Source of the DNA: Ktedonobacteraceae bacterium | Lineage (GTDB): Bacteria > Chloroflexota > Ktedonobacteria > Ktedonobacterales > Ktedonobacteraceae | Length of the DNA stretch: 38,588 bases | Direction of reading: 5' to 3' | NCBI GenBank assembly: GCA_036501345.1 | Contig: DASYAN010000358.1 | Coordinates: forward strand, 1 to 38,588 | Shown: positions 1 to 38,588 of the stretch, piece by piece | Position numbering within the stretch: position 1 is the first letter of the stretch | How the letters are laid out: each line of letters opens with the position of its first letter | The notes under the pieces: model-generated | Database searches by the model: none | Told to the model about the DNA's origin: nothing | What the model saw: the letters and a program-made list of their open reading frames with translations, nothing else | Translations under genes and position numbers: made by a program

Positions 1-211
1 TTGCCCACGGGTAGGAGCGAAGCAGCATCCCTTGTGGCATATGATTGCGCCAGAAATGGATCGGCTTACCAAACGTGGCTACTTTTAGCCCACATCCCTG
101 CAAATGAGCCGAGACAGAGAGTCCATAAGGGCCTGCTCCCATCACAATGACATCATACTGTGCAGTTGATATAGAGTCTTTTGACTTTTGTACATCGAAA
201 GATAGGTTCAT
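1..211 (-). CDS. FAD/NAD(P)-binding oxidoreductase, N-terminal fragment (continues beyond window start)
   Basis: Not in the ORF track. My minus-strand translation from ATG at 211 gives MNLSFDVQKSKDSISTAQYDVIVMGAGPYGLSVSAHLQGCGLKVATFGKP..., with a Rossmann GxGxxG dinucleotide-binding motif. A GGAGGT Shine-Dalgarno lies 9 nt upstream. It is co-oriented with the two upstream genes. Confidence 0.55.
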   Translation of the reverse strand, partial: MNLSFDVQKSKDSISTAQYDVIVMGAGPYGLSVSAHLQGCGLKVATFGKPIHFWRNHMPQGMLLRSYPWA

Positions 212-225
212 TTAAGAGATACCTC

Positions 226-1572
226 CTAAGCATGTCGTTTTCCAGACTTTTGGATTAAACGATAAACGAAATCCTTTGTTGCGCTCCACATTGGCAGAGG
301 ATCACGCCAATCAAAATAGTCATATCCAGCGGGCACAAAAAAAGACGCAATAAATTCGAAAACTGCTTGAGTTGGGGGCGTGACTCCTGGTCGTCCCCGT
401 TCTGTAATTGCCTGTAGAGTGGTCAGCATATCGCCTTCTAGATAGCGCATCCAACCACCAACACGATATCCTTTAATACAGTCTATACTTTCCCCATTTG
501 CCCACTGATAGAGCAAATAAGGGAAATCTACCCCTGCACGAACTGCAACTTCTATAGATGCGGATAAGCGCGGGTTTATTTCCATCAAGTAAGGTTTTCC
601 CTCACTATCACGACGAAATTCCACTTCGGAATATCCTTCTAATTCAATTTCACGTACCAAGCGCTCGGATTGGTCGGTAATATCGTCCGGTAGGGCAATG
701 CTCTGCCGGAATACCGATGTGCCCCCAAGAGGTGGCTGTGTGCGTTTCGCCCACTGAGCAAAACGCGCATACATATTTCCATGTGCATATAACAAGCTTA
801 CAGCCTCGCGCCGCCCTGCCAGGAACTGCTGGAAGAGCACAGTGCCGCCGTCCTGTGTCAGCTCTTCCACTGCCTTGCGAGCTTCATCTGGAGTTGTCAC
901 CAGTATACAAATCAGTCTGACGGCGTGTTGCTCTCCCCAGAGCCAGCTCTCTACTGGTTTGACAACTGCGGGCAATCCAATATCATGAATTGCCTCCCTA
1001 ACCTCGCTCACTGACTTCAACATGACCCCACGAGGTACCCCCAAGCCTAGTCGCGTCGCAATCTCCAGGGTTTGATCTTTGTTGATCGCTGCTTCCAACG
1101 CAGTTTCTTTGGCCATTGCTAGCCGAACACGTTGCTCAATCACTTCACGATGCTGACGTAGAGCTGCTAGAGAACCATCACCAGAGGGAATAAGGACGCT
1201 AGCACCAATTGTATCAACCAGTTCTAAGAGATAGGTGATAAAGGGACGTGTATCGTGCTGAAACTCTGGAGCAATATAACTTTGCAAGCACCAGCGGGAT
1301 GAAAATGTCGGAATATATTTTAGTTTTTCCAGTATGTCAGAAGCTTCCAGCGCGGCCACACGCAGTCCACGGTGCCCAAGTGAGCGCACAGTTACAAGCG
1401 ACTGTCGTAAAGCTGCATCGAGTATTAGCGCATCGTATGCTGCTATATGCTGCTTTGGTTGAAGAGTACCCGTTTTTGCAGAAAATGAGTACTTGTCCAA
1501 TGAAACACTTGTCTCTGCTGTAGCCTTATCTTTTAAAGAGTCTTGCATATCTCTTCCTAATTTGCGACACAA
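226..1572 (-). CDS. ATP-grasp domain protein (carboxylate-amine ligase type)
   Basis: 448-aa ORF. It has the typical ATP-grasp core, including ...PYLMEINPRLSASIEVAVRAGVDFPYLLYQW... The true start may be the internal Met at 1548. It overlaps the 3' end of the upstream deacetylase gene, suggesting an operon. Confidence 0.75.
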   Translation of the reverse strand: MCRKLGRDMQDSLKDKATAETSVSLDKYSFSAKTGTLQPKQHIAAYDALILDAALRQSLVTVRSLGHRGLRVAALEASDILEKLKYIPTFSSRWCLQSYIAPEFQHDTRPFITYLLELVDTIGASVLIPSGDGSLAALRQHREVIEQRVRLAMAKETALEAAINKDQTLEIATRLGLGVPRGVMLKSVSEVREAIHDIGLPAVVKPVESWLWGEQHAVRLICILVTTPDEARKAVEELTQDGGTVLFQQFLAGRREAVSLLYAHGNMYARFAQWAKRTQPPLGGTSVFRQSIALPDDITDQSERLVREIELEGYSEVEFRRDSEGKPYLMEINPRLSASIEVAVRAGVDFPYLLYQWANGESIDCIKGYRVGGWMRYLEGDMLTTLQAITERGRPGVTPPTQAVFEFIASFFVPAGYDYFDWRDPLPMWSATKDFVYRLIQKSGKRHA

Positions 1573-2590
1573 CTCCTAATATGCCAGCAAGCTCTGCAGC
1601 CATCACCACCCAGTGTACGTTAGTATCGCCGGGCAGACGTGGTAGCAGATAGTGATCAGTCTGAGGAACATTGCGCTCTTCGATCGTTGTCACCACCCAC
1701 TTGAAGCCTGCCGCTTTCACAGCCTGTATCCCCTGATCGCCAAAATCGGCTGGCTTGCCAATTGGATAGGCAAATATATACACAGGGTGATTCAAATTCT
1801 GTTCTAGGGCGCTACGCGATTCTATAATTTCACGCTGAACTTCCGCAGGATCTGAAAGGCTTGATAGAATAGGATGATGCATCGTATGAGCTCCAAACGA
1901 GACCAACCCACTTGCCTCCATTTCATGTATCTGCTCCCAGCTCATTGGCAATGTCGTATCACCTTCGTCTCCAACACCACGTCTGGGCAATGTTGTACCT
2001 AAAGCTCCCTGCAGATGTGAGAGAGTCTTTTCACGTTCTGCTATAGATGACGCATAACGTATTAATCTATCGATAACCTTCACTAATGCAGCGCGATCTT
2101 CCGACTGAGAGAGCATATAGGTTTTGCCTTCAACAGTCACCTTCTCAACTGTTGCCGACTGGACAAGTTTAGTCGGAGCCAACCACCAGAAGTACTCACC
2201 GCTCTCCACATAACCGGGAATCAAAAAAATAGTGATAGGAGTTAGCAAACTGCATACCAGAGGAAAGGCATACGTATAATTATCAATGTAGCCATCATCA
2301 AAGGTCAATACGAGGGGAATGCGTTGATCTCGCCCACGTTTCTTCTCTAGCGTCTCCATATCTACCGGGGCATTATAGAATTCTTTCAGAGCATCTTCCA
2401 AATGCATAATACGGTAGTCACGCTGCAAATAACGCAATTGAGCAGCCAAATGGCCCCCAGCACGATGATAGTTGAGAATGATCAAGTGGCGACCAGAGCG
2501 CTGCCTTAACCAAATGGCAAGTCTTAACAGGCCACTATAATAAAAACAAAATGCAATCCATATACGTAGGTGCTCACGCATCAGACTCAC
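1526..2590 (-). CDS. Polysaccharide deacetylase (NodB homology domain), N-terminal membrane anchor
   Basis: 354-aa ORF with NodB motifs: LVLTFDDGYIDNY (TFDDG), a His-rich HTMHHP, and an N-terminal hydrophobic segment. Confidence 0.85.
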   Translation of the reverse strand: MSLMREHLRIWIAFCFYYSGLLRLAIWLRQRSGRHLIILNYHRAGGHLAAQLRYLQRDYRIMHLEDALKEFYNAPVDMETLEKKRGRDQRIPLVLTFDDGYIDNYTYAFPLVCSLLTPITIFLIPGYVESGEYFWWLAPTKLVQSATVEKVTVEGKTYMLSQSEDRAALVKVIDRLIRYASSIAEREKTLSHLQGALGTTLPRRGVGDEGDTTLPMSWEQIHEMEASGLVSFGAHTMHHPILSSLSDPAEVQREIIESRSALEQNLNHPVYIFAYPIGKPADFGDQGIQAVKAAGFKWVVTTIEERNVPQTDHYLLPRLPGDTNVHWVVMAAELAGILGVVSQIRKRYARLFKR

Positions 2591-3398
2591 CTTGATATTC
2601 TACAAGAATCGCTTGTGCAGGGGACTTCAACCTCAGCCCATCATACTGTTGTATTGCAGGAAAAATAAGCATAGAAACTCCAATCTGGTATTAGGAAATT
2701 TAAATACATTAGCATTGCTAGACACAAACACTAGCCGTAATATACTACTTAAAAAGGCCAGCATAAAGCAAATTTTTAGAAATTGTTCCCAATAACTTCC
2801 TATTGGGGAATTATTGGACTTCTCACAAATATACCACAGACTTGGTCATGATAAAATTTTGCGGAGGTGGAGAATTGGTAGAGCATCAAAAAACTGAGTA
2901 GAGAAATTTGCACTTTCTGCGTTAAGCGCCCAGGGTTACCCTAAGGTTTTGTCTCATCCACTTGCCTTTCTTTGTCAAGTCTGCTATCATGGTAGTGTTC
3001 TTGAAAAAACGCTCATCAAGTATTGATGACCTTGTTGATTGTGATGAGAGGCCGGACGAATGCAGCCGAGCTTCAGCTCATAAAGACGCAATAATACAGG
3101 TTAGACTTAGAAGTTGTGGTCTACCTCTACCAGGGGGAGTAGACCAACTTGCAATAGAGTTATTATCTTAACGAGCCTATTATGTTCTCAACTCCTTCTC
3201 AACTCCAGTAGCACCATAATACGTAGAGCAAATGCTATATCTTCCTGTTGGAGTTGTAGATTAGGTCTTAGTAAACAAGGATCTATTGTAAGTTTTAATA
3301 CATACAGTAAGTAGTCAACGTTACACAATAGATATTCTTCGATTTCGCATATTGTAGTTCTCAAACATTGCAAAATTTTTGGTAAGGACGGTATCCAC

Positions 3399-4868
3399 AT
3401 GCGCGTTTCCCTAAGTCGTTATTTAATACTGGCCAAACGTTGGGCATGGTTACTTATTGTAGGGGTAGTAATTTGTAGCGGCGCAACCTACTTAATTACA
3501 AAGTTTTTTATCCCTCCTACATATGACGCTTCTGCAAAGATCATCATTAAGGTGTCTACATCTGAGTCTCAGAATGATAATACCCTGGCTGCAATTGCCA
3601 TGCTTCCAACATTTACCCAAGTGGTCGTGGATCCTAAGGTGCTCAAACCTGTTGCCACTGCCCATAAGATGGACCTTCAACTGCTCACTCAAGCGGTTAC
3701 AGCCACACAGCAATCAAATACATTGATCCTGCAGATCGATGTTAAGGATAAGGACCCCCAACTAGCAACGCAACTGGCTAATCAAGTGGGCCAGAGCTTT
3801 CTGCAGAATTACCTAACGCCAGTCTATACTATACCGCCAAACAGCCTACCAACATATGGTCAGATAACGGGAGTCCTTCTACCAGCCGTAGCCCCTATCC
3901 TGCCACTGCAACCCAAACCAAGTTTGGATACCCTGGTTGGTGGCGCTGTCGGCCTAGGACTTGCAATAGCTATCATTGTTCTTTTTGAATGGCTCAATGA
4001 CCATCTCTCAACTCCTGATGAGGTACAGAGGCTGCTCGGAGTTGACCTACTCGCAGTACTCCCTGCACTTTCAAAACGCCAGCGTCAAAAGAAAGCAGAA
4101 GAGACACCAGAGTTGGCCGAAGGATGCCGAACTTTATGCGCGAGCCTCAACATAGCACAGATACAACGTCCTTTCAAACTAGTGATGGTCACTAGCGCGC
4201 TTGCCAGTGAGGGCAAAAGCACAATTGCTTCGAATATTGCCTCCTTTCTGGCAATGTCGGGGAAACGGGTATTGCTTGTTGATAGTGACCTGCGCCATCC
4301 CGTCCTAGATCAGCATTTCCAGCTTGAAAATCGACACGGACTATCCAATGCACTTCTCGAAATGCGGAGTGACACTGAGCCAGAACTGAATGGCCAGCCT
4401 ACTGAAATCCCATCATTACGAGTGCTCACGGCAGGTATCCTGCCATCTAATCCATCGGAGCTACTACAATCACCGTTGGCACATCAACTCTTCAACCATT
4501 TCAGAAACACGCAGCACTTTGATTATGTCATATTTGATGCTCCTCCACTCTTACCAATTGCGGATGCTCAGATCTTAGCTTCGTATATCCAGGTAACTAT
4601 TCTTGTAGCTGATGTATCCAAAACCCCGCGCAAAGCTCTTGTACGAGCAAAAGAGGTATTAAATAGGACTGGTACAAGAATCCTGGGAGTAACTCTTAAT
4701 AAGAGCGAGTGGTTTGATTTCAGTAAGACCCAAGATGACCTTAGTAACATCCAAGAGCGGCCCAGAGCAGATATTATCCAATCGCCAATTAGTGCGCCTA
4801 CTATAAACAGAGCGATAGAAGTGACCAATACAGCCGCTCTACCTTCTGCCAAGAACTCGAAGAGTTAA
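3399..4868 (+). CDS. Polysaccharide co-polymerase (Wzz-like) fused to a CpsD/CapB-type P-loop (BY-kinase-like) domain
   Basis: 489 aa. It has two TM segments flanking a periplasmic/extracellular Wzz-like region. These are followed by Walker A SALASEGKST, Walker A' VLLVDSDLRHP and Walker B DYVIFDAPPLLPIADA. Confidence 0.85.
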   Translation: MRVSLSRYLILAKRWAWLLIVGVVICSGATYLITKFFIPPTYDASAKIIIKVSTSESQNDNTLAAIAMLPTFTQVVVDPKVLKPVATAHKMDLQLLTQAVTATQQSNTLILQIDVKDKDPQLATQLANQVGQSFLQNYLTPVYTIPPNSLPTYGQITGVLLPAVAPILPLQPKPSLDTLVGGAVGLGLAIAIIVLFEWLNDHLSTPDEVQRLLGVDLLAVLPALSKRQRQKKAEETPELAEGCRTLCASLNIAQIQRPFKLVMVTSALASEGKSTIASNIASFLAMSGKRVLLVDSDLRHPVLDQHFQLENRHGLSNALLEMRSDTEPELNGQPTEIPSLRVLTAGILPSNPSELLQSPLAHQLFNHFRNTQHFDYVIFDAPPLLPIADAQILASYIQVTILVADVSKTPRKALVRAKEVLNRTGTRILGVTLNKSEWFDFSKTQDDLSNIQERPRADIIQSPISAPTINRAIEVTNTAALPSAKNSKS

Positions 4869-4898
4869 TAGGTAAGGTATAGGTCTGAGGAGGTATTT

Positions 4899-6200
4899 AT
4901 GAAGCACCAGTTATTAGAGAAAATCGCCTCGCGATCTCTCCAAATTGGGATAATAGGGCTTGGTTACGTGGGACTGCCACTCGCCATCACCTTTGCCGAG
5001 GCTGGTTTTGATGTTACTGGCATAGATGTCGATCAACAAAAAGTTGACCAAGCTAATAGTGGCGAAAGCTATATACCTGATGTCGATAGCGAGAAACTGC
5101 AACAGCTTCTCAATGGCAAAAAGTTAACGTTCACGACTGACTTTACTGTCCTAGAAAACATTGATGCTGTAAGCATTTGTGTTCCAACGCCGCTTCGCAA
5201 GACACGTGATCCCGATATCTCTTACATTATCGCAGCCACTCAACAGATCCGCGCTCATCTGCACTTGGGACAACTGATTGTTCTGGAGAGTACAACATAC
5301 CCTGGCACTACTGACGAGGCCCTATTGCCAGAACTGGAATCGACAGGACTCAAAGTAGGTACAGATTTCTTCCTAGCATTTTCGCCTGAGCGCATTGATC
5401 CTGGAAATGCCCATTTTAGCACCAAGAATACGCCTAAGGTAGTTGGTGGTATTACATCGGTATGCACAGAGCTGGCACAAGCCTATTATGGAGCTGCTAT
5501 TGAGTGTATCATTCCAGTTTCCTCTGCTCGGACAGCTGAAATGGCCAAGCTGCTAGAGAATACCTTCCGTGCCGTTAATATTGGCCTGGTCAATGAAATT
5601 GCAATCATCTGCGAAAAGCTTGGCGTTAATGTATGGGAGGTCATTGAGGCTGCCGCGACAAAGCCTTTCGGATTTATGCGCTTTCTGCCGGGTCCGGGAT
5701 TAGGTGGACACTGTATTCCCGTCGATCCACATTATCTTTCCTGGAAACTCAAGACTCTTGACTATACCGCACGTTTTATCGAGCTGGCCGCAGAAATAAA
5801 TAGCAATATGCCACACTATGTTGTAAACAAAATTAGTGAGGCACTCAATGAGCAGAGGCGTAGCCTTAATGGCGCAACGGTGCTTGTACTGGGTGTAGCC
5901 TATAAGCCCAACGTCAGTGATATACGAGAATCACCTGCCCTTGATATCATTCAGAGTTTGCAGGCACGCAAAGCAGTCGTCCTCTATAACGATGATTATG
6001 TTTCCTCACTCACAATTGGAGGTCAAGTGTTGACTAACCAACCACTGAGTAGCGGACTCTTGCAAGCTGCTGATTGTGTGGCACTTATTACTGATCATAA
6101 TTACTATGATATTCCTGTAATTGTGCACGAAGCTCGCGCAATTGTTGATACAAGGAATATGACCAAGGGTTTCAATGACAAGAAGATATTTAGACTATAA
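4899..6200 (+). CDS. Nucleotide-sugar (UDP-N-acetylhexosamine) 6-dehydrogenase, WbpA/WecC/TviB family
   Basis: 433 aa. N-terminal Rossmann IGIIGLGYVGLPLA and catalytic-Cys motif GGHCIPVDP. An AGGAGG-like SD precedes the ATG. Confidence 0.9.
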   Translation: MKHQLLEKIASRSLQIGIIGLGYVGLPLAITFAEAGFDVTGIDVDQQKVDQANSGESYIPDVDSEKLQQLLNGKKLTFTTDFTVLENIDAVSICVPTPLRKTRDPDISYIIAATQQIRAHLHLGQLIVLESTTYPGTTDEALLPELESTGLKVGTDFFLAFSPERIDPGNAHFSTKNTPKVVGGITSVCTELAQAYYGAAIECIIPVSSARTAEMAKLLENTFRAVNIGLVNEIAIICEKLGVNVWEVIEAAATKPFGFMRFLPGPGLGGHCIPVDPHYLSWKLKTLDYTARFIELAAEINSNMPHYVVNKISEALNEQRRSLNGATVLVLGVAYKPNVSDIRESPALDIIQSLQARKAVVLYNDDYVSSLTIGGQVLTNQPLSSGLLQAADCVALITDHNYYDIPVIVHEARAIVDTRNMTKGFNDKKIFRL

Positions 6201-6239
6201 TGCTTGGTTGGCGAATTTTGATAGAATGGTAATATAAGT

Positions 6240-9170
6240 ATGTCCCAATCTTTGAATACCGACACTAGTCCTAGGCCGATAGTAGGAACGACCAGTGCCC
6301 GATTGGTGGCTGTCAGACTCAAATCTGCCAACAAAAATATCTTTCGTGCAATGTTGAGTCTGAGTTCAGCAAACTTGCTTATACGCTTGATGGGTCTAGT
6401 CAATGCAGTAATTGTAACCGCTCGTTTCGGCCAAGGGCCGGCAATGGATGCCTATTTTGTTGCAACAACGGTGCCGATATTGCTGGCCCAGCTTCTAGGC
6501 TCTTCTGTAGAAGGTTCCTTCGTCCCTGTTTATGCGAGCATGCGTGCCAAAGGGGGAAAAGAAAAAGCATCAAGGCTCTTTAGTACTCTCTTAAACTTAC
6601 TCGTCATAGCTTCAGGGCTGCTTACTCTTGGAATGATCTTTTTTCGCGAACCATTACTCCATATATCAGCGCCAGGAACGAGTACACAGGTCTTGGCACA
6701 AACTGTGGCATTAGCTCCGCTCGTCTTTCCATTGCTAAGTGTTATGATCGTAAACAGCTATATGGAGAGTCTTCTGAACGCAGAGGGGAAGTTTGGTTGG
6801 CCAGCCTATAGCGGTCTACTGGTACCATTGACCACAGCTGCATTTGTCTTGCTGCTGGGCGGGAACGATGGAGTCTTTGCGATAGGCTTCGGTACACTGG
6901 TAGGTCAATGTGTACAGTCGTGCTTCTTCGTCATACGTGCACGGAGGGCCAAACTCAAATACCACTTCATTCTGGATTTAGGAACTCCAGAGATGAAAGA
7001 TATTGCCGTGAGAGCATGGCCTTCACTCTTCGCAGGTGTCATTGCACTGGCCAGCCCACTCGTCGATCAGATCTTCGCTTCCTATCAGACTAGCGGAACA
7101 ATTGCAGCCATTAATAACGCCCTTAAAATCACTGGTGTCCCCATAGGAGTTCTTTTCGCTGCAACAGGGCGTGCCCTTTTACCGTATTTTGCAACGCAAG
7201 CAGCAACCAACGATATGAAAGCTTTCAAGAATACCCTCCGCTTATATACCTGGGGTATAGCTATCGTTACTCTATGTACCTCGGTATTCATGATTATATT
7301 CTCCAAGCTGATTGTTAGTATTCTTTTCCAGCGCGGAGCATTCTCTGAAGCGGATGTTAATCTGGTAGCCATTACTCTATCGGGGTTTGCCATTGGCCTG
7401 TTTCCCATGGCTATCGGCTTTGTTTTTGGACAAGCATTCACGGCACTCGGAAAAACTCGCTTTCTGATGTACATAACGATTATGAGCATCTTTCTGAATG
7501 CTTCTTTTGATGCCTTTTTCGGCAGTTTCTGGCACAGCTTTGGTATCGCATTTGCCACTTCAGCTTATTATTTCTGCTCGATGACCGTCCAGATTTTCGT
7601 TCTGCGCAGGACAGTTGGAAAACTCGATCTGTTAAAACCGCCTCCAGAAGTTCTAAAAGTCGTGGGGGAAATTGGGCTAGGACCATACTATACGAAATGG
7701 GTTGCTTGGCAGGAACAACAGAGCATTTCGTTGCAAGAGTTCTATCAGCAGGTTTTGCGCTGGCTCTTTATACTGCTGATCTTTGCTGCTGGTATAGCTG
7801 GCACTATTCTCAATGCCCTTTTGACCTTGCGTATAGCCTTTGGCTCATTGGTTGTTTTTGCTTTCTTACGCTACCAATATTTTCTCTTGTTAGCCTGGTG
7901 CACCATTAACGTTTTCATCGGCTCTGCTCTGCCATTCTTTAACGGCAACAATTTGTTATCAGGCTTCACTCTTCCTACAACGCTATTACTCTTCTATTTT
8001 CCAATCAAAGTGCCATTTCAACGCATGGTGTCACTACGGTTTCTACTTATCTTTATATTATGGGTTTTCTTGAGCATCGGGTTCTCACCTATCCCTATTA
8101 GCACGTTTTTCACAAATTGGACATTTTTACTTGATTTTCTCGGAGTCAGCGTGCTAACCATAATGGTCATTACCACTCAGAAGCGGCTACTCTTCCTCAT
8201 CGATGCATTGCATCTCCCGGTAATTATTATCCTCATCTACGGGCTTTGGGGATACGTTCGACTCGATCCTAACATTGGTGTGGTTGATCCAACGACTGGA
8301 TACTACCGCATCTTCTCAATTTTTCCCGGAACTCCTCCAGGCTTAGCACTCTTTATTTCGATGATAATACCATTGAGTATCTATCGTCTATCGACACTGC
8401 GACGATGGTTTCAAAAACTTAGCCTGATCGCCATAATTCTTGTTATGTTAGTGGTCTTTGGTTTGACATTCAGTCGTGGTCCGCTAATTATCTTCCCACT
8501 CTGTGCCATCGCGATCATTCCCTTCTTGCCAGGAAGAAGGGCGAAAGCGCTTATGGTATCCTCCTATCTATTAGCAGGAGTTTTGATCATAATCGCAGCC
8601 GTTGCGCTTCAGATCGACATTTTTGCCCGCTTTGCAAATAGCGATCTTGGGACCCTCAACGGTCGTACCTATCTCTGGCAGGCCATTCTCGACCATTTTG
8701 ATCCACTACAGCTCTTAGGCTACGGAGAGAACGCATCCAGTACGTTATTGGCGAATCTGCAAGTTGGCTTCGGAGGAAAGCTCATTGCCGATGTTGCCCA
8801 TAACCTCTTCTTAGAAACTATGTATGATCATGGTGTGGTAGGAGTTGCCTTATTAATCCTAATCTTTGCCACACAAGCAGTTTCTTTACTGCGCCAATGG
8901 CTCGTAACCAGCAACAATCAACAACGCCTTTTTATTGCTTTGTCATTGTTGACATGTATCAATGTAGCAGTCCAGTGTAACCAAACCAATGACCTATTTA
9001 ACCAGCAAATTGGTATAACCTTTTTCATTGCTATGGCACTTCCATTCGCAGAGTGTTGGATGAAGGAGCAAGAAACTCCTGAGGATAGTAAAGCACTTGA
9101 CAAGGCGCAAGTACCAGAGTCAGAGACGGTCGAACAAAAAAAAGCACAGGTGCAATTAGCATATGGATGA
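6240..9170 (+). CDS. Fusion protein: MurJ/MviN-type MOP flippase domain plus Wzy_C (O-antigen polymerase/ligase-like) domain
   Basis: 976-aa uninterrupted ORF. The N-terminal half is MurJ-like (LIRLMGLVNAVIVTARFGQGPAMDAYFVATTVPILLAQLL...SFVPVY). The C-terminal half is polytopic, with FSRGPLIIFPL and AHNLFLETMYDHGVVGVALL typical of Wzy_C. Confidence 0.8.
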   Translation: MSQSLNTDTSPRPIVGTTSARLVAVRLKSANKNIFRAMLSLSSANLLIRLMGLVNAVIVTARFGQGPAMDAYFVATTVPILLAQLLGSSVEGSFVPVYASMRAKGGKEKASRLFSTLLNLLVIASGLLTLGMIFFREPLLHISAPGTSTQVLAQTVALAPLVFPLLSVMIVNSYMESLLNAEGKFGWPAYSGLLVPLTTAAFVLLLGGNDGVFAIGFGTLVGQCVQSCFFVIRARRAKLKYHFILDLGTPEMKDIAVRAWPSLFAGVIALASPLVDQIFASYQTSGTIAAINNALKITGVPIGVLFAATGRALLPYFATQAATNDMKAFKNTLRLYTWGIAIVTLCTSVFMIIFSKLIVSILFQRGAFSEADVNLVAITLSGFAIGLFPMAIGFVFGQAFTALGKTRFLMYITIMSIFLNASFDAFFGSFWHSFGIAFATSAYYFCSMTVQIFVLRRTVGKLDLLKPPPEVLKVVGEIGLGPYYTKWVAWQEQQSISLQEFYQQVLRWLFILLIFAAGIAGTILNALLTLRIAFGSLVVFAFLRYQYFLLLAWCTINVFIGSALPFFNGNNLLSGFTLPTTLLLFYFPIKVPFQRMVSLRFLLIFILWVFLSIGFSPIPISTFFTNWTFLLDFLGVSVLTIMVITTQKRLLFLIDALHLPVIIILIYGLWGYVRLDPNIGVVDPTTGYYRIFSIFPGTPPGLALFISMIIPLSIYRLSTLRRWFQKLSLIAIILVMLVVFGLTFSRGPLIIFPLCAIAIIPFLPGRRAKALMVSSYLLAGVLIIIAAVALQIDIFARFANSDLGTLNGRTYLWQAILDHFDPLQLLGYGENASSTLLANLQVGFGGKLIADVAHNLFLETMYDHGVVGVALLILIFATQAVSLLRQWLVTSNNQQRLFIALSLLTCINVAVQCNQTNDLFNQQIGITFFIAMALPFAECWMKEQETPEDSKALDKAQVPESETVEQKKAQVQLAYG

Positions 9171-10506
9171 GAGGAAAATAGTGAAAAAACGTCTACGTAT
9201 TTGTATCATCGCATTTCGATTTGCTCCCATTGTTGGTGGAGCAGAAATTGCTGCGGAGAGGCTTGCACGTCAACTTCAAGAACAAGGAGCCGATGTCACT
9301 GTTCTCACACTCCACGACGATAAAAACTGGCCAAAACAAGAGGACTATAAAGGCTTACCAGTTGTACGTGTTGGCGGAAGCTATAGCCGTACAGGAAAAC
9401 TCCGCATTGGCAGGTTTGGTCATCTACCAATCGATGCATTGGCATTTAGAGAACTCTGGAGATTACGTCACCAGTTTGATATAATTCATTTGCAGCAAAT
9501 GTCTCCATTAGCTGGCATAGCAGCCTTGATTGGTAAGCTGACAAAGATACCGGTCATTATCAGGATTCCCAGTGCTGGACCTGGTAAGGAACAACAAGAG
9601 GCAGATGCAACGCTCATGGCCGATACATTGATAGAGAAGTCGGTTGATATAAATTTCCTGAAGGTTCCATACACTGATATTGTGGTTGGTGGTCTCAGCC
9701 ATCTGGAAATAACAGCTGTTGGTGGAAAATTCATCCTTAATTATCTCAAGAAGTCAGATGTCTATTATCACGTTCTCAGTACTCGCTGTCAGACTTATCT
9801 CACATCAGAAGGCTTCCGTGCCGACAAAATCGTTAAAATACCAAATGGGATTGATACAGAACGGTTTTGCCCTGACCCGAGTGTGCGGCCCTCACTTGCA
9901 AATGTGGAACGTGATATCATCTCCGTTACACGCCTCGAATTTCCAAAGGGAGTCGATGTCCTGCTGCATGCATGGGGAAGAATGATGAACGCACCAGCGG
10001 AATGGCGGGCACACCTTAAGCCTAGGCTCTTACTAGCAGGTCCGGGCCATTTACAAGCGCAGCTAGAACGCATAGCCATGGAACTAGGCATTAGTGATAG
10101 TGTCGTGTTTCTCGGATTGCATAGAGAGGTTGTTCCACTGCTCCAAAAGGCTTGGGGGTTTATCCTCCCATCACGTTGGGAGGGAATGCCAAACGCTCTC
10201 CTAGAGGCTATGTCCTGTGGTATACCTTCTATTGCCACACGGGTTAGTGGTAGTGAAGATATTATTGAAGATGGCGTCAATGGTTTATTAGTTGAACCAG
10301 AACAACCAGAACAAATGGCGCATGCTCTCAGACGTCTGATAGAGGACCCTGAATTAGCTCAGCGCTTAGCAGAGGCAGGACGTGTCACTGTATTGTGTGA
10401 TTACCAACTGTCGCATGCCGCAGAAAGATGTTTGGAATTTTATTATCAAGCTTTGGGGCTGAGTCAGAATGAGAAGCTGCTTGCTGCGGCTGGAATAGAG
10501 GGTTAG
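9163..10506 (+). CDS. Glycosyltransferase family 4 (GT-B)
   Basis: 447 aa. C-terminal GT4 signature WEGMPNALLEAMSCGIPSIATRVSGSEDIIEDGVNGLLVEP. Its start overlaps the upstream stop. Confidence 0.9.
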   Translation: MDERKIVKKRLRICIIAFRFAPIVGGAEIAAERLARQLQEQGADVTVLTLHDDKNWPKQEDYKGLPVVRVGGSYSRTGKLRIGRFGHLPIDALAFRELWRLRHQFDIIHLQQMSPLAGIAALIGKLTKIPVIIRIPSAGPGKEQQEADATLMADTLIEKSVDINFLKVPYTDIVVGGLSHLEITAVGGKFILNYLKKSDVYYHVLSTRCQTYLTSEGFRADKIVKIPNGIDTERFCPDPSVRPSLANVERDIISVTRLEFPKGVDVLLHAWGRMMNAPAEWRAHLKPRLLLAGPGHLQAQLERIAMELGISDSVVFLGLHREVVPLLQKAWGFILPSRWEGMPNALLEAMSCGIPSIATRVSGSEDIIEDGVNGLLVEPEQPEQMAHALRRLIEDPELAQRLAEAGRVTVLCDYQLSHAAERCLEFYYQALGLSQNEKLLAAAGIEG

Positions 10507-10507
10507 T

Positions 10508-11800
10508 ATGGACGTATTTGAAAAACCGCGTATCTATATTGCAATTCCCACCTTTCATCCACTTGTGGGTGGTGCTGAAACCCAGACACTTGCACAAGCT
10601 CAGCGACTTGTTGAGAACGGTTATCAAATACAGATTGTAACTTTTCACCATAAGCATATCTGGCCATCAAGAGAAACAATCCAAGGTGTATCTGTCATGC
10701 GCGTAGCAGGATTATTCCTGGGCAGGCGGGCCACAATGCCACGACTACTCCAACAATGTATGTATTTGATAGCTATGTTTGTGATGAGTTGGACATTATG
10801 GCACCATCGCAAAAAGTATGATATCTTGCAGGTCTGCCAACTTGGGTCCCTATGCCTACCACTGGCTGCTGTCTGTCGCTTGGCATGTAAACCTATGACA
10901 ATTCTTTTGATTAATTCCGGTTCCGGTGATCCACGCATAAAAACCAAAGGGCCATCTACTTTGCTAGCTGGACCGCTGGACCCCAATACGCCCTGGTTGA
11001 AAGTTGATGGACCAACTTGGATTGACGGCGATATTTATGGTGTACTCGCGATGAACAAGTATATTGTAAGCATTATGTACCGCCTATTTAAAGACGTCAA
11101 AGCTATTCTTCTTGTTCTCAGTACACAAATGTTGCGTAGTTTGAAAGACTATAATCTAGATCTACCTGGCACACGCGTTATTCCCAATGGCGTTGATATT
11201 ATTCGTTTTCAGCCGCTTGCTAGCGGCTTGATCAATGAGGAATGGACAAAAACGGTCGTATGCGTCTCCCAACTGCGTTATGAAAAAGGGACCGATGTTC
11301 TGCTGCAAGCCTGGAACCTAGTACAAAAGCAAATACCAGAGGCACGGCTGATCCTTGTTGGTAGTGGTCCTCTACAACCACAACAGGAAATACTGGCTGA
11401 TGCACTTAACATTAGACAGAGCGTCGAGTTCGCAGGACTGCAAAGCGATGTACCAGCTCAATTTCACCGTGGCATGATAGCAGCGCTTCCATCACGCTGG
11501 GAAGGAATGCCTAATGCCCTGCTGGAGGCAATGGCTTCCGGTTGCGCCTGTGTAGCTACGCGTGTCAGTGGTAGTGAGGATCTTATTCAAGATGGCATCA
11601 ATGGTCTATTAGTCACTCCAGAAGATTACTCTGGCTTGGCCGAAGCCCTCTTAACTCTTCTGAAAGATCCTACGCTCGCCAAAAAATATGGAGCAGCAGC
11701 ACGAGCCAGCATTGAACAGCACTATACGCTTGAGCACATTTTGGATATGTATATTGATACCTACCGAGAACTCGTCCGGGGGTGTGTCTATGCAAAATAA
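10508..11800 (+). CDS. Glycosyltransferase family 4 (GT-B)
   Basis: 430 aa. Signature WEGMPNALLEAMASGCACVATRVSGSEDLIQDGINGLLVTP. It is tightly packed against the upstream GT gene. Confidence 0.9.
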   Translation: MDVFEKPRIYIAIPTFHPLVGGAETQTLAQAQRLVENGYQIQIVTFHHKHIWPSRETIQGVSVMRVAGLFLGRRATMPRLLQQCMYLIAMFVMSWTLWHHRKKYDILQVCQLGSLCLPLAAVCRLACKPMTILLINSGSGDPRIKTKGPSTLLAGPLDPNTPWLKVDGPTWIDGDIYGVLAMNKYIVSIMYRLFKDVKAILLVLSTQMLRSLKDYNLDLPGTRVIPNGVDIIRFQPLASGLINEEWTKTVVCVSQLRYEKGTDVLLQAWNLVQKQIPEARLILVGSGPLQPQQEILADALNIRQSVEFAGLQSDVPAQFHRGMIAALPSRWEGMPNALLEAMASGCACVATRVSGSEDLIQDGINGLLVTPEDYSGLAEALLTLLKDPTLAKKYGAAARASIEQHYTLEHILDMYIDTYRELVRGCVYAK

Positions 11801-11881
11801 TAGTCAAATTTGGCAAATGTGCAAATTGCTTTTTTAGAATTGATTGTGGTTACATCGCGATCTAGCGCATAAGGAGGTCCT

Positions 11882-13825
11882 ATGTGCGGTATTTGTGGTA
11901 TTTATAATGCCCGTAGCAGTGAACCAATATCTCCGCAATTAATTGCGGAGATGACACGTTTAATTGCTCACCGTGGGCCAGACGATAACGGAGCGTACCT
12001 GGATGGGGCGCTTGGCCTGGGATTTGCTCGTCTCAGTATCATTGACCTGAGTGGAGGCCACCAGCCTATGAGCAATGAGACAGGTGATATCTGGATTGTC
12101 TTCAATGGCGAGATCTGGAACTATCAAGTTTTGCGCAAAGAGTTGATCGAGAAGGGACATGTGTTCCGTACCAACTCTGACACTGAAACAATCGTTCATG
12201 CTTATGAAGAATACGGTGTAGACTGCATTGCCCGCTTGCACGGCATGTTCGGGTTCGCTATTTGGGATGGTCCACGCAAACGCATCTTGCTGGCACGCGA
12301 CCGCGCAGGAAAGAAGCCCCTCTATTATACTAACGTAGATGGGAACTTGATCTTTGCCTCCGAAATCAAGTCCTTGCTCTGCCACCCCCACGTAAAGCGA
12401 GAGGCAGACTTGCAAGCCCTGGCTGATTTCTTGAGCGTACGCTATGTGCCAGGACCAGCAACACTCTTCGCTGGTATTTACAAGGTTTTGCCCGGACACT
12501 GGCTGCTTTTCGAAAATGGCTCTATAAGAGAGGAATGCTACTGGGACTTCACTTTTGGAAAGACAGAAAAATGTCCTATCGAAGAATACCTTGATGGTAT
12601 TAAGCACCATGTGCATCGTGCAGTTGAGGAACGCATGATCGCAGATGTACCCGTCGGTGCTCTGTTAAGTGGAGGGGTTGACTCAAGTATCATTTCAGGC
12701 ATCATGAGCAAATTGACTAGCCACAAGGTCAAGACATTTGCAGTCGGCTTCGATCATCCCGACTATAGCGAATTGCCCTATGCTCGGATGGTGGCAGATC
12801 ACTTTAGCACAGATCACCATGAACTGGTAGTCAATTCAGCTGATCTTACTCAGTACTGGCCGCTACTGACCTGGCATCGCGACGAACCAGTAAGTGAATC
12901 ATCAGATCTAGGGGTTTACCTGGTTTCTAAACTGGCCCGCCAGCATGTTAAAGTGGTGCTCTCCGGCGAAGGAGGAGATGAACTCTTTGCTGGGTACCCC
13001 AAATATGTGGTCGATTGGATGGCGAGATACTATCACATAATCCCTCAGGCCATACGCAACGGTATCGTACAGCCGTTCATTGAGAACTTACCTTATAGCA
13101 TGCGAAAATTCAAAACGGCGGCCCGCAATATCTCGCAGCCAGCACCACAACGCTGGATGAACTGGTTTGGAGTCTTTAACGGCCAGCTCAAAGAAGATCT
13201 GCTCTCGTCAAGCCTAAAAGCTAGCATCGACTTGGATTCCAGTCGCGCATTTCAAGGCTGGCTAGACAAAAATCCGCAAAGGGATGACCTTTCATCAATG
13301 CTGTATCTGGACACTAAGATCTGGTTGCCAGACAACTTGCTTATGAAAGGTGATAAGATGACAATGGCGGCCTCACTGGAAGCACGCATGCCTCTACTAG
13401 ACTACAAGCTTATTGAGTATGCAGCCAGCATACCCTCTAATGCTAAGATCAAATCACTCAAGGCGAAATATCTGCTCAAACGAGCATTCGCCGACTTTCT
13501 GCCCGAACCTATTCTCACGCGTAAGAAAATGGGCTTTAACGTACCAACAGGGATCTGGTTCCGCGAAGGGCAACGAGAGGTAATTACAAAACTATTGCTC
13601 TCCGAACGAGCACGGAGCCGAGGCTATTTCAATAATGAGTATATAGAACGTATAGTTCATGACCATCTAGCAGGAAAAACCAATTACCAAGGTCAGATCT
13701 TTATGCTAGCAAGCCTTGAACTGTGGTTCCGTGTTTTCGTTGATCCAACGCAACTGGCAATTCCTCAGGGATCGGTTCTAGATCTCATTGATGAAGAGCA
13801 AGCAATTATTTCTCAGAGGGTGTAA
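11882..13825 (+). CDS. asnB: Asparagine synthase (glutamine-hydrolysing) family amidotransferase, WbpS-like context
   Basis: 647 aa. It has the N-terminal nucleophile MCGICG, the PP-loop SGGVDSS and a strong AAGGAGG SD. Confidence 0.9.
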   Translation: MCGICGIYNARSSEPISPQLIAEMTRLIAHRGPDDNGAYLDGALGLGFARLSIIDLSGGHQPMSNETGDIWIVFNGEIWNYQVLRKELIEKGHVFRTNSDTETIVHAYEEYGVDCIARLHGMFGFAIWDGPRKRILLARDRAGKKPLYYTNVDGNLIFASEIKSLLCHPHVKREADLQALADFLSVRYVPGPATLFAGIYKVLPGHWLLFENGSIREECYWDFTFGKTEKCPIEEYLDGIKHHVHRAVEERMIADVPVGALLSGGVDSSIISGIMSKLTSHKVKTFAVGFDHPDYSELPYARMVADHFSTDHHELVVNSADLTQYWPLLTWHRDEPVSESSDLGVYLVSKLARQHVKVVLSGEGGDELFAGYPKYVVDWMARYYHIIPQAIRNGIVQPFIENLPYSMRKFKTAARNISQPAPQRWMNWFGVFNGQLKEDLLSSSLKASIDLDSSRAFQGWLDKNPQRDDLSSMLYLDTKIWLPDNLLMKGDKMTMAASLEARMPLLDYKLIEYAASIPSNAKIKSLKAKYLLKRAFADFLPEPILTRKKMGFNVPTGIWFREGQREVITKLLLSERARSRGYFNNEYIERIVHDHLAGKTNYQGQIFMLASLELWFRVFVDPTQLAIPQGSVLDLIDEEQAIISQRV

Positions 13826-13926
13826 GTGTAAGCCAACCTCTTACACCCTCTCACTTCTCTGCCCATCGACAATTCACAAGTCCTGTGCCAAAAGGACTAA
13901 GCCATAGGAGAGTCCTTCTCTCCTAT
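13815..13926 (+). terminator. Cluster of three stem-loops in the asnB-downstream spacer (possible terminator/attenuator)
   Basis: Three stem-loops are present. The first is a perfect 12-bp stem, AGAGGGTGTAAG (13815-13826) / CTTACACCCTCT (13840-13851), overlapping the asnB stop. The second is a 6-bp stem at 13879-13898. The third is a 9-bp stem, ATAGGAGAG/CTCTCCTAT, at 13904-13926. None is followed by a clear U-tract. Confidence 0.3.
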
Positions 13927-13997
13927 GCTATACTAGGCACAGTATTTAGTAGATAAAATATTTTGGTACTTCAGAGTTGCCTCAGGAGATGAACGGG

Positions 13998-15311
13998 ATG
14001 GTTAAATCTAACCTTTATAAATTTCGATTTCTTATAGTAATAGTAGCTGCAGTAGTAGTCATTGTGGCTATCTGGCAATTCTCATCACCGCACTCGTCTC
14101 CTAAACCAACTCCGCCAAACGTATCAACTACGCCTTCTCCGACAAAGTATAAACCTGGGAATAGCATTGTCAATAATACGGGCACATCAGACAGTATAAA
14201 TTTAATGCTCAATTTTACTCATAATGTTACTGATCCTGCTGCAATAGCTAAATATTATAGCTTTGTCTGGGGAGCTTCACTTCAGCAGGTCTCGGAGTTG
14301 CGTGCAGGCAATCCAAAGATATTGCTGAGCTACTATTTCCCATTTTACCGTGACAATGGGTCATTTGATAATCAAAATCTTGGCCTACAACAAAACCTTA
14401 CCTATTGGCGCTCTTTTCATCCAGATTGGATTCTTTATAAGTGTGATCGTTCCACACCAGCTTATTTTGCGGACGATAATGATCAGAGTGATAATAGAGT
14501 GCCGCTCGATTTTACCAATCCAGCCGTTATTGACTGGCAGTTACAAACATATGCAGTACCAGCCAGCCAGAACGGGTATGATGCTATTGCTGCCGATAAT
14601 GTCGATCTAGTGAATACATATGGAGCCTGTGGTGTCTATCATAATGGACAATGGGTACAATTGTTTAGTGGCAAACAGGATGATCCCAAATGGCGTAATG
14701 CTGTCTTGAACTGGTTAACACAGATGCAGAGTGCATTGCACCAATTGTCCCACCCTCTGTACCTTATTCCTAACCTTGCTCTTGGTTCAGTCTCGCCAAG
14801 CGACCCTTTTACACAACAAATAGTTAGCCATGTTGATGGCATCTCGGATGAATCGGGTTTCACTCACTATGGTGATGGTAATATAACAGATACGGATTTG
14901 CTACAAAAATTTCAATTCATTGAAAATGTGCAACAGCAACATAAACCCTATTTCATTATTGACGAAGTTTCTAGCACGGACAATGCCGAAATACAATGGA
15001 GCCTCGGTACATATTTGATGTGTAACGAAGGTAGTGCCACCCTATTTATTTCTCTTCCCCAGGACTATGGCAGCGACGCACGCTACCCACAGTATAACAT
15101 TCCAATTGGCAATCCTACTGATGAAATGTATGAGGCACAAAATGTCTACTGGCGCGACTATACCGGCGGGCTAGTTGCTGTTAACCCAAGTAGTGAAAAC
15201 GCATATACAGTCACGACGTCATCTAGCCACTACCTTGATACCAGTGGAAATGCTGTCAGTCGGACATTTAACCTACCACCACATTCAGCAATGATCCTAT
15301 TGCATGCATGA
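13998..15311 (+). CDS. Membrane-anchored/secreted GH114-like glycoside hydrolase (endo-alpha-1,4-polygalactosaminidase-like TIM barrel), tentative
   Basis: The ORF track lists 13977-15311. I prefer the ATG at 13998 because AGGAG lies 9 nt upstream. The protein has an N-terminal TM helix and a Pro/Ser/Thr linker. The segment PLDFTNPAVIDWQLQ...NGYDAIAADNVDLVNTYG resembles the GH114 GFDGVxxDNxDxY region. Confidence 0.5.
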   Translation: MVKSNLYKFRFLIVIVAAVVVIVAIWQFSSPHSSPKPTPPNVSTTPSPTKYKPGNSIVNNTGTSDSINLMLNFTHNVTDPAAIAKYYSFVWGASLQQVSELRAGNPKILLSYYFPFYRDNGSFDNQNLGLQQNLTYWRSFHPDWILYKCDRSTPAYFADDNDQSDNRVPLDFTNPAVIDWQLQTYAVPASQNGYDAIAADNVDLVNTYGACGVYHNGQWVQLFSGKQDDPKWRNAVLNWLTQMQSALHQLSHPLYLIPNLALGSVSPSDPFTQQIVSHVDGISDESGFTHYGDGNITDTDLLQKFQFIENVQQQHKPYFIIDEVSSTDNAEIQWSLGTYLMCNEGSATLFISLPQDYGSDARYPQYNIPIGNPTDEMYEAQNVYWRDYTGGLVAVNPSSENAYTVTTSSSHYLDTSGNAVSRTFNLPPHSAMILLHA

Positions 15312-15354
15312 GTGTGCATATTTTTGGATTAGGATTAACAAGGGGCGCAGGAAG

Positions 15355-15418
15355 TCCCATCCCGTTTAGGGGATTGGGATGAAAGTGCCTACCTTTTATG
15401 GGGCTTGGGCACAGGGGT
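15355..15418 (+). repeat. Dispersed repeat family, copy C (inside the left end of the tnpB element)
   Basis: It contains an imperfect hairpin at 15355-15379. An exact 20-mer, TGGGGCTTGGGCACAGGGGT (15399-15418), is also present at 32061-32080. Flanking positions align with copies at 24599-24706 and 31997-32083. Confidence 0.7.
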
Positions 15419-15427
15419 CATGTCCGC

Positions 15428-15462
15428 TTGACATGCAACCATAATAATAGTAAAATGGTTGC
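15428..15462 (+). promoter_or_regulatory. Sigma-70-type promoter with embedded inverted-repeat operator upstream of the RHH gene
   Basis: TTGACA (15428-15433), a 17-nt spacer, then TAAAAT (15451-15456). A perfect 8-bp inverted repeat, GCAACCAT (15435-15442) / ATGGTTGC (15455-15462), spans the spacer and the -10. The predicted TSS roughly coincides with the GTG start at 15463. Confidence 0.5.
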
Positions 15463-15615
15463 GTGAAAGACGAGATCAAACCTCTCACCATCCGGTTTCC
15501 TGAACATCTTTTGGAACAGATACGAGAGGTGGCAAAACAGAATAATCGGTCTCTCAATCGAGAAATCTTGACTGCCATACAAGAGCACATCAAAAGACAG
15601 AAGAAAGGCAGGTAA
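15463..15615 (+). CDS. Arc/CopG-type ribbon-helix-helix DNA-binding protein (50 aa)
   Basis: Below the ORF-track size cutoff. My translation from GTG is VKDEIKPLTIRFPEHLLEQIREVAKQNNRSLNREILTAIQEHIKRQKKGR*. It has a beta-strand followed by two helices, and the RSLNxEI motif is typical of Arc-like RHH proteins. It ends 6 nt before the tnpB ATG. Confidence 0.6.
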   Translation: MKDEIKPLTIRFPEHLLEQIREVAKQNNRSLNREILTAIQEHIKRQKKGR

Positions 15616-15621
15616 ACAGCC

Positions 15622-16800
15622 ATGAACACGGTGTATATCCACCGATTGCAGCCTACCCCGAAGCTGTTTGCCTGCTTGAAAGCTGCGCAGATGGAAGCCG
15701 CTCGTGTATGGAACCTCTGCTGTGAGATCCATAAGCAAGCAAGAATGGAACATGCCAAATGGCCCGGTCGCAACGATCTGCAAAAAGCAACCAAGGGTCA
15801 ATTTGCCTTGCATAGTCAATCTGTGCAGATGGTGGTCCATGCTTTCCTTGCCAACGTCGATACCACGCGTCAGCTCCGTCAAAGCCATCCTCAAATGAAA
15901 ATGAAATACCCATGGCGTGAGAAGCGTTTCTACCCGGTCAAATGGCCCGCTCAGGCTGTGAGCCGTGAGAACGAACGCGTTGTCCTGCCGATGGGCAAGG
16001 GACGCACATCCATTGTGCTGCCAATTGAACTGCCAGAAAAGAGCGGTGCTTGTAGCCTTGTTTGGAATAACGGCTTTGAGTTGCATGTCTGTATTGAACA
16101 GCCTCAAGAAAAGGAAGCACCAGGTGATGTGCATGCGACAGTAGACTTAGGGGAAATCCATCTTGCAGCAGTCTCGACAAATACCGGACAAGCCATGATC
16201 GTGACAGGTCGTGGTATCCGATCTCTCAAGCGTCAGAGGACGAAGCAACTGGGCAAAATTGGAAAGCGACAATCTAAATGCACAAAGTACTCTCGCAGAT
16301 GGAAGAAAATCCAAAGAGCCAAGAACAAGATCAAGTCGAGAGCAGAGCGCCGTATTCGTGATATGCGACACAAAGCCACACGAAAAGTGATCAATTTCTG
16401 TGTTGAGCAGAAAGTTGGTTCTCTCTTCATAGGCAATCCCCATGGTGTTCGCAGTCGAGATAGTGGAAGACACCACAACCAACGTATGGCTCTATGGGAA
16501 TATGGCAAGGATATCGACTACCTGACCCACAAATCCAAACAAGCCCACATCATGAGCTTCACTGGCTCGGAACGAGGAACAAGTAGCCAGTGTCCTGTCT
16601 GTGGGCATAAACATAAGCCTAAGAACAGAAATTGGGCATGTAAGGCCTGTGGCTTTACCGGACACCGTGATATTGTTGGATCGGTGAATATGCATACGCT
16701 TGCTTTCAGTGAGCAGGTAACCTTTCCTCGTTCCGTTACGTATCTACGCCCCTGCTTGTCTCGGCGTAGTAGTAGGGCAGACGCGCCCCTGGCATCGTGA
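15622..16800 (+). CDS. tnpB: TnpB (IS200/IS605 OrfB, RNA-guided RuvC nuclease family)
   Basis: 392 aa. RuvC-I is ATVDLGEIHLAAV. The zinc finger is CPVCGHKHKPKNRNWACKACGFTGHRD and RuvC-III is HRDIVGSVNM. The canonical RuvC-II Glu position reads FIGNP. Confidence 0.9.
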   Translation: MNTVYIHRLQPTPKLFACLKAAQMEAARVWNLCCEIHKQARMEHAKWPGRNDLQKATKGQFALHSQSVQMVVHAFLANVDTTRQLRQSHPQMKMKYPWREKRFYPVKWPAQAVSRENERVVLPMGKGRTSIVLPIELPEKSGACSLVWNNGFELHVCIEQPQEKEAPGDVHATVDLGEIHLAAVSTNTGQAMIVTGRGIRSLKRQRTKQLGKIGKRQSKCTKYSRRWKKIQRAKNKIKSRAERRIRDMRHKATRKVINFCVEQKVGSLFIGNPHGVRSRDSGRHHNQRMALWEYGKDIDYLTHKSKQAHIMSFTGSERGTSSQCPVCGHKHKPKNRNWACKACGFTGHRDIVGSVNMHTLAFSEQVTFPRSVTYLRPCLSRRSSRADAPLAS

Positions 16801-16925
16801 TCGATGCTTGTTGTCTGAGTCAGCCAACGGATCAACCACTGCTATCTGAGCAGGTTCTTTCGAGAACAGGCCATACCGTTGAAGTGACTCAGAAGCTCAT
16901 CCCCTTCTAGGGGATAGAGAGTCGT
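16640..16925 (+). ncRNA. Predicted TnpB omega RNA (reRNA) overlapping the tnpB 3' end and right end; 5' limit unknown
   Basis: In known TnpB systems the omega RNA spans the gene 3' end and the RE. Here a long-range stem joins 16814-16830 to 16876-16893 (9+6 bp). It encloses a GTTCT/AGAAC hairpin and is followed by the RE hairpin at 16899-16915. Confidence 0.45.
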
Positions 16926-16951
16926 CACCAGATTAAAATGGAGTAGAAAAA

Positions 16952-18046
16952 ATGCAGCAGGATGCATCCATCATGCATATACAACACAAACACCAAAAGC
17001 CATTACGGGTCTTGATGGTAACAGGTATCTATCCAACAGCAGAACGTCCACACAAAGGCACATTTGTCAAAAGTCTAGTTGATTCGCTCGCAGCTGTAGG
17101 GGTAGAGGTTGAGGTTATTCATCCAAAACCAAGCTTGCCTACACTATTGCGCTATGTAATAGCAACAACACAGGTATTTTGTAAAACATTGACAAAACAT
17201 TTTGATGTTGTGAATGGCCATTATGGTCTTTGGTGTGTTGTTGCTCGTTTACAATGGAGAACACCAGTGGTGGCCAGTTACCTGGGAGATGACGTTCTAG
17301 GGACGGTTGTAGCTAGGGGAGAATATAGCTCCAAGGGCAATTTCGTAGCCTCCGTCAGCCATAAACTGTGCTACTTTGTAGATGCAGTGACAGTTAAATC
17401 CGAACAGATGAAACAAAGGTTAGGAGGTCCCCAAGAGAAGGTCTTTGTTATACCTGATGGTGTCAATTTTTCGCAGTTTTATCCCATGCCACGATCAGAG
17501 GTGCGAGCAACACTTGGCTGGGATCAGGATCGTTACTATGTTCTTTTTGCTAACAACCCAGAGATCCCTGTGAAAAATTTTGCCATGGCTCAAGCCGCTG
17601 TCGATATCCTACGTGCAAAGGGGCTTGATGTCGAACTAGTAGTTGCGACTGGGCTGTCACATGATACTGTGATGCAATACACGAATGCAAGTAATGCACT
17701 CATTCTTCCATCCTGGGCAGAGGGCTCACCCAACGTTGTGAGAGAGGCGATGGCCTGCAATGTGCCAGTAGTAGCAACCAACGTTGGCGATGTGGCCGAC
17801 GTAATCGGCCATACAGAAGGCTGTAGCATCTGCGCACACGATCCAGAGGAGCTGGCAGATGGATTGCAACGAGCGCTAGAGTACACAGGACCAACAACAG
17901 GAAGACAGGATACACAATATCTGGCAAGTGCAGTAATCGCGCAACGGGTCATTGAACTATACGAGCAAATAATGCAGAAAAAAGGCAAAGGAAAGCTAAA
18001 AGAGGAAATAATACCAAATAGTTCAAAGGATAAGGCTTATGTCTAA
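16952..18046 (+). CDS. Glycosyltransferase (GT4/GT1 GT-B fold)
   Basis: 364 aa. Signature WAEGSPNVVREAMACNVPVVATNVGDVADVI. Confidence 0.85.
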   Translation: MQQDASIMHIQHKHQKPLRVLMVTGIYPTAERPHKGTFVKSLVDSLAAVGVEVEVIHPKPSLPTLLRYVIATTQVFCKTLTKHFDVVNGHYGLWCVVARLQWRTPVVASYLGDDVLGTVVARGEYSSKGNFVASVSHKLCYFVDAVTVKSEQMKQRLGGPQEKVFVIPDGVNFSQFYPMPRSEVRATLGWDQDRYYVLFANNPEIPVKNFAMAQAAVDILRAKGLDVELVVATGLSHDTVMQYTNASNALILPSWAEGSPNVVREAMACNVPVVATNVGDVADVIGHTEGCSICAHDPEELADGLQRALEYTGPTTGRQDTQYLASAVIAQRVIELYEQIMQKKGKGKLKEEIIPNSSKDKAYV

Positions 18047-19304
18047 GAAGAAGAAAATCCTTATTATAGTTGAGAACTCGACGGCACCATCAGATCCTCG
18101 TATCTGGCACGAAGCACAAGAACTTCGCCGATGTGGTTACGAGGTGAGTATCATCTGTCCGAGAGATGAAAAGCACGATCAGGAAGCTTACATCTGCATA
18201 GATGCCATCCATATTTACCGCTATAAGCCATCTGGAACAGTCCACAAAGCTACTGATTATTTCAAAGAATATGCAGCAGCCATGTTCAAAATCTTTGGGC
18301 TCAGTTTCAAAGTCTGGTATCGACATGGTTTTGACGCAATCCACGTAGCCAATCCCCCCGATATCTTTTTCGCCATGGGATGGTTTTATTGGCTCTTCGG
18401 CAAAAAATATGTTTTTGACCAGCATGACCTCACGCCAGAAGTATTCCAAGTCAAATTTCAGGGTCAGAAGAAATTTATCTACAAAGTTCTGCGTTTTATG
18501 GAACTCTGCTCTTATCGTACAGCCAATATGGTCATCACGACTAATGAATCACAGAAGCGCATAGCTATTGAGCGTGGTCATTGTCATCCAGAAAAGGTAT
18601 TCGTTGTGCGCAATGGACCAGATCTTGAGCATTACACTCTAGCCACGTCAGAACCAGCACTGAAAATGGGGCATAATTACTTACTGGCATACGTTGGTGT
18701 GATGAGCAAACAGGATGGTGTCGAAAATACTCTATATGCGATGCAAGAACTTGTCCACCGTCGAGGGCGGAAGGATACTCTACTAGTGCTGATGGGAGAT
18801 GGAGACCAGTTTCAATATTTAAAAGAACTCGCCCACAAACTTGAGCTCGACGAACATGTGCATTTTGCAGGCTGGGTAACAAAAGCAGATATATTACGTT
18901 ATCTGAGTGCCACGGATATAGGGCTCTCACCTGATCCAAGCAATGATCTCAATGATCACAGTACCATGCTTAAGACAATGGAATACATGGCAATGGGTAA
19001 ACCTGTAGTGGCCTTTGATCTGCCAGAGACACGTTATTCGGCCCAAGATGCCGCTTTGTACGCAACATCCAACCGGATTGAAGAATTCGCAGACCAGATC
19101 GAAATACTCCTCGACAATGAAGAAGTCCGTCTCCAAATGGGAGCAGCAGGTCGTCAACGCATCGAAAAAGATTTATGTTGGGATCGTACTAAAGAGGTCC
19201 TTGGGCTTGCATACGGATCGCTCTTCCAAGTCGATCCTAAGGACTTATCCAAAAGCCGAAAGGGGGATAATAGAATAGAGAAAAACAGTAAAATGATGGT
19301 TTAA
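18039..19304 (+). CDS. Glycosyltransferase family 4 (WbuB-like)
   Basis: 421 aa. It has an N-terminal GT4 domain and the C-terminal segment MEYMAMGKPVVAFDLPETRYSAQDAALYA. It overlaps the upstream gene by 8 nt. Confidence 0.9.
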   Translation: MSKKKKILIIVENSTAPSDPRIWHEAQELRRCGYEVSIICPRDEKHDQEAYICIDAIHIYRYKPSGTVHKATDYFKEYAAAMFKIFGLSFKVWYRHGFDAIHVANPPDIFFAMGWFYWLFGKKYVFDQHDLTPEVFQVKFQGQKKFIYKVLRFMELCSYRTANMVITTNESQKRIAIERGHCHPEKVFVVRNGPDLEHYTLATSEPALKMGHNYLLAYVGVMSKQDGVENTLYAMQELVHRRGRKDTLLVLMGDGDQFQYLKELAHKLELDEHVHFAGWVTKADILRYLSATDIGLSPDPSNDLNDHSTMLKTMEYMAMGKPVVAFDLPETRYSAQDAALYATSNRIEEFADQIEILLDNEEVRLQMGAAGRQRIEKDLCWDRTKEVLGLAYGSLFQVDPKDLSKSRKGDNRIEKNSKMMV

Positions 19305-19336
19305 TCCTGCTGTCAGTCGCTCTAATGCCATAGTGA

Positions 19337-19642
19337 CATTTTTCTCATGCTCTCCAAAAGAAACCTCTATTATTTCTGGGTAAAATATCCTACAGTATCT
19401 ATCTTTTTTATGCAATAACACTTATTGCGTATTTTAATGTGTTTTACGGTAAATTGCCTTATCCTGTTGTAATAGGTATAGAATTAAGCAGTTCATTTGC
19501 AGTAGCTATAGCCGCATATTACTTGGTGGAAGAGCCCTCTATAAGACTGGGCAGGTATTTGATAAGCAGAAGAGTACAGAATAGATCAGAGCAAATAATG
19601 TTTTCATCTGAGAGAGTATTTGAACAGGGAGTCTTACGGTAA
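19337..19642 (+). pseudogene. 3' remnant of an acyltransferase-3 (OafA-type O-acyltransferase) gene
   Basis: The open frame has no start codon. It encodes ...KPLLFLGKISYSIYLFYAITLIAYF...AIAAYYLVEEPSIRLGRYL..., which is the conserved C-terminal part of Acyl_transf_3 proteins. About 250-300 N-terminal residues are missing. Confidence 0.55.
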
Positions 19643-19810
19643 GGTAGGAGCCAGATGGAAGAGCATGCGCCTACTGGCTGGGAGCTTGATGAAGGCCTCT
19701 AATATCCGCTTGACTACTATCTTCTTACATTCTCTCAAAGAATATTGCAAAGGGATACGAATGTCGAGAATACGCCTATGGGAAGTAAGTAATGATAGAC
19801 TTCTAAAAGC

Positions 19811-19839
19811 TTGACAGGATTTAGACCATATTGTAAAAT
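19811..19839 (+). promoter_or_regulatory. Sigma-70-type promoter for the CelD-like acyltransferase gene
   Basis: TTGACA (19811-19816), a 17-nt spacer, then TAAAAT (19834-19839). The ATG at 19852 leaves only a leader of about 5-6 nt, with no SD. Confidence 0.5.
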
Positions 19840-19851
19840 AGCTGTGATTTC

Positions 19852-20997
19852 ATGATTTTGATAAATGCGGGGAGATTTCGTGCATTGATAACAACCAAAC
19901 ATTCACATATAGTAATTGATATCATTTCATCGTCTGAACAGAGAAAAGCGGCGAAAAGGTGGCAAATCCTGGAACAGGAAATCAATGATAAAGGTCTAAC
20001 CAATTCTTGGAAATGGATTGAGGCATGGCTGAAACACTATGGACATATTCCACATAAATTTATATTTGGAGTAAGAGATGGCCAAACTATAGGAGCAGCC
20101 TTAGTGACGCAACCATTAAAAAAATTTAAAAGTGTTATTCCAATTCTATCGCTCCATCTTGGTACGAACGGTGAATCTCTTGAAGAGAAGACATGCGTCG
20201 AGTATAATCGCTTACTCGTTGCTCCCGAAAATCTATCAGCCTTTTCAATAGAACTTTTGCGTAACTTACAACAACTCCGCTGGTCACAACTTGTATTGCA
20301 TGGATTTGTCCCTGAACATGCCGAAGCGCTGATTGCAGCAAGTACTTATCTAGGATTGACCTTTTCTGAACAAAATAAGGAAGCTTGTCCAACATTTAAA
20401 TTCTCGGAGGCAGTAGGCTCTCCTGATGTAATCTCAGCGCTGAAACATAATAAGAAGCGAATTAGAAGTAGCATAGATAAAATGAATGCTCAGGCTCCTT
20501 TAAAGAGCGAGTGGGCAGAGACGATAGAACAAGCGCAAGATATCTTGTCAGAATTAATTGAACTTCATACAAGAAAATGGGGAAATACCCAAACGCCTAG
20601 TTCTTTTCAATCTGATCGCGTCAAGCGATATCATAAAGAGCTTATAGATGCTTTCTTTCCTGAAGCTCTAATGGTTTTTCGGGTAAAATTAGGTGAACAA
20701 ACCCTAGGTTGTCTTTTTGGCTTTGTTGAGGATAATCATGTTCTAGGTTATAAAGGTGGTATTAACCTTTCTCCTGATATGAAGAAATTCACACCTGGAT
20801 TGATAACCCATATTTTATGTATGGAGGAATGTAGAAAACGTGGTTACAATGAATATAACTTTTTAGCGGGTGAATCGCCGTATAAAGCACAATTATCAAA
20901 CACAGAAAATTTCTTGATATGGGCAACAGCCGAACGCGGTCTTGTAATGAATGCAATAGGTACTACCAGAAAAATAAAGAGAATAATTAATAATTAG
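19852..20997 (+). CDS. GNAT-fold acyltransferase, CelD/BcsL / FemAB-like (Acetyltransf_6) family
   Basis: 381 aa. The C-terminal region ...YNEYNFLAGESPYKAQLSN... matches the characteristic dxxxGxxxYK motif of this family. The gene is visibly AT-richer than the surrounding locus. Confidence 0.7.
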   Translation: MILINAGRFRALITTKHSHIVIDIISSSEQRKAAKRWQILEQEINDKGLTNSWKWIEAWLKHYGHIPHKFIFGVRDGQTIGAALVTQPLKKFKSVIPILSLHLGTNGESLEEKTCVEYNRLLVAPENLSAFSIELLRNLQQLRWSQLVLHGFVPEHAEALIAASTYLGLTFSEQNKEACPTFKFSEAVGSPDVISALKHNKKRIRSSIDKMNAQAPLKSEWAETIEQAQDILSELIELHTRKWGNTQTPSSFQSDRVKRYHKELIDAFFPEALMVFRVKLGEQTLGCLFGFVEDNHVLGYKGGINLSPDMKKFTPGLITHILCMEECRKRGYNEYNFLAGESPYKAQLSNTENFLIWATAERGLVMNAIGTTRKIKRIINN

Positions 20998-21178
20998 AGA
21001 AACTGGTGGTTTTGGCAAGCTATATCAATGTGTCTCATGAAACTGCAGATGTATCCAGCGCTTGCGTGAGACTAACAAATGGTGATGTGCTATCGTTGGG
21101 GTGCTGTGGGATCATGCACAATCAATGAGCGTATCAATCCAATTGAGTCTAAAGATCAATATTCATAGTGAAAATGTA

Positions 21179-21207
21179 TTGACAATCTTTGTAGGTTATG
21201 TTATTAT
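21179..21207 (+). promoter_or_regulatory. Consensus-like sigma-70 promoter upstream of tRNA-Trp
   Basis: TTGACA (21179-21184), a 17-nt spacer, then TATTAT (21202-21207). The tRNA starts about 50 nt downstream. Confidence 0.55.
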
Positions 21208-21265
21208 TCTTGAGGCAGTACTGTGGTTGGTGTGTGGAACTCAGTTACTTGAGATAGCTAGCGTC

Positions 21266-21341
21266 GGGGGTGAAGCTCAACTGGAAGAGCGTCGCTGTCC
21301 AAAGGCGAAGGTTTGGAGGTTCAATCCCTCTCACCCCTGCC
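21266..21341 (+). tRNA. trnW: tRNA-Trp (anticodon CCA), with some non-canonical positions
   Basis: Hand-folded cloverleaf. Acceptor: GGGGGTG/CACCCCT. D arm: GCTC-AACTGGAA-GAGC. Anticodon arm: TCGCT-GTCCAAA-GGCGA. T arm: GGAGG-TTCAATC-CCTCT. Discriminator G is followed by CC. Overall it resembles bacterial tRNA-Trp (AGGGG...CCCCTG). Confidence 0.75.
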
Positions 21342-21343
21342 TA

Positions 21344-21376
21344 AGCTCCTGAAGGTCTTCAGGAGCTTTTTATTTT
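21344..21376 (+). terminator. Rho-independent terminator after tRNA-Trp
   Basis: A 10-bp perfect stem, AGCTCCTGAA / TTCAGGAGCT, is followed by TTTTTATTTT. Confidence 0.8.
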
Positions 21377-21502
21377 GCTTTAATCCTGTCTCATTGCTTG
21401 CGATTGGCCTCCTTCTGGGTAGATAGGATGGGGATGTAGCATATCTCCTGTGACTTTAATAGTGATAGGATATCAATCGGAGACACACGAATCAATGAGC
21501 GT

Positions 21503-22432
21503 TTAGGCCTGTTCCTTGAAAAAATTAACGGTAGCTTTTACTCCGTCTTCAAAGGTCACCTCAGGTTTCCAACCTAGGATGTGCTCGGCCTTGCTGTGAT
21601 TGAAATAGGATCGGTAGATATCACCGGAACGCTTGGGGGCTTTGGTAATTGGGGCCTCGAAGCCAGTAATGCGAGCAAGCACTTGGTAGATCCCATTGAC
21701 CGAGACAGGCTGTCCGGTCCCTATGCAAAAGATGTTGTTATCTCCATGCGTAAGCGCGAGCACGTTTGCTCGTGCAACATCACCGACATATACGTAGTCT
21801 TTACACTGTTCGCCGTCCCAATCGATGCGTACTCCCTCGTGAGCCAGAAAATGCTTGGCAAAAATGGAGATGACTCCAGCTTCACCGTTGGGATCCTGGC
21901 GTGGACCATACACATTGCCGTAACGTAGAGCAGTAAATTTTAGATTATGCGTCTCCTGCCAATAACGTAAGTAATGCTCTGCCACCATTTTCGTAATTCC
22001 ATAGGGAGACTCTGGGCACTGGATGCTCTCTTCATCGAGTGGCAAGTGAGCAGGTGTGCCATAGCTTGCCCCAGACGATGCAAAGATAATCTTATGTATA
22101 CTGAGGCGTGTACAGTTTGTTAGGATATTTAGCAGACCGAGCACATTGACGCGAGCATCAAGCTGTGGATCTTTCGTGGAGACGGCAACACTATGTTGTG
22201 CAGCATGGTGATTAACGATCTCGGGCTTAACCTCGTCGAAGATCCGTGCCAGTTCGATATCATTTGTAATATCCGCACGGTAAAACCGGGCCTGTGGATT
22301 CAGGTTCCCTTTTTTTCCTCCACCCTCTACCCACATATTGTCGACAATGGCAACTTCATGCCCAGCGGCAATATATTGATCGGTGATGTGTGATCCGATG
22401 AAACCTGCTCCACCAGTGATAAGTATTCTCAT
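21503..22432 (-). CDS. NAD-dependent epimerase/dehydratase (extended SDR, UDP-sugar 4-epimerase-like)
   Basis: 309 aa. It has MRILITGGAGFIGSH and the catalytic YxxxK motif (YGITKMVAEHY). Confidence 0.9.
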   Translation of the reverse strand: MRILITGGAGFIGSHITDQYIAAGHEVAIVDNMWVEGGGKKGNLNPQARFYRADITNDIELARIFDEVKPEIVNHHAAQHSVAVSTKDPQLDARVNVLGLLNILTNCTRLSIHKIIFASSGASYGTPAHLPLDEESIQCPESPYGITKMVAEHYLRYWQETHNLKFTALRYGNVYGPRQDPNGEAGVISIFAKHFLAHEGVRIDWDGEQCKDYVYVGDVARANVLALTHGDNNIFCIGTGQPVSVNGIYQVLARITGFEAPITKAPKRSGDIYRSYFNHSKAEHILGWKPEVTFEDGVKATVNFFKEQA

Positions 22433-22493
22433 TTTAGAGAAGCCTTTCTTAAATAATAGAGTTAATGGCTTGTATATGTCCTATGTCTTCTCT

Positions 22494-22522
22494 ATTATGC
22501 TAGCTTTGGCCAGCGTTTTCAA
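22494..22522 (-). promoter_or_regulatory. Possible promoter for the 21503-22432 epimerase gene
   Basis: On the minus strand: TTGAAA (22522-22517), a 17-nt spacer, then CATAAT (22499-22494). This is a weak call from sequence only. Confidence 0.3.
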
Positions 22523-22551
22523 GCCTTGTAGAGGCTAATGCTGTACTTGAG

Positions 22552-23616
22552 CTAGAAAGTTAAGGTAAGGCTGGACCGTAACGAATTAAGAGTTCGCTCT
22601 AATCCCTGGTCGAATTTGACTTGAGGCGTATAGCCCAATAATCGTTTAGCTTTGCTAATGTCTGCCAAGCTATCGCGAACATCACCGGACCGAGGTTCAC
22701 GATATTCAATCTCCGACTGAATGCCGAGTAACTCTCCAGCAATCCGCAGGACAGCGTTGAGTGAGACACGTTCTCCACAACCAACATTCATAGCTTGCCC
22801 AATGGCCTCTTTTGAGGTTGCAGCCAGGAGGTTGGCTTGCACAACGTTCTCGACATAAGTAAAGTCGCGCGTTTGTTCGCCATCTCCAAAAACAATTGGC
22901 CGTTGTTTCTCTAGCAAAGCTGTGAGAAAGCGGGGAATAACAGCTGCATATTCAGACATGGGGTCCTGCCGTGGGCCAAAGACGTTAAAGTAGCGCAGTG
23001 CGACTGTTTCGAGCCCGTAAATGTGTGTGAATACCCCACAAAGAAGCTCGCCTGTCAGTTTTTGTACTGCATAAGGTGAGAGTGGTGCAGTGGGCATCTC
23101 CTCGTGCTTGGGTAAAGTAGGAGTATTTCCATAGACGGATGATGAGCTTGCGTAAACCACACGGCGCACACCTGCATCTCGAGCCGCCAACAAGACATTC
23201 TGGGTTCCGTTCACATTAGTTTCAAGTGAGAGAACTGGATTGGCTATTGACCGTGGCACTGATGCCAGAGCTCCCTGGTGAAAGACAACCTCAGTTCCTG
23301 CTACGGCTGCTTTCACGGCATCTATATCACGCAGGTCGCCTGTGAGAATTTCTAATGTTCCCGGCAATCCTTTCAATGCGTCTAGATTGCTCTCTCGACC
23401 AGTTACATAATTGTCAAACACACGTACAGATTCTCCCTGCTTGAGGAGTGTCTCTGCGATGTGCGAACCAATAAATCCGGCTCCGCCGGTAACAAGGTAT
23501 CTTGGTGAACTCATTATTTCGCGGCATGGGTACCTCTGTATTTTATGAGTGGAGAGGTACTCGTGCCACCCCCTTTCTCTTCCTTCTATCTCTTCAGATG
23601 CTGACAGATGTGCCAA
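22552..23616 (-). CDS. NAD-dependent UDP-N-acetylhexosamine/uronate 4-epimerase (WbpP/TviC-like SDR)
   Basis: It has YLVTGGAGFIGSH and YxxxK (YAVQKLTGELL). The likely true start is the Met at 23514 (MSSPRYLVTGGAGF...). The longer ORF overlaps the upstream gene by 23 nt. Confidence 0.85.
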   Translation of the reverse strand: MAHLSASEEIEGRERGWHEYLSTHKIQRYPCREIMSSPRYLVTGGAGFIGSHIAETLLKQGESVRVFDNYVTGRESNLDALKGLPGTLEILTGDLRDIDAVKAAVAGTEVVFHQGALASVPRSIANPVLSLETNVNGTQNVLLAARDAGVRRVVYASSSSVYGNTPTLPKHEEMPTAPLSPYAVQKLTGELLCGVFTHIYGLETVALRYFNVFGPRQDPMSEYAAVIPRFLTALLEKQRPIVFGDGEQTRDFTYVENVVQANLLAATSKEAIGQAMNVGCGERVSLNAVLRIAGELLGIQSEIEYREPRSGDVRDSLADISKAKRLLGYTPQVKFDQGLERTLNSLRSSLTLTF

Positions 23617-24601
23617 CCGTGCTCTTGTTTTGTCTGTTCAGTGCTTCCTCGGCAGCGGCCAGTACACGTACCACTGCTAACCCTGTTTCGCCATTAGCAC
23701 GTGGCTGAGCACCAGTACGAATGGAATTCACAAAATCCTCACATTCTAAGCGTAGCGGCTCAATCCAATCGATGTGGGGAATAGAAATTGCACCATAGCG
23801 ATAGGATACAACCGGGTCTGCATGAATGTCTGCCCCTTTATTATAGACCTTAATCATCTCAGAAGGGTTTGTATCGTCATAAATCACCATACGAGCATCA
23901 CCAATAACAGTCACACGACGAATTTTGCAAGGATGGAGCCAACTGACATGAATATGAGCTGTCATCTCATCAGCAAATTCTAGATCTAAGTGAGCAATAT
24001 CACAGATGTCCGGCAAGAGATGCGAATGGGCCTGCACATTGACTTGTTCGGGCGTTTTACCAAACAGATACAAAAGGATTGATACATCATGTGGAGCAAG
24101 ATCCCAGATCACATTGGTATCACTACGGAAGAGTCCTAGATTAACGCGCTCTGTTTCAACACAGTAGACCTTTCCTAGATCACCACTTTGCACTAACTTG
24201 CGCAACTCATTGACCGCAGGACTATATTCAAAGGTATGACCCACCATTAAAACAAGGTTGAGTCGCTTGGCCAGTGCTATTAGCTCTTCTGCTTCCTGCA
24301 CACTAGTTGTGAGAGGCTTTTCGACGAGAACATGCTTTCCATGCAAGAGCGCCTTTTTTGCCAGATTAAAATGTGTGCGTACAGGTGCTGCGATAACAAC
24401 ACCGTCCACATCAGATGTAAACACATCCTCAACATTTGTCGTCGTACGTATTCCTGGTTGGTGCATGGAAATTGAGGCAAGGCGTCCTTCATCTAGATCA
24501 GCCACCATAGTCACAGATGTATGAGGTATACTATCCAGATTGCGTGCAATCTTAGGGCCCCAATACCCCCAACCAATAATGCCAAAACGGATATCTTTCA
24601 T
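23594..24601 (-). CDS. Gfo/Idh/MocA family oxidoreductase (WbpB-like sugar-nucleotide dehydrogenase)
   Basis: It has an N-terminal Rossmann fold, MKDIRFGIIGWGYWG, and the EKPL motif (VLVEKPLTTS). The ATG is at 24601; the track starts at a TTG three nt upstream. Confidence 0.9.
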   Translation of the reverse strand: MKDIRFGIIGWGYWGPKIARNLDSIPHTSVTMVADLDEGRLASISMHQPGIRTTTNVEDVFTSDVDGVVIAAPVRTHFNLAKKALLHGKHVLVEKPLTTSVQEAEELIALAKRLNLVLMVGHTFEYSPAVNELRKLVQSGDLGKVYCVETERVNLGLFRSDTNVIWDLAPHDVSILLYLFGKTPEQVNVQAHSHLLPDICDIAHLDLEFADEMTAHIHVSWLHPCKIRRVTVIGDARMVIYDDTNPSEMIKVYNKGADIHADPVVSYRYGAISIPHIDWIEPLRLECEDFVNSIRTGAQPRANGETGLAVVRVLAAAEEALNRQNKSTVGTSVSI

Positions 24602-24706
24602 CAAACTGCGACCTGCAGATACCCCTTGCTTGAGCTATAGGGTACATTGCGATCAAGCGAACGGAAGCAGGTCTTCCTTTCTTGAGAGCTGTCGCATAGG
24701 GGTAAG
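24599..24706 (+). repeat. Dispersed repeat family, copy A (solo, intergenic; includes the start codon of the 23594-24601 gene)
   Basis: It aligns with 31997-32083. TCATCAAACT(G)CGACCTGnnGATACCCCT(T)GCTT is followed by an insertion of about 27 nt. GGAAGCAGGTCTTCCTTTCTTG and AGGGGTAAG come after that. Downstream are the hairpins CATAGGGGT/ACCCCTATG (24695-24728) and GGCGTT/AACGCC (24739-24759). Confidence 0.7.
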
Positions 24707-24993
24707 TTGTATCTGAACAACCCCTATGCGGGAAGACAGGCGTTTTGAACAGGAACGCCTAAACCTATTGACGAATCACCATCCACTCGGTCAGAGCCGA
24801 GGTGAAATTACTCTTCATAACTGCAGTTATATCAGATGCCAACAGTATAATATATATGCTTCAATATGCCAATAAACAGAGACTAAAGTCATAGATAAAC
24901 CTACCTATTTACTAGGAGTTAAAACCTCCTAGTTCGCGGCAGGCTCTTATGGATCAGTATGAAAGAAGACATCTACCAAATGCGAAAATATTA

Positions 24994-26115
24994 TCATGAT
25001 ACATTTGATACAGCATGCTTCTTCACTGCACTAATGACTAATTGCAACTGTTCTTCTGTAAGTTCTGGATACATTGGTAATGAAACAATACGAGATGCAA
25101 GTTCTTCTGTTATGGGAAGCATGCCACGTTTGTACCCATACTTTGCGCAAGCAGGCTGTAGATGGATAGGAGTAGGATAATGAATATTGGTCCCTATCCC
25201 TTCTTGTTCCAGAGCCCGACGGAATTGATCGCGCTCATGAACCTGCACGACATAGTAACAGAACACATGAGATGCCCATGGTTTTATGATGGGCACAGTT
25301 TTGACTATATCCTGCAACTGTTCTGTATAAGTCTGAGCATGTCTCTGACGAGCAGCATTCCAATGCTCAAGATGCGGCATCTTGATCAAAAGCACAGCAG
25401 CCTGCATTTCATCAAGGCGGGCATTGACCCCCATTACCTCATGGAGATAGCGAATACGAGAGCCATGATCGCGGATCATCCGCAGTTTCTCGTCCAATTC
25501 AGCATCATTTGTGGTACAGATACCCGCTTCCCCGAAGGCTCCCAAATTCTTGCTATAGTAAAGACTAAAGCATGCAATATCGCCAAAGCTTCCCACCCGT
25601 TGTCCCAGATACGTGGCCCCGTGAGCTTGAGATGCATCTTCGATTACACGCAGCCCATGTGCACGAGCAAAATCCATAATTGGCTTCATTTCGGTGGGAT
25701 GACCGTAGAGATGGACAGGGAGCACAGCACGTGTACGCGGAGTAAGTACATGCTCCAGTTGACGCCAATCCATAAGGTAGGTTTCGGGATCAACATCAAC
25801 AAAAACCGGAGTAGCCCCAACCATTGCAATAGCTTCAATAGTCGCAATAAAAGTATTGGATACAGTAATGACTTCATCACCAGGGCCAATCTCGCAGGCC
25901 TGCAGAGCCAATGCCAGAGCATCAGTGCCCGAGGACACTCCCACTCCAAACTTACAGTCACAATATGAGGCAAACTCATGCTCAAAGGCCTGCAACCTAG
26001 GTCCTAGAAAGAGCTGCATACCATCGAGGATCTCCTCAAAAGCCGCCATGATTTCAGGCTTTAATGCCTGGTATTGGGCTCGTAGATCAACCAAAGGTAC
26101 ATGTATAGATGGCAC
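24994..26115 (-). CDS. DegT/DnrJ/EryC1/StrS family PLP-dependent sugar aminotransferase (WbpE-like)
   Basis: 373 aa. It has the family-typical organisation, including ...DIACFSLYYSKNLGAFGEAG... (PLP-lysine region). Confidence 0.9.
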   Translation of the reverse strand: MPSIHVPLVDLRAQYQALKPEIMAAFEEILDGMQLFLGPRLQAFEHEFASYCDCKFGVGVSSGTDALALALQACEIGPGDEVITVSNTFIATIEAIAMVGATPVFVDVDPETYLMDWRQLEHVLTPRTRAVLPVHLYGHPTEMKPIMDFARAHGLRVIEDASQAHGATYLGQRVGSFGDIACFSLYYSKNLGAFGEAGICTTNDAELDEKLRMIRDHGSRIRYLHEVMGVNARLDEMQAAVLLIKMPHLEHWNAARQRHAQTYTEQLQDIVKTVPIIKPWASHVFCYYVVQVHERDQFRRALEQEGIGTNIHYPTPIHLQPACAKYGYKRGMLPITEELASRIVSLPMYPELTEEQLQLVISAVKKHAVSNVS

Positions 26116-34064: not shown

Positions 34065-34067
34065 ACT

Positions 34068-35756
34068 TTACTTTTCCTCTCCCACAAAAAATGATGTGAT
34101 AACACGCTCAACCACATCAGTGGGCATGGGTGTAACAACTACCTCGCCGATACGTCTCGGCATCACCCAATGCACCTGTTTGCCCATAACCTTCTTATCT
34201 AGCTGCATGGTCTTGAGAATATCTTGCACACGCGCAGAGCCATGATAGATGACAGGTAAGCCCAGAGCAGCAAGGAGCCGATTTTGGCGTACCACATCAG
34301 TGGCTGCAAACATACCAGCTTCTTGCGCAATGGTAGCCGCGACGACCATACCAAGTGAGACAGCTTCGCCATGTAACCACTCACCATAGCCAGAAACGTT
34401 CTCCAGCGCATGACCCACGGTGTGACCATAATTCAAAATGGCGCGTCGTCCCTGCTCCCGTTCATCACCCTCGATCACTTGTGCCTTCAAGTCGATACTA
34501 CGTGCTACAATATGGCAGAGCAGGTCGATTGGAGGCTGAGAAAAATCCCGCAATGCATCTGTATGGGTCTCAAGCAGAGCGAATAAGTCAGCGTCGAGTA
34601 TAATACCATACTTTACAATTTCTGCCCATCCCTCTGTACGTGAGCGAGCAGGTAAGGTCAGCAGGGTGGAAGGATCTGCGAGAACGAGACGCGGATGGTA
34701 AAAAGCACCAATCAGGTTCTTTCCCTTGGGATGATTGATCCCTGTTTTACCACCAATTGCAGCGTCAACCTGTGCTAGCAGTGAGGTGGGGACTTGAACG
34801 AAAGGTACACCACGAAGATAGGTCGCAGCTATATACCCAACCAGGTCTCCTACGACGCCACCACCCAGAGCAATTAGTGCTTCACGACGTTCCGCATGGT
34901 GCTCGATCAACCAATCATAGATCGCATTGACCTGTTGCTGAGATTTACTAGTTTCGCCAGCAGGAATGCTGTAAATAGTCGGTTCAAAGCCAGCGGCAGA
35001 AAGATTCTGTGCAATTCCCAGCGCATACAGGTCATAAAGGTTGCTATCAGTAATCAGAAATAACCGCGATGGGAGATGCAACTGTTTAAGGTAGTCTGTC
35101 AGACGTCCAATCCCACCCCAATCAATAACTGCATCATAGCCCTCCCCAACTTGGACATGCCGCACAATCGGGGAGCCCCCACCCAGTTTACCAGAACTTG
35201 TCAGCATAGCAATAATCTCCAAAGTAGCCTGTTCTGCACTCTTCCCCAGGGTCGAACAAGTAAACTCAGCCTCTTCATACCAGGCTAAACGAGCATTAAG
35301 CAAGCTTTGTAGTGCAGCAAGAGGATCGGGACCAGCTAGAAGTGGACGCAGTTCAGGAGTACATCCCTGGGACTGTTCAGTTTCATATTGCTTCCACAGA
35401 CGTTGCAGAGCAACATGGGGTTCAATCTGCAAGAAAATACGCACTCCCTGCTCAGCTATCGTAACGCGGTTCTCCGGTCTCACAACCACTCCCCCACCCG
35501 TAACGATGATGGCACTTTCAGTCTCTTGAGCAGCCTGTGCTAGTACATGACTCTCAAGTGAGCGGAAATATTCTTCGCCATGTCGAGCAAAAATTGCTGA
35601 AATGCACTCCCCATACTCCTTTTCAATGAGTGCGTCGACATCGAGCAAAGGTTTATTCAATCGCTGGGCCAGAATACGGCCAACAGTACTTTTTCCACTG
35701 CCTGAAAGTCCAATTAAAAAGATGTGTCGCATGTGGCTATTATAACATCGCGACAA
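34068..35756 (-). CDS. aroKB: Bifunctional shikimate kinase / 3-dehydroquinate synthase
   Basis: 562 aa. The N-terminal P-loop kinase reads IFLIGLSGSGKSTVGRILAQRL. The C-terminal AroB part has GGGVVGDLVGYIAATYLRGVPFVQVPTSLLAQVDAAIGGKTGIN and HTVGHALE. The start may be the Met at 35732. Confidence 0.9.
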   Translation of the reverse strand: MSRCYNSHMRHIFLIGLSGSGKSTVGRILAQRLNKPLLDVDALIEKEYGECISAIFARHGEEYFRSLESHVLAQAAQETESAIIVTGGGVVVRPENRVTIAEQGVRIFLQIEPHVALQRLWKQYETEQSQGCTPELRPLLAGPDPLAALQSLLNARLAWYEEAEFTCSTLGKSAEQATLEIIAMLTSSGKLGGGSPIVRHVQVGEGYDAVIDWGGIGRLTDYLKQLHLPSRLFLITDSNLYDLYALGIAQNLSAAGFEPTIYSIPAGETSKSQQQVNAIYDWLIEHHAERREALIALGGGVVGDLVGYIAATYLRGVPFVQVPTSLLAQVDAAIGGKTGINHPKGKNLIGAFYHPRLVLADPSTLLTLPARSRTEGWAEIVKYGIILDADLFALLETHTDALRDFSQPPIDLLCHIVARSIDLKAQVIEGDEREQGRRAILNYGHTVGHALENVSGYGEWLHGEAVSLGMVVAATIAQEAGMFAATDVVRQNRLLAALGLPVIYHGSARVQDILKTMQLDKKVMGKQVHWVMPRRIGEVVVTPMPTDVVERVITSFFVGEEK

Positions 35757-35781
35757 GTCAGGGAGCTATATATGGGACTCC

Positions 35782-35873
35782 GTGCTTGGAGATCTGCTCT
35801 GATAGTCCACTTGAGTGCATAATTGTAAACCTTTGTAAAACGTCTTTGATGTCAAAGCTGATGTAAAAATGAG
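35782..35873 (+). repeat. Left copy of an imperfect direct repeat of about 92 nt flanking the DUF3800 gene
   Basis: It aligns with 36912-37004. The best block is TTGTAAAACGTCTTTGATGTCAAAGCTGATGTAAAAATGAG versus TTGTAAAAGCTTTTTGATGTAAATGGTGATGTCACAATGAG (33 of 42 positions). Additional matching blocks lie upstream (GTGCTTG..., AGTCCA..., ATTGT.AA). Confidence 0.65.
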
Positions 35874-35984
35874 CTTGTATCCTTGTCTAAGAATTCGCTT
35901 TGAATCCGAGGATTTCAAGCTCAATCTTGAATCACTGAAGCTGTATTCTTAAGATAATGATACAATGTCTCAGTCTAGCAAATC

Positions 35985-36014
35985 TTGACAAAATGGATAG
36001 AGAACTGGTATTAT
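35985..36014 (+). promoter_or_regulatory. Consensus-like sigma-70 promoter with no downstream ORF
   Basis: TTGACA (35985-35990), an 18-nt spacer, then TATTAT (36009-36014). Confidence 0.45.
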
Positions 36015-36020
36015 AAAAGG

Positions 36021-36114
36021 GATCTGAAAACCTGCCGCATGGAGGGTGTTCCGTAAGGACTAGGATTAGCCAGACTTCGCTCTGGGTTGCCAGCTCAATA
36101 CAAGCTGGTTTTTT
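36021..36114 (+). ncRNA. Candidate small RNA of about 95 nt (promoter-to-terminator unit), function unknown
   Basis: It is bounded by the promoter above and by a plus-strand intrinsic terminator, CCAGCT-caataca-AGCTGG followed by TTTTTT (36090-36114). It contains an internal CCAGA/TCTGG hairpin (36070-36086). The only ORF inside is 5 codons long. It converges on the DUF3800 stop codon. Confidence 0.35.
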
Positions 36115-36682
36115 ATGCTTCAATAACTATCTTTTTCCCTCTTAGTACTTTAAATAACTCATCTGCGTATGGTTTCTTCTCTATATAGTCCCGGATAAAA
36201 CCAGCCATACAATCAGCCAGACGCAAGAATGCGCTTTGTTCATCTTTCATACCACGAATAGCATCATATCTTATTTTTAAGCTTTTTAAATCTTTTCTAA
36301 CTTTTTCTGTATCTTTCTTTGTCAATCCATCAATAACTATTGTAGCTGCATAATCTTCTATATCTCTTGACAGAATAACCTTAGCAATAGATAATGTAGT
36401 TAGATGATTATACTCTTTTGTTTCAAAATAAACTGAATAGTAGAGAGAATATTGTAAATTTTTTATCTTAGCAATTTCTTTGATATACTGTATACGTATA
36501 CCAATTTCTTCCTTTGCCCATTTCTTCTTATTCTTTCCTGTCTTTTTTTCGATATCTTCTAGCTGCTTCTCTAATTCTTCTTTTCTTGCAGAGTCGATTA
36601 ACACAACACAGACAAGAAAAAATCTTCCTGCGGTATCTTGTCCTGTTTCATCCACATAGCAATAGAGTTTTATTTTATCCAT
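36113..36682 (-). CDS. DUF3800 family protein
   Basis: 189 aa. The N-terminal LYCYVDETGQD matches the DUF3800 (y)iDESG motif. The C-terminal FLRLADCMAGFI matches the lQlADxxag motif. The gene is markedly AT-rich relative to its neighbours. Confidence 0.7.
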   Translation of the reverse strand: MDKIKLYCYVDETGQDTAGRFFLVCVVLIDSARKEELEKQLEDIEKKTGKNKKKWAKEEIGIRIQYIKEIAKIKNLQYSLYYSVYFETKEYNHLTTLSIAKVILSRDIEDYAATIVIDGLTKKDTEKVRKDLKSLKIRYDAIRGMKDEQSAFLRLADCMAGFIRDYIEKKPYADELFKVLRGKKIVIEA

Positions 36683-36740
36683 ACATCATCCCTAAATAGA
36701 CCTTGATAGGTAAAATCATCACATGATTTCTACTAGGACT

Positions 36741-36769
36741 ATTATACGAGGCAAATCCTTGTTTGTCGA
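36741..36769 (-). promoter_or_regulatory. Promoter for the DUF3800 gene
   Basis: On the minus strand: TCGACA (36769-36764), a 17-nt spacer, then TATAAT (36746-36741). It lies about 60 nt upstream of the ATG at 36682. Confidence 0.45.
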
Positions 36770-36911
36770 TACCTCTTCAGTAACTTTGATCGTTTTTCAA
36801 TCGTGTGTCGATGCTATAAATAGTACTCCTCTGTCTGTTCAGCATATTGAGAAGGAACAGTAGTAATGAAACTGTGCAGTGGAAAGCTGAGACCTCTTCT
36901 CCAGAGAGTTT

Positions 36912-37004
36912 GTGCTTGACAAGAGGGTCTTGAAAGTCCATTGGAGTCCATGATTGTCAAGGGTTGTAAAAGCTTTTTGATGTAAATGGTGATGTCACAA
37001 TGAG
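36912..37004 (+). repeat. Right copy of the imperfect direct repeat flanking the DUF3800 gene
   Basis: See 35782-35873. It has the same orientation and is roughly three-quarters identical by eye. Confidence 0.65.
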
Positions 37005-37137
37005 GGAGAAAACCACCTGAGTTTCCACTTTGTGGGCGGTTTTCCTGGGCAGTCTTTTGCTAGTTTCCTATTGAGCTAGAAGATTTGAAGTCTCTTCTTC
37101 ACCTAAATTGCCTTTTCAAAGGGCTTCACAGACTTTG

Positions 37138-38586
37138 TTACCTATTCAAAACATCAGTCAGGCGTTGAAGTTGAGATTGAAAGTGTTTCCTCACTTCATC
37201 ATCCGTCGGAGGTTTGGTATAAGTTGGCCTTAATGCAATATAGGGATATGTTTCTAAAGTGTGGTTTAGATCTGGATCTACAGTAAAATGAGCAGCTCCA
37301 GCGATAATAAAAATTTTTTTGTCAGGAAATAGTTGTGTTATATTCTTAAGCACGTTTGCTAGTGATAAGTTCCGTTGTCTAAATATAATATCATCAAGAG
37401 TACTATGAAATTCATCATTATATAAACTTGGTGCATTTTCCATCATACTCCTTGCTTTGTTGTGTAAATCCATATTATCCCATCCAATCGCTATAATACC
37501 TTTTTGTATAAATTTTGTGTATTTACAATCTTCTTGTTTTATTGGCCTATAAGCTTGAACCCCTTCAATTAAAACGATATCATGAGGACGTGCAAGGATT
37601 TCAATAATTCTTGCGTTCCAGGTGACGTGTTCTGGAAGTTTATGATTTTCTCCTAGTGCAATAATCTTTGCATCTTTTATCTTTTCTATTGGTGTATTTG
37701 CGCTAGTCAGTTTAAAACACGCTGATTCCGAGCTGTTTTTCCTACAGTAAAACTCCCAAGTATCGGGAGGATTTTTTTGCTTTACCCCCCACTCTCCAGA
37801 GGGGAATTTTCGAGAGTATTCCCCTGGTTGGATATCAGTTCGAGAGTATTCCCCTGGTTGGATATCAGGGCGATGTTTATAAACTCCTCCTACGTTGTTA
37901 CATTTACGACTGACCTCAGAGACCATCCCATCCTCGATACCTTCTACACGGCCTGTACCCACAATCTTGTTCGTCTGGGAATCTCGATAGATTATGAGAT
38001 CTCCCACTTTCTCTTGAGAAGGCTGGACTGGCGTATAATTAGCTTGGAGAATCGTTTCAGCTGCCTCTGGGTCGTGAAGATGCCCACCGCTTTCTTCCTT
38101 CCCAAAGAATCCATAGCCAAGCCGATTACACTTGCAGTTAGGAGCTTCAATCATCTGAACCATATCATCTCTGCCTGGAGTACCGACATATCCTTGCTGT
38201 TTGAGGAGGTTCCACTCAAAAACGTTACCGAGAGAAGATCCCGATGCGACACGCAGATCTAGGAGCACGATGTTTCCTGTATCCGTGAGAAATAAATGTT
38301 TTTGGAGAGGAAAAACACGATCAGTAGCGGGAAGCCCATGTGCATGTCGCAGTCTTTCTACTGGTGTTCTTGATGTGGTATCTCTTCGGCTATCTTGTAG
38401 ATCACGCGGGCGCTCAGAATATTTAGATGATTCAACTTTGTCCATAAGATTGACGTTTGGACAAAAGAGAACCAAAGGGTGGGGAAGGTTGCGAGAGGCA
38501 GTGTGATGGGGTAAAGTTCCTTGCAGAATACAAAAAAGAGGAGCTTCACCCGAATGGACCTTACCACATTGCAGGAATTTCGGCAA
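37138..38586 (-). CDS. Large hypothetical protein (5' end may lie outside window) with a C-terminal Tiki/ChaN/TraB-superfamily-like domain
   Basis: The frame is open to the window edge; the first codon in the track is TTG, and an internal Met (MDKVESSKY) is possible. The C-terminal about 200 aa carry two GxxH-type motifs, IIALGENH and IIAGAAH, as in the Tiki/ChaN/erythromycin-esterase superfamily. The middle contains a tandem peptide repeat. Confidence 0.55.
   Translation of the reverse strand: MPKFLQCGKVHSGEAPLFCILQGTLPHHTASRNLPHPLVLFCPNVNLMDKVESSKYSERPRDLQDSRRDTTSRTPVERLRHAHGLPATDRVFPLQKHLFLTDTGNIVLLDLRVASGSSLGNVFEWNLLKQQGYVGTPGRDDMVQMIEAPNCKCNRLGYGFFGKEESGGHLHDPEAAETILQANYTPVQPSQEKVGDLIIYRDSQTNKIVGTGRVEGIEDGMVSEVSRKCNNVGGVYKHRPDIQPGEYSRTDIQPGEYSRKFPSGEWGVKQKNPPDTWEFYCRKNSSESACFKLTSANTPIEKIKDAKIIALGENHKLPEHVTWNARIIEILARPHDIVLIEGVQAYRPIKQEDCKYTKFIQKGIIAIGWDNMDLHNKARSMMENAPSLYNDEFHSTLDDIIFRQRNLSLANVLKNITQLFPDKKIFIIAGAAHFTVDPDLNHTLETYPYIALRPTYTKPPTDDEVRKHFQSQLQRLTDVLNR
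37811..37870. repeat. 30-nt tandem duplication inside the 37138-38586 ORF
   Basis: CGAGAGTATTCCCCTGGTTGGATATCAG occurs at 37811-37838 and again at 37841-37868, identical at 28 of 30 positions per unit. It encodes DIQPGEYSR twice, in frame. Confidence 0.9.
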
Positions 38587-38588
38587 GA

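Follow-up and report, generated by a model that had tools for sequence, protein, structure and literature searches.

An Arc-like ribbon-helix-helix gene with a putative promoter-embedded operator stands in the place of tnpA beside tnpB in an IS200/IS605-family element of a soil Chloroflexota genome

The region between a GHL15 glycosyl-hydrolase-like gene and, downstream, a GT4 glycosyltransferase gene is a 1.6-kb non-autonomous IS200/IS605-family element of the tnpB-only type, a transposon remnant in a soil Chloroflexota genome (Table 1; coordinates are those of the window, the whole 38.6-kb stretch of DNA that was analyzed). The first-pass annotation had described a tnpA-less IS200/IS605 element of about 1.6 kb, bounded by similar hairpins, between two polysaccharide genes, and every feature it listed is present to within a few bases; the element and its similar hairpins stand, whereas the limits given then, 15336 and 16925, are replaced by 15340 and 16928 upon alignment to relatives. 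Homology stops at the latter position in ∼20 different flanks, and the glycosyltransferase gene begins 23 nt downstream of the element. At the other end, positions 15340–15388 are 80–90% identical to left ends of TnpB lineage A, with or without arc, and homology to arc-less relatives ends at ∼15391. The hairpins at 15355–15379 and 16896–16919 are alike and show compensatory changes in relatives; both are subterminal and imperfect, and terminal inverted repeats are absent, as is characteristic of the IS200/IS605 family. The pentanucleotide TTAAC lies directly 5′ of the left end in the window and in relatives with unrelated flanks (L052, L004, L006, L008, L042, and L072), and from IS200/IS605 biology it is presumed to be both the TnpA target and the TnpB TAM. 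No tnpA (Y1/HUH transposase) gene was found within the element or elsewhere in the window; the element would consequently need TnpA in trans, for which reason it is classed as non-autonomous. Exact look-ups of the window TnpB and of the downstream glycosyltransferase yielded no empty site, only contigs with the identical insertion, and a single genomic context was found for the exact element. One further contig from these look-ups begins inside the right end. A terminator-like hairpin followed by a T-run (15301–15318) closes the upstream gene, so arc-tnpB needs an internal promoter.

Table 1. Features of the element and its immediate surroundings (window coordinates).
Feature	Position	Strand	Description
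TTAAC pentanucleotide	15335..15339	+	Just outside left end; conserved
tnpA-less IS200/IS605 element	15340-16928		Inserted after TTAAC; boundaries by alignment to relatives
Left end, lineage-A type	15340..15388	+	Imperfect hairpin 15355-15379 (TCCCATCCC / GGGGATTGGGA)
Inner left-end segment, lineage-B type	15389..15427	+	Holds G-rich box GGGGCTTGGGCACAGGGG (15400-15417)
arc-tnpB operon promoter (predicted)	15428..15456	+	-35 TTGACA 15428-15433, 17-nt spacer, -10 TAAAAT 15451-15456
Putative Arc operator	15432..15465	.	Inverted arms CATGCAACCAT (15432-15442) and ATGGTTGCGTG (15455-15465)
arc	15463..15615	+	50-aa ribbon-helix-helix repressor gene, GTG start; Pfam Arc and P22 Arc matches
tnpB	15622..16800	+	392-aa RNA-guided nuclease gene; NCBIfam guided_TnpB 1.6e-46; Pfam OrfB_IS605, Cas12f1-like_TNB
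omega-RNA scaffold region	16737..16928	+	Overlaps tnpB 3′ end; 5′ limit approximate; right-end hairpin 16896-16919, terminus ...GTCGTCAC
Flank that would template the omega-RNA guide	16929..16948	+	CAGATTAAAATGGAGTAGAA; 4 nt upstream of glycosyltransferase start codon 16952

TnpB has the RuvC-like domain and zinc finger expected of this family. Alignment to solved Cas12f and TnpB-like chains places D175, E293, D350, the paired CxxC motifs of the zinc finger, and a glycine, G271, at the canonical RuvC-II glutamate position; all of these are invariant in 36 relatives, and by this alignment the catalytic residues are intact. The element does not fit the TldR-type, nuclease-dead TnpB regulators, given the invariance of D175, E293, and D350 and the conservation of the ends and the omega-RNA. 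No Rfam family matched the omega-RNA region, whether at the gathering threshold or with E relaxed to 1, and the structure was therefore derived from alignment: the consensus of 21 lineage-A loci has 57 pairs, of which 30 show compensatory changes. In the TnpB omega-RNA layout the guide corresponds to the first ∼16–20 nt past the right end.

In tnpA's place, ahead of tnpB, lies a gene for a 50-aa ribbon-helix-helix (RHH) protein, as had been proposed from the sequence; Pfam and a match to phage P22 Arc now assign it to the Arc family. Its product matches Pfam Arc (PF03869) with an E of 2.6e-10 and 40.4 bits (cut-off 20.4), the domain spanning residues 10–45 of 50, whereas Pfam RHH_1/CopG is matched only weakly (E 0.03). 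Residues 6–46 align with residues 8–48 of solved P22 Arc chains at E values of 1.6e-5 to 2.4e-5. The gene ends 6 nt before tnpB (15615 to 15622), also as annotated. Thirty-four homologues of arc are 72–90% identical to it, and dN/dS is 0.04–0.2 with synonymous sites near saturation; purifying selection on arc is strong. The gene was left uncalled on both public JGI contigs bearing the identical element; 50-aa genes like arc slip past gene callers.

ATG is the start codon in 50 of 53 distinct upstream sequences, but the window copy of arc begins with GTG. GTG is otherwise confined to L102, L104, and L105, which are degenerate loci with R11G and a disrupted tnpB. Residue 33 is arginine in the window protein and glycine in 34 of 34 homologues (G33R). 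The GTG start together with G33R may lower the output or activity of Arc from this copy. Position 33 aligns with Ser35 of P22 Arc, however, so glycine is not strictly required there in the fold.

The near-consensus promoter and the overlapping inverted repeat reported in the first-pass annotation are both present upstream of arc. The predicted promoter agrees with consensus at 11 of 12 positions and is the best promoter-like site within 14800–17400, and the start codon follows 6 nt past the −10 element. The inverted repeat has a perfect 8-bp core (GCAACCAT, 15435–15442, and ATGGTTGC, 15455–15462, 12 nt apart) and extends to 10 of 11 positions over the full arms, whose centers lie 20 bp from each other. 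The left arm adjoins the −35 element, and the right one extends over the last bases of the −10 element and the start codon; at the level of sequence, repeated sub-sites thus lie over the promoter, the arrangement that marks Arc-family operators. The operator pattern has no second copy in the 38.6-kb window. Chance expectation per window is 0.23 for the inverted-repeat pattern (≤3 mismatches) and 0.33 for the promoter pattern (≤1 mismatch); the feature exceeds chance because promoter and repeat are co-located and because the entire geometry, from −35 through the 17-nt spacer, −10, and 6-nt gap to the start codon, recurs unchanged in 50 of 53 distinct homologous upstream sequences. The arc mRNA is probably leaderless, which fits the invariant 6-nt gap. 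A candidate auxiliary half-site, a 10-nt inverted match between 15430–15439 and 16080–16089 inside tnpB, was judged a chance occurrence, since by our own estimate about one such 10-mer pair is expected in 1.75 kb and the tnpB copy falls in the codons of a conserved GFELH peptide.

Exact-protein look-ups together with a metagenome scan yielded approximately 100 loci with homologous arc genes. The closest are from Chloroflexota, and the hosts are soil Chloroflexota that are Ktedonobacteria-like. tnpB lies 3′ of arc in ∼93 of the 97 loci with room for a downstream gene, with a gap of 0–6 nt in nearly all of them. Recurrence of the pair and conservation of the inverted repeat had been put forward as checks on the annotation, and both turned out in its favor: the pair recurs in nearly all of these loci, and the repeat is conserved in position while its arms co-vary (see below). 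An early reading that the pair is not conserved came from a tblastn search in which Arc matched none of the 49 closest representative-genome tnpB loci, and was overturned by the ∼100 arc loci. Eighteen of those 49 arc-less relatives carry, in the interval from the left end to tnpB, a divergently oriented Y1_Tnp gene (Pfam E 2.8e-40); tnpA and arc were never found together among the ∼100 arc loci. These comparisons are evidence that arc and tnpA are mutually exclusive at one position, the arc module apparently substituting for tnpA. A 61-aa open reading frame between the left end and tnpB of another locus (L014) appears RHH-like by eye, but its best Pfam hits, to unrelated families (E 0.03), fall short of significance. 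The nearest arc-less relatives persist without any regulator of the Arc kind, a point against the repressor reading.

Arc proteins of 68–96% identity front three TnpB lineages (A, B, and C) that are only ∼24–39% identical to each other; one of the three has the rearranged catalytic site and two are canonical. The window element is itself a chimera, with the hairpin and body of lineage A and the inner left end of lineage B. The G-rich box of this inner segment occurs 61–67 nt upstream of arc in 45 arc loci of lineages A, B, and C and is absent from arc-less lineage-A loci; as judged from this distribution, the inner left-end segment travels with the arc module. The window holds a second copy of the box at 32062, in another IS200/IS605-type end. 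That the box might be an extra Arc operator specific to the arc cassette was rejected, because the same box is present there in a lineage-B-type left end beside an IsrB-like gene (32002–32082). Comparison of locus L130 with the window by segment gave 74% identity for the promoter, 82% for arc, and 85–91% for the other parts, a pattern that is suggestive, although not decisive, of a recent cassette swap. Members of the arc family adjoin unrelated genes in many contexts.

The two operator arms change together among the arc loci. On average 4.4 of 6 core pairs are complementary, compared with 3.36 ± 0.14 when arms are permuted between elements, and none of 10,000 permutations reached the observed value. 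At least four complementary half-site classes are present: GCAACC/GGTTGC, GTAGC[CT]/AGCTAC, ATGTCC/GGACAT, and GCAGTT/AACTGC. In four distinct upstream sequences from five loci (L056, L087, L097, L100, and L103), both arm positions hold the motif in direct instead of inverted orientation, and complementarity falls to 0 of 6 core positions; these variants fit a bound protein and not a hairpin. Many non-wobble arm mismatches (A–C, C–A) are tolerated. The half-site class is further associated with Arc residues 7–9, PLT occurring with GGTTGC, TLT with AGCTAC, SLS with GGACAT, and ALT with AGTTAC. Mutual information between these residues and the half-site is 1.96, compared with 1.0 upon permutation (0 of 5000 permutations reached the observed value), and the association crosses TnpB lineages; both sets of statistics ignore shared ancestry, and arc and its promoter are physically linked and co-inherited. 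Arc positions 7, 9, and 11 align with Gln9, Asn11, and Arg13 of P22 Arc, which we take to be the base-contacting residues in the Arc–operator structure. The co-variation of residues 7 and 9 with the half-site class is indirect support for sequence-specific operator binding through the N-terminal β-strand of a putative Arc dimer.

Taken together, pairing, selection, geometry, co-variation, and the mutual exclusion with tnpA support the annotated layout, in which an autoregulated RHH repressor governs an RHH-tnpB operon. We assign a probability of roughly 75% to the reading that an Arc-like autoregulated repressor with a promoter-embedded operator, situated in tnpA's place, controls the arc-tnpB operon. 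The regulatory module would consist of a strong sigma-70-type promoter, an overlaid two-arm operator, and the 50-aa homologue of P22 arc. RNA polymerase would initiate on the arc start codon or immediately beside it, so that arc would be read from a leaderless message, and the transcript would run on through tnpB into the 3′ omega-RNA. Arc dimers would bind the two arms, one abutting the −35 element and the other over the −10 end and start codon, and bound Arc would block the promoter, such that Arc, TnpB, and guide RNA would all be held at low, self-limiting levels. Copies sharing a half-site class could be repressed in trans. DNA binding and repression by Arc, the position of the transcription start, and co-transcription of the omega-RNA at this element are thus predictions from the organization of the locus.

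An alternative is that the RHH protein mainly neutralizes TnpB as a protein, in the manner of a toxin–antitoxin pair, with promoter binding being the usual antitoxin autoregulation. Such a function was proposed for archaeal RHH-tnpB operons whose catalytic site is rearranged (Altae-Tran et al., 2023, PMC10691335), and the TnpB studied here is also rearranged, with G271 accompanied by E293; a compact pair of genes led by the RHH gene likewise resembles type II modules. The Arc domain nevertheless takes up residues 10–45 of a 50-aa protein, which leaves it without a C-terminal toxin-binding extension, and a conserved protein–protein interface is unlikely when such similar Arcs precede such divergent TnpBs. 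The RuvC-III aspartate is also kept, unlike in the archaeal clade with its D-to-H change, and the elements retain their transposon ends and occupy many contexts. We consider a toxin–antitoxin function improbable on these grounds. The inverted repeat could instead act as a nucleic-acid hairpin, either an RNA stem hiding the arc start in read-through transcripts or a single-stranded DNA structure used in transposition. DNA hairpins are central to IS200/IS605 biology, the start codon falls within the right arm, and arm complementarity is kept by compensatory changes. The predicted transcription start, however, would leave the left arm upstream and untranscribed, the direct-repeat variants are unable to form a stem, non-wobble mismatches are tolerated, and the motif class tracks the Arc β-strand, all of which make a hairpin function very improbable.

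It is also conceivable that Arc has its main target elsewhere, at transposon ends (where it would modulate TnpA acting in trans) or at host promoters, including as a domesticated regulator of the polysaccharide genes. The glycosyltransferase gene is close enough that transcription leaving the right end could reach it, and weaker off-target ChIP peaks were seen in related work (Moon et al., 10.64898/2026.09.24.754181). In that work, though, the native promoter was the predominant site where specific binding was detected (10.64898/2026.09.24.754181), and at the present locus the operator pattern is not repeated in the window and the promoter-embedded repeat is the only sequence that co-varies with Arc. 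Family members stand beside unrelated genes, and the domestication suggested in the first-pass annotation is not supported, given the intact ends, TTAAC, omega-RNA, and TnpB catalytic residues and the many contexts of the family. A principal target elsewhere is accordingly given very little credence. Finally, the window copy may be a decaying relic in which arc is poorly translated or weakened and the promoter is unrepressed or held by Arc from other copies. The GTG start, on a leaderless message, and the G33R change are both unique or nearly so in the family, the other GTG loci are all degenerate, and the exact element was found in one genomic context. Against decay, the operator core is perfect (8/8, and 10/11 when extended), arc is free of frameshifts and stops, no damage is seen in tnpB, the omega-RNA region, or either end, and residue 33 is not strictly glycine-requiring, being Ser35 in P22 Arc. 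GUG can moreover support leaderless translation in some bacteria, for example mycobacteria, a precedent that does not cover Chloroflexota. We regard decay of this copy as unlikely, and return to autoregulation by Arc as the preferred reading.

A more tentative extension is that promoter, operator, and arc form a self-contained cassette that recombines between unrelated OMEGA elements, with specificity classes acting as trans-repression groups of copies. The presence of one Arc before three TnpB lineages, the chimeric window element, half-site classes that cross lineages, and the exclusivity of arc and tnpA are all consistent with such a cassette, within which β-strand/operator specificity may have diversified into at least four or five classes. 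If this possibility were true, copies of the same class would draw on one pool of Arc and through it sense how many of them are present, and elements of different classes would escape each other's repression, similar to phage immunity or plasmid incompatibility groups.

The immI arc-ant operon of phage P22 is the direct counterpart at the protein level, its Arc being homologous to the window protein (E about 2e-5). In P22, arc is the first gene of an operon repressed by Arc, and the operator lies within Pant, between and over the −35 and −10 elements. The payload of the chloroflexotal operon is an RNA-guided nuclease and its guide RNA instead of an antirepressor, and there is no Mnt partner. 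The P22 operator is compact (21 bp, with ∼11-bp spacing), whereas the arm centers here are 20 bp apart, a wider spacing that weighs against the repressor reading.

Among TnpB elements, the earlier statement that no dedicated transcriptional regulator had been described is outdated (10.1101/2023.11.20.567912; 10.64898/2026.09.24.754181). Arc-like open reading frames adjoining TnpB were first noted in 2023/2024 (Zedaveinyte et al., 10.1101/2023.11.20.567912), and IS605 Arc homologues were subsequently found to bind their native promoter by ChIP-seq and to repress a reporter (Moon, Zedaveinyte, Wiegand, and Sternberg, bioRxiv, September 2026, 10.64898/2026.09.24.754181). Mutations in the β-strand or the binding site relieved repression, elements with only arc and tnpB were among those tested, and the transposon-associated Arc clade numbered 362 (10.64898/2026.09.24.754181). 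The window locus resembles these in having a small Arc-type RHH gene within the IS bounds by tnpB, with sequence motifs over its own −35 and −10 elements, and the role proposed by Moon et al. is likewise tnpB repression together with autoregulation. Their examples are from Clostridia, with arc and tnpA typically divergent from tnpB and a bidirectional promoter, whereas arc and tnpB of the window run in the same direction with 6 nt between them, none of the ∼100 loci has tnpA, the arc message is probably leaderless by its predicted promoter, and the hosts are soil Chloroflexota. Since Moon et al. also tested elements with arc and tnpB only, the divergent layout is typical and not defining. The main text of 10.64898/2026.09.24.754181 makes no mention of leaderless messages, palindromes, or Chloroflexota.

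Other systems share parts of this organization. In the CopG-RepB operon of plasmid pMV158 (PMC2724298), a 45–50-aa RHH protein encoded first in a two-gene operon sets the dose of a downstream replication/mobility protein, and CopG represses the operon's only promoter by keeping RNA polymerase out; that system serves plasmid copy-number control and not a transposon, and the present protein matches the CopG family poorly. In the archaeal RHH/MazE-TnpB pairs (Altae-Tran et al., 2023, PMC10691335), too, the RHH gene directly precedes a tnpB whose catalytic site is rearranged, and the 3′ region could accommodate a guide RNA, as is the case here. Those pairs are archaeal, apparently immobile, changed from Asp to His in RuvC-III, and interpreted as toxin–antitoxin (PMC10691335), whereas the present element is bacterial, has intact transposon ends, and keeps the RuvC-III Asp with RuvC-II Glu changed to Gly. 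In CvkR a transposon-encoded repressor similarly sets the expression of a TnpB-derived RNA-guided Cas12k, and some V-K systems are predicted to use Arc-like RHH proteins; CvkR, however, is of the MerR type and belongs to a Tn7-like CAST and not to IS200/IS605.

How native hosts keep TnpB nucleases and guide RNAs tolerable is a live question that bears on transposon biology and on Cas12 origins. The principle of Arc acting on an IS605 promoter is already published, so the locus does not open the question of TnpB dosage; Arc control of TnpB is known from the 2023 report and the 2026 preprint, and the locus is a good further example of that established principle. What it adds is an instance from a distant bacterial phylum, a compact, co-directional, and probably leaderless arrangement reminiscent of the P22 arc-ant operon, and a natural series of matched Arc β-strand/operator variants, usable for testing RHH recognition rules or as orthogonal repressor–promoter pairs for TnpB tools. 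It also adds evidence of the arc module moving between unrelated TnpB lineages, where it would replace tnpA.

The ORF listing and a reading of 15100-17200 place the tnpB start 6 nt past the arc stop codon, and the arc product matches the P22 Arc repressor of solved structure, with residues 6-46 aligned to Arc 8-48 (E about 2e-5). Together with the Pfam Arc match, these results bear out the first-pass annotation of a 50-aa ribbon-helix-helix (RHH) ORF directly before tnpB. Among representative genomes, the closest tnpB loci come from Ktedonobacteria and other Chloroflexota (51-84% protein identity). An arc gene was sought in 49 genome loci with related tnpB and was absent from all of them; in 18 of the 49, a divergent gene for a Y1 transposase (Pfam Y1_Tnp, 2.8e-40) lies in the interval from the left end to tnpB, and the remainder have Y1 transposase remnants or just a short spacer. 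The window Arc has 34 homologues in the protein collection (72-90% identity), and with look-ups of exact proteins and scans of viral and metagenome sequences the total reached 101 arc loci, window included. tnpB lies 0-6 nt 3' of arc in about 93 of the 97 loci that extend far enough for a downstream gene, confirming recurrence of the RHH-tnpB pair in relatives, and no arc locus showed a tnpA in the available sequence, which spans up to 2.5-3 kb on each side. Because a Y1 gene occupies the same slot in arc-less loci, none lies beside arc, and arc is paired with tnpB, these comparisons indicate that arc really does stand where tnpA would, as first proposed, and that the arc-tnpB pair is highly conserved. 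Pairwise dN/dS values of 0.04-0.2, with synonymous sites near saturation, identify arc as a protein-coding gene under purifying selection, and the small ORF thus shows coding conservation.

Features of the arc-tnpB element and of other parts of the window (forward-strand coordinates)
Feature	Position	Strand	Details
Terminator-like hairpin	15301-15318		end of GHL15-like gene
Left end	15340		directly after conserved TTAAC
Left-end hairpin	15355-15379		imperfect
G-rich box	15400-15417		lineage-B left-end type
Promoter (predicted)	15428-15456	+	TTGACA 15428-15433, 17-nt spacer, TAAAAT 15451-15456
Inverted repeat, first half	15435-15442		GCAACCAT
Inverted repeat, second half	15455-15462		ATGGTTGC
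arc	15463-15615	+	50-aa ORF, GTG start, Pfam Arc E 2.6e-10
tnpB	15622-16800	+	392 aa; NCBIfam guided_TnpB 1.6e-46; Pfam OrfB_IS605 and Cas12f1-like_TNB
Right-end hairpin	16896-16919		imperfect
Right end	16928		terminus ...GTCGTCAC
Transposon-end-like fragment	24663-24684		22 nt, GGAAGCAGGTCTTCCTTTCTTG
IsrB/IscB-like ORF	31999-33156	-	385 aa; Pfam RRXRR E 2.8e-37
HEARO RNA match (Rfam)	33223-33473		directly upstream of 385-aa ORF; full-length, sub-threshold, 38.4 bits vs gathering score 83, E 6.9e-6
Tandem duplication	37809-37868		30-nt unit TTCGAGAGTATTCCCCTGGTTGGATATCAG, perfect

Four arc homologues have no tnpB directly after them (relatives' loci L056, at 2501-2692, L089, L101 and L118); downstream of arc in L056 is a pair of phage-integrase-like genes. 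Such loci could result from decay of the element or from recruitment of the arc module elsewhere. A different 61-aa ORF (MGTEPHQTMRVWKKTHKLLRMIAAQTDESMVEVLHRLAQ...) lies between the left end and tnpB of an arc-less lineage-A locus (L014, 2338-2523), and L010 carries a frame-disrupted equivalent. It is RHH-like by eye, had no significant Pfam match (best E 0.03, unrelated families), and could represent independent acquisition of a small regulator. The Arc C-terminus ends in a conserved lysine-rich tail, KKGK or KKGR, encoded by AAGAAAGGCAGG in the window arc; these codons (15613-15621 region) form a purine-rich, Shine-Dalgarno-like stretch 9-17 nt 5' of the tnpB start, and translational coupling to tnpB may account for part of the tail's conservation.

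The predicted promoter is the top promoter-like site of the neighbourhood, and it is overlapped by the annotated inverted repeat, which extends to 10/11 positions. One arm of the repeat abuts the -35 element and the other covers the end of the -10 element and the start codon; the arm centres are 20 bp apart, in contrast to the compact P22 Arc operator. The chance expectation in 38.6 kb is 0.23 for the inverted repeat and 0.33 for the promoter motif, so either alone could have arisen by chance and the case depends on comparison with relatives. Start-codon-anchored alignment revealed one geometry (-35, 17 nt, -10, 6 nt, ATG) in 50 of 53 distinct upstream sequences. With only 6 nt between the -10 element and the start codon, a leader could not be accommodated, in keeping with a leaderless arc message.

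Six variable positions per arm change jointly, giving the classes GCAACC/GGTTGC, GTAGC[CT]/AGCTAC, ATGTCC/GGACAT and GCAGTT/AACTGC. On average 4.4 of the 6 core pairs are complementary, compared with 3.36 +/- 0.14 after shuffling arms between elements, a level reached by 0 of 10000 permutations that ignore shared ancestry. In four distinct upstream sequences, from five loci, the two positions are unchanged and the motif is repeated in direct orientation, an arrangement that favours a bound protein over a hairpin. Arc residues 7-9 track the arm class (PLT with GGTTGC, TLT with AGCTAC, SLS with GGACAT, ALT with AGTTAC) across TnpB lineages, and the mutual information of 1.96 versus 1.0 permuted was reached by 0 of 5000 permutations, again with shared ancestry ignored. 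Positions 7, 9 and 11 of the window Arc correspond in the alignment to P22 Arc Gln9, Asn11 and Arg13, which make the base-specific operator contacts. Since arc is physically linked to its promoter and the statistics disregard shared ancestry, the co-variation is strong circumstantial evidence, not proof, that Arc recognizes the arms.

The TnpB proteins behind Arc fall into three lineages. Lineage A includes the window element, L072, L073 and L130 (~90% identity) and L052-L055, and has a rearranged catalytic site; lineage B, the majority of arc loci, carries the canonical glutamate and shares ~24% identity with lineage A; lineage C shares ~30-39% identity with lineage B. The window TnpB retains D175, D350 and the zinc finger, carries glycine where the RuvC-II glutamate canonically lies (FIGNPHG), and has a glutamate 22 residues beyond that glycine (WEYG), all invariant in 36 relatives. 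This arrangement is compatible with the Altae-Tran et al. (PMC10691335) class of rearranged TnpBs, in which Glu is replaced by Gly and a glutamate is relocated. Arc distance is uncoupled from TnpB distance: dN from the window Arc is 0.10-0.11 whether it is compared with L052 of lineage A or with L050 of lineage B. In the window element, homology to lineage-A relatives lacking arc is lost at ~15391 and picks up again where tnpB starts. The stretch in between opens with the G-rich box, which is found alongside arc in all three lineages and in none of the arc-less lineage-A loci. The homology break and the lineage-B-type box thus indicate that the window element is a chimera: the hairpin is of lineage A, as are tnpB, the omega-RNA and the right end, and between them lies a lineage-B inner left end with the promoter, putative operator and arc. 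A lineage-B arc-tnpB element lies on a 94.5-kb viral-classed contig (IMGVR_UViG_3300021437_000010; L071/L112), and L050 is surrounded by many short unannotated genes of phage-like appearance; phages may carry such elements between hosts.

The left end was placed by alignment with relatives, and at the right end ~20 relatives diverge into unrelated flanks. Hairpins at both ends vary compensatorily among relatives. The 3' 190 nt, overlapping the tnpB end, has a conserved multi-helix fold in which 30 of 57 pairs show compensatory changes (21 loci), as expected of an omega-RNA scaffold; an Rfam search of this region found no matching family. The placement between two polysaccharide genes also stands, with a GHL15-like gene upstream and a GT4 glycosyltransferase gene downstream. 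The glycosyltransferase start codon is 23 nt past the right end (16929-16952), and, speculatively, transcription exiting the element, which must cross this end for the guide, could reach the GT4 genes and bring them under partial Arc control.

The window copy differs from its relatives in two respects and is otherwise intact. Its arc starts with GTG, compared with ATG in 50 of 53 distinct upstream sequences, the only other GTG-start loci being L102, L104 and L105, all degenerate; and its Arc has Arg33 where 34/34 homologues have Gly. The nearest relative, L072 (Arc 96%, TnpB 90% identical), has ATG and Gly33. An identical element occupies the same site on two further metagenome contigs, where the gene caller missed arc on both; exact look-ups of the window TnpB and the downstream glycosyltransferase found no empty insertion site.

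Elsewhere in the window, a second OMEGA-type element was observed at 31999-33473 (- strand) and 32002-32082. Its 385-aa ORF matches RRXRR and had no HNH domain match, and is therefore IsrB/IscB-like; an IS200/IS605-type hairpin directly follows its stop, then the G-rich box also seen in the arc cassette. The GGAAGCAGGTCTTCCTTTCTTG fragment shares 95% identity with the inner portion of a left-end-like sequence (32041-32062) and may be a further remnant of this transposon-end type.

Taken together, the pairing, purifying selection, promoter geometry and co-variation of the arms with the Arc beta-strand support the autoregulated RHH-tnpB operon originally proposed, and negative autoregulation is the best-supported interpretation of the sequence. 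The arc promoter would fire to give a leaderless arc-tnpB transcript that probably also bears the omega-RNA; Arc dimers would return to the -35-abutting arm and to the arm over the -10 end and start codon, occlude RNA polymerase, and so cap nuclease and guide dosage. Arc could also repress in trans copies of the same specificity class. P22 arc-ant is a classical analogue of this layout. CopG-RepB (PMC2724298) is another. A toxin-antitoxin pair, as proposed for archaeal RHH/MazE-TnpB (PMC10691335), fits poorly with an Arc that is a bare 50-aa DNA-binding domain, with the same Arc serving three unrelated TnpBs, and with the mobile-type character of the elements carrying arc-tnpB.

The negative autoregulatory operon has experimental precedent. 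Zedaveinyte et al. (10.1101/2023.11.20.567912; Science 2024) described ORFs for Arc-like RHH proteins in association with TnpB, Cas12k and other mobile elements, and Moon et al. (bioRxiv, 28 Sept 2026; 10.64898/2026.09.24.754181) found by ChIP-seq, reporter assays and mutagenesis that Arc proteins of IS605-family elements bind and repress their native promoters, some of the tested elements being arc and tnpB alone. The earlier statement that no dedicated regulator of TnpB elements had been described is therefore outdated. The main text of Moon et al. makes no mention of leaderless messages, palindromes or Chloroflexota. In contrast to those systems, the present one has a co-directional, probably leaderless arc-tnpB layout without tnpA, belongs to a different phylum, Chloroflexota, is spread over unrelated TnpB lineages, and offers a series of beta-strand variants with matching operators. 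The window locus is thus useful as part of a natural specificity series and as evidence of an exchangeable module.

Follow-up and report, generated by a model that had tools for sequence, protein, structure and literature searches.

The closest described systems are the ISGst1-5 elements of Geobacillus stearothermophilus (IS605 family), in which, according to the text of the preprint by Meers et al. (2023), one Y1 TnpA mobilises in trans tens of copies that lack tnpA, TnpB and IscB cargoes are flanked by similar left ends (LE) and right ends (RE), and PATE-like copies have no ORF. In these elements an internal DNA guide co-varies with a TAM located 5' of the LE. The omega RNA of iscB is bounded by the RE and requires transcription from outside, and IscB elements point the same way as the gene upstream; the pairing logic of TAM and guide has been published for IS608 as well as for ISGst. 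The LE of IS608, from Helicobacter pylori, carries a subterminal imperfect hairpin with a 4-nt guide next to its foot, and the element inserts without target duplication, a tetranucleotide target (TTAC) lying 5' of the LE. For their part, HEARO elements were reportedly described in 2009 as integrating next to ATGA or GTGA. The TAM of IsrB has been published as NTGA (PMC9581776). These traits of ISGst1-5 and of IS608 have a counterpart in the family described here, a putative one for the TnpA acting in trans and for the transcription from outside.

We analyzed a 38,588-nt stretch of Ktedonobacteraceae DNA (the window) that contains three copies of a repeat module of about 85 nt: A (24598-24708), B (31996-32085) and C (15335-15423). 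The repeat is very probably the LE of one IS200/IS605-type OMEGA element family that has spread through this Ktedonobacteria-like genome and through the order. B belongs to an isrB element, C to an Arc/RHH-tnpB element, and A is a decayed mini-element. The elements would follow the "peel-and-paste" mode, mobilised by a Y1 TnpA, and one LE serves three kinds of element: tnpB elements, whose gene is on the top strand and whose omega RNA lies at the RE; iscB/isrB elements, whose gene is antisense and whose omega RNA begins at the RE and has a guide derived from the flank; and ORF-less, PATE-like mini-elements. Among the possibilities raised in the original prediction, that of an IS200/IS605 end, or of a MITE derived from one, agrees with this result. 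The repeat is an ordinary mobile-element feature and not a new kind of system, though many copies lie exactly on host start codons.

All three copies were recovered both by a repeat search and by a covariance model (R1) built from the copies in the genome, which gave exactly three matches in the window (90.2 bits for B, 68.9 for C and 28.0 for A). The exact 20-mer noted earlier between B and C lies within a 30-mer of 90% identity, and the alignment of A with B was recovered as a 22-mer of 95% identity; the start of C, previously placed at 15355, lies about 20 nt further left. Iterative nhmmer searches found 61 copies in the 5.5-Mb genome and the covariance model found 74 matches (E<=0.01), a recurrence beyond chance. 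In an order-wide search, 38 of 41 genomes contained matches, with counts per genome from 0 to 106. The gene identities assigned beforehand (Gfo/Idh/MocA, M24 peptidase, RRXRR [IsrB], TnpB and Arc-like RHH) were all confirmed by Pfam, and by PDB 8DMB for IsrB. Of the checks proposed at that stage, the genome-wide count revealed many copies tied to element ends and start codons, the covariance model revealed compensatory changes in a helix that we call P1, and the orthologous loci of relatives contained sites without the repeat.

Read 5' to 3' on the top strand, the module runs from a flanking 4-nt TAM through the cleavage point and a linker to a 4-nt DNA guide pairing with the TAM, and then to a hairpin and a block. 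The hairpin, of the form CCCC(N)..(N)GGGG, is imperfect, has a bulged T and is the putative TnpA binding site; the near-invariant G-rich block reads TTCCTTTYTTGGGGCTTGGGCACAGGGG. Of 39 copies, 33 had TAM position 2 paired with guide nucleotide 1, and 33 had position 4 paired with guide nucleotide 4; neither count was reached in any of 10000 shuffles, although the copies are mutually related and shuffle controls therefore overstate significance. There are at least six TAM classes (TCAT, TTAT, TTAC, TCAA/TTAA, TCAC and CTAT/CTAC), and the TAM/guide pairs found on the one LE scaffold include TCAT/GATA, TTAT/AAAA, TTAC/AAAG, TCAA/GAGT, TCAC/GATG and CTAT/AGGA. CTAT/AGGA and CTAC/AGTG, seen in the genome G001, obey the same rule and add pairing at position 1. 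Copies of the TTAC class in the source genome carry the guide AAAG, and TTAC/AAAG is what we take to be the IS608 pair.

P1 is an additional 6-bp helix with covariation, in which the linker pairs with sequence that follows the hairpin. Changes on both sides were observed at all six of its pairs, with 83% of the cells paired, and its covariation score was 0.467, compared with 0.06 to 0.135 for slid partners and 0.178 in shuffles (reached in 0 of 500, with the same overstatement due to relatedness); wobble cells numbered 10 for G-T plus T-G and 8 for A-C plus C-A, a near balance that favors neither strand as the one on which P1 acts. RNAalifold applied to hmmalign match columns found the hairpin alone and put P1 out of register, and a model-based alignment was used instead. 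Single-sequence DNA folds of B and C were no better than those of shuffles (z of -1.1 and -0.4, respectively), the fold of B nevertheless recovering P1 and the hairpin; only A gave a significant z-score, owing to an 11-bp perfect hairpin. Two further pairings were considered by eye. That of the hairpin 5' arm with the module 3' end, CAGGGG, was dropped because it does not track the C-type hairpin sequence, and a GGAA/TTCC mini-hairpin was rejected because it is lost in TnpB-class copies.

Compared with ISGst1-5, this family belongs to a different phylum, Chloroflexota, and also carries IsrB cargo. Its several TAM classes compare with the TTCAT mentioned for ISGst in the preprint, in whose text neither an extra helix such as P1 nor a long invariant G-rich block was found. 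The sequence of the module is unrelated to that of the IS608 LE, from which it also differs by its length and by these two additional parts.

The cargo lay to the right of the module in the arrangement expected of an IS200/IS605 LE. With Pfam run on one representative per ORF cluster, the clusters comprised 10 plus-strand ORFs of TnpB and, on the minus strand, 5 of IscB and 4 of IsrB; together with the tnpB of element C and two TnpB-like singleton ORFs, a nuclease ORF stood beside 22 of the 61 copies, the remainder having only ORF-less remnants to their right. The tnpB gene is on the same strand as the module, while iscB and isrB are antisense, with a HEARO-like omega RNA at the right end. In all families the RE contains a hairpin AAGCCCC..GGGG followed by TGAC or GTCAC, the post-hairpin sequence being TTCCTGAC or AGTCGTCAC in the IsrB, IscB and two TnpB families, and the GGGGCTT of the LE block is complementary to the AAGCCCC of every RE. 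The ends are asymmetric, lack terminal inverted repeats and bear similar subterminal hairpins on the same strand. For the transposase, two matches to Y1 TnpA (PF01797) were found in the genome, which is 86% complete: one of 96.3 bits (C12), on a short contig, without stops and with HVH and YYVG motifs seen by eye, and one of 93.8 bits (C38) with an in-frame TGA. No LE copy lay next to tnpA at either match in this 86%-complete assembly.

Copy C (LE, 15339-15423, plus strand) begins an element that extends to 16928, in accordance with its predicted role as the left end of an RHH-tnpB element. Its TAM, TTAA (15335-15338, plus strand, placed by alignment to model R1), and its guide, AAGT, obey the pairing rule. 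To the right, on the same strand, follow a gene for an Arc-like ribbon-helix-helix protein of 50 aa (15463-15615; Pfam PF03869, E 2.6e-10, 40.4 bits), tnpB (15622-16800, 392 aa; Pfam OrfB_IS605 and Cas12f1-like_TNB) and the RE (16857-16928), formed by a CCCCTTCTAGGGG hairpin and then ATAGAGAGTCGTCAC. The homology of three paralogous tnpB elements stops at GTCGTCAC.

Copy B is the LE (32000-32085, plus strand) of a 1474-nt isrB element (32000-33473). Its TAM, TCAT (31996-31999, plus strand), has the complement ATGA, which holds the start codon of the M24 peptidase gene (31999-31997, minus strand). In this LE the linker, which includes the P1 5' arm, is followed by the guide GATA, by a bulged hairpin CCCCTGCTT..AAGCCTGGGG, by the P1 3' arm CAGGTC and by the block TTCCTTTCTTGGGGCTTGGGCACAGGGGT. 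On the minus strand, isrB (31999-33156, 385 aa; Pfam RRXRR, E 2.8e-37; IsrB of PDB 8DMB, E 3.3e-43) runs through the LE complement to a TGA stop at 32001-31999 that overlaps the host ATG as TGATG, and B does form the 3' tail of this ORF, as had been proposed. A HEARO-like omega RNA scaffold occupies 33223-33473 of the minus strand; the match to Rfam RF02033 (38.4 bits, E 6.2e-6) covers the full model, 1-211, at a score below the gathering score of 83, and ends exactly at the RE, at position 33473. The profile of the IsrB omega RNA had 11 copies in the genome by nhmmer. The RE (33440-33473, plus strand) has a hairpin CAAGCCCCTG..CATGGGG followed by TTCCTGAC, and the homology of four isrB elements ends after TTC(C/T)TGAC, a motif located here at 33462-33473.

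The limits of this element were also visible from outside. In two genomes of the same genus, G001 and G003, the orthologous sites are empty, with 16-22 nt from the aroQ stop to the pepP ATG, and read TCAT followed by A across the insertion point; in the window, the element stands between TCAT and CTGAATGTCTC, without target duplication. From 33474 onward the flank shows homology to the aroQ-pepP spacer native to G001, window AATGTCTCGCGTATCTACA matching AATGTCTCACACATCTACA in the empty site. By analogy with the IscB/IsrB architecture as given in published text, this native spacer (33474-33496, minus strand) would supply the guide portion of the IsrB omega RNA. ATGA follows the LE complement in 6 of 6 IsrB relatives, and the junction fits the NTGA TAM in the text of PMC9581776. 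As in HEARO/ISC elements, there are an Rfam HEARO match and a protein homologous to that of 8DMB, whereas the repeat itself forms the opposite end, away from the omega RNA. No joint across the insertion site of B was found among the contigs of four metagenome runs. In RNA-library contigs, the omega-RNA region had a summed depth of 45-200 and the isrB ORF one of 0-4; these are metatranscriptome contigs that include related copies and cannot show expression of the B locus. One X3 DNA contig carries the LE and the omega region separated by 31 other letters and represents a related mini-element, not the B locus.

Copy A is a degenerate LE (24602-24708, plus strand) with an insertion of about 20 nt after the hairpin, an insertion shared with the closest copy, G000:C382. 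Its TAM is TCAT (24598-24601, plus strand), whose complement holds the start codon of the Gfo/Idh/MocA gene (24601-24599, minus strand); in four relatives the CAT is kept and the sequence directly after it differs in all. Insertion 3' of a short motif that abuts the LE was seen at this locus and, by comparison with the empty sites, at B, where the target site is not duplicated. The original prediction described A as a solo copy with two extra hairpins. The hairpins are present, but they belong to a remnant interior of an IsrB-type mini-element (24709-24827, plus strand), which comprises both of them and an omega-RNA-proximal stretch: positions 8-89 of the IsrB omega profile align to 24748-24827 by nhmmer (14.6 bits, E 1.5e-6 in a search space of only 826 nt), whereas the IscB-type omega profile gave no match to A. 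By eye, a stem in this remnant has changed from CGTG/CACG to TCGG/CCGA. Two other copies in the genome, C467 (LE and RE, about 121 nt) and C63 (LE, 316 nt of omega RNA and RE, about 434 nt), have both ends and no protein gene, as PATEs and IS200/IS605-derived MITEs do; A is likewise an ORF-less derivative but differs in having no recognisable RE, and it is probably immobile. On its right side, comparison with the orthologous locus of G003 gave a local similarity of 37 nt (score 22), too weak to place the boundary of A. Rfam searches of A at E<=1 returned a chance match to Xist_exon1 only, and a promoter scan around it gave 2 sites, with 1.7 expected.

Many copies lie at the start of host genes. 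Sixteen of the 61 adjoin an ATG that opens at least 80 codons, and in 11 of these 16 ORFs Pfam domains begin from the N terminus. The 16 come from about 21 copies of the (T/C)CAT class, whereas the background is 14.7% of 17609 TCATC sites; in G001, 4 of 7 TCAT copies abut a start codon, among 40 copies examined. The repeat had been thought to supply the ATG of the Gfo/Idh/MocA and M24 peptidase genes, but these ATGs are native to the host and are conserved in relatives that lack the repeat. Since the TAM TCAT of the IscB/IsrB class is the complement of ATGA, surviving insertions often lie exactly on a host start codon and are co-oriented with the gene, the LE complement thereby coming to stand as the host leader; in isrB elements the stop codon of the nuclease ORF, a TGA, shares nucleotides with the host ATG. 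Of the earlier idea of a mobile leader/RBS cassette, then, the observation holds that the reverse complement of the LE is the 5' leader of 16 host genes; leader function is a candidate only, as the placement follows from the TCAT motif.

Three other readings of the module were weighed against that of an LE. If it were a REP-like host repeat that existed before the elements and served IS200/IS605 as a preferred target, its presence at the ends of unrelated cargoes (TnpB, IscB and IsrB) and the many copies without cargo would be accommodated. Yet the module is missing from orthologous loci without an element, the cargo invariably keeps to one side and to the orientation that an LE would require, the tetranucleotide of the flank co-varies with the internal guide, a matching hairpin occurs at the RE, and copy number varies among relatives as for a mobile element. 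REP/BIME repeats, by comparison, occur at orthologous intergenic sites independently of transposons and often in both orientations or in clusters. We consider this reading highly improbable. The target motif proposed earlier also changes: it is TCAT, located 5' of the LE on the plus strand, and the TTGAT of the minus strand spans the boundary by chance. The 16 copies immediately 5' of start codons, together with a co-varying helix, could also suggest that the reverse complement encodes a cis-regulatory leader RNA of the host, such as a riboswitch or attenuator, within the 5' UTRs of diverse genes. However, the module is missing from the same genes in relatives, the downstream genes (adk, asd, pepP, kinases, a TPR protein and others) share no common function, it stands before tnpB in the opposite sense, it has no match among Rfam families and neither strand has an excess of G-U pairs, all of which leaves very little in favor of such an RNA.

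A third reading concerns one part of the module and the plus-strand RNA. In IS200, a terminator at the LE insulates the element from incoming transcription. P1 and the hairpin, followed by TTCCTTTCTT, might similarly act as an intrinsic terminator that shields the element from transcription across the LE: a T-rich conserved tract comes directly after P1 (with CCTT invariant in alignment A1), a scan rates GGAAGCAGGTCTTCC plus the TTTCTT stretch in A as terminator-like, and P1 is retained in both the TnpB and the IscB/IsrB classes. The T tract is, however, broken by C residues, the scan gives one site when 0.4 are expected from shuffles, and the plus strand shows no G-U excess; a terminator here seems rather unlikely.

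Compatible with the LE reading is an add-on that we regard as possible but doubtful, namely that in IscB/IsrB elements the LE complement has evolved into a portable leader and translational-coupling device, allowing the element to sit in an operon on a host ATG without silencing the gene. The excess of (T/C)CAT-class copies on start codons over the background points in this direction. So does the overlap of the stop with the host ATG in 4 of 4 isrB copies of this genome; ORFs ending in TGATG, ATGA or TAATG on the host-side ATG were found in these four and in 3 of 6 relatives. In two relatives the LE complement ends in GGAGGTC(N2)ATG, a canonical Shine-Dalgarno sequence, and in the preprint text of Meers et al. 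(2023) IscB shares the orientation of the upstream gene, with an omega RNA that needs outside transcription. On the other side, the C-rich LE complement is poor in stops, so that an open frame would be expected in about 0.26 of 28-codon frames by a rough estimate; the sequences before the ATG in the source genome (GGTCGAGTTTG and GGCCGACAAG) are poor Shine-Dalgarno sequences; mini-elements such as A lack an upstream ORF that could be coupled; and the pattern may require no more than the need to be transcribed and the removal of disruptive insertions by selection.

Taken further, the LE of IscB/IsrB elements might be more than a TnpA site, its complement being an evolved "operon adaptor" and P1 and the G-rich block further undescribed functional parts, a proposal that we put forward tentatively. 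The TAM ATGA, which holds both a stop and a start codon, would lead to landing on a host start inside a transcribed operon, where transcription of the flank-derived guide, the omega RNA and isrB would start from the host promoter upstream. Continuing through the LE, the nuclease ORF would end at the host ATG (TGATG or ATGA). Translational coupling would keep the host gene expressed, so that the insertion would be almost neutral and not easily lost. Our literature search, which covered text outside figures and bioRxiv supplements, found no description of this start-codon overlap for IscB or IsrB, and the words "start codon," "ATGA" and "operon" are absent from the text of a 2026 OMEGA review.

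The identity of the repeat allows the annotation of the three elements of the window, and of about 60 in the genome, with their boundaries, TAMs and omega-RNA guides. The natural series of TAMs and DNA guides on one LE scaffold is useful in studies of target choice by TnpA and in predictions of the TAMs that the associated TnpB, IscB and IsrB nucleases recognise. Finally, the placement on start codons extends the published orientation bias of IscB, and the ends of IscB/IsrB-class elements that lie on host start codons with a stop-start overlap offer a testable hint as to how these elements may persist in operons.

The genome-wide search with copy B of the repeat (blastn and nhmmer), suggested with the original prediction, revealed dozens of related sites in the source genome, G000, a draft of 5.51 Mb in 594 contigs (47.4% G+C, 86% completeness) of which the window is contig C358. 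Iterated to convergence, nhmmer gave 61 copies at E ≤0.01, and a covariance model built from 30 copies (R1; 88 positions, 15 base pairs) gave 74 matches at the same threshold. In the window, R1 had exactly three matches, all on the plus strand, and they bore out the three copies predicted from its sequence: copy B, of the isrB element, at 31996-32085 (90.2 bits); copy C, of the Arc/RHH-tnpB element, at 15335-15423 (68.9 bits); and copy A, next to the Gfo/Idh/MocA gene, at 24598-24708 (28.0 bits). The repeat is therefore real, far beyond chance. Copy C starts about 20 nt farther to the left than had been predicted. The repeat search of the window matched B and C over 30 nt at 90%, with an exact 20-mer inside, and A and B over a 22-mer at 95%. 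Among genomes of the same order, 38 of 41 had R1 matches at E ≤1e-4 (0 to 106 per genome), a tally that includes the unpublished genome G022, with 7 matches, and becomes 37 of 40 without it. The closest named IsrB loci were those of Ktedonobacter sp. SOSP1-85 and uncultured Chloroflexia MAGs, which makes it probable that the source organism belongs to the Ktedonobacteria. The window also holds a perfect 22+22-nt palindrome with no spacer (27405-27448; TAGAATGGTTTTTTTCTTTCTA/TAGAAAGAAAAAAACCATTCTA), which may be a bidirectional terminator, and an exact 30-nt tandem duplication (37809-37868) within a long minus-strand ORF.

On the left, the aligned copies begin with a variable flank whose last four bases are TCAT, TTAT, TTAC, TCAA/TTAA or TCAC. 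To its right follow a linker, four bases at the foot of a hairpin (GATA, GAGA, AAAA, AAGA, AAAG, GAGT, GATG and others), the hairpin itself (CCCC..GGGG, usually with one bulged T), AGGAA, a stretch complementary to the linker and, at the right end of the module, a nearly invariant block, TTCCTTTYTTGGGGCTTGGGCACAGGGG. Sequences to the left of the module were unrelated among copies and those to its right fell into a few classes, each conserved within the class, so that a mobile-DNA boundary lies on the left and the interior of an element on the right; the module is the left end (LE) of such elements.

A 6-bp helix, P1, joins the linker to the stretch that follows the hairpin, and the compensatory-change test proposed with the original prediction found both-side changes in all six of its pairs, with 83% of cells paired. 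The covariation score for the whole structure was 0.467, compared with 0.178 for shuffles (none of 500 reached it) and 0.06 to 0.135 for slid partners, in an alignment fitted to R1 itself and hence biased towards the structure. Both the slid controls and the arm pairs visible in the copies (GACCTG/CAGGTC, GGCCTA/TAGGCC, GCGCC/GGCGC and GGCAC/GTGCC) speak for a real helix. P1 was also recovered around the hairpin in the minimum-free-energy DNA fold of B; wobble counts (10 versus 8) favoured no strand or molecule. GGGGCTT in the invariant block (e.g., window 32064-32070) has its complement in the AAGCCCC ahead of the right-end (RE) hairpin (e.g., window 33441-33447) in IsrB, IscB and most TnpB-type right ends. 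On a single strand, LE and RE might pair through these two stretches, both of them invariant. In G000 copies on contigs C185 (~4704-4722), C112 (~8210-8228), C82 (~380-398), C206 (~2598-2617) and C373 (~25253-25271), the LE is broken up by a 19-nt palindrome, CCGTGCCACCT(N3)AGGTGG or its complement, inserted at one of two positions and in either orientation; the core of this insert, CCACCT(N1-3)AGGTGG, occurs seven times in the whole genome, five of them inside LE copies.

ORFs were listed around all 61 copies, and the 98 of at least 180 aa starting no more than 2.2 kb to the right were clustered. A TnpB cluster of 10 ORFs lay on the module's strand, its representative carrying HTH_OrfB_IS605, OrfB_IS605 and Cas12f1-like_TNB domains. 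The IscB cluster (5 ORFs; representative with RRXRR and HNH domains) and the IsrB cluster (4 ORFs, the RRXRR protein of the window and its paralogues) lay on the opposite strand, the orientation expected for iscB and isrB. The RRXRR protein of the window, which lacks HNH, matched IsrB of PDB 8DMB with an E value of 3.3e-43. With the tnpB of element C and two singletons resembling TnpB (TNB domain) included, 22 of the 61 copies carry an OMEGA nuclease. A further 16 representatives comprised 11 ordinary host genes and 5 proteins without a family, and the copies concerned are solo, mini-elements or truncated at the end of a contig. In element C, the LE is separated from tnpB by a gene for a 50-aa Arc-like ribbon-helix-helix protein (window 15463-15615; Pfam PF03869, E 2.6e-10), which may be a regulator of the element; the paralogous element on contig C70 has kept only the 3' part of this gene. 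TnpB-class loci (e.g., G000 contig C314, ~890-960) share TGTATGACAAAGTATTCATTT..ATGAACATTTGTTTATTGACATATATGATA directly after the LE, and this stretch, with paired ATGA(C/A)A..TTCAT palindromes and a promoter-like TTGACA-17-TATGAT, probably provides the element with a promoter and operator of its own.

The four isrB elements cease to be homologous after ...CAAGCCCCTG(loop)CAGGGGTTC(C/T)TGAC, at 33473 in the window. The IscB elements end in ...CAAGCCCCCG(loop)CGGGGGTTCATGAC, and the two TnpB families in ...AAGCCCC(loop)GGGGAGTCGTCAC, ...GGGGAGTGTCAG or ...CCCCTTCTAGGGGATAGAGAGTCGTCAC, the CCCCTTCTAGGGGATAGAGAGTCGTCAC form ending at window 16928. The hairpins of LE and RE are alike and lie on one strand; the two ends are not inverted repeats. 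A match to Rfam HEARO over the whole model length (33223-33473, minus strand; 38.4 bits, E 6.2e-6, below the gathering score) begins exactly at the RE of element B, and the IsrB omega-region and IscB-type omega profiles had 11 and 19 copies, respectively, in G000. Ahead of the left-end copies on G000 contigs C497 (~5214-5260) and C337 (~1265-1285) stands ...TTGAC, with which a right end finishes, and in C497 a complete RE hairpin, AAGCCCCTAGCCTTTAGCAAGGGGTTCTTGAC, directly abuts the LE; the arrangement is either a tandem or an RE-LE junction. The transposase family PF01797 (Y1_Tnp) had two matches in G000: one, without stops, adjoins a tnpB fragment 91% identical to the tnpB of the window, and the other, with an in-frame TGA, lies upstream of a 397-aa ORF with the RE GGGGAGATGTCAC. 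No recognisable module copy was found beside either match in this 86% complete genome.

The target-adjacent motif (TAM), the 4 nt 5' of the LE, covaried with the DNA guide, the four bases at the hairpin foot, in a model-based alignment of 40 G000 copies, 39 of them scorable. TAM position 2 was Watson-Crick to guide base 1 in 33 of the 39 and position 4 was complementary to guide base 4 also in 33, and position 1 (T) paired with guide base 2 (A) in 37, both being nearly invariant in G000. None of 10,000 shuffles reached the counts for positions 2 and 4, a comparison that overstates independence, the copies being related. Among the best 40 by score of the 106 copies of G001, a genome of the same genus, the extra classes CTAT/AGGA and CTAC/AGTG obeyed the same rule and added variation at position 1. 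Such TAM/DNA-guide logic is described in the text of Meers et al. (2023 preprint) for IS608 and for the ISGst elements of Geobacillus stearothermophilus, and the covariation is common to these and the LE family here.

Orthologous loci of relatives, a comparison also suggested with the original prediction, were aligned for element B and copy A. At the B locus, aroQ neighbours the M24 peptidase gene in both G001 and G003 (same genus; 82-85% identity), with gaps of 22 and 16 nt from the aroQ stop to the ATG. The empty site in G001 reads ...GAGTCAT|ACAATGTCTCACACATCTACAG... and the filled site in the window ...GAGTCAT|CAAAC...(element)...TTCCTGAC|CTGAATGTCTCGCGTATCTACAAC.... Element B is therefore a 1474-nt insertion (32000-33473) directly 3' of plus-strand TCAT, with no target duplication, and not at the minus-strand TTGAT once proposed as the target. 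Its RE now abuts the native spacer, which would act as the IsrB guide; on the minus strand, ATGA would follow the restored target, which fits the TAM NTGA given for IsrB in the text of PMC9581776. Between the RE flank and the aroQ stop (window 33497-33604) lies a second, unrelated repeat of ~110 nt with terminal inverted repeats ACTACTCAGGGATAC ... GTATCTGAGTAGT, which looks like a MITE of a different family; it is missing from both empty sites, and it gave 45 blastn HSPs in G000 and a summed depth of up to 460 in one soil metagenome run.

Copy A has the left boundary TCAT|, as does B. Four relatives keep the Gfo/Idh/MocA start codon (plus-strand CAT), preceded by a different leader unrelated to the module and with a normal AAGGA-type ribosome-binding site. 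Thus, at both sites the repeat replaces the leader and not the start codon; the ATG, which the repeat had been thought to supply, is native. The nearest G000 copy to A, on contig C382, shares a ~20-nt insertion after the hairpin. Beyond the LE, the interior of A runs CTGAACAA, a small hairpin, AAG and another hairpin, the layout also seen in the mini-elements on contigs C581 and C63. The IsrB omega-proximal profile, searched against 826 nt, matched window 24748-24827 with its positions 8-89 (14.6 bits, E 1.5e-6); by eye, one stem of this remnant has changed on both sides. No RE was found for copy A. Copy A is an IsrB-type mini-element in decay rather than a free-standing cassette.

Across G000, 16 of the 61 copies abut an opposite-strand ATG opening at least 80 codons, and all 16 are among the ~21 with a flank ending in (T/C)CAT, the other TAM classes having no CAT. 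Pfam domains run from the N terminus in 11 of these ORFs (M24 peptidase, Gfo/Idh/MocA, glucosamine-6-P isomerase-like, diacylglycerol kinase, aspartate-semialdehyde dehydrogenase, M16 peptidase, two protein kinases, a MiaB-like enzyme, a TPR protein and adenylate kinase, the last downstream of secY); five have no family. The same ORF test over the whole genome was passed by 2582 of 17609 TCATC sites (14.7%) and 8616 of 53603 TCAT sites (16.1%), mostly internal Met codons. An open frame is abutted by four of the seven TCAT-class copies among the best 40 of 106 in G001, at genes other than those in G000. At six IsrB loci of other genomes, ATGA follows the LE complement in every case and opens an ORF of 85 to 495 aa in three. 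The ORF of all four G000 isrB copies reads through the whole LE complement, and its TGA overlaps the host ATG (TGATG or ATGA); a like stop-start overlap occurs in three of the six relatives' loci, one with TAATG, and the LE complement of two relatives carries GGAGG at its end. Because the alignment to DtIsrB stops at residue 301 of 385, the 28-residue LE-encoded IsrB tail is probably an extension. A partial LE copy on G000 contig C157 (~14270-14600) separates secY from adk and has the adk ATG at its boundary; ~330 nt have therefore been inserted in a ribosomal-protein-type operon.

Nuclease cargo, defined ends, empty sites and TAM-guide covariation all support the original reading as an IS200/IS605 end. 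The reading as a REP-like insertion target is wrong: such a target would have to precede the elements, and the relatives' orthologous sites have no module. As for a mobile leader cassette, the leader is indeed replaced at start codons; this is a side effect, perhaps refined by selection, and not the work of a free-standing cassette. In the proposed mechanism, TnpA would bind the hairpins of both ends on the top strand as single-stranded DNA and cleave after the guide-selected TAM and after the RE motif, and the excised circle would re-insert 3' of a matching TAM. The omega RNA guides of TnpB, IscB and IsrB match the RE flank, and the empty donor joint is cut next to the TAM, according to the text of Meers et al. 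(2023 preprint). The IscB/IsrB guide would have to come from transcription outside the element, so copies in transcribed, co-directional gene pairs would be favoured; where operons are tight, the sole harmless TCAT would often be that of the following gene's ATGA. Combined with purifying selection, this need for transcription would account for most of the start-codon pattern. The stop-start overlap and the GGAGG of two relatives hint at an added adaptation, which we consider less likely than not.

The system is of the same kind as ISGst1-5 and IS608 as the preprint text presents them, with common LE/RE, trans-mobilised tnpA-less elements, PATEs and TAM-guide covariation. We found no mention of the P1 helix or the invariant G-rich block in the text consulted, figures aside. 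These two and the systematic stop-start overlap with host genes are three features that may be new.
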